DNA from: a virus | Length of the DNA stretch: 11,525 nucleotides | UHGV virus genome: UHGV-1357462 | Reading direction: 5' to 3' (one strand) | Shown: one piece after another, positions 1 through 11,525 of the stretch | Position numbering within the stretch: position 1 is the stretch's first letter | Layout of the letters: each line of letters begins with the position of its first letter | Made by a program: the position numbers and the translations under genes | Notes under the pieces: model-generated | The model's input: only the letters and a program-made list of their open reading frames with translations | Databases searched by the model: none | Told to the model about the DNA's origin: nothing

Positions 1-786
1 CTGATTGACTGTGCAGCCGAACCGACACAGTTTAACGGACGATCGCTGGTACAGATTGCGCAGGCGCTTGCTGCGCCTTTCGGCATTGAGGTGGTGAACA
101 ACAGTGCGCCGTCGGGTGTTATTCCTGATGTCCAGCCTGATCACGGCGAAACGGTGATTGAGGTGATCAACAAAATACTCGGTCAGCAGCAGGCACTGGC
201 TTACGACGACCCGCACGGCAGGCTGGTGATTGGCGGTATTGGCTCAACGCGGGCACATACCGCGCTGGTACTTGGGGAAAACATCCTTTCCTGTGATACG
301 GAGAAGAGTATCCGGGAGCGGTTTTCAGTTTACCAGGTGGCGGGGCAGCGTGCCGGAAACGACGATGATTTCGGTGAGGCCACCACCACCGCGCTGCGGG
401 CCCGCACAGAGGACGCATTTATTGCCCGTTACCGTCCGATGTATATCAGGCAGACAGGGCAGGCCACGGGGGCAGGCTGTATTGCCCGTGCGGACTTTGA
501 AGCCCGACAACGGGCGGCGCGGACGGATGAAACCACCTATGTGGTGCAGGGATGGCGACAGGGTAACGGTACGCTGTGGCAGCCCAACCAGCGGGTGATT
601 GTCTTCGATCCGGTCTGTGGTTTCGACAATACCGAACTGCTTGTCTCGGAAGTCACGTTTACTCAGGACCAGAACGGCACCCTGACGGAAATCCGTGTCG
701 GCCCACCTGATGCTTATCTGCCTGAACCCGAAGCCCCCGGCGCGCGGAAAAAGAAAAAAGCCAGAGTACAGGAGGACCCGTTCTGA
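1..786 (+). CDS. Baseplate hub / tail protein, P2 gpD (late control D) - Mu P-like; 5'-partial, the frame is open from position 1
   Basis: Frame 1 has no stop from nt 1 to the TGA at 784-786; the 91 start in the ORF track is a GTG inside a longer gene. Its position directly upstream of a gpV-like spike gene and its overlap with it (TGATG at 784-788) match the Mu P-Q / P2 D-V order. Family assignment is from recalled similarity, not a search. Confidence 0.6.
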   Translation: MIDCAAEPTQFNGRSLVQIAQALAAPFGIEVVNNSAPSGVIPDVQPDHGETVIEVINKILGQQQALAYDDPHGRLVIGGIGSTRAHTALVLGENILSCDTEKSIRERFSVYQVAGQRAGNDDDFGEATTTALRARTEDAFIARYRPMYIRQTGQATGAGCIARADFEARQRAARTDETTYVVQGWRQGNGTLWQPNQRVIVFDPVCGFDNTELLVSEVTFTQDQNGTLTEIRVGPPDAYLPEPEAPGARKKKKARVQEDPF

Positions 787-1334
787 TGAGGACGATTGAA
801 GCCATGCAGCGACAACTCCTCGGCCTGATTGGGCGGGCTGTGGTGAAAAGCATCAGTGCCGCCACGAAATGTCAGACCGTGGATGTGTCCCTGATTGCCG
901 GTGAACCCAAAGCCGGGGTTGAACATCTTGAACCCTACGGTTTTACCGCAAGGGCAAACAGCGGTGCGGAAGCGGTGGTGTTGTTTCCGGATGGCGACCG
1001 TTCTCATGCGGTGGTTGTTACGGTGTCGGACCGGCGCTACCGCCTGAAAGGGCTGCAGACGGGTGAGGTGGCTGTCTATGACGATCAGGGGCAGTCCGTG
1101 ACGCTGACCCGGGAGGGGATCGTGGTGGACGGTGCAGGTAAGACGATCACGTTTCGCAATGCGCCCAGAGCACGTTTTGAAATGGACCTGGAAGTGACCG
1201 GACAGGTGAAAGACCTGTGCGACTCCGGCGGCACCACCATGTCAGCGATGCGGCTTGCCTATAACGGGCATCGTCACAGAGAGAACGGTCAGGGCAGTAA
1301 CACCGATAAACCTGATAAAGCGATGGAGGCATGA
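786..1334 (+). CDS. Baseplate spike / assembly protein V-like (P2 gpV, Mu gp45)
   Basis: 182-codon ORF whose ATG at 786 overlaps the upstream stop; its size and position between the hub gene and the GP46/J genes fit the conserved baseplate order. Confidence 0.65.
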   Translation: MRTIEAMQRQLLGLIGRAVVKSISAATKCQTVDVSLIAGEPKAGVEHLEPYGFTARANSGAEAVVLFPDGDRSHAVVVTVSDRRYRLKGLQTGEVAVYDDQGQSVTLTREGIVVDGAGKTITFRNAPRARFEMDLEVTGQVKDLCDSGGTTMSAMRLAYNGHRHRENGQGSNTDKPDKAMEA

Positions 1335-1759
1335 TGGAACTGTGGCTGACGGTGAACGGTAAACGCACCTGCGCCAGCTCACCGCTGGATCCGCTGACCC
1401 GCGCCGTGGTGATTTCCCTGTTCACCTGGCGGCGGGCGGAGCCTGATGACAATGCCGACGTCCCGATGGGATGGTGGGGGGATACCTGGCCTGCGGTACA
1501 GAATGACCGTTACGGCTCCCGACTGTGGCTGCTTCAGCGCAGCAAACTGACCAATCAGCTGGTGCAGACGGTAAGGGGGTATATCCGCGAATGCCTGCAA
1601 TGGATGATTGATGACGGCGTGGTGTCCCGTATTGATCTGGATATCCGCCGCACCGGGATTAATGAGCTGGGTAACAGTATCACCCTCTGGCGTCGTGACG
1701 GACCGGTAATGATTTCTTTTGATGATCTGTGGAGTGCGATAACGCATGGCGGACAGTGA
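1331..1759 (+). CDS. Baseplate protein, phage GP46 family (Mu gp46-like)
   Basis: 142-codon ORF overlapping the upstream stop (ATGATGG). GGAGG at 1325-1329 is better spaced for the second ATG at 1334, so the true start may be 1334. Position between V-like and J-like genes. Confidence 0.55.
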   Translation: MMELWLTVNGKRTCASSPLDPLTRAVVISLFTWRRAEPDDNADVPMGWWGDTWPAVQNDRYGSRLWLLQRSKLTNQLVQTVRGYIRECLQWMIDDGVVSRIDLDIRRTGINELGNSITLWRRDGPVMISFDDLWSAITHGGQ

Positions 1760-2804
1760 ATTTCAGCGCCCGACGCTGGCAGAAAATATCAGTATGCTCC
1801 GTAACGATTTATTCGCCAGGCTGGACGTCAGCGACACGCTCCGGCGCATGGATGAAGACGTGCGGGCAAAGGTGTATGCGGCGGCGCTGCATACGGTTTA
1901 CGGGTACATCGATTATCTGGCAATGAACATGCTGCCTGACCTGTGCGATGAGTCCTGGCTGGCGCGACATGCTGCGATGAAACGGTGTCCGCGCAAGGGG
2001 GCCACGGCTGCCAGCGGGTATATGCGCTGGGAAGGTGTCAGCGATGGCCTGAAGGTGACTGCCGGGAGTGTTATTCAGCGCGATGACCTGGTTCAGTACA
2101 CGGCAACTGCCGATGCAACCAGCTCCGGTGGTGTCCTGCGCGTGCCGATCGCCTGCTCAAGTGCAGGCGCGGTCGGTAACGCTGACGACGGTACGTCATT
2201 AATCCTGGTCACGCCGGTTAATGGTCTGCCGTCTTCCGGCGTGGCAGATACCCTGACAGGTGGATTTGATACTGAAGAGCTGGAAACGTGGCGCGCCCGC
2301 GTCATTGAGCGATATTACTGGACGCCTCAGGGCGGGGCTGACGGGGACTATGTCGTCTGGGCTAAAGAAGTGCCCGGCATTACCCGCGCATGGACATACC
2401 GTCACTGGATGGGAACGGGAACTGTCGGTGTGATGATTGCCAGCAGTGACCTGATTAATCCCATTCCGGAAGAATCAACGGAAACGGCGGCAAGACAACA
2501 CATTGAGCCACTGGCCCCGGTGGCAGGCTCTGATTTGTATGTATTCAGGCCGGTGGCACATACGGTGGATTTTCATATCCGCGTGACGCCGGACACACCA
2601 GAAATACGGGCTGCCATTACCGCGGAGTTGCGTTCGTTCCTGCTGCGTGATGGTTATCCGCAGGGAGAACTGAAGGTATCGCGTATCAGTGAGGCGATTT
2701 CCGGTGCGAACGGGGAATACAGCCATCAGTTGCTTGCACCGGTGGACAATATCTCCATTGCGAAAAATGAGCTGGCGGTTCTGGGGACGATTTCATGGAC
2801 GTGA
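1746..2804 (+). CDS. Baseplate J-like protein (Mu gp47 / P2 gpJ family)
   Basis: 352-codon ORF whose ATG at 1746 overlaps the end of the previous gene (translational coupling). Size and conserved position match baseplate wedge protein J. Confidence 0.75.
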
Positions 2805-3379
2805 CAAACGATGATTACATCCGCCTGTTATCGGCACTGTTGCCGCCCGGTCCTGCATGGTCAGCCAGCGATCCGGCGATTGCCGGTGCGGCACCTTCAT
2901 TAACCCGCGTTCATCAGCGTGCGGATGCTCTGATGCGGGAGCTTGATCCGCGCACCACCACCGAGCTGATAAATCGCTGGGAGCGTCTGTGTGGCCTGCC
3001 GGATGAATGTATTCCCGCAGGGACACAGACCCTTCGCCAGCGTCAGCAACGGCTGGATGCGAAGGTTAACCTGGCGGGTGGCATCAACGAGGATTTTTAT
3101 CTTGCACAGCTTGCTGCCCTGGGCAGACCAGATGCCACCATCACGCGATACGACAAAAGCACGTTCACCTGCTCATCGGCCTGTACTGACGCTGTGAATG
3201 CGCCGGAATGGCGGTATTACTGGCAGGTCAACATGCCAGCCGCCACCAACACCACCTGGATGACATGTGGCGATCCCTGTGATTCCGCGCTGCGTATCTG
3301 GGGCGACACCGTTGTCGAGTGTGTGCTTAACAAACTCTGCCCGTCGCATACCTACGTAATTTTTAAATATCCGGAGTAA
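2795..3379 (+). CDS. Tail/baseplate protein, Mu gp48 / e14 YmfQ-like (DUF2313-type)
   Basis: 194-codon ORF overlapping baseplate J by 10 nt, located immediately before the tail-fibre gene as in Mu and e14; has the N-terminal LLPPGPAW segment I associate with this family. Confidence 0.55.
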
Positions 3380-3382
3380 TCC

Positions 3383-4129
3383 ATGCATCGTATAGACACG
3401 AAAACCGCGCAGAAGGATAAGTTCGGCGCGGGTAAGAACGGTTTTACCCGTGGTAACCCCCAGACAGGCACGCCTGCCACCGATCTGGATGATGACTACT
3501 TTGACATGTTGCAGGAAGAACTCTGCAGCGTGGTGGAGGCATCCGGTGCCAGTCTGGAGAAGGCGCGGCACGACCAACTGCTTACCGCGCTTCGTGCGCT
3601 GCTGTTAAGCCGCAAGAATCCGTTTGGCGATATCAAATCGGATGGCACGGTGAAAACGGCTCTCGAAAACCTTGGTTTGGGAGAAGGTGCTCCAGCTATT
3701 GGCGTTCCGTTCTTCTGGCCGTCCGCTGCAATGCCAAATACTGTAATCGACAGCTGGTCCAGTATGGTGTTTTTGAAGTTCAACGGCGCGAAATTCTCTG
3801 CCACTGATTATCCTGTGCTGGCGAAAGTGTTTCCTTCGCTGGTATTACCTGAAGCCCGCGGTGATTTCATTCGTATCTGGGATGACGGGCGAGGTGCAGA
3901 CGGTGGTCGCGAATTATTAAGCTGGCAGGAAGCTACAAACTTTTCTCAGTTTGCCGGGAATATAGGCGGAGGTGCGGGACACGCAATTAACTTTCATGAT
4001 GGCATCGCCGGAAATCAGCCAGGATTTTCACGATTTAATTTCACCAGTAACTCTGTGGGTGATGGTGTGAATTTTGTTGCTGTCAGACCGCGAAATATTG
4101 CATTTAACTTTCTGGTGAGGGCTAAATAA
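3383..4129 (+). CDS. Tail fibre protein: constant N-terminal part (3383-3672) fused to the currently expressed variable C-terminal part (3673-4129)
   Basis: GGAGT RBS at 3372-3376 and ATG at 3383. A 26-bp invertase crossover site lies inside the gene at 3660-3685. The stop TAA overlaps the ATG of the downstream assembly gene. The N-terminus resembles e14/Mu-type side tail fibre proteins. Confidence 0.8.
3660..3685. repeat. Invertase crossover site (pix/gix-like), left copy, inside the tail-fibre gene
   Basis: TTCTCGAAAACC-TT-GGTTTGGGAGAA: two imperfect 12-bp half-sites around a 2-bp core. 3672-3686 is a perfect 15-bp inverted repeat of 5464-5478, and 22 of 26 positions match the inverted right-hand site. 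Confidence 0.7.
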
Positions 4130-4722
4130 TGAAACCTGTTTTTGATGAAAATGGGCTGGCTACAGTGCCGGGCGATATGCGTTGTTTTTATTATGATGCT
4201 GAAACATCTGAGTATACGGGCTGGTCTGATGAATATATTAATACTGGCGTAAGTATGCCCGCCTGTTCCACTGGTATTGACCCGGGCGAAAACATTCCGG
4301 GGAAAGTGGCAGTATTTACGGGTAAGGGATGGAGCCATGAAGAAGACCATCGCAATGAGACTGTTTACTCAACAGAAAATGGCGCAGCTGTTACAGTGGA
4401 TTATATCGGTGCCATCAAAGACGGTTATGTCACGCTTTCACCGTTAACGCCATACGATAAATGGGATGGTGAGAAATGGGTGACGGATACCGAGGCACAG
4501 CATAGCGCCGCAGTAGACGCGGCAGAAGCACAACGTCAGTCACTGATTGATACTGCAATGGCTTCCATTAGTCTGATTCAACTGAAATTGCAGGCCGGAC
4601 GGAAACTGACGCAGGCAGAAACAACCCGACTTAACGCCGTGCTGGATTACATTGACGCGGTGACGGTAACAGATACCAGCACCGCGCCGGATATCATCTG
4701 GCCTGAACTGCCGGAGGCGTAG
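4129..4722 (+). CDS. Tail fibre assembly protein (Tfa / Mu U-like)
   Basis: 197-codon ORF whose start overlaps the tail-fibre stop (TAATG). Its 3' end overlaps the convergent tfa' gene; the C-terminal motif ...TSTAPDIIWPELP mirrors ...TSSAPDIEWPTPP in the - strand paralogue. Confidence 0.75.
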   Translation: MKPVFDENGLATVPGDMRCFYYDAETSEYTGWSDEYINTGVSMPACSTGIDPGENIPGKVAVFTGKGWSHEEDHRNETVYSTENGAAVTVDYIGAIKDGYVTLSPLTPYDKWDGEKWVTDTEAQHSAAVDAAEAQRQSLIDTAMASISLIQLKLQAGRKLTQAETTRLNAVLDYIDAVTVTDTSTAPDIIWPELPEA

Positions 4723-5113
4723 GCCATTCAATATCTGGCGCACTGGAAGTATCGACCAGCTCCAGTGCGTCCAGATAATCCAGCCACAAATTATATTGCG
4801 CCAGTTCCTCACCTTTCAGACGACCAATAGCCGCTTTACCAGGCCATTGCCTGCTGTTCATGTGCTCGTTGGCTTCATTAATAAGTTTTCCTTTTTTCAA
4901 CTCTGCCAATGCAATAAGGTTTTCTTTTGATAAAGGTGGTTGCTCTGTCAAAACCGGATATCCCTCCTGATTGCTGACTATTTTCATGCCATTATCCTGA
5001 CCATCCAGTAGTGACAGCCATTCATCCGTGGTTATCTCAACAGCATCTGAAGGTGCTTTATTTAAATCGGTAAAAAAACCATTTTCTTTTTGTGAATAGA
5101 AGTATCTGTCCAT
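4694..5113 (-). CDS. Alternative tail fibre assembly protein (Tfa' / U'-like), silent in this orientation
   Basis: 139-codon ORF on the - strand, convergent with and overlapping the + strand tfa by 29 nt. It shares the C-terminal motif with the + strand Tfa and lies 3 nt downstream of the alternative fibre-tip ORF. Confidence 0.7.
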   Translation of the reverse strand: MDRYFYSQKENGFFTDLNKAPSDAVEITTDEWLSLLDGQDNGMKIVSNQEGYPVLTEQPPLSKENLIALAELKKGKLINEANEHMNSRQWPGKAAIGRLKGEELAQYNLWLDYLDALELVDTSSAPDIEWPTPPAVQAR

Positions 5114-5116
5114 TTA

Positions 5117-5518
5117 TCAATCTCCAAAAGCAATCCAGTAAGCAAAAGGATTTATTCCTTGCTCAGTCACAGATGACATCAGGGAAAATTGCGATGGTGA
5201 AACAGGTAATGCTGCAAAACTAACCATTGTTGACACACCTGACCGTGCATTATCGTACGATGCAACAACACAATAATTGGTATTGCTGAAAGATATCGGC
5301 AGGGTGATATTTACAGGTGAGCCTAATGGCCCTGATGCTGATATTCCCATTTGAATGATGGTTCCATCAGGCAATTTTCTCCAGCGATTAGAACTCGGAT
5401 TTCTTTTCCAGGCTGACATATCCGGTATCTGATTTTCTCCTGTGCCTACATCCCTTTTCGCCGCTTCTCCCAAACCAACGTTTATGAAAATGCAGAAATA
5501 ACGAGCAAATGGCATCAT
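5117..5518 (-). CDS. Alternative tail-fibre variable C-terminal segment (Sv'-like), lacking its own start in this orientation
   Basis: The - strand ORF spans the right crossover site. The encoded NVGLGEAAK across the site parallels NLGLGEGA at the left site in the expressed fibre. The ATG at 5518 lies outside the invertible segment and is probably not a real start; functional coding would be 5477 down to 5117 after inversion. Confidence 0.6.
   Translation of the reverse strand: MMPFARYFCIFINVGLGEAAKRDVGTGENQIPDMSAWKRNPSSNRWRKLPDGTIIQMGISASGPLGSPVNITLPISFSNTNYCVVASYDNARSGVSTMVSFAALPVSPSQFSLMSSVTEQGINPFAYWIAFGD
5465..5490. repeat. Invertase crossover site (pix/gix-like), right copy, just upstream of the invertase gene
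   Basis: TTCTCCCAAACC-AA-CGTTTATGAAAA: same 12-2-12 architecture as Hin/Gin/Cin/Pin sites, in inverted orientation relative to 3660-3685, with the core AA versus TT. Confidence 0.7.
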
Positions 5519-5544
5519 TCCTGCTTTTGTCAGGGAGATCTACC

Positions 5545-5901
5545 ATGCTTATTGGCTATGTACGTGTGTCAACAAATGACCAGAACACAGATCTACAGCG
5601 TAATGCGCTGAACTGTGCAGGATGCGAGCTGATTTTTGAAGACAAGATAAGCGGTACAAAGTCTGAAAGGCCGGGACTGAAAAAACTGCTCAGGACATTA
5701 TCGGAAGGTGACACTCTGGTTGTCTGGAAGCTGGATCGGCTGGGGCGTAGTATGCGGCATCTGGTCATTCTGGTTGAGGAGTTGCGCGAACGTGGCGTTA
5801 ATTTTCGCAGCCTAACGGATGCTATTGATATCAGCACGTCGATGGGGCGTTTTTTCTTTTATGTGATGGGGGCCTTGGCTGAAATTGAGTTTCAGGATTA
5901 A
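5545..5901 (+). pseudogene. pin: Pin/Gin/Hin-family serine DNA invertase, truncated: catalytic domain only, C-terminal HTH DNA-binding domain missing
   Basis: Starts MLIGYVRVSTNDQ (active-site Ser region) with AGGGAG upstream. Recalled similarity to e14 PinE runs to about codon 115 (…GALAEIE), then the frame ends after FQD at 5899-5901. Full-length invertases are about 185-190 aa. Neither of the other two frames downstream encodes a recognisable invertase C-terminus. Confidence 0.6.
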
Positions 5902-6061
5902 GCGATATCGTACTCACCCTTGGTCCCACCTAATAAATCTGAAGAACGGAAGCGCTGCCAGATGATGGTGGTGGCTACAATTATTCACACTCAATCTTCG
6001 GAGCAATCACGTACATCATAATGATGTTAGGAATACGGAGTTTAATGACTGTCCAGTGATG

Positions 6062-6091
6062 TAAAAAGAAACCCCGGCGTAGTAGCCGAGG
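6062..6091 (-). terminator. Rho-independent terminator downstream of the peptidase gene
   Basis: On the - strand: CCTCGGC-TACTAC-GCCGGGG (7-bp GC-rich stem with one G-U pair, 6-nt loop) followed by TTTCTTTTT, beginning about 25 nt after the stop. Confidence 0.55.
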
Positions 6092-6114
6092 TCCTCAATC
6101 AGAAACTACAATAT

Positions 6115-7119
6115 TCACTGAGTGCCTTCATCTGGTTGCTCTGCTGGTAAGGTTCCAGCCTCTTCTTCAGTTTCCGCATGTTTTCCATCGCCTCCCTGGA
6201 CAGGTTCATCCCTTGGCGGTTCTGCTCTTCCTGAATTTTGGTCAGAGATTTCATCTCCTTCCTGAATTCTGCTGTTGTCATGGGAATCTTCCTCTGCGTT
6301 AGTTGTTTCATATTGTTTTTTAGGAGTTAAATCTTTAATCATCGGTTTGTCGAAGATAGAGATTTCGCCTGACGAAATCATTTCACCAAGAACTTCGTAC
6401 AGGTTGGCTGCAAAATCTGTAGGACTCTCAACATGGTTGAATAGTTCCCTCGCCTCTTTACGGTCTATCACAAAACCATGGGCTGGATATCCAGCGATCA
6501 ACTTGCCTAATGAGCTTTCCTTAAGATTTTTCGAGTGACTATTCAAACGTTCCCCATAGGAAAGCGCTATGTTCATTGCTCGCTGATGCTCCCCGAGTTT
6601 GATAGGGTCTATCTGTGAGGCCATCGGCGATATGATTGCTTCAGTAAGCTTAGCAGCAATATCTGCAGACATCTTTGTGCTAATTTGGTTTCTGTACTTT
6701 ATATCAAGTACGTATGATCTAAAGGTCGAAATAGCGCACTCTTTTATTTCATCAATCGCCGTTGCGATAACAAGGCCCGAGCTCAATTCGCCGATCTCAT
6801 CATTTTTCTTAAGTTGGATATCTAGAGGGCCAAGCTCACCCATATCACCAATCACGAGCTTATGAGCGGCGACAGCCATCAATGTTCCAGCACTTTTGCA
6901 AGGGCCAACAACTAGAACGGTGATGTGCTCATAGTTGTGTTGCAAAGCGCGGCCAATTCTATATCCTGCGCTGGGATCACCGCCATAGGTAGCGACGCAA
7001 AAAAGAACATTTTTTTGTAAACCATGGTTAGTTTTTCTTTCTTTAATCGCTTTGGTGATGTCGTGATGACCAGAGCGGTGAACATCGCCTATGTATACGT
7101 AAACGTCTGTATCTTGCAT
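6115..7119 (-). CDS. ClpP/crotonase-fold serine peptidase (ClpP / S49 / SDH-like) with a long acidic C-terminal tail
   Basis: 334-codon ORF with AGGGA RBS. By eye the core aligns to ClpP: VATYGGDPSAGYRIGRALQ vs INSPGGVITAGMSIYDTMQ, and ITVLVVGPCKSAGTLMAVAAH vs [21 protein letters not shown], placing a Ser at the nucleophile position. The last 60 or so residues are D/E/G/P-rich. No His at the ClpP His position, so possibly a Ser-Lys dyad. Confidence 0.55.
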   Translation of the reverse strand: MQDTDVYVYIGDVHRSGHHDITKAIKERKTNHGLQKNVLFCVATYGGDPSAGYRIGRALQHNYEHITVLVVGPCKSAGTLMAVAAHKLVIGDMGELGPLDIQLKKNDEIGELSSGLVIATAIDEIKECAISTFRSYVLDIKYRNQISTKMSADIAAKLTEAIISPMASQIDPIKLGEHQRAMNIALSYGERLNSHSKNLKESSLGKLIAGYPAHGFVIDRKEARELFNHVESPTDFAANLYEVLGEMISSGEISIFDKPMIKDLTPKKQYETTNAEEDSHDNSRIQEGDEISDQNSGRAEPPRDEPVQGGDGKHAETEEEAGTLPAEQPDEGTQ

Positions 7120-7427
7120 TTTAATCCCTATGAATAAAATGGTTGAATTTAATGCTGTTCCTCAGCCAAAGCACTGTATCGATAACCAAAATACCTCAGA
7201 TTTGTCGAGAAAACTATCTGGAAAATTAGGCTAACTCTTTGAATCTTCGGAATGCAAAAAAGATAATTTCTCTGGATGGGCGCTAAGTTGATGTGTAAGT
7301 ATGACGGTTAGAACGGTCTCGGAAACCGCAGGCACGTCGTATGCAAGAACGTGCTGCGGCTGGCTGGCGAACTTTCGATAGTGCGAGTATTGAATGATTT
7401 CCAGCCGTTACCGATTTTACGTGTTAA

Positions 7428-7676
7428 TTAGTGAACAAACCACTCGTCAGCAGATTCCCAGGTATCTTTCAGAGTCTCCTGAACAAAAGTTTTTGCAGAA
7501 TCCTTATCTGCGGTGCGTGTAACAGAAAGGCCATCGTTGCTGGTGGCTTTTACGATCACCTCTACATCGTCATAACGTTTACTGATGCGTCGGGTTAATT
7601 CTTCCTTTAACGCATCCACAGCACCGGTTGGCATTTTAGTCATTTTTTCTTTGGCTATGCAGATTTCAATACGCAT
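7428..7676 (-). CDS. dinI: DinI-family SOS-response protein (prophage-borne DinI homologue)
   Basis: 82 codons starting MRIEICIAK and ending …[17 protein letters not shown], closely matching recalled E. coli DinI (MRIEVTIAK…QETWESADDWFV). AGAGGGA RBS, and two LexA boxes in its promoter. Confidence 0.8.
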
Positions 7677-7689
7677 AAAAGTCCCTCTA

Positions 7690-7709
7690 CACTGTGTTTG
7701 TATACAGTA
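7690..7709 (-). promoter_or_regulatory. LexA (SOS) box, promoter-proximal
   Basis: - strand TACTGTATACAAACACAGTG, i.e. CTGT-N8-ACAG with flanking TA, close to the consensus TACTGT(AT)4ACAGTA; about 14 nt upstream of the dinI-like start and overlapping the predicted transcript start region. Confidence 0.7.
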
Positions 7710-7712
7710 TTA

Positions 7713-7741
7713 TTTTTAACTGTATGAATAAACAGTGTCAA
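7713..7741 (-). promoter_or_regulatory. Sigma70-type promoter for the dinI-like gene
   Basis: - strand TTGACA (7741-7736), 17-nt spacer, TAAAAA (7718-7713). Perfect -35 and acceptable -10, with both LexA boxes placed for repression. Confidence 0.5.
7718..7737 (-). promoter_or_regulatory. Second LexA (SOS) box, in the -35/-10 spacer
   Basis: - strand CACTGTTTATTCATACAGTT, CTGT-N8-ACAG, immediately abutting the -35 hexamer. Confidence 0.65.
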
Positions 7742-7760
7742 TAGAACAAAGATTGCTGCA

Positions 7761-8178
7761 TGTACAAATGTTCTTTGGCTACAAATACACCTACTGATCA
7801 TGTTCTGCTATGCTCTGATACCTCCAAAATGTACAATCAGCGGCATGAATTTTTCTTTGTACATATGATTGTACATAATTAAAGAGACAACAATTATGAC
7901 AAGCCTTTTGGCCGCAGAGGTAGCGAAAAGAAGAACCTTTGCAATTATTTCTCACCCCAATAATTAAGTCCAAATTAAAGCTCTTTTACTCTTTCAAAAT
8001 CCTTTCAGTTAATTGAAGTTGAGCTATATAACTCATTTAAATACATTTGTTTATGTAGCTTCTTTAATTGAAAACTCTTTCATGTAACTTTAAATCGATC
8101 AGCTTGCTTTCATCAAAAACCTGTACATATGCTTGTACATAATGTACAAAACAGCAGAGGTGTTTTGCGATTTGTACA
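7761..8178. repeat. AT-rich array of eight TGTACA(W)A motifs including a 22-bp direct repeat; candidate integrase arm sites / attP or operator array
   Basis: TGTACA at 7761, 7830, 7858, 7870, 8122, 8134, 8143 and 8173. The 22-mers at 7858-7879 (TGTACATATGATTGTACATAAT) and 8122-8143 (TGTACATATGCTTGTACATAAT) match at 21 of 22 positions. Sits between the dinI promoter and the integrase start. Confidence 0.6.
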
Positions 8179-8187
8179 AGGTGAGTA

Positions 8188-9411
8188 ATGGCGCTGTCTG
8201 ATGCGTGGTTGCGTTCAGTCGTTGGAAAGGAACGTGATAAGGTTTTGGTTAAATCCGATCGTGATGGTCTGTCTGTCAGAGTATCACCGAAAGGTCGCGT
8301 AGTGTTCCAATATCGTTATCAATGGGCAGGGAAAGGTGAGCGTCTTGATATCGGAACTTACCCGGCAACTGGATTAAAAGAGGCCAGAGAAGAAGTTATC
8401 CGTCTTCGTGGTGAACTCGAGTCAAACCGTAATCCACGATTGGTCAAGCAGGCTGAAAAACGAAAAGCTACTGAAGCCATGACGGTAGAGTCTGTGATCC
8501 GTGCTTGGTATGAAGCATATTGTGTAAAAAATAAAAAAGGTTCTGAACAGATACTTCGCTCGTTTGAGCTGCACCTGTTCTCTAAAATCGGGAATATCCC
8601 TCACGATGCAGCTACATTGCATGATTGGTTAGAAGTCCTGGAGCCTCTTAGCACTAAGACTCCAGCAATAGCAGACCGATTGCTAATTAACGCAAAGCAG
8701 GCCCATGTCTGGGCGTATAAGAGAAAGCTCATTGAAACTCGCCCGCTGTCGGATATCACGGGTAAAGATATGGATATCCGTAAAGGTCAGAAGAAACGGT
8801 TTCTGACACATGATGAAATTAAAATCCTTTATGCTGCGATCGATGGTTCTCGAATGGTTCCTAAATACCGGGCCTTCATTAAACTATTGCTGCATTTTGG
8901 TTGCCGTAGTTCAGAGCTAATTACCGCCCGGGTGGACGATTTTGATTTCATTAATAAAGTATGGACTGTACCACCAGAACGACATAAGACAGGGGAGATA
9001 ACAGGCGAACCGCTAAAGCGGCCCATTATTGAACCGGTTGAAGAGCTTATAAAGTACGCTATCTCTATGAACAATGGTTCCGATATGCTTTTTACTAAGG
9101 AAGGAAGCAGGGAACCCGTTGGTCGGACATCATTGCAGTCGCTGCCTTACAATTTAATGCAGTACGCATGGCGGTGTTTAGGATATCAATTCCCTCATTG
9201 GTCTCTTCATGACTTGAGACGTACAGCTCGAACAAATTTTTCTGATCTTACTGCGCCTCATATCGCAGAAATTATGCTTGGTCATAAGCTGCCAGGGGTA
9301 TGGCAAGTTTATGATAAGAGCGATTATCTAGAAGAACAGCGTAAAGCTTACCTGGCATGGTGGAAGAGGGTTGAATCGATTGTTAATTGTACTATCTCTG
9401 ATTCAAACTGA
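8188..9411 (+). CDS. int: Tyrosine integrase, P4-type, with an N-terminal arm-binding (DUF4102-like) domain
   Basis: 407 codons with AAGGTGAG RBS. N-terminal …GLSVRVSPKGRVVFQYRY… is typical of P4-family integrases. Catalytic-domain hallmarks are present: LHFGCRSSEL (Arg), HDLRRTART (His-x-x-Arg) and LGHK…VYDKSDY (His and Tyr). Confidence 0.9.
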   Translation: MALSDAWLRSVVGKERDKVLVKSDRDGLSVRVSPKGRVVFQYRYQWAGKGERLDIGTYPATGLKEAREEVIRLRGELESNRNPRLVKQAEKRKATEAMTVESVIRAWYEAYCVKNKKGSEQILRSFELHLFSKIGNIPHDAATLHDWLEVLEPLSTKTPAIADRLLINAKQAHVWAYKRKLIETRPLSDITGKDMDIRKGQKKRFLTHDEIKILYAAIDGSRMVPKYRAFIKLLLHFGCRSSELITARVDDFDFINKVWTVPPERHKTGEITGEPLKRPIIEPVEELIKYAISMNNGSDMLFTKEGSREPVGRTSLQSLPYNLMQYAWRCLGYQFPHWSLHDLRRTARTNFSDLTAPHIAEIMLGHKLPGVWQVYDKSDYLEEQRKAYLAWWKRVESIVNCTISDSN

Positions 9412-9697
9412 CGGTTTGTATCACCTGAACATAACCAAATCTCCTAGCACACTTTGAGCGAGATGTGAGCGTTAAGTTTACGCCATTGTGTTGACATAAG
9501 AGGGGGGCGGGTATCGATATCATCACTATCCCTATGCCCCTAAATCGCTCCTGCCATTTGATAAATGCAGATGTTTACCACCAAATGTTTTTGATACTAT
9601 AGGTCGATTCATGATTTACCTAGAAACTTAGTTGTAACGAAAACTTCTTAACGGACACTATCTGGATAAAGTTAGTTTTTTATTTAAGAGGGTTAAC

Positions 9698-10417
9698 ATG
9701 TCAAAGTTAAAAAATGAACCATTAGTAAGGGTATCAGAAGAAGACGGAATAGAAATAAGGAAGATCCAATATCCAGATAATACGATAGAAAGAATTTATA
9801 AGCAGAAAGGTGTAATATTACCACGAATACCTTTAAAAGGCCGCTTTGTAGAACAATATGTGGCCTTACAGTTGCTTGATAAAGATCTTCGGAATGTTAT
9901 TGGTTGGGAGAATATAATAAAAAACATTTGTAATAACATTAATAAAGAACAACACTTTATTTATCCGGATTTAGAAAAGAATCTAATATTAAAGTCTTTA
10001 TTTATATCAAAAGTTGTTACTTACGGTAAGTGTTTTACAGAGGCGAAAGGGCGTCGATTCACATTGCAGAGAAAGCATGTGCCAGAAAAATACAGAGATT
10101 TACATGATTCTATTATGAATGTTAGACATAACTTTGCTGCCCATAAAGGTGAATTCGAATATGATCAATGTGGCTTGGTTTTAATATTGCCGGGGACCAA
10201 GAAGAAAAGGTACTATCATATTTTTTCAGAGCTCAATCAAATAAATTACGGTAATAATGAGGAAGATGATGAACGTTTTTTTATGTTATATGATTCACTG
10301 CGTGAAGTCATTAAAGAAAAACAAGATAAATTAATTGATAAAATATACGCTGAAAAGATTCATACTCAAACAATGGAGTATTGGTTGAGCCGAGCAGGAA
10401 AAGAAACAGAGATTTAA
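9698..10417 (+). CDS. Hypothetical protein, very AT-rich orphan cargo gene; weak HEPN-like R-x5-H motif (VRHNFAAH)
   Basis: 239 codons with a strong RBS (AAGAGGG, 10 nt before the ATG). Clearly lower G+C than all neighbours. No family recognised beyond an R-x5-H spacing compatible with the loose HEPN Rx4-6H signature. Sits between the integrase and the AlpA-like gene. Confidence 0.7.
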   Translation: MSKLKNEPLVRVSEEDGIEIRKIQYPDNTIERIYKQKGVILPRIPLKGRFVEQYVALQLLDKDLRNVIGWENIIKNICNNINKEQHFIYPDLEKNLILKSLFISKVVTYGKCFTEAKGRRFTLQRKHVPEKYRDLHDSIMNVRHNFAAHKGEFEYDQCGLVLILPGTKKKRYYHIFSELNQINYGNNEEDDERFFMLYDSLREVIKEKQDKLIDKIYAEKIHTQTMEYWLSRAGKETEI

Positions 10418-10699
10418 TTTGTTCAGTATATAAAAGCTAATTTTTAAGGAGTAATTTTAAGATGATTAAAGCTGATTACATTGCGATAGGTACTCTACGA
10501 CTAACTTTTCAACAAGATTAAGGGGGTAATCAATTTTATTTGTATCAATGGTATGACATTTCTTGGTGATAATGTTTTGATCTTATCGATTCATGTCATA
10601 TGGTCATTGGTGACGTCCGCTCTTGGTAAAGAGTGGACGCTCAGATTAGGTTTGGCATCTAAGCATAGATGTGTCAGCTCACATCTAAGCTAATACATA

Positions 10700-10894
10700 T
10701 TACTCAATCACTCCCGCAAATCTGTAAATCTTGTGTGATGCCCATTTATTTGGGCAGGATTTAATATCAGGATCTGGAAAGTCAGGCCTGTATTTCTGAC
10801 CAGTTCTCCTGTTTACGCTGTTCCAGCGAAGAACTGTCGATACTGAAACACCACAGAAATCGGCGACTTGTTTAGTTGTCATTAAGTTGTTCAT
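10700..10894 (-). CDS. AlpA/Xis-family helix-turn-helix DNA-binding protein (excisionase / transcriptional regulator-like)
   Basis: 64 codons. N-terminal TTKQVADFCGVSVSTVLRW looks like an HTH. GGAGG RBS, and the start overlaps the upstream gene's stop (TAATG). Small size and position next to the integrase region fit this family. Confidence 0.6.
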   Translation of the reverse strand: MNNLMTTKQVADFCGVSVSTVLRWNSVNRRTGQKYRPDFPDPDIKSCPNKWASHKIYRFAGVIE

Positions 10895-11525
10895 TACTTC
10901 ACCTCCTGCGGCGGCTCCGGTAGTGGCATCCAGTGGGTTACTTTCGATGCCTGTTCTTCCTCATTGTCAGTAACTGCCCACCATTTGTTTCTCGACCAAT
11001 CGTAATACCCTTCGAAGGTATCGCACTCAGTCCAGCCGTAAGACTTCCCCCAACACCAAACATACTGTTTATCATTCGGCATTCGCTCACTACAGCTTAT
11101 CCAACCACCCGGACTTACCGGAGAGTTGCCAGACAGCGCGTTCTGCAGCCGTTCCAGCTTAACGTATTCCTGAACCCTGTTTCCGTCGCACACCTGAAGC
11201 CATTGCGCAGCCTTTTGCGCATCAGTGTGAAAGGCACAAGTGCGACCGTCATCAAATTGCATTTCGTAGAGGTCAGCAACTTGTTCAAACTGCGTGTGTG
11301 GTGACTTGTAAGTTTGGTTTACAGGTTCGGCACCATGAAGCATGGCGGCGCGGCAGGCGTTCCAGCCTTCATCAAAACCGACTATGCCATTATTTAAAGA
11401 CGGACGAGCATCTGGCACTACCGGCACTGGCTTGGCTATATATAGCGGCTGAACATACCAGCCCTTTGATAACCAACTGTCAGCAATGTTTTTACACCTC
11501 GTTATTGCCGGAATACCTAAGCCAT
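10894..11525 (-). CDS. Phage early-region protein with a C-terminal DUF551-like domain; 5'-partial, the frame is open to the window end
   Basis: The reading frame has no stop between 11525 and the ORF-track start, which is a GTG with no good RBS, so the gene most likely starts beyond the window. The W-rich C-terminus (WISCSERMPNDKQYVWCWG…THWMPLPEPP) is typical of DUF551 domains in lambdoid early regions. Translationally coupled to the AlpA-like gene. Confidence 0.55.
   Translation of the reverse strand, partial: GLGIPAITRCKNIADSWLSKGWYVQPLYIAKPVPVVPDARPSLNNGIVGFDEGWNACRAAMLHGAEPVNQTYKSPHTQFEQVADLYEMQFDDGRTCAFHTDAQKAAQWLQVCDGNRVQEYVKLERLQNALSGNSPVSPGGWISCSERMPNDKQYVWCWGKSYGWTECDTFEGYYDWSRNKWWAVTDNEEEQASKVTHWMPLPEPPQEVK

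Follow-up and report, generated by a model that had tools for sequence, protein, structure and literature searches.

The window, by which we mean the whole stretch of 11,525 nucleotides analysed here, carries a tail-fibre inversion switch in which both crossover sites and the reading frame across them are preserved and the adjacent invertase gene, pin', is truncated. Precise inversions between these sites were observed in the lineage of Escherichia coli prophages that shares the truncation. The explanation that we favour, and regard as probable, is that this orphaned cassette of the e14/Pin type still inverts through the action of invertases supplied from other places in the cell. From its layout and its sites, the cassette is of the e14 P-segment type within the Gin/Cin/Hin/Pin (Din) family, a known system and no new kind. 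The P segment and PinE of the cryptic prophage e14 of K-12 (stfP-tfaP-tfaE-stfE-pinE) were reportedly described by Plasterk and van de Putte in 1985.

Judged by its matches, the window derives from E. coli prophages. Its first 7,957 bp (positions 1-7957) match strain APEC E19025 at 99.99% identity, and the rest of the window, right of position 7957, corresponds to a second prophage. In E19025, the counterpart is the final part of an apparently complete prophage of ~38 kb located between yjjG and prfC, with an integrase gene followed by regulatory, lysis, head, sheath/tube and baseplate genes and then by the fibre. It is likely, on this comparison, that the cassette belongs to a temperate myovirus-like prophage, integrated at prfC of E. 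coli, and lies at its tail-fibre end. Baseplate genes occupy positions 91-3379 of the window, and an SDH-type protease gene (7119-6115, minus strand) and a dinI-like gene (7676-7428, minus strand) lie at its other side. In the public record of E19025, the fibre protein, identical to that of the window, is mislabelled as an 'integrase' by PGAP (RefSeq), and the cassette is otherwise unmarked.

The two crossover sites are an inverted pair of 26-bp, pix-type sequences, each composed of two imperfect 12-bp half-sites around a shared 2-bp core, as in other e14-type Din systems. The left site, located within the fibre coding sequence, reads CTCTCGAAAACC TT GGTTTGGGAGAA on the plus strand (3660-3685, central TT at 3672-3673), and the right site reads TTCTCCCAAACC AA CGTTTATGAAAA (5465-5490, central AA at 5477-5478). 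The repeat finder returned inverted arms of 20 nt with 1 mismatch (3667-3686 / 5464-5483), within which the perfect inverted run spans 15 nt (3672-3686 / 5464-5478). The inner half-sites mirror each other perfectly and the central dinucleotides agree (TT/AA), while the outer half-sites differ between the two sites, giving 21/26 matching positions overall. A 19-nt core pattern occurred exactly twice in the window versus 0 times in 200 shuffles, and a search of the window with a looser pattern found no third crossover site of the kind that would mark a multi-inversion system. Both sites are identical at 26/26 positions to the P-segment crossover sites of e14 in K-12 MG1655.

Between the sites lies a segment of ~1.8 kb that encodes a pair of alternative fibre tips and, for each tip, a separate assembly gene. 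Outside the segment, the constant N-terminal part of the tail-fibre gene covers ~97 codons (3383-3671, plus strand, from the ORF list) and is nearly identical to the N-terminus of K-12 StfP. It is 94.8-100% identical in all fetched relatives that retain it, in either orientation; it is absent from Z1323CEC0019, and the APEC O78 locus keeps only its last 94 nt. In the current orientation, the constant part is joined to tip A, of the StfE/StfP2 type, forming a fibre of 248 aa (3383-4129, plus strand). The partner of tip A, assembly gene A (197 aa, 4129-4722, plus strand), matches Pfam Caudo_TAP with E = 1.2e-27. Tail to tail with it lies a second Caudo_TAP gene (E = 2.3e-26), assembly gene B (139 aa, 4694-5113, minus strand), which is the partner of tip B and silent in the present orientation. 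Tip B itself is contained in an ORF of 133 aa (5117-5518, minus strand) and, on the inverted fibre, matches Pfam Gp53-like_C with E = 5e-13. The ATG and first codons of this ORF, which encode the leader MPFA.YF.IFINVGLGE ahead of the gp53-like domain, are outside the segment, as in the 'StfE2' architecture of K-12.

When positions 3672-5478 were reverse-complemented in silico, the fibre frame was kept. The junction, now ...LENLGLGE|GAPAIG..., became ...LENLGLGE|AAKRDVG..., the fibre changed from 248 aa to 216 aa, and assembly gene B came to lie directly after the fibre stop codon. The locus is thus a split fibre gene with alternative in-frame variable parts, each followed by its own tfa gene.

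The invertase gene next to the right site is a pseudogene (5545-5901, plus strand) composed of 115 pin codons and an added FQD-stop, as delimited by Pfam and by alignment to pinE. Homology to pinE stops at ~5888, at codon 115 of 184; in the retained part 316/345 nt are identical to K-12 pinE, and nucleotide identity to an intact pinE reaches 97.7%. The predicted product matches Pfam Resolvase positions 2-124 of 145, keeping Ser10 and most of the catalytic domain, and ends before the end of helix E, so that the entire HTH domain is gone. Pfam found no HTH_7 domain in pin', and thus no complete serine invertase beside the sites, while the full-length PinE of strain CEC12044, used as a control, returned both Resolvase and HTH_7. 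Since the DNA-binding domain is missing, the cassette's own invertase cannot perform the inversion; the cassette is, as its homology indicates, a family member by descent and no longer autonomous. Fused to the broken end of pin, at a deletion or recombination junction, is a fragment of an S24/LexA-type peptidase gene (5889-6064, plus strand, named from the PGAP annotation of identical sequence). These results bear out the structural part of the initial annotation, which had described a tail-fibre inversion switch, with the two tips and two assembly genes between the sites now seen to follow the e14 layout. Its intact crossover sites with a 15-nt perfect inverted core, its preserved frame and its invertase lacking a DNA-binding domain all held on re-analysis, and the end of the catalytic/oligomerisation helix proved to be missing as well.

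The part of pin that survives may still contribute to inversion. In Gin, Cin and Hin systems, the Fis-dependent enhancer is contained in the 5'-terminal part of the invertase gene. By homology of position, a putative recombinational enhancer stretch can be placed at 5566-5629 in the window, where two G...C 15-mers were observed (5566-5580 and 5615-5629; gene positions 22-36 and 71-85). Mu gin and K-12 pinE have their 15-mers at the same positions, and 96 bp separate the centre of the first one in the window from that of the right site. In the Hin system, the enhancer lies ~100 bp from a hix site (PMC3798978); the literature search returned this general Hin location rule and no stated Pin enhancer sequence. 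On positional grounds, the retained stretch may hold a functional enhancer. Given the intact sites and the intact 5' part of pin, where the Fis enhancer would be located, the cassette is expected to remain a good substrate.

To follow the truncated allele, complete E. coli genomes were searched with a 301-nt query that spans the junction, and 15 of the 19 matching loci were fetched. The identical junction is present in 19 complete genomes, in which PGAP labels pin' as 'incomplete; missing C-terminus', and every fetched locus continues from the junction into a common S24'-SDH protease-DinI-prfC neighbourhood. In 15/15 fetched loci, pin' also has four substitutions shortly ahead of the break (T96I, P99S, H106Y and M114I). 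The shared junction, neighbourhood and substitutions together indicate that the truncated allele arose once. The four substitutions were also considered as decay following the truncation, and this was rejected: the full-length e14 pinE of strain HS-02 has the same stretch, with 5 synonymous changes alongside. Two groups of genomes show further lesions in pin', namely an Arg7-to-Cys change in the conserved N-terminal YVRVS motif (L3Cip3, FORC_082 and 50EVAW) and a two-codon (6-nt) insertion (98207, FACU 2024 and CAVP746).

Both orientations of the segment were observed among these genomes. Of the 19, thirteen are window-like and five opposite, and the remaining one shows a rearrangement at the crossover point; an assembly records the majority orientation only, and these genomes give no switching rates. 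The window-like loci comprise nine that were fetched (E19025, 98207, CAVP746, 50EVAW, AMSHJX01, CDE6306, bR_120, 11PC and 118C_1) and four unfetched sister isolates of 98207, called window-like from their identical match pattern. The opposite orientation was found in FORC_082, FACU 2024, APEC O78, 23CRST011 and L3Cip3, the last of these degenerate, while Z1323CEC0019 has the rearranged locus, with the segment lost. In APEC O78, the same four modules as in the window and E19025 are present in inverted arrangement, with 18 differences in 1,807 nt, which makes E19025 and APEC O78 one of two pairs with opposite orientations.

The clearest comparison is provided by 98207 and FACU 2024. Uncorrected, the two sequences diverge from the first base past the repeat; after re-inversion between the site centres, they show 0 differences over 5,721 positions up to prfC. 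Covered by this identity are the constant region, the segment (1,852 bp), pin' including its private insertion of 6 nt, and what follows as far as prfC. Breakpoints inside the 15-20-nt repeat point to site-specific recombination as the obvious cause, and the separation of otherwise identical sequences by flips suggests a process faster than point mutation. Across the lineage, the 1,812 bp right of the truncation junction fall into two main haplotypes, and both orientations occur in each, which by parsimony implies at least three flips after the truncation. Both orientations, with breakpoints at the crossover sites, are thereby documented in relatives rather than in the source strain. A single orientation in all descendants of the inactivation, the pattern that would mark a locked switch, was not found among the 19 genomes. 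The proposal of the initial annotation, a 'probably fixed' element, is therefore not upheld and is unlikely to hold for this allele in general: 98207 and FACU 2024, both with the truncated allele, differ by a precise inversion alone.

With no functional invertase of its own, the cassette would depend on enzymes encoded by other prophages or plasmids in the same cell. A dimer of such a serine invertase would bind each 26-bp site, the two sites would synapse, cleavage would take place at the central 2 bp, and the 1.8-kb segment would be turned round, probably at a reduced rate. The inversion would exchange tip A and assembly gene A for tip B and assembly gene B behind the constant 97-codon N-terminus. 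Candidate enzymes were sought with the 5' 344 nt of pin (blastn, short words), which gave matches at 2-5 places on the chromosome of every one of the 19 genomes, the places being counted only. At least one further Din-type invertase homologue, intact or not, is therefore present in each genome. In FORC_082, an annotated full-length pinE cassette is located elsewhere in the genome. A chimeric query (the S24'-SDH part joined to the 3' HTH end of pinE), with which SDH protease homologues also count and whose 3' end is more divergent, found no second place in FACU 2024 and five other genomes.

Action of Din invertases in trans is documented in the literature. According to Kirigo et al., the e14 P segment is inverted at the same repeats by PinE as well as by PinQ/PinR (PMC12529663). 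Cited in the same paper are the inversion of the Hin segment by Fin of Fels-2 and of the Mu G segment and the Salmonella H segment by PinE. The action of Fin on the H segment of Salmonella LT2 and that of PinQ/PinR, of the Qin and Rac prophages, on e14 P resemble the situation proposed here in that the invertase comes from another prophage. They differ in that the cis invertase is intact there, whereas the window's cassette would be open to trans enzymes only. A fixed state 'unless a trans-acting invertase is present' was how the earlier claim had been worded, and this exception now appears to be the likelier situation. A further pin-like locus, intact or not, occurs in 19/19 genomes, and trans action is published for sites of exactly this type (PMC12529663). 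We infer that flipping of the window's cassette is the work of one or more such enzymes.

It is considerably less probable that the switch is effectively locked in the tip-A orientation without a cis invertase, and that the differences among relatives reflect very rare events of no ecological relevance. The loss of the HTH domain from pin' agrees with such a view, as do the prevalence of the window's orientation (13/19 truncated-allele genomes) and the uniform orientation of the five Alexandria isolates of the 98207 group. The best argument for it comes from K-12, where PCR showed a single orientation of the P segment after complete deletion of pinE, although pinQ and pinR were present on the chromosome (PMC12529663). 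However, that deletion also takes out the 5' part of pinE with the presumed enhancer, a stretch that the window's cassette retains. Against a locked state also stand the at least three independent flips among nearly identical loci, with 0-1 differences in the 1.8-kb flank, and the one flip that occurred without any point difference in 5.7 kb, a pattern that points away from rare accident. The rate in the source strain may nevertheless be low, and the switch may there be effectively locked on the time-scale of culture.

A different role for the cassette can be proposed with little confidence, namely that it is now kept by the host as a phase-variable anti-phage module rather than serving the phage as a host-range device. 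In the present orientation, the short ORF at 5518-5117 begins outside the segment and continues into the gp53-like tip, and its product could act like K-12 StfE2, which is described in PMC12529663 and reported to block T2 adsorption. Under such a scheme, the 5' pin stump would be kept for its Fis enhancer, and switching would be handed to the invertases of other prophages, for example PinQ/PinR induced by phage attack.

The opposite orientations could also have been brought in by homologous recombination, with cassettes replaced from e14-like prophages that have a working pin. The tip and assembly modules vary widely among the 19 loci, which speaks for frequent module exchange. In addition, the prophage ends of 98207 and FACU 2024 are identical while the adjoining prfC differs at 33 sites, which indicates that the region moves between backgrounds. 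Yet the difference between these two loci starts and stops inside the 20-nt repeat, the constant region, pin' and the private 6-nt insertion being identical, and a replacement donor would need identity in everything but orientation. The 15 perfect bp of the repeat are too short for efficient RecA recombination. We consider replacement improbable as the source of the two orientations. Least plausible, and very improbable, is catalysis by the truncated Pin' itself: H106Y, at the position of the activating H107Y of Hin (described as an activated mutant in PMC4817059), and M114I are both present, but Pin' has no DNA-binding domain, its oligomerisation helix is cut at residue 115, the sub-lineages with further damage (Arg7-to-Cys or the two-codon insertion) include both orientations, and the four substitutions are a natural allele shared with the full-length e14 pinE of HS-02.

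Inversion by invertases from elsewhere in the cell thus remains our preferred reading, and it is applied here to a cassette with close counterparts. The order ymfQ, fibre constant part, tip, tfa, inverted tfa, inverted tip and pin is that of e14 in K-12, and the window corresponds to the 'inverted' K-12 form, with a StfP2-type fibre and a StfE2-type ORF. Unlike in K-12, the pin of the window is cut at codon 115 and fused to the S24 peptidase fragment, the E19025 prophage is a 38-kb element at prfC rather than the e14 remnant at icd, and both tips are other alleles; the StfE2-type ORF (tip B) shares only 43/133 residues with K-12 StfE2, most of them in the leader. The G segment of Mu with Gin, as well as the C segment of P1 with Cin, is similarly built from a constant Sc and alternative Sv/U or Sv'/U' parts. 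In Mu, too, the invertase gene lies beside the right-hand site, with the enhancer in its 5' part, where the window has its putative counterpart, and Gin shares most of its catalytic-domain sequence with the window's Pin'. The Mu system differs in its 3 kb segment, its much longer fibre, its intact invertase and its gix sites, whose sequence (TTCCTGTAAACCGAGGTTTTGGATAA) is not that of the window's sites. Related cassettes whose invertases are intact were found in P2-like phages and in myoviruses induced from E. coli, for example vB_EcoM-606R2 (94.7% identity).

For the interpretation of such loci, a broken invertase beside an intact switch does not justify the conclusion that the phase is locked, since members of this invertase family cross-react and several of them are usually present in an E. 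coli genome. Should other prophages prove to drive the orphan switch, it would be a natural example of the cross-prophage control recently reported for e14. The biological stakes are modest: this would be an ordinary, known system whose switch has been orphaned but is still usable.

The 248-aa product encoded at window positions 3383-4129 (9084-9830 of the E19025 locus), WP_137544414.1, is named 'integrase' by RefSeq/PGAP in E19025 and CDE6306. Pfam gave no match for it; it is clearly the tail fibre, composed of the constant StfP N-terminus and a tip. The 'silent' tip on the minus strand at 5117-5518 is not an orphan fragment: it forms a predicted 133-aa ORF whose ATG lies outside the invertible segment. 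This arrangement is the same as that of K-12 StfE2, for which a block of phage T2 adsorption has been reported (PMC12529663).

Four substitutions, T96I, P99S, H106Y and M114I (window 5830-5888, codons 96-114), were common to all truncated pin alleles, with 15 of the 19 loci fetched. Relative to intact pinE, they cluster with five synonymous changes, all within the last 26 codons, and codons 1-89 carried no changes. H106 is equivalent to the residue changed in Hin H107Y, which is described as an activated mutant (PMC4817059). Decay was rejected as the origin of these substitutions, because a full-length e14 pinE in strain HS-02 contains the same substituted stretch. The stretch is accordingly either a naturally occurring allele or the end of a mosaic.

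Several relatives were rearranged, interrupted or degraded. In Z1323CEC0019 (locus positions 3200-3306, equivalent to window 5440-5545), the right crossover site's outer half-site (CGTTTATGAAAA) is precisely where homology to the window begins, and a truncated lambdoid gpU gene lies to the left of this start. Since the break falls at the crossover point, an invertase may have rearranged the locus by using a secondary site in another prophage. The APEC O78 relative, with its segment in the orientation opposite to the window, contains an IS2 element 69 bp right of the right crossover site and ahead of the pin' start (L010 1958-3300), which places 1.3 kb between this site and the presumed enhancer. 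Additionally, in L3Cip3 (L003 1190-1220 and 1888-3276) the left crossover site is degenerate, with a base change and a small deletion, and genes within the segment are frameshifted or partial. This cassette is decaying and is probably truly locked.

Downstream of pin', the right end of the prophage (5889-7676) encompasses part of an S24/LexA-type peptidase gene, an intact gene for a 334-aa SDH/ClpP-like serine protease (Pfam match weak, below cut-off) and a dinI-like gene. In each of the 19 genomes (15 of 19 loci fetched), these three come after pin'. Two further genomes, UTME-7 and GXU-23-25-310, matched the S24-SDH stretch of the junction query at ~97% and showed no match to its pin part. 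Furthermore, 98207 and FACU 2024 are identical at their prophage ends, whereas the adjacent prfC (positions 5722-7210 of the compared loci) differs at 33 positions, which suggests an exchange of either the prophage region or prfC between chromosomal backgrounds.

In region 7896-9411, beyond the dinI-like gene, the window reaches the first 62 nt of prfC and then enters a second prophage, whose first gene is an integrase (8188-9411) that is 95% identical to the E19025 prophage at its left end. Two related prophages thus lie in tandem at the prfC 5' attachment site, and the 42-nt overlap at 7916-7957 appears to be the att core. Beyond the window end, the second prophage could have a fibre switch and an invertase of its own.

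Follow-up and report, generated by a model that had tools for sequence, protein, structure and literature searches.

The phages cdtI, 2H10 and Ayreon and the Stx1a/Stx2c prophages share an integration module and integrate at prfC (PMC10132054, PMC8065619, PMC8138268). The integrase of phage cdtI and IntSXT have been grouped as the prfC-targeting SXT cluster of tyrosine recombinases, the IntSXT subgroup (PMC8138268). The SXT/R391 elements, unlike the phages, are conjugative elements of about 100 kb. A related strategy is used by the dusA-targeting phages and islands, such as SKA5 and IMEVchUSA3, which insert in the 5′ end of a conserved gene and provide that gene with a replacement start (PMC8409611).

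The window, that is, the whole 11,525-nt stretch of DNA analysed here, belongs with these systems, as follows. Tail fibre genes, a cargo block, dinI and the integrase gene are contiguous, and no bacterial junction lies among them, which is the gene order that the original prediction had described for 5465-8187. The complete order is baseplate, invertible tail fibres, dead invertase, cargo, dinI, attP, int, cargo and xis (Table 1). We are confident that the window is part of the genome of a single temperate E. coli phage, with its genes in vegetative or circular order, and that it has an attP targeting prfC, the gene of release factor RF3. Judged by homology, this phage combines tail genes of the SfV/Mu type with a lambdoid early region. 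The arrangement is ordinary and has already been described, and it leaves current understanding unchanged.

Table 1. Features of the window, with the evidence for each assignment.
Feature	Position	Strand	Evidence or remark
Mu/SfV-type baseplate genes (gp44/P-like, gp45/V, gp46, J/gp47, gp48/YmfQ)	1-3379	+	Pfam matches
Invertible tail-fibre segment	3383-5518		Pfam Caudo_TAP (two matches) and Gp53-like_C
Expressed fibre	3383-4129	+	
Assembly protein of the expressed fibre	4129-4722	+	
Silent alternative assembly protein	4694-5113	-	
Alternative fibre C-terminus	5117-5518	-	
Right crossover site of the fibre inversion system, CTTCTCCCAAACCAACGTTT	5464-5483		Inverted repeat I1; start of the region singled out in the original prediction
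Truncated Pin-like serine invertase, 118 aa	5545-5901	+	Pfam Resolvase, E = 4.6e-40
S24 (LexA-type) peptidase gene fragment	5891-6064	+	RefSeq, in 100% identical DNA, marks it as frameshifted and lacking its N-terminus
Cargo gene, SDH/ClpP-fold serine-protease-like protein, 334 aa	6115-7119	-	Weak matches to Pfam SDH_protease and NCBIfam Clp_like_SDH, both under cut-offs; phrog_21683 (function unknown) over full length
dinI-like gene	7428-7676	-	Pfam DinI, E = 1e-19; phrog_189
Two LexA-box-like sites (CTGT-N8-ACAG)	7692-7707, 7720-7735		2 matches against 0.11 expected by chance
P arm of attP	7732-7943	+	In lysogens at attR, directly upstream of prfC
Phage-borne substitute prfC start, ATG at 7896	7896-7967	+	Translation and comparison with K-12 prfC
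Common core, ATTATTTCTCACCC, 14 bp	7944-7957	+	Identical in attP, attB, attL and attR
P′ arm of attP	7958-8187	+	In lysogens at attL, with the dead prfC stub on one side and int on the other
Tyrosine integrase, 407 aa, N-terminal arm-binding domain	8188-9411	+	Pfam Arm-DNA-bind_3, Phage_int_M, Phage_integrase
AT-rich (about 30% GC) cargo ORF, 239 aa	9698-10417	+	phrog_8440, function unknown
Excisionase (recombination directionality factor), 64 aa	10700-10894	-	phrog_1553 excisionase, E = 4e-36; weak HTH_17/MerR matches
DUF551 early-region gene	10894-11427	-	Pfam DUF551, E = 2e-17

Comparison with related phages and the gene content

Phages cdtI and 2H10 have the same dinI-attP-int-variable ORF-xis-DUF551 order as the window. 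Ayreon lacks dinI, and its homology to the window begins at 7732. All three are long-tailed, lambda-like phages, whereas the window phage carries contractile-tail genes of the SfV/Mu type, and the module shared with cdtI-type phages begins only at about 7320. The cargo differs too, being an SDH-like protease in the window and cdtABC or other genes in the cdtI-type phages.

The dusA-targeting elements follow the same replacement-start logic as the window phage. SKA5 has the same tail fibre-invertase-dinI-int order, located beside a fragment of dusA (tRNA-dihydrouridine synthase), but its invertase is intact and it has no protease gene. OZ039343.1 carries the same tail/pin-remnant/SDH/dinI block, there attached to a dusA-type integrase. 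That integrase type differs from the one in the window in its length of 365 aa and its opposite orientation, and the target gene is also different.

The tail side of the window resembles two further elements. Identity to phages SfV, SfI, SfII and SfIV is 97-98% over positions 1-3686, a stretch that includes the baseplate genes, and the match to SfV stops at 3686. The SfV-type integrase and att site are not in the window, where the int/att module is instead of the prfC type. Element e14 has an invertible fibre segment with a Pin-type invertase similar to that of the window. The integration site of SfV is a tRNA gene and that of e14 is icd. While e14 is a defective remnant, the window has its att core in prfC and its relatives are complete prophages.

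The fibre segment is bracketed by a 20-nt inverted repeat (3667-3686 and 5464-5483, arms 95% complementary) and is found in both orientations across strains. The features of the Din family (Pin/Gin/Cin/Hin) are present, namely a serine recombinase catalytic domain and inverted crossover sites around alternative fibre ends. The invertase ends at residue 118 of about 187 and lacks the C-terminal helix-turn-helix DNA-binding part. When it is aligned with the intact invertases from phages SKA5 and 2H10 (187 and 196 aa), the match breaks off near residue 115, and the annotation of 100% identical DNA treats the gene as a pseudogene. The S24 peptidase fragment that follows is a recombination scar, and homology to some relatives ends at 5888. 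The adjoining block, 5889-7321, is missing from deposited phage genomes.

A single-sequence AlphaFold model of the protease-like cargo protein reached a pLDDT of 37 and was unusable. The 239-aa ORF occupies the variable slot between int and xis, in which relatives carry other genes, and it had no match in Pfam, PADLOC or NCBIfam; PADLOC likewise gave no defence-system match for the protease. The LexA-box-like sites overlap a minus-strand promoter-like site for dinI (7741-7712). The GC content falls from ~58% to ~43% across the region. The tRNA scan and the Rfam scan of the window found no tRNA and no Rfam family.

The attachment site and its integrase

The segment between dinI and the integrase gene, 7677-8187, is non-coding. 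The window attP was compared with attB in K-12 prfC and with attL and attR of prophage bR_120_Kylling. On this four-way comparison, the segment from about 7732 to 8187 is an intact attP. Left of the core, the window matches attR of bR_120_Kylling with 0 mismatches in 400 nt and diverges straight after the core; right of the core, 400 nt agree with attL apart from 1 mismatch, and divergence from attL sets in at the position immediately preceding the core (core-1). The complementary arms are provided by K-12 prfC. In lysogens, B-core-P′ adjoins int and P-core-B′ adjoins dinI, and the window reads P arm, core, P′ arm. The core, ATTATTTCTCACCC, corresponds to prfC codons 17-21, I-I-S-H-P. It is present once in the window, which holds no attL/attR pair. 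A 42-bp overlap seen in the first megablast search, 7916-7957, was rejected as the core because only 14 bp of it are identical; the rest reflects partial similarity between host and phage prfC codons. With attP located to single-base precision, prfC prophages become easier to delimit, those of Stx- and Cdt-converting phages included.

Homology across five phage copies begins at 7732. Among the phages, variable columns amount to 4 of 212 in the P arm, 30 of 230 in the P′ arm and 6.7% in the int gene. All eight TGTACA motifs of the window fall inside 7761-8178, against 2.45 expected across the window as a whole. Four are in the P arm (7761, 7830, 7858 and 7870) and four in the P′ arm (8122, 8134, 8143 and 8173). 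A 22-nt repeat is also common to the two arms. In the attL sites of four other genera, TGTACA stands out as invariant islands in otherwise diverged P′ arms. No match to the IHF consensus, WATCAANNNNTTR, was found.

The catalytic domain of the integrase occupies residues 205-379 (Pfam Phage_integrase, E = 3e-17), and the HDLRRT, LGH and C-terminal Tyr motifs are seen in its translation. The N-terminal arm-type DNA-binding domain (Pfam Arm-DNA-bind_3, E = 2e-16) matches the N-domain of a CP4-like integrase, 3jtz. The protein is 97-100% identical to the integrases of cdtI (98%), 2H10, Ayreon and prfC prophages, and 98-99% identical within the cdtI-type module. More distant relatives, with 61-83% identity, come from Trabulsiella, Pantoea, Serratia and Symbiopectobacterium, and each is encoded some 230 bp downstream of the same codons in prfC; the same prfC position is used in five genera. 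By these similarities, the module is that of a prfC-targeting tyrosine integrase of the cdtI phage type, the literature placing the cdtI integrase in the SXT cluster. The SXT core may coincide with the window core.

The proposed course of integration is as follows. The integrase would bind the core and, probably, the TGTACA repeats of both arms, and would recombine attP with prfC. The native prfC promoter and first 22 codons would then remain as a dead stub at attL, beside int. At attR, the P arm would give prfC a new start codon, 16 new in-frame codons and presumably a promoter, so that RF3 would be made at full length. Xis, together with Int, would reverse the reaction. Int binding to TGTACA, a promoter for the hybrid prfC and the form in which the sequenced molecule existed are inferences.

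Occurrence of the junction and alternative readings

A junction-spanning query, 7780-8120, was searched against 5,426 complete E. coli genomes. Split halves occur in 701 of these (about 13%), at a median of 2 places per genome, and the intact junction is found in one E. coli record only, the circular, 33.7-kb p13P484A-1. The phage records Ayreon, 2H10 and cdtI carry the junction intact, and their attP DNA (7780-8119) is 95-97% identical to that of the window. The identical Int protein has yjjG upstream in 10 of 10 long-contig contexts, which is the integrated state. In strains bR_120_Kylling and APEC E19025, the window halves form the opposite ends of a single ~41-kb prophage, which is inserted between yjjG and prfC and is complete with head, tail, lysis and early genes. 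The original prediction had offered an unintegrated attP arrangement or, alternatively, an e14-like remnant abutting a second integrase-bearing element. The first is supported by the P arm-core-P′ arm order of the window and by the dinI-attP-int order of deposited phage genomes. The second is ruled out, since both halves are ends of a single prophage. Counting against the one-phage reading, the whole window is in no single record of the collections searched (one-place coverage peaks at 69% for E. coli genomes and at 39% for phages), the exact attP string is missing from the three collections named below, and neither an IHF consensus site nor a convincing promoter for the hybrid prfC turned up.

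It is conceivable, though unlikely, that the window comes from a chromosome and spans the point where two prophages integrated in tandem at prfC meet. The right arm of an APEC E19025-like prophage would then be fused, by way of the core, with the left arm of a second, bR_120- or RMDEC465-like prophage, giving a hybrid attP. Positions 1-7957 are indeed 100% identical to the APEC E19025 prophage, whose int side differs from the window (Int 98% identical, neighbouring cargo ORF different), and the best matches to 7916-11525 are from other strains. Moreover, tandem arrays at prfC have been documented for SXT/R391 elements (PMC5812530) and proposed for Stx phages (PMC10132054). However, among the 701 E. 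coli genomes in which the site is occupied, none has a chromosomal intact junction, and the frequent mosaicism of int-side cargo in these phages explains the mixed best matches equally well.

There is very little chance that the junction is an artefact, either of computational circularisation of a prophage region or of an assembly collapse of attL and attR through the core. In favour of one, the exact attP string had no match in IMG/VR (two patterns), the GTDB representative genomes or the JGI metagenomes. Against an artefact, a 14-bp core is too short for assembly collapse, and the same junction, at 95-97% identity, is present in phages that were sequenced independently, as well as in one circular record.

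The least credible reading takes the window as two unrelated neighbours, a tail/invertase remnant of the e14 kind and an independent integrase island with its att elsewhere: the fibre, invertase and YmfQ genes do resemble e14 (the RefSeq homologue names ymfQ and tfaE), the invertase breaks off at a recombination scar near 5889, and the GC content drops, but the tail module is complete and SfV-like rather than a remnant, the sole att sequence lies exactly between dinI and int, and both the 5889 scar and the edge of the shared module at about 7320 are joints inside a mosaic, of a kind seen within single prophages. The reading of the window as one phage in phage-form order, neither a prophage end nor two elements, is in our view well supported.

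The phage-borne start of prfC

The only host-like stretch of the window is 7896-7957, which resembles the first 62 nt of host prfC. A host gene fragment with a duplicated core had been named as the finding that would refute the original prediction. The window does have a fragment that resembles prfC, but the phage itself carries this fragment, and there is only one copy of the core. On sequence grounds, 7896-7957 is phage DNA and marks no host junction, because the sequenced genomes of phages 2H10, cdtI and Ayreon contain it as well and because it is unlike the host allele immediately left of the core.

In the attP form, the substitute start opens a 23-codon ORF with its stop at 7965-7967. In lysogens, it is annotated as the beginning of a complete 528-aa prfC. 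The hybrid RF3, also 528 aa, differs from K-12 RF3 at residues 3-8 and by one polymorphism at position 451. RF3 stays full length because the P arm supplies an in-frame start at attR. Sigma-70 scans for a promoter of the hybrid prfC gave weak candidates only, none of them convincing.

We consider it doubtful that the P arm is, beyond a recombination arm, a lysogenic-conversion device that rewires RF3. On this proposal, phage DNA would drive prfC after integration, with four Int-type TGTACA motifs just ahead of the new start codon and an SOS-controlled dinI promoter alongside, and RF3 would gain a new N-terminus. The P arm is much more conserved than the int gene or the P′ arm, which would fit selection on RF3 expression. 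If the proposal were true, lysogeny would alter translation termination or fidelity.

One survey lists prfC among disrupted genes (PMC3603311). Going by the sequence, these phages do not inactivate prfC, and its reading frame is restored, as it is by SXT elements.

Attachment Site and Its Prophage Counterparts

The original prediction described a tail module, cargo genes and an integrase that are contiguous with no host junction, and read them either as an attP arrangement or as two abutting elements. A map of the window was built from the ORF listing, composition and domain scans (see table), and scans of the window found no tRNA genes and matched no Rfam families. The predicted gene order is therefore real.

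Features of the window and their positions
Feature	Position	Strand and content
Mu/SfV-type baseplate genes	1-3379	
Tail-fibre region	3383-5518	(+) a fibre with its assembly gene; (-) an alternative fibre C-terminus and assembly gene
Serine invertase	5545-5901	
S24 peptidase gene fragment	5891-6064	
334-aa ClpP-fold, SDH-protease-like gene	6115-7119	(-)
dinI-like gene	7428-7676	(-)
Non-coding gap, 511 bp	7677-8187	
Tyrosine integrase with N-terminal arm-binding domain	8188-9411	
AT-rich 239-aa ORF	9698-10417	
Excisionase	10700-10894	(-)
DUF551 gene	10894-11427	(-)

As one piece, the window has no match anywhere among 5,426 complete E. coli genomes. Instead, the segment 1-7957 matches one genomic place and 7916-11525 another. 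In strain bR_120_Kylling, both places sit in one and the same prophage, ~41 kb long and inserted between yjjG and prfC. From the yjjG side, the order is a short dead prfC stub, int, early genes, lysis genes, and head and tail genes, ending with an invertase remnant, the SDH-like protease and dinI, beyond which prfC is complete. Strain APEC E19025, where the match to window 1-7957 is 100% identical, has the same layout. Since both halves of the window lie in one yjjG-prfC prophage, the window is a circular permutation of a prophage of this kind.

Base-by-base comparison places the crossover at a 14-bp core, ATTATTTCTCACCC (7944-7957). Over 400 nt left of the core, the window is identical to attR (0 mismatches), and over 400 nt right of it, the window differs from attL at 1 position; in both comparisons identity stops exactly at the core edge, and the arms of the empty K-12 site are the complementary ones. 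This makes the window P-core-P', against B-core-P' and P-core-B' in the lysogens and B-core-B' in K-12, which supports the attP reading. In phage Ayreon, the column of window 7943, just left of the core, is C rather than A, which extends the identity with K-12 prfC from 14 bp to 20 bp.

The frequency of the junction was surveyed with a 341-nt query, window 7780-8120. Split halves of the query are found in 701 of the 5,426 E. coli genomes, at a median of two places per genome, and the intact junction is found in one record only, p13P484A-1, a 33.7-kb circle of phage DNA. Of the phages in the phage collection, Ayreon, 2H10 and cdtI have the intact junction, and Stx1a and Stx2c prophage records begin or finish at it. 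The phage genomes share the order tail fibre, optional invertase, cargo, dinI, attP, int, variable ORF and xis, with dinI missing from Ayreon. Where assemblies encode an identical Int protein, yjjG is upstream in all ten long contigs shown. Thus, the arrangement in the window is the phage form. A junction between tandem prophages is retained as an improbable alternative because the window by itself cannot tell it from the phage form; no chromosome of the E. coli collection contains such a junction.

In the literature, prfC is listed as an Stx-phage integration site (PMC8065619) and is the site of Stx1a and Stx2c phages in clonal complex 119 (PMC10132054). IntSXT and the integrase of phage cdtI are placed in one cluster inserting next to prfC (PMC8138268), and the window Int shares 98% identity with this phage integrase. 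The feature is an already known integration module, carried by a mosaic SfV-like phage.

Phage-Borne prfC Start and the attP Arms

The segment 7896-7957, which reads ATG ACA AGC ... TCT CAC CC, resembles the start of K-12 prfC. It has a mismatch to the host allele directly left of the core and many farther out, and the genome sequences of phages 2H10, cdtI and Ayreon contain it too; therefore, it is phage DNA. A piece of host gene accompanied by a second copy of the core, which was to speak against an unintegrated form, is accordingly there in appearance only: a prfC-like fragment is present, but it belongs to the phage, and the window has a single copy of the core.

In the attP form, the prfC-like start is a 23-codon ORF ending at 7965-7967. 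In the integrated form, it becomes the start of prfC, annotated in RefSeq as a complete 528-aa RF3 that differs from K-12 RF3 at residues 3-8 and by one polymorphism at position 451. At the level of sequence, this shows that the prfC reading frame is restored after integration, in contrast to the listing of prfC among prophage-disrupted genes in one survey (PMC3603311). As far as the reading frame goes, the phage acts as SXT elements do; for the hybrid prfC, we infer a promoter, of which scans of the window gave no convincing candidate.

Five phage copies can be aligned between 7732 and the start codon of int. The homology of the dinI-less Ayreon starts at 7732, and we take this position as the outer end of the P arm. 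Among these copies, 4 of 212 columns vary in the P arm (7732-7943), 30 of 230 in the P' arm (7958-8187) and about 6.7% in int (8188-9387); thus, the non-coding P arm is more conserved than the adjoining integrase gene. On an improbable reading, the unusual conservation of this arm would reflect selection for RF3 control in lysogens.

All eight TGTACA hexamers of the window lie within 7761-8178, four per arm; by chance, 2.45 would be expected in all 11.5 kb, and none of the shuffles gave as many as eight. The two arms also share a 22-nt unit, TGTACATATGNTTGTACATAAT (7858-7879 and 8122-8143). Genes for Int relatives with 61-83% identity, from Trabulsiella, Pantoea, Serratia and Candidatus Symbiopectobacterium, follow the same prfC codons at a distance of ~230 bp. 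The P' arms of these relatives have diverged around invariant islands: the core, a tandem TGTACA pair, and a TGTACA 15 nt before the int start. We suggest from these patterns that the TGTACA motifs are candidate arm-type integrase sites and, possibly, int control elements as well. A scan of the window gave no match to the IHF consensus.

A promoter-like site for dinI on the minus strand is overlapped by two LexA-box-like sites, CTGT-N8-ACAG (7692-7707 and 7720-7735), which are ~160 bp upstream of where the substitute prfC begins. In a lysogen, prfC has the SOS-controlled dinI promoter as its divergent neighbour.

Mosaic Structure and Cargo

The reading as two abutting elements fails, as both halves belong to one ~41-kb prophage and the joints are internal to a mosaic phage rather than element boundaries. 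The segment 1-3686 is 97-98% identical to SfV-group phages, 7320-11525 is common to the window and lambda-like long-tailed prfC phages, and the cargo block between (5889-7321) is absent from deposited phages and common in E. coli prophages.

The Pin-like invertase stops at residue 118 of about 187, at the joint with the S24 gene fragment. The 20-nt inverted repeat around the fibre segment (3667-3686/5464-5483) is intact, and both orientations of the segment occur among strains despite the truncation; either inversion predates the truncation or another invertase acts in trans. In most of the related prophages examined (L010-L016), a 106- or 118-aa invertase remnant is called, and in three, none.

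In OZ039343.1 (2159-6005), the same block of tail genes, pin remnant, SDH-like protease and dinI is joined to a different, 365-aa integrase beside dusA. Phage SKA5 (8576-10901) has an equivalent order of tail fibre, invertase, dinI and int beside a dusA fragment but differs from the window in its intact invertase and the absence of the protease gene. The integration module is swapped between a prfC type and a dusA type, both of which replace the 5' end of the target gene.

Cargo varies among relatives in two slots flanking dinI-attP-int (window 5889-7427 and 9412-10699), compared here with loci L004 (17627-19256 and 21842-23541) and L008 (257-5541). In the window, the slots hold the SDH-like protease and the 239-aa ORF, whose GC content is about 30%; in p13P484A-1, they hold a reverse transcriptase with a TIR protein and an AIPR protein. 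Phage cdtI carries cdtABC and effector genes, and further different ORFs are found in Ayreon, cdtI and APEC E19025. Pfam and NCBIfam match the protease-like protein below threshold only, within its first ~100 residues. It has no PADLOC match and a full-length match to a PHROG annotated as function unknown, and a single-sequence structure model of it failed, at a pLDDT of 37.

In one E. coli genome (CDRUNC010000001.1, 12398-19224), transposases and beta-lactamase and acetyltransferase genes replace the early region of the prfC prophage next to the DUF551 gene, on its far side. Resistance genes have thus been inserted within a prfC prophage.

Follow-up and report, generated by a model that had tools for sequence, protein, structure and literature searches.

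Among the described systems, the closest to the locus analyzed here is the invertible P segment of the e14 prophage with its serine invertase PinE, a member of the Din family, which also includes Gin of phage Mu, Cin of phage P1 and Hin of Salmonella. The e14 segment spans about 1.8 kb, contains opposed tail-fibre C-termini along with tail-fibre-assembly (tfa) genes, and has the invertase gene just outside its right crossover site; the inverted repeat reported for this segment is TTGGTTTGGGAGAAGG (PMC12529663). In Gin, the catalytic core (residues 1-100) is followed by helix E (101-137), which provides the dimer interface as well as the exchange interface of the synaptic tetramer, and by the DNA-binding domain that starts at residue 138 (PMC3575834). 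In addition, the invertases need a cis-acting Fis enhancer, which in hin is embedded in the part of the gene that encodes the N-terminus, at a distance of about 100 bp from a hix site (PMC2724282; PMC3798978). The e14 P segment is also inverted from another prophage by PinQ and PinR, which are 38% identical to PinE (PMC12529663). Deletion of pinE, however, locks the segment even in the presence of pinQ and pinR (PMC12529663), an observation that would fit a cis element inside pinE; this reading is ours and not a claim of the authors of that study.

We compared with these systems a stretch of 11,525 nucleotides from the virus genome UHGV-1357462 (hereinafter, the window), which is part of a temperate Escherichia coli myovirus of the e14/SfV type. 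The Mu-like baseplate genes (91-3379, delineated from Pfam, PHROG and ORF calls) are followed by a tail-fibre gene, two convergent tfa genes, a silent gp53-like cassette on the minus strand and an invertase ORF, and beyond that ORF by a fragment of an S24 peptidase gene, a protease gene, dinI, the attachment region, an integrase gene and early genes. The segment and the invertase ORF are laid out in the same way as in e14, and the segment is bounded by the same crossover-site inverted repeat; the difference resides in the state of the invertase gene.

The invertase ORF (5545-5901, plus strand), with a Shine-Dalgarno-like GGGAGA 7 nt upstream, encodes 118 amino acids: 115 codons from the start of a PinE-type serine DNA invertase gene (5545..5888, plus strand; denoted pin') are followed by three foreign codons and a stop. 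The limits of pin' were set using Pfam, alignment to intact pinE and the domain boundaries of the Gin structure. The Pfam Resolvase N-terminal domain extends over residues 3-115 of pin' (E = 3e-40), the PHROG 'DNA invertase' family over residues 1-115, and Pin aligns with Mu Gin (3UJ3) one-to-one, residue for residue. The catalytic core (residues 1-100) is retained, including Ser9, D64-R65 and R68, and both the YVRVST and the WKLDRLGRS motifs are present; the initial annotation of this DNA, which was made from the sequence alone and stated that the core had been kept, was correct on this point. Its reading of the end of the ORF, according to which after about 118 codons ...GALAEIE gives way to FQD and a stop, with the similarity to Pin-family proteins ending there, is exactly what the translation shows. 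That the gene was cut after the catalytic domain is accurate as far as the truncation itself is concerned, but the cut falls inside helix E (residue 115 of 101-137) rather than cleanly behind a domain: the first 15 residues of the helix are retained, and 22 of its 37 residues are gone. As also proposed in the annotation, the HTH domain is missing in all frames of the window, because tblastn searches with the C-terminal 74 residues (111-184) of two invertases found nothing there (best E-values of 0.4-0.9). Thus, compared with PinE, pin' ends at codon 115 without most of helix E or any HTH, and should be unable to flip the adjacent segment; the 118-aa product is expected to be unable to bind crossover sites and to be inactive. 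We conclude that pin' is a remnant of a Din-family invertase, that is, a pseudogene.

Alignment to the full-length gene defined the breakpoint precisely, as the annotation had suggested. The intact 184-aa pinE of one of the compared loci (L004; the compared loci are designated by L numbers) shows no mismatches to the window over 5400-5813 and eight over 5814-5886, and all similarity ends at 5888. The next two bases (GT, 5889..5890) come from neither parent, judging from the alignments to both. Starting at 5891, the DNA matches, with 70-77% identity, the 3' third of intact prophage humD genes, which encode S24-family proteins related to HumD of phage P1 and UmuD. Relative to the intact gene of the E. 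coli Nissle 1917 prophage, which encodes 148 aa, this fragment ('humD, 5891..6068, plus strand) spans the part from codon ~89 through the stop. In contrast to intact HumD/UmuD, the window retains only codons ~89-148 of 148, and these are disrupted by an 8-nt and a 1-nt deletion, which cause two frameshifts, and by an in-frame stop; the self-cleavage site and the region bearing the catalytic Ser are both lacking, so that 'humD does not qualify as a full-length S24 peptidase gene. Past the junction, the invertase ORF continues out of the humD frame through FQD to the stop at 5899-5901. Both halves of the junction are annotated as incomplete pseudogenes in RefSeq.

Given that two truncated genes of the same strand are fused at this point, illegitimate recombination or deletion is indicated; the microhomology at the junction amounts to 3-4 nt (GGAA) at most. 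The interpretation in the initial annotation of a recombination or deletion breakpoint at which a cargo module was joined is therefore borne out, with pin homology stopping at 5888 and humD-type homology starting at 5891 on the same strand. The annotation further described an abrupt transition near 5890 to DNA of lower GC content. The step is real, from 0.483 in pin' to 0.431 in 5889-7320, but it is small, and a larger change, from 0.578 to 0.463, occurs at 3667. We also considered whether the breakpoint could be a self-inflicted event at a sequence resembling a crossover site, and rejected this possibility because the pin sequence at the breakpoint does not resemble such a site.

Downstream of 'humD, a terminator-like hairpin (6069..6094, minus strand) lies 3' of a cargo gene on the minus strand (6115..7119) for a predicted SDH-family serine proteinase with a ClpP fold, an assignment made from a weak PF01972 match, a full-length match to phrog_21683 and the RefSeq product name. 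It is followed by a dinI-like cargo gene (7428..7676, minus strand; Pfam DinI). A PADLOC search gave no match for the cargo proteins, and an Rfam search gave none within the window. Matches of 72-75% identity to the non-coding stretch 7203-7330, between the protease gene and dinI, are found in ~470 E. coli genomes; no feature is annotated, and there is no Rfam match. The 5' end of a phage-borne replacement prfC (7896..7957, plus strand) includes the att core (attP, ~7916-7957). The limits of this core are given by the match to chromosomal prophages, which stops at 7957, and by the int-side match, which begins at 7916; the start of prfC in L001 corresponds to window position 7896. The prfC-specific tyrosine integrase gene identified with Pfam (8188..9411, plus strand) comes next, adjoined by an ORF of 239 aa (9698-10417) with a very low GC content (~0.30), which matches phrog_8440 over its full length and has no Pfam or PADLOC match. 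In APEC E19025, the chromosomal copy is 99.99% identical to positions 1-7957 of the window and then runs into prfC; upstream, this prophage has an HK97-type head module. In the window, by comparison, dinI, attP and int are uninterrupted (7677-8187), with the replacement prfC 5' end beginning MTSLLAAEVAKRRTFAIISHP..., and the window therefore represents the circular-phage or tandem configuration. The arrangement in which dinI is directly followed by int was seen in none of the 19 complete genomes and in none of the 10 contigs inspected; the dinI-attP-int block is also present in phages cdtI and 2H10.

The segment adjacent to pin' has all the parts of its e14 counterpart. The tail-fibre gene in the expressed position (3383..4129, plus strand; PHROG tail fibre families) consists of a constant 5' part that extends up to the left crossover site and a variable 3' part inside the segment. 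In RefSeq, the corresponding product in L001 (17984-18730), WP_137544414.1, is named 'integrase', which appears to be a mis-annotation in view of the strong matches to PHROG tail-fibre families. The left 26-bp crossover (pix) site, CTCTCGAAAACCTTGGTTTGGGAGAA (3660..3685, central TT at 3672-3673), lies inside the tail-fibre gene, contains the e14 inverted repeat (arm at 3667-3686) and is kept in all related loci. The right 26-bp site, TTCTCCCAAACCAACGTTTATGAAAA (5465..5490, central AA at 5477-5478), is in inverted orientation relative to the left one, and the two bound a P-type segment of ~1.8 kb next to pin' (3673..5477; 1805 bp between the site centres). Within it, the first tfa gene (4129-4722, plus strand) converges with a second (4694-5113, minus strand), both recognized by Pfam Caudo_TAP, and the silent alternative tail-fibre C-terminal cassette, gp53-like according to Pfam Gp53-like_C, occupies ~5117-5477 on the minus strand.

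Three pairs of pin'-carrying prophages contain the same segment (99-100% identity) as exact reverse complements, with the exchange exactly at the sites; in two of the three pairs, the flanks are near-identical as well. The 1.85-kb segments of L010 and L013 are 100% identical only in reverse complement, and their flanks are 100% identical over 1.0 kb on the left and 2.4 kb on the right. Between L017 and L019/L022, the segment is 100% identical in reverse complement, and the left flank is identical at 4029 of 4030 positions; the third comparison, of the window, L001 and L014 with APEC O78, gives 99% identity in reverse complement. These comparisons indicate that the ~1.8-kb segment is still being inverted at its two 26-bp sites without an invertase of its own. 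Because the truncation is common to all the flipped prophages, the inversions most likely occurred later than the truncation, although in principle the flipped pairs could have arisen by recombination between prophages that already differed in orientation. There are at least seven segment lengths among the related prophages, and therefore cassettes are exchanged as well.

Several of the related loci are rearranged around the sites. In L011 (strain Z1323CEC0019; 2990-3010), the DNA to the left of the equivalent of window position 5479 is swapped for a truncated lambda-like gpU gene, the swap point lying immediately past the AA at the centre of the right crossover site, and in L020 (1-4880), unrelated genes take the place of the left part of the segment; both rearrangements may be aberrant invertase-mediated events. 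In L012/L021 (APEC O78), an inserted IS2 element separates the right crossover site from the beginning of pin' (~5490-5530 of the window), and the segment is flipped.

Since pin' lacks the DNA-binding domain, it should not be the catalyst of inversion. Most likely, the segment is flipped in trans by other serine invertases of the host; candidates include PinE of e14 and, from the Qin and Rac prophages, PinQ and PinR. Inversion in trans, as described for PinQ and PinR acting on e14 (PMC12529663), is the mechanism that we propose for the segment of the window. K-12 has an intact cis gene, pinE, whereas pin' of the window phage is dead, so that inversion in this phage would rely wholly on outside enzymes. 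The 3' (HTH-coding) region of another invertase was detected on the chromosome in 13 of the 19 genomes with the junction (see below), and in the other six, no second pinE-like 3' region was detected on the chromosome at the DNA level; these probes covered chromosomes only and are blind to distant enzymes such as PinQ/PinR. Probably, the cis-acting Fis enhancer is still provided by what remains of the 5' part of the gene; its likely position, at ~5560-5640 within pin', is suggested by its location in hin.

Orphan invertible segments are not unusual. The prophage of Nissle 1917 integrated at yecD (L007) is an example, in which a dinI/humD cargo pair comes after a P-type segment bounded by the two crossover sites. 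In contrast to the window, L007 has no pin sequence at all, contains an intact 148-aa humD and lacks the SDH protease gene. Within this region of L007 (3585-6183), dinI and the intact humD come immediately after the right crossover site. The full-length matches to the pin-less segment of the Nissle type are all in one orientation (19 of 19), and all come from Nissle clones.

The block consisting of 'humD, the SDH protease gene and dinI is found behind the tail-fibre regions of other phages, too. The dusA-integrating phages L002, L003, L005 and L006 have this junction as well but retain no more than 28-45 nt of pin, and their 'humD - protease - dinI block is ~97% identical to that of the window. 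In L002 and L003, the sequence directly to the left of the identical junction is a 28-mer, TGTAATAGGGTCCCTGTCTGAAATKGA, in which 23 of the 28 nt agree with pin; it reads V-I-G-S-L-S-E-I-E, compared with V-M-G-A-L-A-E-I-E in pin', and weaker pin similarity lengthens the remnant to ~45 nt. A different, intact invertase is encoded upstream in L002, and none in the lambdoid L003. The dusA phages also contain, ahead of the cargo block (L002, 11858-12030; L003, 11866-12030), a direct repeat of ~120 bp that copies window 7321-7444 together with the terminal 17 nt of dinI contained in it and is followed by 19 nt and then by the 28-nt pin remnant; the protease unit of these phages is thus bracketed by direct repeats. 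Because the junction is shared by the dusA phages, with 28-45 nt of pin, it can be considered old and traveling with the cargo block; the pin|humD fusion appears to have formed once and to have moved since as the edge of this block. The intact ancestral arrangement, in which pin would precede humD and the SDH protease gene, was not found in E. coli, so that the event may have been either a deletion or a recombination between phages, and the SDH protease gene is present at ≥95% identity only in 21 genomes, all of which also contain the 'humD fragment.

At a threshold of at least 99% identity, the junction was detected in 19 of the 5,426 complete E. coli genomes, and the exact 118-aa protein is encoded on at least 104 contigs. 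In all 14 loci inspected, the junction belongs to an e14/SfV-like myovirus prophage adjoining prfC, and all 10 contig contexts shown for the exact protein likewise adjoin prfC; one sub-lineage has an in-frame 6-bp duplication. In GTDB, with each species represented by one genome, the junction was not detected at all, and thus no copy is seen outside E. coli; a scan of IMG/VR produced two contigs with the junction, both in the short-remnant form. Among the top matches in a phage collection, no record had the junction, only the dinI-attP-int block.

The differences between pin' and intact alleles are distributed unevenly. Residues 1-95 are identical to those of intact PinE alleles, and all pin'-specific changes fall within the last 75 of the 344 nt, an older, diverged 3' edge (5814..5888, plus strand) that holds all differences from intact pinE alleles. 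They include one or two synonymous changes and four replacements within residues 96-114 (window 5830-5888): T96I, P99S, H106Y and M114I. Every intact pinE allele differs from this edge at 5-6 positions, and none is more than 94.9% identical to it. The ratio of non-synonymous to synonymous changes, 4 to 1-2, looks like neutral change. Two of the replaced positions are known from mutational work: Hin H107Y and Gin M114V are hyperactive mutants that are independent of Fis and of the enhancer; H106Y in pin' is the same change as Hin H107Y, and I114 is at the position of Gin M114V. We regard this overlap as a coincidence of neutral decay.

From these observations, the following history can be proposed. 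In an ancestor of the window phage, itself an e14/SfV-like temperate myovirus, a single illegitimate recombination or deletion would have joined codon 115 of a PinE-type gene to codon ~89 of a humD gene on the same strand, removing the rest of helix E, the HTH domain and whatever separated the two genes. The junction would then have moved as the left edge of the 'humD - SDH protease - dinI block, whose place is between the tail-fibre genes and attP/int. Homologous recombination with relatives carrying intact pinE would have repeatedly replaced the segment along with the 5' part of pin', and the edge next to the heterology, being shielded from replacement, would have decayed neutrally; only the last 75 nt would show the old divergence because the 5' part keeps being exchanged. 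We consider this account as a whole, with a pseudogene produced by one fusion that moves with the cargo block and a segment flipped in trans, to be probable, with considerable confidence.

A different order of events, in which the junction of the window is secondary, is rather unlikely. Under this scenario, an intact pinE would have recombined with a short pin remnant in front of 'humD in a dusA-type block, deleting the 3' end of pin along with the intergenic DNA. The 28-nt stretch of L002 and L003, with its 23 of 28 matches to pin at the junction, would have been a possible site for such a homeologous crossover. An earlier pin|humD fusion is still required, however, so that only the order of events changes, and the 5-6 differences from every intact pinE in the last 75 nt better fit an old edge.

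The alternative that the 118-aa protein is a functional short variant kept as useful, for instance, as a modulator of other invertases, strikes us as very improbable. The ORF is intact, has the GGGAGA motif 7 nt ahead of it and recurs without change on at least 104 contigs, and Y106 and I114 occupy positions known from Fis-independent mutants of Hin and Gin. All these copies, however, represent one nearly clonal allele, and their conservation is accordingly uninformative on function; the initial annotation had left room for a conserved, functional variant of this length, and no evidence of one was found among the near-identical copies. Moreover, the product has no DNA-binding domain and lacks more than half of helix E (22 of 37 residues), one sub-lineage carries the 6-bp duplication, the 4 to 1-2 ratio at the 3' edge looks neutral, and the dusA phages retain just 28-45 nt of pin. 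Accordingly, it is highly doubtful that Pin' is made and modulates the other invertases of the host, which would allow the prophage to tune tail-fibre switching without a complete recombinase.

Even less credible, at an extremely low probability, is the insertion of a mobile cargo element into pin with the 3' half of the gene located beyond the insert, a scenario for which only the abrupt end of homology speaks. The missing 3' part of pin, which the initial annotation proposed to look for elsewhere, is present neither in the window, which spans attP and int, nor in front of prfC in the chromosomal copies, where the prophages end at prfC right after dinI; with this half absent all the way to attP or prfC, insertion of an element does not account for the junction. 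Furthermore, the DNA at the junction is a truncated gene rather than the end of an element, and there is no target duplication. As the halves of pin do not flank an insert, this explanation is refuted for the present phage genome. A sequencing or assembly error that created a false frameshift or stop, also raised in the annotation, has a practically negligible probability and is refuted as well because the identical junction recurs in 19 independent complete genomes and many draft contigs (at least 104 for the exact protein), and the DNA downstream has no similarity to pin in any frame.

Taken together, pin' is an ordinary pseudogene of a mosaic phage, already flagged as such in RefSeq, and should not be named a functional recombinase in annotations. 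Only two points are unusual: the genome comparisons clearly point to an adjacent segment that flips without an enzyme of its own, and two of the four substitutions at the edge coincide with positions of hyperactive mutants. The locus is of modest value as an example, provided by nature, of an invertible tail-fibre segment that continues to flip after the loss of its cognate invertase. Such an orphan segment could serve to test whether the 5' part of an invertase gene is kept for the cis-acting enhancer and which host-encoded Pin proteins act on orphan segments. In a phage of this kind, the host-range switch would depend on the recombinases of other prophages residing in the same cell.

What the first reader, a model, noticed from the sequence alone, without database searches (positions are those of the whole stretch)
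6115..7119. ClpP-fold peptidase with an unusual acidic C-terminal tail and possibly a Ser-Lys rather than Ser-His-Asp active site
The core aligns by eye to the ClpP glycine-rich loop and nucleophile-elbow region, but the position of ClpP's catalytic His lacks a His (GPLDIQL). The last 60 or so residues are strongly D/E/G/P-rich and predicted disordered, reminiscent of DNA-mimic or interaction tails. This combination suggests a non-canonical regulatory protease rather than a housekeeping ClpP.
Basis: inference. Interest (0 to 1): 0.6.

Follow-up and report, generated by a model that had tools for sequence, protein, structure and literature searches.

The report
Prophage SDH-type ClpP-fold serine protease
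This is a real prophage accessory gene for a soluble ClpP-fold serine protease of the little-studied "SDH" type, whose relatives often sit directly behind the prophage repressor gene; its biological role is untested.

Summary
The ORF at 6115-7119 (minus strand, 334 aa) is a real gene. RefSeq already names the identical protein "SDH family Clp fold serine proteinase".

**Confirmed**
- Ser76 aligns with the ClpP and NfeD nucleophile.
- There is no His at the ClpP His position (GPLD100IQ).
- Residues 263-334 are acidic (net -15), and residues 271-334 are modelled as disordered.

**Not supported**
- The Ser-Lys idea fails. In 264 homologues, Ser76 is conserved in 263 and Asp100 and His214 in all 264. 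Lys105 is replaced in 20 and Lys75 in 8. This fits a permuted Ser-Asp-His set.
- The tail is not unusual. 243 of 264 relatives have a tail of at least 30 residues, usually acidic but sometimes basic.

**New here**
- The gene moves as an ORF-sized cassette.
- In lambdoid prophages it sits directly after cI and before a terminator and N, which is the rexAB slot.
- 23 of 81 diverse loci carry a CI/XRE regulator nearby.
- In this window it lies 308 bp downstream of a dinI gene with two LexA boxes.

My best reading is a lysogen-expressed accessory protease, probably for phage exclusion. That function is inferred, not shown. Interest is moderate.

The parts
6115..7119 (-). Gene for the 334-aa SDH-type ClpP-fold serine protease (identical to RefSeq WP_001766808.1).
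   Evidence: ORF. RefSeq annotation of the identical locus. Full-length match to phrog_21683, E 1e-198. Pfam SDH_protease 27 bits and NCBIfam Clp_like_SDH 35.9 bits, both below their curated cut-offs.
6334..7119 (-). Folded core, residues 1-262: a ClpP/crotonase-fold domain plus an inserted helical bundle (helices 115-144, 148-168, 172-196).
6892..6894 (-). Codon of Ser76, the predicted nucleophile (C-K-S-A-G-T elbow).
   Evidence: Conserved in 263 of 264 homologues. Aligns with the ClpP 'AASMG' serine and with the 1510-N 'AASAGT' serine. PDB entry 6m4b carries Ala at that position.
6820..6822 (-). Codon of Asp100 (G-P-L-D-I-Q), the predicted triad acid, near the position of the ClpP catalytic His.
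   Evidence: Conserved in 264 of 264 homologues. Its position relative to ClpP is judged by eye from the strand pattern of the model.
6478..6480 (-). Codon of His214 (Y-P-x-H-G-F-V-I-D-R), the predicted general base.
   Evidence: Conserved in 264 of 264 homologues. Its equivalence to ClpP Asp171 is my inference from motif and secondary structure; sequence alignment did not confirm it.
6118..6333 (-). Disordered acidic C-terminal tail, residues 263-334, ending in the clade-conserved motif G-T-L-P-A-E-Q-P-D-E.
   Evidence: Composition and charge. pLDDT below 50 from residue 271. Tails are present family-wide. The motif G-[TA]-[LIV]-P-x-[EQ]-Q-P-D recurs in enterobacterial relatives.
6069..6094 (-). 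Terminator-like GC hairpin with a T-run, 21 nt after the stop codon.
   Evidence: Consensus scan. A matching hairpin follows the homologue in the lambdoid locus L009.
7120..7427 (-). 308-bp spacer between dinI and the protease gene. It holds a 14-bp hairpin without a T-run, and the scan found no consensus promoter.
   Evidence: Sequence, scan and fold, z-score -0.67. Only part of it (window 7323 upward) is shared with phage 2H10, which lacks the protease gene.
7428..7676 (-). dinI-like gene (82 aa) upstream on the same strand.
   Evidence: Pfam DinI E 1e-19. phrog_189.
7692..7741 (-). SOS-type control region of dinI: two perfect LexA-box consensus sites (7692-7707 and 7720-7735) overlapping a TTGACA-18-AAAAAT promoter-like site.
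   Evidence: Pattern search gave two exact CTGT-N8-ACAG matches. Promoter scan.
5891..6064 (+). Frameshifted C-terminal remnant of an S24 (LexA/CI-like) peptidase gene, convergent with the protease gene and travelling with it.
   Evidence: RefSeq pseudogene annotation in L001 and L008, mapped to window coordinates. It is part of the block shared at 94.6% with L099. It shows no similarity to the CI genes found upstream of homologues.

Best explanation
The gene encodes a soluble, stand-alone serine protease of the ClpP fold that belongs to the SDH-type branch. Ser76 is the nucleophile on the ClpP-type elbow. The invariant Asp100 and His214 complete a triad whose order along the chain (Ser-Asp-His) is permuted relative to ClpP (Ser-His-Asp). 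A disordered, usually acidic C-terminal tail of about 70 residues follows the core.

The gene is a mobile prophage accessory gene (a 'moron'). In related lambdoid prophages it sits in the cI-[gene]-terminator-N position that rexAB occupies in lambda, so there it is most likely transcribed with the repressor in the lysogen. In this window it lies between the tail-fibre invertase and attP, 308 bp downstream of a dinI gene with two LexA boxes, and it may be read through from that SOS promoter.

My committed mechanism is that it is a latent protease kept in the lysogen that acts against superinfecting phage (exclusion or abortive infection) by cleaving a phage or host protein. The tail would serve as a self-processed or autoinhibitory segment, or as a recruiting segment.

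- Shown: the gene, the fold, the conservation pattern, the tail and the synteny.
- Inferred: the triad geometry, co-transcription, the defence role and the role of the tail.
For: **Fold**
- The best viral structural matches are annotated SDH proteinases.

**Family**
- 145 of 147 relatives hit PF01972 (best E 6.8e-15), and 147 of 147 hit NF047768 (best E 9.7e-20).

**Active site**
- Ser76 is conserved in 263 of 264 homologues, and Asp100 and His214 in 264 of 264.
- Lys105 and Lys75 are not invariant.

**Soluble protein**
- There is no signal peptide. The only hydrophobic peak is the buried elbow.

**Synteny**
- E. coli lambdoid L009 reads cro<-OR->cI->SDH->terminator->N.
- In Klebsiella Rac-like prophages an HTH repressor precedes SDH.
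- In Bartonella an HTH-S24 gene precedes SDH.
- In Klebsiella phage ST13-OXA48phi12.4 the gene is divergent from an XRE+ImmA module.
- 23 of 81 non-redundant loci from many phyla have a CI/XRE regulator nearby. In 17 of them it lies upstream on the same strand within 1.5 kb. Six loci have ImmA and 11 have an integrase.

**Cassette behaviour**
- Homology to cI-linked relatives starts and stops at the ORF borders.
- The allele is present in only 21 of 5426 complete E. coli genomes.

**Defence neighbourhood**
- The 150 nearest other neighbours include type I, IIG and IV restriction enzymes, BstA, IetS, mad2, PD-Lambda-2_B and several PDC candidates. AIPR and Eco57I lie near the Klebsiella copies.
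- Precedent: BstA, an abortive-infection protein, lies downstream of the prophage cI gene and is highly expressed during lysogeny; its authors presume that it shares the repressor's promoter (PMC8585504).
Against: - No model of a known defence system matches this protein or 147 relatives.
- No paper on this family was found.
- About 70% of the diverse loci show no repressor next to the gene, and several neighbours are housekeeping genes. The defence association is therefore suggestive, not strong.
- Sequence alignment of the C-terminal half to ClpP is not significant.
- AlphaFold gives no confident docking of the tail onto the core.
- In this window no promoter was identified for the gene, and a hairpin lies between dinI and it.
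Confidence: 0.4

Rival explanations
1. It is a lysis-lysogeny or induction regulator. The protease would cleave a component of the switch or of the SOS pathway (repressor, antirepressor, CII-like protein, DinI or RecA-associated factor). That would make it an analogue of the ImmA/IrrE anti-repressor proteases encoded next to their repressors.
For: - The gene recurs next to three kinds of immunity module: HTH-S24, a short HTH repressor and XRE+ImmA.
- In this window it sits beside a dinI gene with LexA boxes and an S24 remnant.
- The Bartonella CI-like partners have Thr in place of the S24 nucleophile Ser.
- An identical protease travels with the conserved C-terminal domain of cI while the DNA-binding domain is swapped.
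Against: - The partner repressors belong to unrelated families.
- 12 of the 14 partner repressors aligned keep the G-x-S-M serine, and most also keep the Lys needed for self-cleavage.
- About 70% of loci have no repressor nearby.
- The cassette moves without its flanks.
- Here the gene is kept although the adjacent S24 gene is only a remnant.
Confidence: 0.2
2. It is cargo with a general proteolytic or peptide-clearing role. The protein would be a cytoplasmic SppA/NfeD-like peptidase that benefits the host or the phage in ways unrelated to phage conflict or the switch, for example stress proteostasis or processing of a host protein.
For: - The family is very broadly distributed: 397 species-level genomic places across many phyla.
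- Many neighbours are housekeeping genes.
- The closest solved relatives are peptidases of that kind.
Against: - There is no membrane anchor, unlike SppA and NfeD.
- The distribution in E. coli is sporadic and prophage-bound.
- Repressors, integrases and defence genes are enriched nearby.
Confidence: 0.15
3. One reading: an S49-like Ser-Lys dyad protease, with Ser76 paired with Lys105 (or Lys75), as in SppA and NfeD 1510-N.
For: - Lys105 is 92% conserved and lies in a low-confidence loop after the G-E-L-G strand. This is reminiscent of Lys138 at the base of the flexible L2 loop of 1510-N (PMC3795559).
- The best PDB sequence hit is 1510-N.
Against: - Lys105 is Arg in 12 homologues and N, L, T or another residue in 8 more. 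Lys75 is F, A, G, M or another residue in 8.
- Asp100 and His214 are conserved in 264 of 264.
Confidence: 0.07
4. It is a displaced or degenerate phage head-maturation (prohead) protease, or a non-catalytic ClpP-fold scaffold.
For: There are weak hits to the ClpP-related head maturation protease models: NF045542 at 28.7 bits, and phrog_1684 and phrog_53.
Against: - The score is far below the cut-off of 120 bits.
- The gene lies outside the head module, in immunity or att-proximal slots.
- The invariant Ser, Asp and His argue for catalysis.
Confidence: 0.03

Closest known systems
SDH-type ClpP-like serine proteinases (Pfam PF01972 SDH_protease; NCBIfam NF047768 Clp_like_SDH)
   Same: - It has the ClpP fold, and Ser, Asp and His are invariant in that order along the chain.
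- It is the best family hit for this protein and for nearly all relatives.
- The best structural matches among viral proteins carry this annotation.
- RefSeq gives the identical protein this name.
   Different: - The scores are below both curated cut-offs (27 against 31.3 bits; 35.9 against 250 bits).
- Only the N-terminal half (residues 20-106) aligns.
- This branch adds a helical bundle and a long disordered tail.
- No member of the SDH family has, to my knowledge, a tested function or a solved structure; none appeared in the PDB searches.
NfeD/STOPP protease 1510-N of Pyrococcus horikoshii (PDB 2deo, 3bpp) and SppA (MEROPS S49)
   Same: - It is the best sequence-profile hit in the PDB (E 1.1e-5), with Ser76 aligned on the catalytic serine.
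- It needs no ATPase partner.
- The B. subtilis SppA structure 4kwb has its own C-termini bound in the active sites, which is a precedent for a self-processed tail (title of the hit).
   Different: [quoted passage not shown] Here no Lys is invariant, but an Asp and a His are.
- Those enzymes are membrane-bound, while this protein has no membrane segment.
ClpP (MEROPS S14)
   Different: - There is no His about 25 residues after the Ser.
- Only 26 of 147 relatives touch PF00574, at E<0.01.
- No ClpX- or ClpA-type partner gene lies nearby.
- The protein has an extra helical insertion and a tail.
Lysogen-expressed exclusion genes in the repressor operon (lambda rexAB; Salmonella BTP1 bstA)
   Same: [quoted passage not shown] That rexAB occupies this slot in lambda is established knowledge.
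   Different: There is no sequence or fold relationship, and no phenotype is known for this protein. This is a positional analogy only.
ImmA/IrrE anti-repressor metalloproteases (ImmR-ImmA modules)
   Same: Both are proteases encoded next to a mobile-element repressor.
   Different: - ImmA is an HEXXH metalloprotease, not a serine protease.
- In six loci and one phage the SDH gene co-occurs with an XRE+ImmA pair rather than replacing it.

Membership tests
ClpP/crotonase fold proteases (ClpP, SppA, NfeD) | The ClpP-type alpha/beta fold, with the nucleophile Ser at the N-terminus of a helix after a beta strand and a preceding G-G oxyanion loop. | tested here: met
   - AlphaFold model with pLDDT 77, confident over most of the core.
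- The G46-G47 and S76 alignments.
SDH-type proteinases (PF01972 / NF047768) | A score at or above the curated family cut-off. | tested here: not met
   - PF01972 scores 27.0 bits against a cut-off of 31.3.
- NF047768 scores 35.9 bits against a cut-off of 250.
- Relatives reach at best E 6.8e-15 and 9.7e-20.
- This is therefore a divergent sister branch, not the curated equivalog.
SDH-type proteinases (PF01972 / NF047768) | Catalytic residues in the order Ser, Asp, His along the chain (the Pfam description, recalled from memory). | tested here: inconclusive
   Ser76, Asp100 and His214 are the only Ser/Asp/His set that is conserved in nearly every homologue (263 to 264 of 264) and placed on the ClpP-fold core. 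I could not align Asp100 and His214 to the catalytic residues of canonical SDH members, and I could not measure distances in the model.
SDH-type proteinases (PF01972 / NF047768) | Structural resemblance to annotated members over most of the chain. | tested here: met
   The top BFVD matches are 'Serine dehydrogenase proteinase' proteins of giant viruses, with E 9e-9 to 1e-7 over 230-290 aligned columns.
ClpP (S14) | A Ser-His-Asp triad with the His about 25 residues after the Ser. | tested here: not met
   The sequence there is G-P-L-D-I-Q, and no His occurs between residues 84 and 178 of the query.
ClpP (S14) | Works with a Clp ATPase (ClpX, ClpA or ClpC). | not testable with these tools
   No AAA+ gene is adjacent in the annotated contexts examined. 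Physical interaction cannot be tested here.
SppA/NfeD (S49) Ser-Lys peptidases | An invariant general-base Lys. | tested here: not met
   Lys105 is K in 244, R in 12, N in 3 and another residue in 5. Lys75 is K in 256 of 264.
SppA/NfeD (S49) Ser-Lys peptidases | Membrane anchoring. | tested here: not met
   There is no N-terminal hydrophobic segment. The highest 19-residue hydropathy (1.59, residues 66-84) is the buried strand and elbow of the fold.
Known anti-phage defence systems (PADLOC-DB 2.0) | A match to a model of a described or candidate defence protein. | tested here: not met
   No hit for this protein. No family-wide hit for 147 relatives.
Phage head-maturation proteases (ClpP-related, NF045542) | A score at or above the cut-off, and a location in the head-assembly module. 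| tested here: not met
   The score is 28.7 bits against a cut-off of 120. The gene lies between the tail-fibre invertase and attP here, and after cI elsewhere.

The most novel reading that the evidence does not exclude
This branch of SDH-type proteases may be a previously unrecognised, widespread, single-gene prophage function housed in the repressor operon (the rexAB/bstA slot). It would be either a new protease-based abortive-infection or exclusion system whose disordered tail is the phage-sensing or autoinhibitory element, or a new serine-protease counterpart of ImmA that links the lysogenic switch to a signal other than RecA.
Probability: 0.3. Interest if true: 0.7.

Novelty: new member of a known kind. 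Interest (0 to 1): 0.42.

Why it matters
The SDH-type ClpP-fold proteases are a large family with a name but no tested function. The branch that contains this protein alone spans more than 3000 clusters at 50% identity. This window, together with its relatives, gives a concrete and testable handle on the family. The gene is a cassette that repeatedly lands in the lysogen-expressed slot behind prophage repressors, where exclusion genes such as rexAB and bstA live. It has an invariant Ser-Asp-His set and a disordered tail found across the family. If a phenotype is found, it would assign a role to a whole family. It would also add a protease-based mechanism to prophage-encoded immunity or to control of the lysogenic switch.

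Tried and rejected
1. **Residue-level check of the triad.** Model coordinates are not exposed, so no distances could be measured. The His214 to ClpP Asp171 equivalence therefore remains a by-eye inference.
2. **Single-sequence PDB search.** It found nothing. Only profiles did.
3. **S24 remnant.** I tested whether the remnant next to the gene is what is left of a cI gene of the cI-SDH arrangement. It is on the opposite strand and shows no similarity to any upstream CI, so I rejected this.
4. **Single conserved partner gene.** Only 7 of 80 immediate upstream neighbours are S24 proteins, and no other family recurs in more than 6 loci. I rejected an obligatory two-gene system.
5. **Partner repressors without catalytic residues.** I tested whether they had lost their own catalytic residues, which would suggest dependence on the protease. 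Most keep them; only the Bartonella ones have Thr.
6. **A second copy of the 113-bp repeat** that brackets the cassette in L099. None is present in the window.
7. **Literature searches** on the family names, SppA with prophage, and ClpP-like with defence returned nothing relevant.
8. **The afdb50 structure library** was unavailable.
Full report
**1. What is at the coordinates**

- The window carries Mu-like tail and baseplate genes (91-5113), an invertible tail-fibre segment and a truncated Pin/Hin-type invertase (5509-5901).
- Next come the ORF in question (6115-7119, minus strand, 334 aa) and a dinI-like gene (7428-7676, minus strand).
- The window ends with a tyrosine integrase (8188-9411) and its neighbours.
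- The ORF has an AGGGA ribosome-binding sequence 7 nt upstream, and the N-termini of homologues align with its Met1.
- The same DNA occurs in 21 of 5426 complete E. coli genomes. There RefSeq annotates the identical protein (WP_001766808.1) as 'SDH family Clp fold serine proteinase'.
- The window is colinear with the packaged genome of Escherichia phage 2H10 across attP, in the order tail fibre, invertase, slot, dinI, attP, int, a 239-aa ORF and xis.
- In 2H10 the slot holds a 78-aa ORF. Here it holds an S24 pseudogene remnant plus the protease gene.
- In the complete genomes the prophage ends at dinI, next to prfC. The window is therefore either a tandem-lysogen junction or a phage contig in vegetative order.

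**2.

- Family searches give Pfam SDH_protease (27 bits) and NfeD1b_N, NCBIfam Clp_like_SDH (35.9 bits), and a ClpP-related head protease model (28.7 bits). All are below their cut-offs.
- There is also a full-length match to phrog_21683, a family of unknown function (E 1e-198).
- A 30-sequence alignment gave an AlphaFold model with mean pLDDT 77, largely confident over residues 1-270 (except a loop at about 101-120) and below 50 for 271-334.
- In the viral structure library the top matches are giant-virus proteins annotated 'Serine dehydrogenase proteinase'.
- A 147-sequence profile finds 1510-N at E 1.1e-5 and ClpP at 8.6e-4. It places G46-G47 on their P-G-G loop and Ser76 on the serine of AASAGT and AASMG. 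PDB entry 6m4b has Ala at exactly that serine.
- The stretch where ClpP has its His reads G-P-L-D100-I-Q-L.
- The tail (263-334) has 21 D/E against 6 K/R and pI 4.1.

**3. Catalytic residues**

I aligned the query and 263 homologues (36-99% identical to it; many of them stand for 50%-identity clusters).

| Residue | Conservation (of 264) |
|---|---|
| Ser76 | 263 |
| Asp100 | 264 |
| His214 | 264 |
| Lys105 | 244 K, 12 R, 3 N, 5 other |
| Lys75 | 256 |
| His61 | 165 |
| His178 | 134 |

(All.)

- A general-base Lys would not tolerate these replacements. The Ser-Lys reading is therefore disfavoured, and a Ser-Asp-His set, permuted relative to ClpP, is favoured.
- From the model's strand-helix-strand pattern at residues 216-232 and the motif F-V-I-D-R-K-E-A against ClpP F-L-S-A-P-E-A, I infer that His214 takes roughly the place of ClpP Asp171. 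I also infer that Asp100 lies two residues past the place of ClpP His122.
- This is inference only. Alignment programs did not confirm it, and I could not measure distances.
- Other invariant positions (Gln102, Ser114, Tyr188, Phe227) remain unexplained.

**4. The tail**

- A long, low-complexity tail is the rule in this family. 243 of 264 relatives have a tail of at least 30 residues. The median length is 63, with 9% hydrophobic residues and 45% G/P/S/T/N/Q.
- The median net charge is -6, but the range is -20 to +9, and 11 tails have a net charge of +5 or more.
- The sequence is not conserved, except that enterobacterial relatives share a motif near the end, G-[TA]-[LIV]-P-x-[EQ]-Q-P-D. Here it reads G-T-L-P-A-E-Q-P-D.
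- Some relatives carry a similar extension at the N-terminus.
- A fixed DNA-mimic role does not fit the charge range.
- A flexible regulatory, recruiting or self-processed segment does fit. The SppA structure with its own C-termini in the active sites (4kwb, listed) is a precedent. However, AlphaFold docks nothing with confidence.

**5. Genomic context of relatives**

- The family is large. There are 2850 hits at E<=1e-3, 3071 cluster representatives and 397 species-level genomic places. They span Proteobacteria, Chlorobi, Chloroflexi, Cyanobacteria, Bacteroidota, Acidobacteria, Planctomycetes, Saccharimonadales and others.
- In an E. coli lambdoid prophage (protein P0036, 59% identical) the order is cII, cro <- -> cI, SDH gene, N, cIII, kil, gam, bet, exo.
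- In that prophage no terminator lies between cI and the gene. A strong hairpin with a T-run follows the gene, and a promoter-like site precedes N. This is the arrangement of lambda cI-rexA-rexB-tImm-PL-N, which is established knowledge.
- In Klebsiella Rac-like prophages (77% identical) the gene follows a short HTH repressor that is divergent from ydaS/ydaT.
- In Bartonella it follows an HTH-S24 gene at a 78-bp gap.
- In Klebsiella phage ST13-OXA48phi12.4 it is divergent from an XRE+ImmA pair, with dinI 2 kb away.
- In a Burkholderia P2-like phage it follows the integrase.
- With crude ORF calling and iterated profiles, 23 of 81 non-redundant loci have a CI/XRE-type regulator nearby. In 17 it lies upstream on the same strand within 1.5 kb. 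Six loci have an ImmA-like HEXXH protein and 11 have a tyrosine recombinase.
- Among the 150 nearest other neighbours are type I, IIG and IV restriction enzymes, BstA, IetS, mad2, PD-Lambda-2_B and several PDC candidates. There are also plain housekeeping genes.
- No partner is obligatory.

**6. Is the protease tied to a particular repressor?**

Probably not.
- The CI proteins in front of relatives that are 59% identical to each other are barely related.
- An identical protease follows cI alleles with different DNA-binding domains.
- 12 of the 14 upstream S24 repressors aligned keep the G-x-S-M serine, and most also keep the Lys used for self-cleavage; the two Bartonella proteins have Thr.
- DNA homology between the window and the cI-linked relatives begins at the start codon and ends at the stop. 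The ORF therefore moves as a cassette.

**7. The arrangement in this window**

- A block of about 1.9 kb (window 5862-7741) is shared at 94.6% with a different, lambda-like prophage integrated at dusA (L099). In L099 the block is bracketed by a 113-bp direct repeat.
- On the minus strand the block holds two exact LexA-box consensus sites (7720-7735 and 7692-7707) overlapping a TTGACA-18-AAAAAT promoter-like site. It then holds dinI, a 308-bp spacer, the protease gene, a terminator-like hairpin (6094-6069) and the S24 remnant.
- The spacer has a 14-bp hairpin without a T-run, and no consensus promoter was found in it.
- Read-through from the SOS promoter is therefore possible but not shown.

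**8. Best explanation and rivals**

- The identity part, a soluble stand-alone SDH-type ClpP-fold serine protease with a disordered tail, carried as a prophage moron, is well supported.
- The functional part is inference from position. Genes in the cI operon and in att-proximal slots are typically lysogen-expressed accessory genes, often for exclusion of other phages. Lambda rexAB is established knowledge, and bstA is documented in PMC8585504.
- I commit to a protease-based exclusion or abortive-infection role at about 0.4.
- The main rival is a protease acting on the lysogenic switch or SOS components, at about 0.2. A generic peptidase cargo is at about 0.15.
- The Ser-Lys dyad version is at about 0.07, and a head protease or inactive scaffold at about 0.03.
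- Neither PADLOC nor the literature searches show that this family has been studied.

**9. Novelty and verdict**

- The protein is already named by RefSeq and falls into a named family, although below the curated thresholds. It is a new member of a known kind, not a new kind.
- What deserves follow-up is the repeated placement behind prophage repressors, the invariant Ser-Asp-His set and the family-wide disordered tail. Together they make a function for the SDH family directly testable.

Noticed in passing
window 7692-7741: Two exact LexA-box consensus sites (CTGT-N8-ACAG, at 7692-7707 and 7720-7735) overlap a TTGACA-18-AAAAAT promoter-like site just upstream of the prophage dinI-like gene. 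This points to SOS control of dinI and possibly of the protease gene downstream.
   Followed up: partly
window 5509-6064: A Pin/Hin-type serine invertase is cut off after 130 aa. It abuts a frameshifted C-terminal remnant of an S24 (LexA/CI-like) peptidase gene. The remnant is unrelated to the cI genes that precede the protease gene in other prophages.
   Followed up: partly
window 7323-11525 compared with L100 (phage 2H10): The window runs straight across an attP-type junction (dinI, att, int, a 239-aa ORF, xis), as in the packaged genome of Escherichia phage 2H10. In complete E. coli genomes the same prophage end is followed by prfC, and the match stops near window 7957. The window is therefore a tandem-lysogen junction or a phage contig in vegetative order.
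   Followed up: partly
window 9698-10417: A 239-aa ORF in a stretch of 32% G+C lies right after the integrase. It has no Pfam, NCBIfam or PADLOC hit and matches only phrog_8440 (unknown function). It is conserved at the same place in phage 2H10 (gp29), so it is another candidate accessory gene.
   Followed up: no
L099 4841-4953 and about 6345-6457: In a dusA-integrated lambda-like prophage, the dinI-protease-S24-remnant block is bracketed by a 113-bp direct repeat (88% identical) made of the 3' end of dinI and the sequence after it. This hints at how the cassette was inserted. The window has only one copy.
   Followed up: partly
L002 5227-5922 and L021 4227-4916: The Bartonella CI-like proteins immediately upstream of the protease gene have Thr instead of the S24 nucleophile Ser (G-D-T-M-E). 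They may not self-cleave.
   Followed up: no
L009 5130-5834 compared with L011 3280-3987: The same protease protein (P0036) follows two cI alleles. Their C-terminal 154 residues are 95% identical, but their N-terminal DNA-binding parts do not align. The recombination breakpoint therefore lies inside cI.
   Followed up: no
window 6118-6150 (tail residues about 324-334) and relatives P0001-P0041: Enterobacterial relatives share a short motif near the C-terminus, G-[TA]-[LIV]-P-x-[EQ]-Q-P-D, within otherwise unconserved tails. In the 60%-identity clade a basic stretch precedes it, where this protein has an acidic one.
   Followed up: partly

Follow-up and report, generated by a model that had tools for sequence, protein, structure and literature searches.

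Organization of the locus

The window, by which we mean the whole 11,525-bp stretch of viral DNA analysed here (virus genome UHGV-1357462), contains tail-fibre-assembly-like genes, a protease gene, a dinI-like gene, an intergenic region of 511 bp, an integrase gene (int) and an excisionase gene, in that order. At the left, tail-fibre-assembly-like open reading frames oppose each other (4129-4722 on the plus strand, 4694-5113 and 5117-5518 on the minus strand) and adjoin an N-terminal fragment of a resolvase/invertase (PF00239, 5509-5901). The segment 4129-5901 resembles what remains of an invertible tail-fibre switch of the Gin/Cin type. The minus-strand gene at 6115-7119 encodes an SDH-type ClpP-like serine protease and occupies a slot between the tail-fibre genes and dinI/attP that elsewhere carries TIR-domain and reverse-transcriptase genes (NZ_CP019281) or cdtABC (phage cdtI). 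Compared between the window (6115-7119), locus L005 (6854-8483) and locus L220 (251-2351), the slot has the appearance of a hotspot for morons or defence genes. The dinI-like gene (7428-7676, minus strand) is preceded by two perfect LexA-box-like CTGT-N8-ACAG sites (7692-7707 and 7720-7735; 0.11 expected in the window), which overlap a predicted TTGACA-18-AAAAAT promoter; as these sites stand directly beside the left arm of the attachment site described below, an SOS-controlled promoter would abut attP.

The integrase gene (8188-9411, plus strand) encodes a tyrosine recombinase, Int, with an N-terminal Arm-DNA-bind_3 domain (PF13356, amino acids 3-90, 60.3 bits against a cut-off of 27), a Phage_int_M domain (PF22022) and a catalytic domain (PF00589), i.e. 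the arm-binding, core-binding and catalytic domain content of a heterobivalent integrase. The excisionase gene (10700-10894, minus strand) encodes an AlpA-like HTH_17 recombination directionality factor (RDF); its product matches phrog_1553 'excisionase' with an E value of 4e-36, its match to HTH_17 itself is weak, and the cdtI homolog is annotated as excisionase. Between the two genes lies an open reading frame of unknown function (9698-10417, phrog_8440). The excisionase gene directly adjoins the 3' end of int in Trabulsiella, Pantoea, Serratia and Symbiopectobacterium, and at the corresponding position cdtI has a different 2.1-kb open reading frame and NZ_CP019281 an AIPR-family gene, making this a second variable cargo slot.

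The attachment core lies within a phage-supplied prfC start

Searching complete E. coli genomes and phage records, we found a few matches that cover the entire region (phages 2H10, cdtI and Ayreon and a circular record of 33.7 kb) and very many chromosomal prophages that match one side of it only. The core was mapped by aligning the window with three sequences: the attR (dinI...prfC) and attL (yjjG-prfC'...int) of a single genome, and the unoccupied attB of K-12. The 14 bp at 7944-7957 (ATTATTTCTCACCC, no strand assigned) are the sole stretch common to attP, attL, attR and attB in this four-way alignment, implying that strand exchange must fall within them, at a position corresponding to prfC codons 17-21; the identical 14 bp are carried as an insertion duplication in the annotation of Stx2c phage records. 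Taken together, the one-sided prophage matches and the four-way alignment indicate that the window holds an intact attP, of which attL and attR each contain one half. Its left limit is approximate and was placed at about 7727, where homology to phage Ayreon begins. Judged from these alignments, the segment from about 7727 to 8187 (no strand) is the attP, with P arm, core and P' arm, of a prfC-targeting lambdoid temperate phage. The data are best explained by an integration module of the cdtI / 2H10 / Ayreon / Stx-phage type, which inserts into host prfC, the gene for release factor 3, at its 5' end. This module is common to phages with otherwise different genomes (Stx1, Stx2c, cdtI, Ayreon and 2H10). 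A perfect 7-bp inverted repeat, AATTATT-N9-AATAATT (7943-7965, no strand), encloses the overlap and could plausibly serve as a pair of core-type Int sites.

The core is embedded in a replacement for the 5' end of prfC. Positions 7896-7964 (plus strand, beginning MTSLLAAEVAKRRTFAIISHP, with the ATG at 7896 and 21 codons to the core) encode MTSLLAAEVAKRRTFAIISHPNN followed by a stop codon, which is the start of release factor 3. In attP this reading frame ends at that stop codon; at attR it is fused in frame to host prfC, which is annotated there as full length and beginning at the phage ATG. In a lysogen, the host RF3 gene therefore begins with phage sequence and lies downstream of phage DNA: the insertion falls in the 5' coding end, and the start codon supplied by the element restores the gene. 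Of 5426 complete E. coli genomes, 649 carry the dinI-prfC junction that marks this arrangement.

TGTACA boxes flank the core on both arms

The window contains eight copies of the hexamer TGTACA, at 7761, 7830, 7858, 7870, 8122, 8134, 8143 and 8173, and none outside 7761-8178. An earlier reading made from the letters alone (the sequence-only reading) had pointed to this cluster as exceeding chance, and had suggested looking for the motif elsewhere in the element; the excess is confirmed, and the rest of the window gave no further copy. Shuffles of the whole window gave a mean of 2.45 copies and at most 7, and 5000 dinucleotide shuffles of the 511-bp dinI-int intergenic region (GC 0.33), in which TGTACA is the commonest hexamer, gave a mean of 0.31 and a maximum of 4. 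The two 22-bp blocks noted in that reading (7858-7879 and 8122-8143) are indeed identical at 21 of 22 positions, and they form the first part of a longer direct repeat of 35 nt with 80% identity overall. The consensus TGTACA(W)A given in the sequence-only reading is borne out in part: TGTACAW fits all eight boxes, and TGTACAWA fits six, the exceptions being 7830 (TGTACAAT) and 8173 (TGTACAAG). With flanks included, the consensus is approximately TTGTACATA.

The boxes form two clusters with the core between them; the 250 bp separating the clusters contain no box, and no TGTACA is present in the core, so the repeats flank a core defined by attP, attB, attL and attR and differ from it in sequence. 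The P arm consists of two single inverted boxes and a tandem pair. Box 1 (7761-7766, minus strand, reading TTGTACATG) and box 2 (7830-7835, minus strand, reading ATTGTACATT) lie 187 and 118 bp left of the core centre, and boxes 3 and 4 (7857-7880 with flanks, plus strand, TTGTACATATGA followed by TTGTACATAATT, 12-bp spacing) 90 and 78 bp left of it, the pair being located 17-38 bp upstream of the phage-supplied prfC ATG. The P' arm has a tandem pair and two inverted boxes. Boxes 5 and 6 (8121-8144 with flanks, plus strand, CTGTACATATGC followed by TTGTACATAATG, again with 12-bp spacing) lie 174 and 186 bp to the right of the core centre, their positions relative to the int ATG being -66 and -54; box 7 (8143-8148, minus strand, 195 bp) is inverted and abuts box 6 to give the palindrome TGTACAT-A-ATGTACA; and box 8 (8173-8178, 225 bp) stands beside the int Shine-Dalgarno sequence AAGGTGAG. 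Box 8 is assigned to the minus strand, its orientation being ambiguous in E. coli; in relatives it is an inverted copy, ATATGTACAC. It ends 10 nt before the int ATG (8188); the sequence-only reading had placed the array directly before the int ribosome-binding site. Boxes 6/7 and box 8 also form an imperfect inverted repeat of 21 nt (8132-8180, 71% complementary), and pairing between them in the int leader RNA could partly occlude the Shine-Dalgarno sequence.

Integration moves the two clusters about 40 kb apart, to the two ends of the prophage. Of the 13 TGTACA copies in the complete cdtI genome, 8 belong to attP, and the two arms are the only places with tandem pairs, which argues against a regulator with further operators.

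The boxes are conserved with the integrase

The phage collection contained no Int relatives at 60%-95% identity; genome and viral contigs supplied the intermediate ones. Prophages sharing the prfC core were found with Int identities of 83% (Trabulsiella, Pantoea), 65% (Symbiopectobacterium), 64% (L169), 61% (Serratia) and 51% (L137). Their P' arms, about 165 nt long, have diverged so far that practically nothing but the boxes can be aligned with the window; the tandem pair and the box nearest to int still keep nearly constant offsets from the int ATG. The distance from core to pair is 162-167 nt in most prfC-core relatives and 133 nt in L137, and no TGTACA other than these boxes is present in the genome-contig loci, each of 4.2 kb. 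When 27 distinct E. coli-type P' arms are compared, variation is seen in 55 of 206 columns outside the boxes and in 0 of the 24 box columns (Fisher P = 0.0016), and the tandem pair of boxes 5 and 6 is invariant. Conservation of boxes 1, 2 and 7 is limited to close relatives. Box 7 is kept in the group with 83% Int identity, degenerate in Symbiopectobacterium and absent further out; box 1 is retained in cdtI, Ayreon, the Stx2c attR and L235/L238/L242, and in all three left-flank contexts encountered (dinI type, Ayreon/L238 and L235).

For the P arm, viral contigs were scanned with a prfC 5' coding pattern, yielding attR-type junctions with quite different phage-supplied prfC N-termini. Diverged junctions (L224, L225/227/228/240, L226, L231, L237 and L239) carry a (T)GTACA pair with 12-bp spacing at the same offset from the core/prfC anchor as boxes 3 and 4; one of them, L226, is the other end of the L137 prophage.

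A motif-only scan of viral contigs (IMG/VR) with TGTACA-N6-TGTACATAA, a pattern that itself imposes the TAA tail of its matches, returned at least 120 loci, many of them by chance, and at least 25 with an Int homolog directly downstream in the same orientation. Among the matches listed, these homologs range from 99% down to about 26-33% identity and are mostly at other chromosomal sites. As far as these sequences tell, the boxes track the integrase and not the chromosomal target. One such locus, L182, has an apparently intact attP with a TGTACA pair on each arm, about 260 bp apart, and its target seems to be the 5' end of a gene for a HAD-like hydrolase. Compared by eye, L182 (1-560) and the int-upstream region of L163 show an Int relative (37-39% identical) with TGTACA pairs, the HAD-like hydrolase gene that it seems to target being on the other strand; within the attP presumed for L182 lies a look-alike of the start of that gene (MERPIIIFDMD versus MEKPILLFDMD), which would be another case of 5'-end replacement. 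The viral contigs also include dense TGTACA arrays (L101, L107, L129, L161 and L179) of 5-9 copies within 500 bp, some with a periodicity of 9-12 bp and with no BLAST-detectable homolog of the window Int nearby. These may be the arm sites of more distant integrases or something else. A further TGTACA-dense locus, L171, has no integrase and was treated as unrelated.

Within Int, the N-terminal domain is better conserved than the remainder in every TGTACA lineage, with identities of 86 versus 65%, 74 versus 53%, 65 versus 43% and 55 versus 32% in four of them. Its beta-hairpin, GLSVRVSxKGxVxFQYRY, is invariant across 15 lineages. Integrases associated with other boxes differ here: the Int of a phage with TGTCCA boxes has S29W and Q41F in the beta-hairpin, and the Ints of P4 and CP4-57 (IntA) differ more widely. 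With few outgroups, this pairing of box variants with N-domain variants is suggestive of co-variation between the repeats, which are conserved across relatives, and the arm-binding domain.

Int is the probable reader of the boxes

Considering the location of the core between the clusters, the arm-binding domain of Int, the co-variation across lineages and a layout like that of P4, we assign a probability of about 0.8 to the reading of the TGTACA boxes as arm-type sites for the N-terminal Arm-DNA-binding domain of Int in a P4-type attP. This was among the roles proposed in the sequence-only reading, and the comparison with integrated copies suggested there places the core at 7944-7957, between the box clusters; a core elsewhere, with this region absent or non-conserved in relatives, was not encountered. 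Int is thus the likely reader of the boxes. The N-domains would bind the TGTACA boxes and the catalytic domains the core, forming a P4-type intasome in which arm- and core-bound Int bridges bent DNA, as in phage lambda and P4. The constant arm geometry would then reflect the DNA path that the complex requires, and strand exchange inside ATTATTTCTCACCC would take the phage into and out of host prfC. Intasomes of the lambda type usually rely on a protein that bends the DNA; no match to the IHF consensus WATCARNNNNTTR occurs anywhere in the window.

The boxes might instead be read by the AlpA-like excisionase, either to bend the arms for excision or to activate or repress int transcription, or both, a role that had also been considered from sequence. 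The AlpA protein of CP4-57 acts on intA transcription, and an excisionase-family gene (phrog_1553) belongs to the module. In most TGTACA lineages a diverged homolog of it is convergent to int and thus co-inherited with the boxes. An apparent lack of an AlpA-like gene in distant TGTACA lineages, suggested by tblastn, was discarded after a local HMM detected diverged excisionase-family ORFs adjoining int in most of them, and co-inheritance by itself therefore does not tell which of the two proteins, Int or the RDF, reads the boxes. The sites of RDFs are phased direct repeats, which in KplE1 overlap the int promoter (PMC2951348). Such sites are typically direct repeats on one arm, whereas the boxes occur on both arms and in both orientations. 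The excisionase moreover diverges far faster than the boxes: its identity is 44-52% where that of the Int N-domain is 68-86%, and in distant lineages with unchanged boxes it reaches only 15-38 HMM bits. Repeats that fit an RDF better are found elsewhere. Four direct CTTTCA (CCTTTCA-like) repeats on the plus strand (7991, 8002, 8077 and 8107, spanning 7991-8112) are confined to the P' arm between core and P' boxes, and track excisionase similarity better than the boxes do. Trabulsiella, Pantoea and Symbiopectobacterium have kept them, and Serratia and L137 lack them. They are retained at excisionase identities of 52% or more; lineages in which other repeats take their place, such as AAGACA in L137, L159 and L128, have a different excisionase. 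Since the CTTTCA repeats also occupy the same position as the TorI sites in the attL of KplE1, they are better candidates for the excisionase sites than the boxes. In P4, the repeats at positions equivalent to the boxes are annotated as attP arm repeats, and the P4 protein Vis binds elsewhere. We therefore regard excisionase binding to the boxes as improbable.

Clustered short repeats in AT-rich intergenic DNA are also what replication-origin iterons or the operators of a phage immunity repressor would look like, and an iteron origin had been named as an alternative. Integration splits the array, however, and leaves its halves about 40 kb apart at the prophage ends, which is incompatible with a contiguous iteron origin; the flanking genes are dinI and int, with no replication initiator adjacent; and the module is shared by the otherwise different phages named above. 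The replication and immunity genes of cdtI lie at a distance of 7-11 kb, where TGTACA pairs are absent. The integration split and the whole-genome distribution of TGTACA in cdtI rule out both readings, whose probability we consider negligible. It is also conceivable that the 22-bp blocks are duplicated promoter elements for prfC' and int and not recombination sites, since they lie just upstream of start codons (17 bp before the prfC' ATG at 7896 and 44 bp before the int ATG), and TGTACATAAT contains the -10-like hexamer CATAAT. A consensus scan of the plus strand, however, predicted no promoter at either block, with no usable -35 element. The distal pair of L182 is not upstream of any co-oriented open reading frame, and the equivalent repeats of P4, CP4-57 and Klebsiella phage 5 are unlike promoters, whether through GC-richness or in other respects. 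In the diverged attR junctions, furthermore, the offset of the pair is fixed relative to the core, whereas its distance to the prfC' ATG is variable. This makes promoter elements as the sole identity of the blocks highly improbable; a promoter role could coexist with arm binding.

Possible control of int and hybrid prfC

As int is directed away from the core, the P' arm is at the same time the upstream region of int, and this order is retained in attL. Counted from the int ATG, the P' boxes extend from -66 to -10, so Int bound to them should hold down int expression. Features of this kind, in which arm-type sites of a heterobivalent integrase also serve as operators of int, are well known, and negative autoregulation has been shown for KplE1 IntS and PAI-I536 IntI. 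We consider the odds slightly in favour of the P' boxes of the window also mediating autorepression by Int, their position being the evidence that suggests it. The operator array proposed in the sequence-only reading survives in this secondary role, and not as a set of repressor operators. A sigma-70 promoter scan of 7600-8250 detected no consensus site on the int strand within the P' arm (7958-8187), and no terminator was predicted in 7600-8250, so transcription from the host prfC promoter could, in a lysogen, continue past the truncated prfC' and into int.

The same 22-bp block precedes both int and the phage-supplied prfC start, and Int could therefore co-regulate the two genes in lysogens; an effect of Int bound to the P-arm pair, 17-38 bp before the phage prfC ATG, on expression of the hybrid prfC is speculative. 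If it did occur, a host translation-termination factor would be under prophage control. In addition, integrases with different targets share an identical TGTACA arm code, so co-resident elements could bind each other's arms, which, if true, would mean interference or piracy between prophages and islands. Taken jointly, co-regulation of int and hybrid prfC or cross-binding between elements appears rather unlikely.

Significance

The mechanism proposed here is expected biology and involves no new principle. In the searchable literature we found no description of the TGTACA box, its arrangement at the prfC attP or its conservation across the Int lineage, and no paper that combines TGTACA, integrase and arm-type; the note on phage Ayreon mentions only overall identity to the cdtI attP. 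The analysis defines a full attP, with core, both arms and a candidate RDF region, for a very common E. coli prophage module, given that about 12% of complete E. coli genomes carry the dinI-prfC junction and that carriers include toxin phages encoding Stx1, Stx2c and Cdt-I. The motif TGTACA-N6-TGTACATAA directly upstream of int appears to be a signature of the int-proximal arm in a broad P4-like integrase lineage, whatever its target, and as such can help to delimit prophages and genomic islands. The box variants TGTACA, TGTCCA, GTACCA, GGGGCA and AGGCCC, set against variants of the Int N-domain, offer a start for an Arm-DNA-bind_3 recognition code.

Comparison with known systems

The arrangement in the window, a pair of boxes with 12-bp spacing on each arm and an inverted copy at the start of int, finds its counterparts in P4, CP4-57 and Sf101. 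Tandem pairs with 12-bp spacing are present in all three, and the further inverted copy at the int start in P4 and CP4-57, where it matches box 8 by position. P4 has the box TTGGGGGCAT, arranged as TTGGGGGCATAA and TTGGGGGCATCT on P', GTGGGGGCACAA and AAGGGGGCATAT on P and an inverted copy at the int ATG, and all these repeats carry the GenBank label 'attP arm sequence repeat'. P4 further resembles the window in its three-domain Int (annotated as 'integrase arm-type DNA-binding domain-containing protein'), in the direction of int away from the core and in the common CATAA/CATAT tail of the repeats. The two differ in the box centre (GGGGC in P4, GTA in the window), in the target (the 3' end of tRNA-Leu in P4, the 5' end of the protein gene prfC in the window) and in the distances from core to pair (53 and 112 bp in P4, 63 and 163 bp in the window). 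Their Ints are only distantly alignable in an N-domain alignment, and P4 is a satellite, whereas the window belongs to a full lambdoid phage. CP4-57 of E. coli K-12 likewise has a 12-bp tandem pair (TAGGCCCATTGA followed by TAGGCCCAACGA) and an inverted copy before the intA ATG, with an AlpA-family gene in the module; its box is TAGGCCCA, its IntA is 25% identical and its target is ssrA. Sf101 (Int 33%) has GTACCAAA boxes, with TGTGTACCAAAT pairs in 12-bp tandem in both arms, and Klebsiella phage 5 (Int 46%) has TGTCCAT/ATGGACA boxes upstream of int.

In phage lambda, a heterobivalent Int bridges arm-type sites (P1, P2 and P'1-P'3) and core-type sites (summarised in PMC2951348). The window resembles lambda in having arm sites on both sides of the core and tandem P' sites about one helical turn apart, and differs from it in the arm-binding domain family (PF13356 in the window) and the site consensus. 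Lambda int, moreover, is not preceded by its own P' arm and is without such autoregulation, and the clear IHF sites of lambda have no detectable equivalent in the window. The SXT/R391 ICEs, for which prfC 5'-end replacement has been described, integrate at prfC with the same 5'-end arrangement as in the window; this is a likeness of strategy, SXT being an ICE of roughly 100 kb and the window part of a phage.

For autoregulation, the nearest parallels are P4 and KplE1 (CPS-53). A passage in PMC2951348 gives P4 Int as repressing its own gene by binding DNA near the transcription start. In the attL of KplE1, the int promoter region lies between core and int, the P' arm-type sites are nearest to int, the RDF (TorI) sites lie between those and the core and overlap the int promoter, and IntS is negatively autoregulated, binding and repression having been shown experimentally (PMC2951348). 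The order proposed for the window, core, CTTTCA repeats, TGTACA boxes and int, mirrors this attL; KplE1 differs in that its arm sites have a TAAA motif, its target is the tRNA gene argW, and its binding and repression come from experiment, where those in the window are deduced from the arrangement of sites.

Follow-up and report, generated by a model that had tools for sequence, protein, structure and literature searches.

Two prophage-encoded defences in which a HEPN protein acts solo, or nearly so, are among the closest described counterparts of the gene considered here. HepS, from the Salmonella prophage Gifsy-1, is a solo tetramer that is activated by the tail-tip protein J and cuts tRNA anticodon loops; its gene occupies an accessory-gene position of a lambdoid prophage, and the protein both senses and kills alone, while being held latent as a tetramer (PMC13043305). 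Tha, from the Staphylococcus aureus phages 80alpha and phiNM2, is encoded beside int in the lysogeny module; it is transcribed in the lysogen, from the cI promoter, and minor tail proteins activate it. Its action is Abi-like, that of a non-specific RNase which responds to a structural protein of a phage (PMC11087260).

The 2013 survey of HEPN domains describes a four-helix up-down bundle with frequent inserts between helices 2 and 3, an Rx4-6H motif at the end of helix 3 in which a polar residue (N, D or H) directly follows the R, and, close to the motif, a second conserved acidic residue upstream in helix 2, often as Ex3[KR]; in Csx1 a beta-hairpin comes directly after the motif (PMC3710099). 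HEPN enzymes cut RNA independently of metal and leave 2',3'-cyclic phosphate ends, with R/H pairs supplied by two protomers (PMC3710099). Variable positions at which defence genes are exchanged have also been described: the hotspots of P2 and P4 (PMC9122126), the P2 int-att interval, which is a minor defence hotspot (PMC13586616), and the hypervariable regions of inoviruses, which are anti-phage hotspots (PMC12715192).

We have analysed a window of 11,525 nucleotides, the whole of which is DNA of a temperate E. coli phage, arranged as in the excised (attP) form. Between the integrase gene and a small excisionase-like gene it carries a 239-codon gene, which we consider a candidate defence gene. 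The features of this part of the window, with positions counted from its first nucleotide, are as follows.

9698..10417, + strand: candidate stand-alone HEPN-like defence gene of the phrog_8440 family (ORF with ATG start, 239 aa).
9687..9693, + strand: Shine-Dalgarno-like AAGAGGG, 4 nt 5' of the ATG of the 239-codon gene, read from the sequence.
8188..9411, + strand: tyrosine integrase, left border of the slot (Pfam Phage_integrase PF00589, Arm-DNA-bind_3 PF13356 and PF22022).
10700..10894, - strand: 64-aa HTH protein (excisionase/AlpA-like), right border of the slot, convergent with the 239-codon gene (weak HTH_17 and MerR matches).
9420..10668, no strand: replaceable cargo cassette (blastn of window 9000-11525 against eight loci, L002-L005 and L013-L016).
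7916..7957, no strand: approximate attP core (prophage-end matches in E. coli genomes).

The preliminary description had proposed a 239-codon ORF with its own ribosome-binding site and with a lower G+C content than every neighbouring gene, and both points hold (31.5% G+C against 42-52%). The individual values are 0.315 for the 239-codon gene, whose GC3 is 0.27, 0.444 for int, 0.415 for the small HTH gene and 0.517 for the DUF551 gene that follows it. The gene is the lowest in G+C but not the sole AT-rich stretch, since the attP region (0.327) and the two spacers that flank the gene (0.39 and 0.34) are AT-rich as well. So AT-rich a gene may be subject to H-NS silencing in E. coli. A promoter and terminator scan found no sigma-70-like promoter on the + strand upstream of the gene and no terminator nearby, while an Rfam scan of its flanks returned no RNA, the only match being a sub-threshold one to a snoRNA that we attribute to chance. 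A 19-codon ORF is present 3' of the gene, at 10463-10522.

The left part of the window (91-5518) holds Mu/SfV-type baseplate and tail-fibre genes, followed after 5518 by a Pin-like invertase, an SDH-type ClpP-like protease gene, a DinI gene and an AT-rich stretch that leads to the integrase; the right part consists of int, the 239-codon gene, the 64-aa HTH gene and the DUF551 gene. Phage 2H10 has the same order, DinI-int-gene-excisionase, its copy of the gene being 97.5% identical at the protein level and its counterpart of the 64-aa HTH gene carrying an excisionase annotation. When mapped to complete E. coli genomes, the two halves of the window fall at opposite ends of a prophage that sits between yjjG and prfC. 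Matches on the int side start at window position 7916, those on the DinI side end at 7957, adjoining prfC, and no complete E. coli genome spans the junction; we therefore place the attP core at about 7916-7957. Tandem prophages were considered as the source of the tail genes to the left of int and rejected, as the arrangement is the attP junction of a single phage. An integrative satellite, which the preliminary description had admitted as a carrier, was likewise rejected: the carrier is a complete temperate phage of the 2H10/CPS-53-like type, integrated between yjjG and prfC.

The same description had called the gene an orphan without a recognisable family. The second half of this stands with respect to curated collections, in that the 239-aa protein has no match in Pfam, NCBIfam or PADLOC. 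The first does not, because the protein is a full-length match to phrog_8440, a PHROG without an assigned function, and has numerous relatives. A word-indexed search retrieved 25 clusters, whose named members belong to Escherichia, Cronobacter, Leclercia, Yersinia, Enterobacter and Citrobacter. A search with a profile, run against 1.84 billion representatives, retrieved at least 925 family proteins at E ≤ 1e-3, counted as cluster representatives at 50% identity, and 398 at E ≤ 1e-10; it added named members from Photobacterium, Vibrio, Psychromonas, Alteromonadaceae, Pantoea and Pseudomonas, all of them labelled 'hypothetical'. The named members thus span Enterobacteriaceae and their relatives (Yersinia, Pantoea), Vibrionaceae, Alteromonadales and Pseudomonas. 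Nearly all family proteins are single-domain proteins of 220-250 aa that match over most of their length, and the identical protein is on record in 885 contigs. Neither profile nor sequence searches found homology of the phrog_8440 protein to structural or replication proteins, which would have counted against the original suggestion.

Conservation was counted on an alignment of 117 diverse members, whose mean column identity is 22%. Five residues (D63, Y109, R119, H136 and R143) are invariant in all 117 sequences. H149 is present in 116, G151 in 114, F113 in 113, K111 and A148 in 112 each, and W70 in 111. R143 and H149 are separated by five residues in 111 of the 117 members, and R143 is always followed by a polar residue (H in 67, N in 49, D in one), giving a family motif R-[HN]-N-[FY]-[AV]-A-H-[SA]-G. 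The R-x5-H spacing in VRHNFAAH had been noted at the outset as compatible with a HEPN RNase motif but not diagnostic of one, and this caution was justified: an Rx4-6H pattern appears in 74% of shuffles of the 239-aa protein, and a second Rx6H, at residues 120-127 of the same protein, is not conserved among relatives. The motif alone is uninformative, and the Rx5H acquires meaning only from the retention of R143 in 117 and of H149 in 116 of 117 diverse relatives. The invariant charged residues point to an enzyme. Y109, K111, R119 and H136, which are strongly conserved too, fall outside the classic HEPN site and could define a different chemistry.

Structure was predicted with AlphaFold2 from two alignments, one of 24 rows (pLDDT 87.1, pTM 0.76) and one of 117 rows (pLDDT 93.7, pTM 0.86). 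By DSSP the two models have identical topology, with the following parts.

9719..9838, + strand: predicted N-terminal three-stranded beta module, residues ~8-47 (strands 9-15, 18-24 and 30-36; DSSP, both models).
9842..10360, + strand: predicted helical core, residues 49-221 (H1 49-79, H2 92-111, H3 130-148, H4 188-221).
9884..9886, + strand: codon of D63, invariant acidic residue in predicted helix 1 (117/117; consensus E61-K-D63-L-R65).
10124..10144, + strand: R143-H-N-F-A-A-H149, conserved Rx5H and candidate catalytic site, at the end of helix 3 (models and alignment).

A short helix (83-88) lies between H1 and H2 in the models, a loop insert (112-129) between H2 and H3 bears the conserved K-C-F-T...G-R, and a beta-hairpin insert (157-180) separates H3 from H4. 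Conservation of the N-terminal beta module declines in distant relatives, most of whose matches begin at residue ~20-30; from the models it is possible that it serves as a sensor or oligomerisation part.

A HEPN-like fold, whose absence would have spoken against the original suggestion, is thus suggested by both predicted models, in which R143-x5-H149 lies in the final turns of the third long helix of a four-helix bundle and reaches the first residue of the loop that follows. The conserved Rx4-6H, the polar residue after the R (H, N or D in 117/117) and the place of the motif at the end of helix 3 all agree with the surveyed domains. Indeed, all but one of the surveyed features map onto the family, the exception being the acidic residue, D63, which lies in predicted helix 1 and not in helix 2.

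Profile similarity to an established HEPN family was not found in searches of Pfam, NCBIfam, PADLOC and PDB profiles or in an hhalign comparison with Tha-1. The 117 members gave no Pfam match at E ≤ 0.01 apart from one spurious one, and no Pfam, NCBIfam or PADLOC match at that threshold that was common to more than one member or that was to a HEPN family. In Pfam the family consensus had only spurious matches of coiled-coil type, and the family profile matched no PDB sequence. The commonest weak Pfam match was to HEPN_AbiU2 (PF18734, lactococcal Abi), seen in four of 117 members at E values of 0.036 or above, far below the Pfam threshold, and absent when the consensus was used. Foldseek searches of PDB and BFVD returned nothing at E ≤ 1e-3. 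The match at the level of the fold is non-specific: designed bundles and chemoreceptor domains score equally well. As neither profile nor Foldseek searches with the protein or the family gave a significant HEPN match, the grounds for the HEPN call are the motif, how well it is conserved and where it falls in the predicted fold; it is an assignment by motif and predicted fold, not a demonstrated homology.

Taking the motif and models together with the genomic context described below, we consider that there is about an even chance that the gene encodes a stand-alone latent HEPN-type RNase, carried as prophage defence cargo and acting by abortive infection. That it has a defence or conflict role of some kind is probable. 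The RNase would be made in the lysogen and would remain latent as an oligomer until a product of an infecting phage switched it on. Paired R143/H149 sites from two protomers would then cut RNA (tRNA, rRNA or mRNA) without metal, and this cutting would stop translation, so that infection would be aborted. By analogy, regulation or sensing could fall to the N-terminal beta module and to the beta-hairpin that follows the motif. For the phrog_8440 protein, we infer the RNase activity, the oligomerisation, the trigger, the expression in the lysogen and the abortive outcome.

Like HepS, with which it was compared by description, the phrog_8440 protein is a single prophage protein with one HEPN-type Rx4-6H and no partner gene. 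It differs from HepS in that its Rx5H falls at residues 143-149, a beta module is added at the N-terminus, a beta-hairpin follows the motif, and the gene lies between int and xis. No ORF of the Gifsy-1 prophage of strain LT2 has the R100/H105 of HepS, which is explained by the use of strain 14028 in the HepS paper. With Tha it shares the place next to int and a small 'xis'-like gene, and an N-terminal region joined to a HEPN part, which here is predicted. Tha-1, unlike the 239-aa protein, has 301 aa, carries its motif as RNSIMH (Rx4H) near the C-terminus and needs the adjacent Ith inhibitor to spare its own phage (PMC11087260). Alignment of the family profile with Tha-1 by hhalign gave a probability of 0.3%. 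Membership of the Tha system was rejected, both because homology to Tha-1 was not found and because the adjacent HTH gene is common to elements with other cargo.

An alternative that keeps the role in defence or conflict is that the protein is not a HEPN enzyme, D63, Y109, K111, R119, H136, R143 and H149 forming instead another active site, for example that of a DNase or of a nucleotide- or protein-modifying enzyme, or a binding surface, on a helical bundle whose likeness to HEPN would be superficial. All of the evidence from genomic context fits this equally well, as do the lack of a HEPN profile match, the non-specific fold match and the four strongly conserved residues outside the classic HEPN motif; a homologue in a Vibrio inovirus was moreover labelled 'endonuclease' by its submitter, on an unstated basis. 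Against it stands the combination of the conserved motif with its place in the fold, which would not readily arise by chance in a four-helix bundle. We regard this alternative as rather unlikely, and as clearly less probable than the HEPN-type RNase. A further reading to which we attach a similarly low probability is that the protein is a new, self-contained sensor-effector, in which the beta module and hairpin would directly sense a component of the phage and unlock a HEPN-like site, or in which Y109, K111, R119 and H136 would build a new chemistry. If that were true, it would be a widespread one-gene defence, portable by integron cassettes and by tailed and filamentous phages.

Whether a HEPN-type RNase or not, the gene lies in a position that is occupied by different genes in related elements, as had been anticipated for a slot between int and the AlpA-like gene. 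The integrase is present in 700 of 5426 complete E. coli genomes and the 239-codon gene in 71, always in the chromosome. Nine elements with the same integrase, all at yjjG, contained seven different cargos.

Two of nine elements: the 239-codon gene.
Two of nine elements: a dGTPase-family protein.
One of nine elements: an 'anti-phage dCTP deaminase'.
One of nine elements: a 710-aa CHAT protein.
One of nine elements: a 646-aa TPR protein.
One of nine elements: a 331-aa unknown.
One of nine elements: a pair of 150- and 160-aa unknowns.

Among these cargos PADLOC recognised BovA/Borvo (E 2.6e-241), the dGTPase (8e-105) and the dCTP deaminase (4e-164), so that three validated systems, Borvo, dGTPase and dCTP deaminase, are found in the slot that holds the 239-codon gene. 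Homology between elements with different cargo ends at 9393-9458, at the 3' end of int, and restarts at 10607-10704, just beyond the 3' end of the HTH gene. These borders define an exchangeable cassette of ~1.2 kb that contains the 239-codon gene only, and they make the HTH gene part of the backbone. The AlpA/HTH gene was accordingly rejected as a cargo-specific partner, the same region being conserved beside the dGTPase cargo. Like the hotspots of P2/P4, the P2 int-att interval and the inovirus hypervariable regions, the int-xis slot at yjjG/prfC is a fixed position at which unrelated defence genes are swapped; unlike them, this lambdoid slot was not found described in a non-exhaustive search of the literature.

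Relatives of the gene occur in several other contexts. In P2/186-like prophages of Enterobacter and, in two cases, Yersinia, relatives that are 39-42% identical lie directly after int, overlapping its 3' end by ~17-20 nt, and are the last gene before the end of the element. In P2 this is the interval described as a minor defence hotspot (PMC13586616). The Yersinia prophages have a 186-type cI, int and the gene on one strand, and in the Enterobacter prophage int is preceded by three genes, one of them for an HTH_3 regulator, on the strand that also carries the gene. The repressor and int genes of P2 and 186 are co-transcribed from the lysogenic promoter, and by analogy we infer that these relatives are expressed in the lysogen. 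In Pantoea the relative is placed at the end of a lambdoid prophage, where tail genes and a gene for a Y-family DNA polymerase (UmuC-like) precede it, and a metagenomic relative adjoins an icd fragment, as in e14-type elements. Vibrio cyclitrophicus has a 27.6%-identical copy in the accessory part of a 10.9-kb inovirus, a kind of region described as an anti-phage hotspot (PMC12715192); it is this copy that bears the submitter's 'endonuclease' note, for which no basis is given. In Vibrio alginolyticus the relative is a few kb from TacAT and CBASS genes, and in Pseudomonas it is chromosomal, with no integrase within 7 kb on either side. Finally, a 32%-identical copy in Photobacterium is a single-gene cassette of a chromosomal integron array, in which there are at least 16 attC-like repeats of ~106 nt at cassette spacing; one repeat stops 11 nt short of the start codon, and the following one overlaps the gene at its 3' end. 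In none of eight different contexts was an MNT gene or any other recurrent neighbour found. The gene works, or at least travels, alone.

The position of the gene beside int and xis in several phage types also bears on another explanation, that it is a non-defensive accessory or life-cycle gene, with a part in counter-defence, lysogenic conversion or integration and excision. Hotspots do hold non-defence morons and anti-defence genes too. Nevertheless, only about 10% of prophages with the same integrase carry the gene; it is absent from the remaining ~90%, where unrelated genes replace it, from which it follows that it is not needed for recombination. Its occurrence in an integron cassette, in a Pseudomonas chromosome and in an inovirus does not favour such a role either, nor do the invariant charged residues, which suggest an enzyme. 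We think a non-defensive role unlikely, and a little more so than a non-HEPN protein with a role in conflict.

Less probable still, to our minds, is that the gene encodes the toxin of an addiction module by which the prophage or integron cassette is stabilised, its antitoxin being hidden as a small RNA or in the 19-codon ORF at 10463-10522. Against this, neither an MNT gene nor a conserved partner accompanies the gene in the eight contexts, the attC repeats in Photobacterium leave room for one gene only, in the P2-like prophages the end of the element comes straight after the gene, and no Rfam RNA was detected in the flanks. Specifically, the family differs from HEPN-MNT toxins (PDB 7AE2) in having neither MNT nor another partner adjacent, and membership of the HEPN-MNT type II/VII toxin-antitoxin systems was rejected, as no adjacent MNT was present in any context and the integron cassette contains a single gene. 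That the ORF arose by chance in an AT-rich spacer and specifies no functional protein might be proposed from its very low G+C and the lack of a sigma-70-like promoter upstream, and is highly improbable, given that hundreds of relatives down to ~20% identity keep its length and invariant residues, that model pLDDT reaches 94 and that the exact protein is found on those 885 contigs.

The protein has been singled out before. The allele annotated in strain K99B, WP_000040218.1, appears in Table S10 of the DefensePredictor study, a list of 1,041 E. coli pangenome clusters in which an uncharacterised protein is predicted to act in defence; its entry there is 'Predicted novel defense gene', with no homologue among known defence proteins. 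Its mean log-odds is 9.62 (range 6.26-11.57), the stringent cutoff of that study being 4. Of the 94 units that were tested in the study, 42 gave protection against phage, and the rate of validation increased with log-odds; WP_000040218.1 is absent from its table of tested units (Table S6). A search of literature text for the accessions of the protein found no paper. The original proposal of a candidate single-gene defence protein is therefore supported computationally from four sides, namely the variable slot, the lack of homology to structural or replication proteins in the searches, the conserved R-x5-H with its place in the predicted fold, and this listing.

In conceptual terms a HEPN-type RNase at this locus would be no surprise: both solo HEPN defences of prophages (HepS, Tha) and hotspots close to the integrase are well known, and the protein had already been flagged by a machine-learning screen. 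Because the gene is small, acts alone and has clear candidate catalytic residues, a search for its trigger with escape mutants should be easy, as should structural work. The 331-aa, 150-aa, 160-aa and 646-aa unknowns of the slot are immediate candidates for defence proteins in their own right. If the reading as a HEPN-type RNase is confirmed, the int-xis slot of the yjjG/prfC prophages, which are present in 13% of complete E. coli genomes, would be a place to mine for defence systems, and the phrog_8440 proteins would constitute a widespread one-gene defence family that Pfam, NCBIfam and PADLOC v2 do not recognise.

A prophage with its integration site between yjjG and prfC is represented in the window by its excised or phage (attP) form. 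In E. coli genomes, the window DNA to the left of about 7957 lies beside prfC and that to the right of about 7916 lies beside yjjG; the junction between them is spanned by none of the complete E. coli genomes. Integrated copies carry a 69 nt partial pseudo-CDS near attL, between yjjG and int. The features of the window considered here are:

5509-5901, plus strand: Pin-like DNA invertase ORF, ending after ∼130 codons
6115-7119, minus strand: SDH-type ClpP-like serine protease homologue of 334 aa (phrog_21683; weak PF01972 and NF047768 matches)
7916-7957 (with 6900-8400): attP junction, placed by mapping of the two flanks to opposite prophage ends
10463-10522, plus strand: 19-codon ORF MIKADYIAIGTLRLTFQQD, with TAAGGAG upstream

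Pin/Gin-type invertases are usually ∼190 aa long, and the invertase ORF here may have suffered a truncation or frameshift. The ORF adjoins tail-fibre-assembly and tail-fibre-tip ORFs in opposite orientations (5509-5901, plus strand, with 4694-5518, minus strand), the arrangement usual for an invertible host-range segment. The ClpP-like gene, which adjoins DinI at the opposite prophage end from the defence candidate, encodes a protein with an acidic, low-complexity C-terminal tail and no PADLOC match; the gene might be a further accessory gene or moron. Variation is also seen in the DUF551 gene, in which the window phage and L001 have an additional segment of ∼159 nt (53 codons) at 11144-11303; this is absent from most sister prophages, whose DUF551 protein is 206 aa as compared with 259 aa.

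The defence candidate itself (9698-10417) is split by an insertion sequence in two of the 71 E. coli genomes that carry it, by IS1 in one and by an IS3-family element in the other. These interruptions might reflect a carriage cost, or merely IS activity in AT-rich DNA. The 19-codon ORF lies 3' of the gene within the exchangeable cassette; in Photobacterium, the integron cassette that carries the relative has no room for a counterpart. The loci concerned, with those of relatives and of other cargo of the int–xis slot, are:

L029 (NZ_CP116067.1) 1501-2997, and NZ_CP182374.1 (H1/H55): IS-interrupted copies
L018 1-14702 (Photobacterium sp. J15): chromosomal integron array, at least 16 attC-like repeats
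L025 2670-3407 (Vibrio inovirus 10N.286.54.E4_PE002): homologue of the gene
L002 5591-6586, L003 5325-6301 and L016 4899-6839: other slot cargo

Besides the relative, cassettes of the Photobacterium array encode SAD/SRA-HNH, DUF2971, DUF2726, FRG, OGG and CyanoTRADDas_TM proteins, and the array looks like a defence-rich cassette bank. The inovirus homologue carries the submitter's note 'endonuclease', the basis for which is not stated there; in PHROGs it falls, as do other relatives, in phrog_8440 (function unknown).

Neither the 331 aa slot protein of E. coli S88 nor the 150 and 160 aa slot gene pair of O145:H28 has a PADLOC match, and the 646 aa TPR slot protein gives weak matches only (candidate family PDC-M02A, best E-value 3.8e-06 over ∼80 residues). 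By their position, all three cargos are candidate new defence systems.
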